From IMG/VR virus record IMGVR_UViG_2579778842_000018, positions 1 through 11,653 of that record: a DNA stretch of 11,653 nt; one strand, written 5' to 3'. The notes under the pieces are model-generated. The model was given only the letters and a program-made list of their open reading frames with translations, had not been told where the DNA came from and did no database searches. A program made the position numbers and the translations under genes. Source of the stretch: a virus. Lineage: Duplodnaviria > Heunggongvirae > Uroviricota > Caudoviricetes. Shown here in pieces: positions 1 to 11,653 of this stretch. Numbering within the stretch: the stretch's first letter is position 1; the number at the start of each line of letters is the position of its first letter.

Positions 1-6158: not shown

Positions 6159-6177
6159 CAGACCGAGGTAACAAGTT

Positions 6178-6330
6178 ATGCAGTGGAAAATCATCAACGG
6201 TTGGTACTGCGTTACTGCATGCGGATTCATGAGCTGGAAGTTCCGCACCTTACAGGAAGGCATTAAGTGGGCTTTCGTCAGCAAAGAAGCTCGCGATGTG
6301 GCCAACGATAACGAGATATGGGAGGGCTGA
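6178..6330 (+). CDS. Small hypothetical protein, 50 aa, first gene of the early operon (absent from the ORF track)
   Basis: ATG at 6178 with GAGGT 8 nt upstream; hand translation MQWKIINGWYCVTACGFMSWKFRTLQEGIKWAFVSKEARDVANDNEIWEG, stop TGA 6328-6330, two nt before the next gene start. Confidence 0.4.
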   Translation: MQWKIINGWYCVTACGFMSWKFRTLQEGIKWAFVSKEARDVANDNEIWEG

Positions 6331-6332
6331 TA

Positions 6333-6632
6333 ATGAACGTTAATCAGCAGAAAAATCTTCAAAAAATCATGCTGGCATTCGACAAGGACTACCGCCTGTC
6401 AGAACAGCTATATGACCGACAAGTTGAACTGATTGAGAGTATCCGGCTTCATCAACTGGCATCAACTTTCGACGTTGTAACAGTTAAAGGCGTTCGCCAG
6501 GAAGTACTGGAGGCCGCTAAAGACAGCCCTGAGTTCGAAGAACTAATGGATGCCTACCGGCGCGAGGCAATGGCAATTATCGCCCGCTGGGATCTGGCTG
6601 ATCAGATTGATGGGCAGAGGGACGCGGCATGA
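6333..6632 (+). CDS. Hypothetical phage protein, 99 aa
   Basis: ATG at 6333 (MNVNQQKNLQ...) with GGAGGG 7 nt upstream; preferred over the track start at 6318. Stop overlaps the exonuclease start (ATGA). No recognisable motif; not arginine-rich. Confidence 0.6.
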   Translation: MNVNQQKNLQKIMLAFDKDYRLSEQLYDRQVELIESIRLHQLASTFDVVTVKGVRQEVLEAAKDSPEFEELMDAYRREAMAIIARWDLADQIDGQRDAA

Positions 6633-7450
6633 ATCCGGGAATTTATTTCGATATCAGCAACGAGGACTACCACGCCGGTGACGGCGTGAGTAAGTCGCAG
6701 CTAGATATGGTGGCTAAGAACCCTGCCCTTCTGAAATGGGTGAAGGCTGCTCCGGAAGACGAAGAGAAGAAGTCTGCACTGGATATGGGTACTGCTCTGC
6801 ACTGTCTGCTTCTGGAACCTAGAGAGTTTGACAAACGCTTCATCGTTTCACCGAAATTCGATCGTCGGACAAAACAAGGTAAAGCTGACGAAGAGGCATT
6901 TATTCGTGATGTAGCGGATATGGGGATTTCGGTACTTGATGCAGAGCAGTGGCGAAAACTGGAGCTGATGCGTGATAGCGCAATGGCTCACCCGGCGGCA
7001 CGCTGGATGCTGGAAGCACCTGGTTACTGCGAAGCATCAATGTACTGGAACGATGAAGAGACGGGTGAGTTGTGCCGAATTCGTCCAGACAAATGGCTGA
7101 ACGAGCACAACGTAATCGTCGACGTGAAAAAGGTTGCAGATATGGATCGTTTTGCTCGCCACATCGAGGAATTCCGCTACCACGTGCAGGACGCAATGTA
7201 CCGTGAAGGCGCAATGAGGGTTACTGGTCAGCCGCATGGTTTTTTCTTTCTTGCCGTGAGCGAAAGCATTGATTGTGGTCGGTATCCGGTACGCGTGTTC
7301 GAGCTGGATGCGAAGGATGTCGATACCGGGCACGCTCTGTTCCGCCGGGATCTGAATACCTATCACGAATGCCGCATCAATGATGAATGGGGTGGCGTGG
7401 AAATTATTAAACGCCCTGACTGGGCACGTAAACAGGATATGTACATATGA
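6629..7450 (+). CDS. PD-(D/E)XK-family nuclease (phage recombination exonuclease-like), 273 aa
   Basis: Candidate catalytic residues in RIRPDKW...IVDVKKV (D...D-x-K). Gene is immediately upstream of, and translationally coupled to, the annealing-protein gene, as in exo-bet or recE-recT pairs. RBS GAGGGA. Confidence 0.7.
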   Translation: MNPGIYFDISNEDYHAGDGVSKSQLDMVAKNPALLKWVKAAPEDEEKKSALDMGTALHCLLLEPREFDKRFIVSPKFDRRTKQGKADEEAFIRDVADMGISVLDAEQWRKLELMRDSAMAHPAARWMLEAPGYCEASMYWNDEETGELCRIRPDKWLNEHNVIVDVKKVADMDRFARHIEEFRYHVQDAMYREGAMRVTGQPHGFFFLAVSESIDCGRYPVRVFELDAKDVDTGHALFRRDLNTYHECRINDEWGGVEIIKRPDWARKQDMYI

Positions 7451-8388
7451 GCAACAACATCGCAAACATCAACGCACCAGTAGACACAGCAATCGCTGGC
7501 ACTGCTGCAACTATTTTCAGCCCAGACGGCTTGAACCAACTGATGAAATTCGCCGAGGTAATGGCGCAAAGCCGCGTAACGGTACCGGCGCACCTCGCCG
7601 GGAAACCAGCTGATTGCATGGCCGTGGCAATGCAGGCTGCGCAGTGGGGAATGAACCCGTTTGCCGTGGCTCAGAAAACCCATGTTGTGAACGGCACGCT
7701 AGGTTATGAAGCCCAATTAGTAAACGCAGTTATCTCAACAATGTCGCCAACAAAAGATCGCATCAACTACGAGTGGTTCGGGCCGTGGGAACGCGTGATC
7801 GGTAAGTTTGTTGAGAAAACATCCAAAAACGGCAATCCGTATATCGCACCAGGCTGGACTATAAAAGACGAAGAAGGCTGCGGTGTTCGCGTATGGGCAA
7901 CCATGAAGGGAGAGGATCAACCTCGAGTGCTCGAGTTAATGCTGTCTCAGGCACAGGTAAGAAACTCCACACTTTGGGCCAGCGATCCGAAACAACAACT
8001 CGCATACCTTGCGACAAAACGCTGGTCTCGCTTGCACTGTCCTGACGTAATCATGGGCGTCTATACACCTGACGAATTACAGGAAACGGCACCGCGCGTT
8101 GAGCGAGACATTACTCCGCAAACAACTACGGCTGCGGGAATTAATAGTCTGATCAACGCTAAAACAGTGAAAAAGCCTGATGAGCAAACGCGTAAAGCGG
8201 ATAGCCGTGATCCAGAAGAAATGCTGATGGCCTTTACCAGCGCAGCGATGAATTACAGCACTGTCTCCGAACTGGATAAGGCTTACAAATACATTGCACA
8301 AAAACTTTCAGATGATGACGAACTGCTGGCAAAAGCCACCGACGTTTACAGCGTTCGTCGGGAAGAATTAAACGAAACATCTATGTAA
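7447..8388 (+). CDS. Single-strand annealing recombinase (RecT/Bet-like), 313 aa
   Basis: Start overlaps the nuclease stop (ATGA); size and position fit the partner of a phage exonuclease. Family call is from context and general resemblance; exact family (RecT, Bet or ERF) was not resolved. Confidence 0.6.
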   Translation: MSNNIANINAPVDTAIAGTAATIFSPDGLNQLMKFAEVMAQSRVTVPAHLAGKPADCMAVAMQAAQWGMNPFAVAQKTHVVNGTLGYEAQLVNAVISTMSPTKDRINYEWFGPWERVIGKFVEKTSKNGNPYIAPGWTIKDEEGCGVRVWATMKGEDQPRVLELMLSQAQVRNSTLWASDPKQQLAYLATKRWSRLHCPDVIMGVYTPDELQETAPRVERDITPQTTTAAGINSLINAKTVKKPDEQTRKADSRDPEEMLMAFTSAAMNYSTVSELDKAYKYIAQKLSDDDELLAKATDVYSVRREELNETSM

Positions 8389-8437
8389 CCACCACCGCGG
8401 CGCCACGCGCGCCGCACTGCAACCAAGAGAGGTATTT

Positions 8438-8686
8438 ATGAAAGGTGCATTAGGTAAGAAGGAACTCCTGGCGGTGGTGCCACTGTCATGGAGCACTATC
8501 GACCGTATGGAGCGCGCAGGGGAATTTCCTAAACGCTGGTATATCACTGACAAACGCTGCGCATGGAACCGTGACGAAGTTGAGCGTTGGCTTGATGAAC
8601 GTCAGGCAGCAAGCCCGGCAGAGTTCCAAGGTAAAAAGCCTCCTGTTCAGCAACGTGTATATCGTCCTGTGAGCAACGCTGCATGA
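8438..8686 (+). CDS. AlpA-family phage transcriptional regulator / excisionase-like HTH protein, 82 aa
   Basis: Segment ELLAVVPLSWSTIDRMERAGEFPKRWYITDKRCAWNRDEVERWL matches the AlpA HTH pattern. RBS AGAGAGG 5 nt upstream of the ATG. Confidence 0.75.
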   Translation: MKGALGKKELLAVVPLSWSTIDRMERAGEFPKRWYITDKRCAWNRDEVERWLDERQAASPAEFQGKKPPVQQRVYRPVSNAA

Positions 8687-8795
8687 GTGCGCTGCTAAGG
8701 CACTGGAGCAAATGGTCAGGATGGTACTTATTCCTGGCCTCTGTTTCAGCATGGCTTTATCTGCTGGCATTAATTTTCAGAGAGGGTTGGATTAA

Positions 8796-9095
8796 GTGAG
8801 AAAGTTAAGCCGACTTGAAAAATATCACATGAACAAGGTTTCAATGCGCAGTCCGTCAAAGATTGTCGCCGTTACTCCTGCGGCGATAGAGATCGAAAAA
8901 CGCGCGATTGAAAGAGAGAAAAAAGGGCAGTTCCGCATTGCCGCTCACCTTTGGCTTCAGTGTATGGATGTTGCTTCTGGTGATGTTGAGCGTGCAAGGA
9001 TCGCGGTTCGCAGGGACCAATGTATCACAAAAGGTAACGGCCTTCGCCGTGGCGACTATAGCGGCATAGGATGTTGTGGGGTGGTTTATGACTAA
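8796..9095 (+). CDS. PerC-like small transcriptional regulator (putative), 83-99 aa depending on start
   Basis: Segment EKKGQFRIAAHLWLQCMDVASGDVERARIAVRRDQCI resembles the PerC motif (E-KG-WRRAAxxWLxVM...RR..C) as I recall it. Start ambiguous: GTG 8796 (GAGGG upstream), ATG 8829 or ATG 8844. Confidence 0.45.
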   Translation: MRKLSRLEKYHMNKVSMRSPSKIVAVTPAAIEIEKRAIEREKKGQFRIAAHLWLQCMDVASGDVERARIAVRRDQCITKGNGLRRGDYSGIGCCGVVYD

Positions 9096-9738
9096 GAAAT
9101 ACACACTAATCTATGCAGATCCACCCTGGGTATACCGGGACAAAGCCGCAGATGGTAATCGCGGTGCCGGCTTTAAATATCCTGTTATGAGTGTGCTGGA
9201 TATCTGCCGCCTTCCTGTGTGGGATTTGACCGCTGAAAACTGTCTGTTGGCCATGTGGTGGGTGCCAACACAACCACTCGAAGCACTAAAAGTTGTTGAA
9301 GCCTGGGGATTTCGTCTGATGACGATGAAGGGCTTCACGTGGATAAAATGTGGTAGCCGACAACCAGATAAACTGGTTATGGGTATGGGACACATGACTC
9401 GCGCCAATAGTGAAGATTGCCTGTTTGCGGTAAAGGGAAAACTACCTACGCGCATTAATGCAGGGATCGTTCAGTCATTTACCGCACCGCGGCTTGAGCA
9501 TTCAAGAAAACCAGATATCGTTCGTGAAAAACTTGTGCAATTGTTAGGCGATGTTTCTCGCATTGAACTGTTCGCCCGCCAGTCGTCTCATGGCTTCGAT
9601 GTTTGGGGTAATCAGTGCGAAGACCCGGCAGTGCAACTACATCCTGGATACGCGTTGGATATTGGCGGATTAACAAATGCATTCAGCAATGCTCCGCTGT
9701 CACCAACAGACAACCAGGGGCGGGAGCGTGTAGCATGA
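9088..9738 (+). CDS. MT-A70-family DNA N6-adenine methyltransferase (orphan), 216 aa
   Basis: Catalytic DPPW motif in [18 protein letters not shown] near the N-terminus; no adjacent restriction endonuclease gene. ATG at 9088 preferred over the track GTG at 9076. Stop overlaps the phosphatase start (ATGA). Confidence 0.85.
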
Positions 9739-10394
9739 ACCTATATCAACGCATCAATGGCGCTGACTGGTGCAATATCTTCGTCGTCGGCGATCTGCAT
9801 GGGTGCTACACGCTGCTGATGAACGAACTCGACAAAGTTTCATTCGACCCGGCGCGCGATTTGCTTATTTCCGTTGGTGACCTTGTTGACCGCGGCGCTG
9901 AAAACGTCGAATGCCTGGATTTGATTACTATGCCGTGGTTCCGAGCTGTTCGTGGCAACCATGAGCAGATGATGCTGGATGCACTGGTCAACGGCGGAAG
10001 TTTCGGACATTGGATGTCAAACGGCGGTGGATGGTGGCACCAACTTGATTCTGAGCAGGATGTGAAACTCAAATACCTTCTGCCAAAGATTACCAACCTC
10101 CCGATGATTATCGAACTGGTTACCGGCAATAAGAAGGTCGTCATCTGCCACGCAGACTACCCGCACAACGAATACGCATTCGATAAGCCAGTACCGGAAG
10201 AAATGGTGATATGGAATCGTGAGCGGGTTAGCGGCGCGCAGGACGGTATTGTCTCGGAGATAACCGGTGCCGATTTGTTCATCTTCGGTCATACGCCAGC
10301 ACATCACCCACTGGTGTATGCAAACCAGATGTACATCGACACCGGCGCAGTGTTCTGCGGAAATCTGACGCTTACCAAAGTCCAGGAAGGATAG
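9735..10394 (+). CDS. Lambda-type Ser/Thr protein phosphatase (metallophosphatase), 219 aa
   Basis: All three metallophosphatase signatures are present: GDLHG (VVGDLHGCY), GDLVDRG, GNHE. Overall collinear with the phage lambda phosphatase as I recall it. ATG at 9735 overlaps the methyltransferase stop. Confidence 0.9.
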
Positions 10395-10396
10395 AA

Positions 10397-11653
10397 TTAT
10401 TTATTACTGCCTTCCATCCACCTCTCAAACTTCGACGGGGAGAACGGAATCAGATCCGTATGCTCCCCGTTAATCCAGGAATCAATCATATCTGCCCACT
10501 GCTGCAACATGTAGGCGCGCTGTCTGGCGTATTCCGCTTTGTTATATACGGCGCGCACACCTTTCTGCTCATGTGCCAGAGCCTTTTCAATCCAGTCTGA
10601 AGGATAACCAGCCTCATGCAACAACGTACTGGCTGTACGGCGCATATCATGTACAGTGAAGTCCTGAATATGCTCACCATCTTCATTTATTATTTTCACC
10701 GTTCTGTCGATCAGAGAGTTCAGCGCGGCATTAGATAATGGCTTCCGGAAATTGTAACGACCAGGAACCAGATATTCACTTCCACCAGCGCACATCTGCA
10801 ACCCGACCAATATATCCTGTGCCTGTTTAGGCAGGTAAATAACGTGCGCCCGGCTTCCCTTCATGCGGTCTGAAGGAATTGTCCATGTCCATTTTTTAAA
10901 ATCTATTTCGTCCCACGTTGCATTGGTGAATTCGCCCTTACGAACCATAGTGATAAGCACCAGTTTTAAAGCCATTTTCATAGTGCCCATAGCACCAATG
11001 GCATCCAGCGTGCGGAAGAACAGGCCAATTTCTTCTGGTGTCAGTGTTCGCTCTCGTGGTTTAAATATGGCGATAGACGAAGGTTTAATGTCAGCCGCAG
11101 GATTAAACAAACCATGACCACGGTCATTGGCGTGACGGTATACGCTGCTGATAATCTCCCTGGCCTGTACTGCTGTTGCCCGACCACCGCGTTCGACAAT
11201 CCGGTCACACAAATCACGAACCATCGATGTGGTAATTTCAGCCATCATTTTGTTGCCAAGAACCGGAAGTATGTCACGATCGATCACCGCCTGCTTCATT
11301 GCGCGGGTACTGTCAGCCAGGATGACGTGTTTCATATAACTGTCGGTATGTACCGCAAACGTCTCGGCACCACGAATCTTTTTGATACCGTCACGTTTAG
11401 CCGCAGCCGGCGACTGGCCTGCTTTAAGCAGCTTCTTTGCAGCAATCAGTTCTTCTCGCGCTTCTGCTAGGCTGATACCGTCACGCCCATACTGCCCGAT
11501 TACCAGTGTTTCGCGGCGACCGTTGATACGGTAGTCATAGCGAAACGAGACCGTGCCTGACGTAAGCACAGCTACATACAGCCCGTCACGATCGGAGACC
11601 TTGTACAGTTTGTCCTGCGGCTTGAGGTTTTTTAATTTTGTATCGGTAAGCAC
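10397..11653 (-). CDS. Tyrosine site-specific integrase, P4-like family, 418 aa (start at the window edge)
   Basis: N-terminus MLTDTKLKNLKPQDKLYKVSDRDGLYV is typical of P4-type integrases. C-terminal catalytic region has HDMRRTAST (H-x-x-R) and a downstream Tyr in VRAVYNKAEY. First codon is GTG at 11651-11653, so the true start could lie just beyond the window. Confidence 0.9.
   Translation of the reverse strand: MLTDTKLKNLKPQDKLYKVSDRDGLYVAVLTSGTVSFRYDYRINGRRETLVIGQYGRDGISLAEAREELIAAKKLLKAGQSPAAAKRDGIKKIRGAETFAVHTDSYMKHVILADSTRAMKQAVIDRDILPVLGNKMMAEITTSMVRDLCDRIVERGGRATAVQAREIISSVYRHANDRGHGLFNPAADIKPSSIAIFKPRERTLTPEEIGLFFRTLDAIGAMGTMKMALKLVLITMVRKGEFTNATWDEIDFKKWTWTIPSDRMKGSRAHVIYLPKQAQDILVGLQMCAGGSEYLVPGRYNFRKPLSNAALNSLIDRTVKIINEDGEHIQDFTVHDMRRTASTLLHEAGYPSDWIEKALAHEQKGVRAVYNKAEYARQRAYMLQQWADMIDSWINGEHTDLIPFSPSKFERWMEGSNK

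What the first reader, a model, noticed from the sequence alone, without database searches (positions are those of the whole stretch)
8796..10394. Integrase-proximal accessory module: PerC-like regulator, orphan MT-A70 methyltransferase and lambda-type Ser/Thr phosphatase
Three genes with overlapping or abutting reading frames sit at the distal end of the early operon, next to the integrase. The methyltransferase has no partner endonuclease, so it is a candidate anti-restriction or epigenetic factor; the phosphatase and a PerC-like regulator could act on host signalling or virulence regulation. The functions are plausible from family knowledge but unproven for this locus.
Basis: partly seen in the sequence, partly recalled or inferred. 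Interest (0 to 1): 0.45.

Follow-up and report, generated by a model that had tools for sequence, protein, structure and literature searches.

The report
Ordinary phiV10-like prophage early-operon tail
The three genes are real and correctly named, but they are the already-annotated tail of the early operon of a common E. coli prophage (epsilon15/phiV10 type), and only the lambda-type phosphatase is a swapped-in passenger gene.

Summary
Observation confirmed. Window 8796-10394 holds three same-strand genes with overlapping ends. They are a 99-aa PerC-family protein, a 216-aa MT-A70 adenine methyltransferase with an intact DPPW motif, and a 219-aa phosphatase. The phosphatase is 67% identical to lambda phosphatase without gaps, and every catalytic residue I checked is kept. 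A convergent integrase ends 2 nt downstream.

The window is a Uetakevirus (epsilon15/phiV10-like) prophage. This stretch is 98-100% identical to E. coli chromosomes and to phages PAS61 and BP9, which carry the same annotations. About 640 of 5,426 complete E. coli genomes match the methyltransferase/integrase region.

It is not one accessory module:
- **Backbone genes:** the PerC-like gene and the methyltransferase occur across the genus, including Salmonella, Enterobacter and Klebsiella phages.
- **Variable cargo:** only the slot before the integrase changes. About 143 genomes carry the phosphatase. Others carry DUF1382 (as in phiV10) or a hypothetical gene plus Ant.

The genes lie downstream of a promoter flanked by repressor-operator-like palindromes, so they are probably expressed on induction or infection rather than in lysogeny. 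No endonuclease partner was found here or in three other phage contexts.

Verdict: already known and ordinary. Target motif, phosphatase substrates and the PerC-like function remain untested.

The parts
6081..6159 (+). Early-left promoter-like site (TTGACA-17-AATTAT, 6116-6144). It is flanked and overlapped by two ATTACC-N5-GGTAA(T/C) palindromes at 6081-6097 and 6143-6159, which are probably repressor operators.
   Evidence: Promoter scan; repeats; sequence. The same palindrome consensus is annotated as repressor binding sites in epsilon15.
8438..8686 (+). AlpA-family excisionase/regulator, 82 aa. First gene of the translationally coupled chain.
   Evidence: Pfam Phage_AlpA 24.2 bits, cut-off 21. 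PHROG 66, excisionase. Annotated as excisionase in epsilon15.
8683..8799 (+). 38-aa small membrane protein. ATGA overlap with xis.
   Evidence: PHROG 17484, E = 2.6e-27. 82% identical in epsilon15 and Tyrion. dN/dS 0.11-0.16.
8796..9095 (+). PerC-family small regulator, 99 aa. GTG start in a GTGA overlap with the preceding gene.
   Evidence: Pfam PerC 30.1 bits, cut-off 22.6. 40% identity over 60 aa to EPEC PerC. The N-terminal RLEKYH extension is conserved across the genus, which supports the GTG start. PHROG 868, E = 1e-54.
9088..9738 (+). Orphan MT-A70 (beta-class) N6-adenine methyltransferase, 216 aa. The DPPW catalytic motif is at 9118-9129.
   Evidence: Pfam MT-A70, 79 bits, full-length coverage. 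PDB sequence hits: Tetrahymena MTA1 5e-13, METTL3 3e-5. AlphaFold model with pLDDT 86.8 matches METTL3 and MTA1. D11, P13 and W14 are conserved in at least 90% of 54 homologues and P12 in 48 of 54.
9343..9381 (+). Hypervariable, indel-rich loop of the methyltransferase (aa 86-98), between invariant W85/K87 and G99/G101. Candidate specificity or dimer-interface loop.
   Evidence: The E. coli version [13 protein letters not shown] differs from HKTNKHKGNSAI in the Salmonella, Enterobacter and Klebsiella phages. Column entropy and insertions in the 54-sequence alignment.
9735..10394 (+). Lambda-type (NinI-like) Ser/Thr/Tyr protein phosphatase, 219 aa. Signature motifs: GDLHG at 9789-9803, GDLVDRG at 9876-9896, GNHE at 9954-9965.
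   Evidence: Match to 1G5B, E = 1.3e-99. 145 of 217 residues identical, and D20, H22, D49, D52, R53, N75, H76, H139, R162 and H186 are all kept. PHROG 246, NinI-like.
9740..10413 (.). Swapped cargo segment relative to phiV10. It contains the phosphatase body and the last about 5 codons plus the stop of the integrase.
   Evidence: In the pairwise alignment with phiV10, identity ends after ATGAA (9735-9739) and resumes at 10414. Allele survey.
10397..11653 (-). P4-type tyrosine integrase, 418 aa, convergent with the operon.
   Evidence: Pfam Arm-DNA-bind_3, Phage_int_M and Phage_integrase. 99% identical to phiV10 Int. Lies next to guaA in E. coli chromosomes.

Best explanation
The region is the 3' tail of the early-left operon of an epsilon15/phiV10-like (Uetakevirus) prophage. 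That operon appears to be under repressor control. Five genes are chained by overlapping stop and start codons: xis, a 38-aa membrane protein, the PerC-like gene, the MT-A70 methyltransferase and the phosphatase. They are therefore probably made together, when the repressor is lost (induction) or on fresh infection, and not in the stable lysogen. The timing is inferred.

- **Methyltransferase.** It is a stand-alone beta-class N6-adenine methyltransferase with no endonuclease partner. Its most likely job is to methylate replicating phage DNA so that progeny escape host restriction (inferred). The target sequence is unknown. It may be set by a short hypervariable loop (aa 86-98).
- **PerC-like protein.** It is a conserved backbone gene of the genus. 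By analogy with Pch, it most likely relieves H-NS-type silencing or activates phage promoters (inferred).
- **Phosphatase.** It is a catalytically intact lambda NinI-type metallophosphatase. It sits in the variable slot just before the integrase, joined at an ATGA junction. Its relatives lie in lambdoid nin regions, P1, T5-like phages and others. It most likely removes Ser/Thr/Tyr phosphates from host or phage proteins during lytic growth. Its substrates are unknown, as I believe they are for lambda itself.
For: **Identity and commonness**
- The stretch is 98-100% identical to E. coli chromosomes and to phages PAS61 and BP9, with the same annotations.
- The gene order xis, membrane protein, PerC-like gene, methyltransferase, variable slot, convergent integrase recurs in phiV10, epsilon15, Tyrion and BUCT711. 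In epsilon15, Tyrion and BUCT711 a short DUF1317-type gene separates the PerC-like gene from the methyltransferase, and Tyrion adds a wHTH gene. BUCT711 has no separate membrane-protein gene annotated.

**Gene function intact**
- Family hits and catalytic residues are intact.
- dN/dS is 0.08-0.16.

**Expression timing**
- A promoter-like site has operator-like palindromes matching the epsilon15 operator consensus. The scan found no + strand terminator or promoter between 6145 and 10394.
- The genes are joined by overlapping stop and start codons.

**Orphan status**
- No nuclease other than RecE-like and DUF1064 proteins is present in the window.
- None is annotated in the whole PAS61 genome.
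- None lies next to orthologues 67-77% identical in nin-region or lysis-proximal contexts.

**Other support**
- Slot variability.
- Pch acts as an H-NS anti-silencer (PMC4764244).
- The same prophage encodes a Lar-like restriction-alleviation protein. The phage therefore carries at least one other gene type associated with evading restriction.
Against: - No experiment on these proteins was found in the literature searched.
- The methylation target is unknown, and even the choice of DNA rather than RNA as substrate is untested.
- Silence in the lysogen rests on a simple consensus scan and on operator similarity, not on expression data. A weak internal promoter could be missed.
- The anti-silencing role of the PerC-like protein is an analogy from a relative with only 40% identity over 60 residues.
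- The biological role of lambda phosphatase itself is, to my knowledge, unresolved.
Confidence: 0.6

Rival explanations
1. Lysogenic-conversion reading. The three genes act on the host in the lysogen. The PerC-like protein regulates virulence genes such as LEE, the methyltransferase marks the host chromosome epigenetically, and the phosphatase rewires host signalling.
For: - The slot next to the integrase holds a gene annotated as a serotype-conversion gene in epsilon15.
- PerC/Pch relatives do regulate LEE and adhesion (PMC7369912; PMC4764244).
- The prophage occurs in many pathogenic E. coli strains, including ETEC, STEC and APEC.
Against: - The PerC-like gene and the methyltransferase are conserved in phages of Salmonella, Klebsiella and Enterobacter, which as far as I know have no LEE.
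- The genes are translationally coupled to xis, downstream of a promoter with operator-like sites, and no internal promoter was found.
- The same module sits in a lytically propagated phage isolate, PAS61.
Confidence: 0.15
2. The phosphatase is an anti-defence or exclusion factor. It would erase phosphorylation made by host kinase-based defences, or by kinases of competing phages such as the T7 kinase.
For: - It occupies a fast-swapping cargo slot typical of arms-race genes.
- Lambda-type phosphatases occur in 823 phage records of many kinds.
- A phage kinase has been shown to disarm bacterial defences by mass phosphorylation (PMC13645617).
- A phage metallophosphoesterase with an anti-defence role has been reported, though it acts as a DNA-damaging enzyme (PMC12287305).
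Against: - There is no direct evidence.
- There is no hit in PADLOC.
- Expression in the lysogen is doubtful.
- Most related prophages do without it. About 143 genomes carry the phosphatase allele, out of about 640 that match the query spanning the methyltransferase, slot and integrase.
Confidence: 0.1
3. The PerC-like protein is the DNA-targeting partner of the minimal MT-A70 enzyme. The solved relatives need partner subunits: METTL14 for METTL3, and MTA9 in the p1/p2-containing complex for MTA1.
For: - The two genes overlap by 8 nt here.
- The nearest solved relatives were all solved as complexes with partner proteins.
- One assembly even calls a 297-aa PerC+MT-A70 fusion, P0002.
Against: - In epsilon15, Tyrion and BUCT711 other genes (a DUF1317-type gene, plus a wHTH gene in Tyrion) separate the two.
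- Orthologues 67-77% identical sit in lambdoid nin regions or near lysis genes with no PerC-family neighbour.
- The fusion call is most simply a frameshift or gene-calling artefact.
Confidence: 0.05
4. The MT-A70 enzyme methylates RNA (m6A) rather than DNA.
For: - The best structural matches include the mRNA methyltransferase METTL3.
- Some sources name relatives 'N6-adenosine-specific RNA methylase IME4'.
- A review states that some beta-class enzymes act on both DNA and RNA (PMC7544214).
Against: - The closest sequence relative with a structure is the Tetrahymena DNA 6mA enzyme MTA1, at E = 5e-13 against 3e-5 for METTL3. It also gives the lowest rmsd, 2.5-2.9 A.
- The PADLOC type II methyltransferase model hits at E = 2e-78.
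- The IME4 name comes from automatic family labelling.
Confidence: 0.05

Closest known systems
Escherichia phage vB_EcoP_PAS61 (OQ921333) and phage BP9; phiV10-like prophages at guaA in E. coli
   Same: 98-100% DNA identity over 8380-10460. Gene order is identical: xis, small membrane protein, PerC-like gene, methyltransferase, phosphatase, convergent integrase.
   Different: Essentially nothing in this region. The left 1.3-1.8 kb of the window is a different mosaic from any complete E. coli genome searched.
Escherichia phage phiV10 (NC_007804) and Salmonella phage epsilon15 (NC_004775), genus Uetakevirus
   Same: Same operon layout. The methyltransferase is 97% (phiV10) and 78% (epsilon15) identical. 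The PerC-like protein is 100% and 77-78% identical. The integrase is 99% and 87% identical.
   Different: The slot before the integrase holds a 64-aa DUF1382 gene in phiV10 and a 60-aa gene annotated as 'transacetylase repressor' in epsilon15, not a phosphatase. Epsilon15 also has a short extra gene between the PerC-like gene and the methyltransferase, and a 154-nt spacer before the integrase.
Bacteriophage lambda Ser/Thr protein phosphatase (NinI/ORF221, PDB 1G5B)
   Same: 67% identity without gaps over 217 residues. The three PPP signature motifs and all ten catalytic or metal-ligand positions I checked are kept.
   Different: Genomic position. Lambda and phi80-type copies lie in the nin region of the early-right operon, beside NinE and NinG. 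This copy lies at the end of the early-left operon next to the integrase, in a podovirus.
MT-A70 clade of beta-class adenine methyltransferases (METTL3, Tetrahymena MTA1)
   Same: Full-length Pfam match, DPPW motif, and a predicted fold matching METTL3 and MTA1 with Foldseek probability 1.00.
   Different: It is a 216-aa stand-alone protein with no partner subunit gene and no extra domains. It belongs to a very large prokaryotic and phage radiation, with 12,025 clusters at 50% identity. Its target is unknown.
PerC of EPEC plasmid pMAR2 and the Pch proteins of EHEC prophages
   Same: Pfam PerC score above the cut-off, and 40% identity over 60 aa to PerC residues 5-64. It is phage-borne, like the pch genes.
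   Different: Only profile positions 5-50 of 90 are matched. It has a conserved N-terminal extension of about 30 aa and lacks the PerC C-terminal 25 aa or so. It is conserved in phages of hosts that, as far as I know, have no LEE.

Membership tests
MT-A70 family (Pfam PF05063), beta-class N6-adenine methyltransferases | Profile match above the curated cut-off over the whole domain | tested here: met
   79 bits against a cut-off of 23.9. Residues 9-180 match profile positions 1-172 of 172.
MT-A70 family (Pfam PF05063), beta-class N6-adenine methyltransferases | Catalytic motif IV (D/N)PP(W/Y/F) near the N-terminus, ahead of the C-terminal AdoMet-binding part (permuted beta order) | tested here: met
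   DPPW is at residues 11-14. D11, P13 and W14 are kept in at least 90% of 54 homologues and P12 in 48 of 54. It aligns to the DPPW of MTA1.
MT-A70 family (Pfam PF05063), beta-class N6-adenine methyltransferases | MT-A70 fold | tested here: met
   AlphaFold model with pLDDT 86.8. Foldseek probability 1.00 to METTL3 and MTA1, with TM-score 0.61-0.72 and rmsd 2.5-2.9 A over about 180 columns for MTA1.
MT-A70 family (Pfam PF05063), beta-class N6-adenine methyltransferases | AdoMet-dependent m6A formation, and on which substrate and motif | not testable with these tools
   Needs an enzyme assay or methylome sequencing.
Type II restriction-modification system | A cognate restriction endonuclease gene next to the methyltransferase | tested here: not met
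   The neighbours are the PerC-like gene and the phosphatase. The only nuclease-like genes in the window are the RecE-like DUF3799 and DUF1064 genes, which are distant from the methyltransferase. None is annotated in the whole PAS61 genome or beside orthologues in other phages. It is therefore an orphan methyltransferase, despite the PADLOC MTase_II hit.
Lambda-type PPP-family Ser/Thr protein phosphatase (NinI) | Signature motifs GDxHG, GDxVDRG and GNHE | tested here: met
   GDLHG (residues 19-23), GDLVDRG (48-54) and GNHE (74-77).
Lambda-type PPP-family Ser/Thr protein phosphatase (NinI) | Metal-ligand and catalytic residues of lambda phosphatase | tested here: met
   D20, H22, D49, D52, R53, N75, H76, H139, R162 and H186 are all identical at the same numbering.
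Lambda-type PPP-family Ser/Thr protein phosphatase (NinI) | Full-length homology to the solved enzyme | tested here: met
   E = 1.3e-99, residues 1-217 to 1-217 without gaps, 67% identity. It is below the NCBIfam equivalog cut-offs for the chromosomal models PRK11439 and PRK09968 (263 against 326 bits), so it is not one of those chromosomal enzymes.
Lambda-type PPP-family Ser/Thr protein phosphatase (NinI) | Mn2+-dependent phosphoprotein phosphatase activity | not testable with these tools
   Needs a biochemical assay.
PerC family (Pfam PF06069) | Profile match above the curated cut-off | tested here: met
   30.1 bits against a cut-off of 22.6, but only profile positions 5-50 of 90 are matched. 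Genuine PerC scores 143 bits.
PerC family (Pfam PF06069) | Detectable pairwise similarity to EPEC PerC | tested here: met
   40% identity over 60 aa, 38.9 bits. This is weak. A tblastn search of all plasmids at E <= 10 did not list pMAR2.
PerC family (Pfam PF06069) | Activation of LEE1/ler or relief of H-NS silencing | not testable with these tools
   Functional property known for PerC and PchABC (PMC4764244). PchD and PchE behave differently (PMC7369912).
ANR (AraC negative regulator) family, NCBIfam NF033650 | Score above the curated cut-off | tested here: not met
   23.9 bits against a cut-off of 32. Only a hint of a shared helical core.
Uetakevirus (epsilon15-like) early-left operon | Conserved order: repressor, operators, small genes, RecE-like, RecT, xis, membrane protein, PerC-like gene, methyltransferase, variable slot, convergent P4-type integrase | tested here: met
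   The same order is seen in phiV10, PAS61, epsilon15, Tyrion and BUCT711, apart from short extra genes before the methyltransferase in the last three and no separate membrane-protein gene annotated in BUCT711.

The most novel reading that the evidence does not exclude
The position just before the integrase is a dedicated cargo slot of Uetakeviruses. The lambda-type phosphatase placed there would be an arms-race gene that strips Ser/Thr/Tyr phosphates laid down by host kinase-based defences or by kinases of competing phages. That would give lambda-type phage phosphatases a biological role, which to my knowledge has never been established. A second, independent possibility is that the minimal MT-A70 enzyme has a very short or degenerate target, set by its hypervariable loop (aa 86-98), and so gives broad protection against restriction.
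Probability: 0.08. Interest if true: 0.6.

Novelty: already known. Interest (0 to 1): 0.15.

Why it matters
It matters little as a discovery. The genes are already annotated in this way in hundreds of E. coli genomes and in published phage genomes.

The work does sharpen any follow-up:
- It separates backbone genes (the PerC-like gene and the methyltransferase) from true cargo (the phosphatase).
- It fixes the gene starts and the exact boundaries of the swapped segment.
- It shows the genes are probably lytic-phase functions.
- It points out that a methylome test should look at virion DNA or at an expression clone rather than at the lysogen. The test should also allow for a degenerate target, not only a discrete motif.

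Lambda-type phage phosphatases and phage MT-A70 enzymes are very widespread. As far as the literature I searched shows, they are functionally uncharacterised. A common, easily induced E. coli prophage with natural alleles that carry or lack the phosphatase would be a convenient test system.

Tried and rejected
- **First structure prediction.** The first AlphaFold run on the methyltransferase, with 22 close homologues, gave pLDDT 47.7 and was discarded. A 54-sequence alignment that included 50%-identity cluster representatives gave a usable model.
- **Literature.** Searches for experimental work on phiV10 or epsilon15-type methyltransferases, phage MT-A70 enzymes or NinI function found nothing specific. 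M.EcoGII was considered as a relative. It is described as a beta-class enzyme.
- **PerC by database search.** A tblastn search of the PerC-like protein against all plasmids did not recover EPEC perC. Direct pairwise comparison did, but weakly.
- **RNA families.** The Rfam search of the window found nothing.
- **Wrong coordinate transfer.** I first mapped E. coli rl0044 annotation (ArdA, a ParB pseudogene) onto the left end of the window by a coordinate offset. That was wrong. The window's left end is a different mosaic, so no ArdA is claimed.
- **PerC-like protein as a methyltransferase partner.** This idea was rejected on the lack of conserved linkage.
- **Antisense ORFs.** The minus-strand ORFs inside the three genes (for example 9111-9455 and 9806-10144) were treated as by-products of the coding strand and were not pursued.
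Full report
**What is there**

The interval 8796-10394 is filled by three + strand genes.

- 8796-9095 encodes a 99-aa protein that passes the Pfam PerC cut-off (30.1 against 22.6 bits).
- 9088-9738 encodes a 216-aa protein that matches Pfam MT-A70 from end to end (79 bits, profile positions 1-172 of 172). It carries DPPW at residues 11-14.
- 9735-10394 encodes a 219-aa metallophosphatase. It aligns without gaps to the crystallised lambda phosphatase 1G5B (E = 1.3e-99). 145 of 217 residues are identical. All ten catalytic or metal-ligand positions I checked are kept: D20, H22, D49, D52, R53, N75, H76, H139, R162 and H186.

The mechanical ORF starts at GTG 9076 and GTG 9615 are not the real starts of genes 2 and 3. 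Those are ATG 9088 and ATG 9735, as annotated in related records. The extra N-terminal residues (RLEKYH) are conserved at protein level across the genus. Several records, including one PGAP annotation, call the 300-bp version.

The junctions are overlaps: ATGACTAA between genes 1 and 2, and ATGA between genes 2 and 3. The chain continues upstream. The excisionase (8438-8686) overlaps a 38-aa membrane protein (8683-8799) by ATGA, and that gene overlaps the PerC-like gene by GTGA. The integrase (10397-11653, minus strand) converges on the phosphatase with 2 nt between the stop codons.

**Where it comes from**

The stretch 8380-10460 is 100% identical to two E. coli chromosomes and 98-99% identical to many more. 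There it is annotated 'PerC family transcriptional regulator | MT-A70 family methyltransferase | serine/threonine protein phosphatase | integrase', and the prophage lies beside guaA.

It is also 98.3-98.4% identical to the phages PAS61 and BP9. PAS61 is a 39-kb Uetakevirus whose record annotates the phosphatase as NinI. phiV10, the type phage for E. coli, matches everything except the phosphatase.

A query spanning the methyltransferase 3' end, the slot and the integrase 3' end matches 642 of 5,426 complete E. coli genomes. 143 of them cover the phosphatase allele in full. So this is a common, already annotated prophage region.

**It is not one module**

The PerC-like gene has tblastn hits only in Uetakevirus-type phages and in phage-like plasmids. 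These belong to Escherichia, Salmonella, Enterobacter and Klebsiella, at 66-100% identity.

The methyltransferase is 78-97% identical across phiV10, epsilon15, Tyrion and BUCT711. In all of these the order is xis, (membrane protein), PerC-like gene, (DUF1317 with or without a wHTH gene), methyltransferase, one variable gene, convergent integrase.

Only the last position varies:
- the phosphatase in this window;
- a 64-aa DUF1382 gene in phiV10 and in most E. coli prophages sampled;
- a hypothetical gene plus an Ant antirepressor in a few strains;
- small unrelated genes in Tyrion and BUCT711;
- the gene annotated 'serotype conversion: transacetylase repressor' in epsilon15.

Alignment with phiV10 places the swap precisely. 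Identity ends after ATGAA at 9735-9739, which is the shared start codon overlapping the methyltransferase stop. It resumes at 10414, so the last few integrase codons travel with the cargo.

Near-identical phosphatase copies (at least 95%) were found next to the MT-A70 gene in every record listed. Copies at about 79% DNA identity lie in lambdoid nin regions beside NinE and NinG. MT-A70 orthologues 67-77% identical also occur in lambdoid nin regions, between NinB and NinD, and in another phage type near lysis genes. Both enzymes therefore belong to the shared pool of tightly packed early-gene 'extras' of temperate enterobacterial phages. ATGA junctions are reported as typical of lambdoid nin regions (PMC8022706).

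**Are the genes functional?**

Yes, as far as sequence can tell. dN/dS against relatives is 0.12 for the PerC-like gene, 0.08 for the methyltransferase, 0.15 for the phosphatase and 0.11-0.16 for the 38-aa gene.

For the methyltransferase, D11, P13 and W14 of the DPPW motif are conserved in at least 90% of a 54-sequence alignment that reaches down to 38% identity, and P12 is conserved in 48 of 54. A good AlphaFold model (pLDDT 86.8) matches METTL3 and the Tetrahymena DNA 6mA enzyme MTA1 at Foldseek probability 1.00. MTA1 gives the lowest rmsd, 2.5-2.9 A, and the best sequence E-value, 5e-13 against 3e-5 for METTL3.

The family is huge: 12,025 clusters at 50% identity with E <= 0.001.

One feature stands out. 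Residues 86-98 form a high-entropy, indel-rich loop between invariant W85/K87 and G99/G101. This loop is exactly where the E. coli phage enzymes differ from those of the Salmonella, Enterobacter and Klebsiella phages. It is a candidate specificity or dimer-interface loop. That is an inference.

**Orphan status**

No restriction endonuclease candidate lies near the methyltransferase. The window's only nuclease-like genes are the RecE-like DUF3799 exonuclease, paired with RecT, and a DUF1064 protein about 6 kb away on the other strand. The full PAS61 annotation has none. Neither do the other contexts of orthologues. The PADLOC 'MTase_II' hit reflects family similarity, not a complete system. The prophage also encodes a Lar-like restriction-alleviation protein (527-829, minus strand). 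This fits a phage that carries several genes for escaping restriction.

**When are the genes expressed?**

Downstream of the repressor gene (5440-6024) and its terminator-like hairpin (6045-6064) lies a promoter-like site, TTGACA-17-AATTAT, at 6116-6144. Two palindromes bracket it: ATTACCTAACGGGTAAT at 6081-6097 and ATTACCTCAACGGTAAC at 6143-6159. They have the same ATTACC-N5-GGTAAT consensus that the epsilon15 record annotates as repressor binding sites at the equivalent place.

The simple scan finds no + strand terminator and no further + strand promoter between there and 10394. Together with the coupled start codons, this suggests one repressor-controlled early transcript that ends with the three genes. 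On that reading they are lytic-phase functions. This step is inferred from weak pattern scans and has not been shown.

**Most likely mechanism**

On induction or infection the operon is transcribed.
- Xis helps excision.
- The methyltransferase methylates adenines in replicating phage DNA, so that progeny resist restriction in the next host.
- The PerC-like protein most likely counteracts H-NS-type silencing or activates phage promoters. Its relatives, the Pch proteins, activate LEE1 by relieving H-NS silencing (PMC4764244).
- The phosphatase removes phosphates from host or phage proteins.

The identities are close to certain. The roles are inferred.

**Rivals considered**

It is weakened by conservation in phages of hosts that, as far as I know, lack LEE, and by the operon structure.
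- The phosphatase as an anti-defence or anti-kinase factor. This is attractive because of the swapping slot and recent work on the T7 kinase (PMC13645617), but nothing supports it directly.
- The PerC-like protein as a targeting partner of the methyltransferase. The linkage is not conserved.
- RNA rather than DNA as the methylation substrate. The closest relative with a solved structure is a DNA enzyme.

**Novelty and score**

This is already known as annotation and ordinary as biology. The useful residue is a cleaner map (gene starts, swap boundaries, backbone versus cargo) and a better design for the methylome test. The interest score is 0.15.

Noticed in passing
window 527-829 (-): A 100-aa ORF matches Pfam Lar_restr_allev (restriction alleviation protein Lar) at 36.1 bits, cut-off 28.6. 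It is a second restriction-evasion-type gene in the same prophage.
   Followed up: partly
window 4249-4388: Tandem repeats lie inside the DnaT-like replication gene (3837-4688, minus strand): 24 nt x 2.6 copies and 18 nt x 3.8 copies. They are probably origin iterons. The 18-nt unit ATTACCGTTTTCGGTAAC has the same half-sites (ATTACC / GGTAAC) as the putative repressor operators, but with a 6-nt spacer instead of 5.
   Followed up: no
window 6081-6159: An early-left promoter-like site is flanked by two ATTACC-N5-GGTAA(T/C) palindromes. Further copies of the same half-sites occur around 4983-4998 and 5320-5386, in the divergent control region.
   Followed up: partly
window 10392-10399: The phosphatase and the integrase converge, with only 2 nt between their stop codons and no terminator-like hairpin. 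Read-through from the early operon would be antisense to int. Epsilon15 instead has a 154-nt spacer with an annotated RNase III site.
   Followed up: no
L016 3336-4565 (E. coli 2009C_3996): A third allele of the cargo slot: an 82-aa hypothetical gene plus a phage antirepressor Ant, followed by a divergent integrase allele, still beside guaA.
   Followed up: partly
window 9343-9381 (methyltransferase aa 86-98): This hypervariable loop separates the E. coli phage enzymes from those of the Salmonella, Enterobacter and Klebsiella phages, although the rest of the protein is 78-80% identical.
   Followed up: partly
protein P0002: One assembly calls a 297-aa protein that carries both PerC and MT-A70 domains, 97% identical to the window's methyltransferase. 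It is probably a frameshift or gene-calling artefact at the 8-nt overlap.
   Followed up: no
window 1-1800: The left end of the window (an AlpA-like ORF at 1-216, the Lar-like gene, and an Ead/Ea22-like gene at 1328-2107) is a mosaic not found contiguously with the rest in any complete E. coli genome searched. The best whole-window coverage is 85%.
   Followed up: partly
window 8796-9095: The PerC-like protein also gives a sub-threshold hit to the ANR (AraC negative regulator) family (23.9 bits, cut-off 32) over the same core as the PerC match. This hints that the two small-regulator families share a helical core.
   Followed up: no
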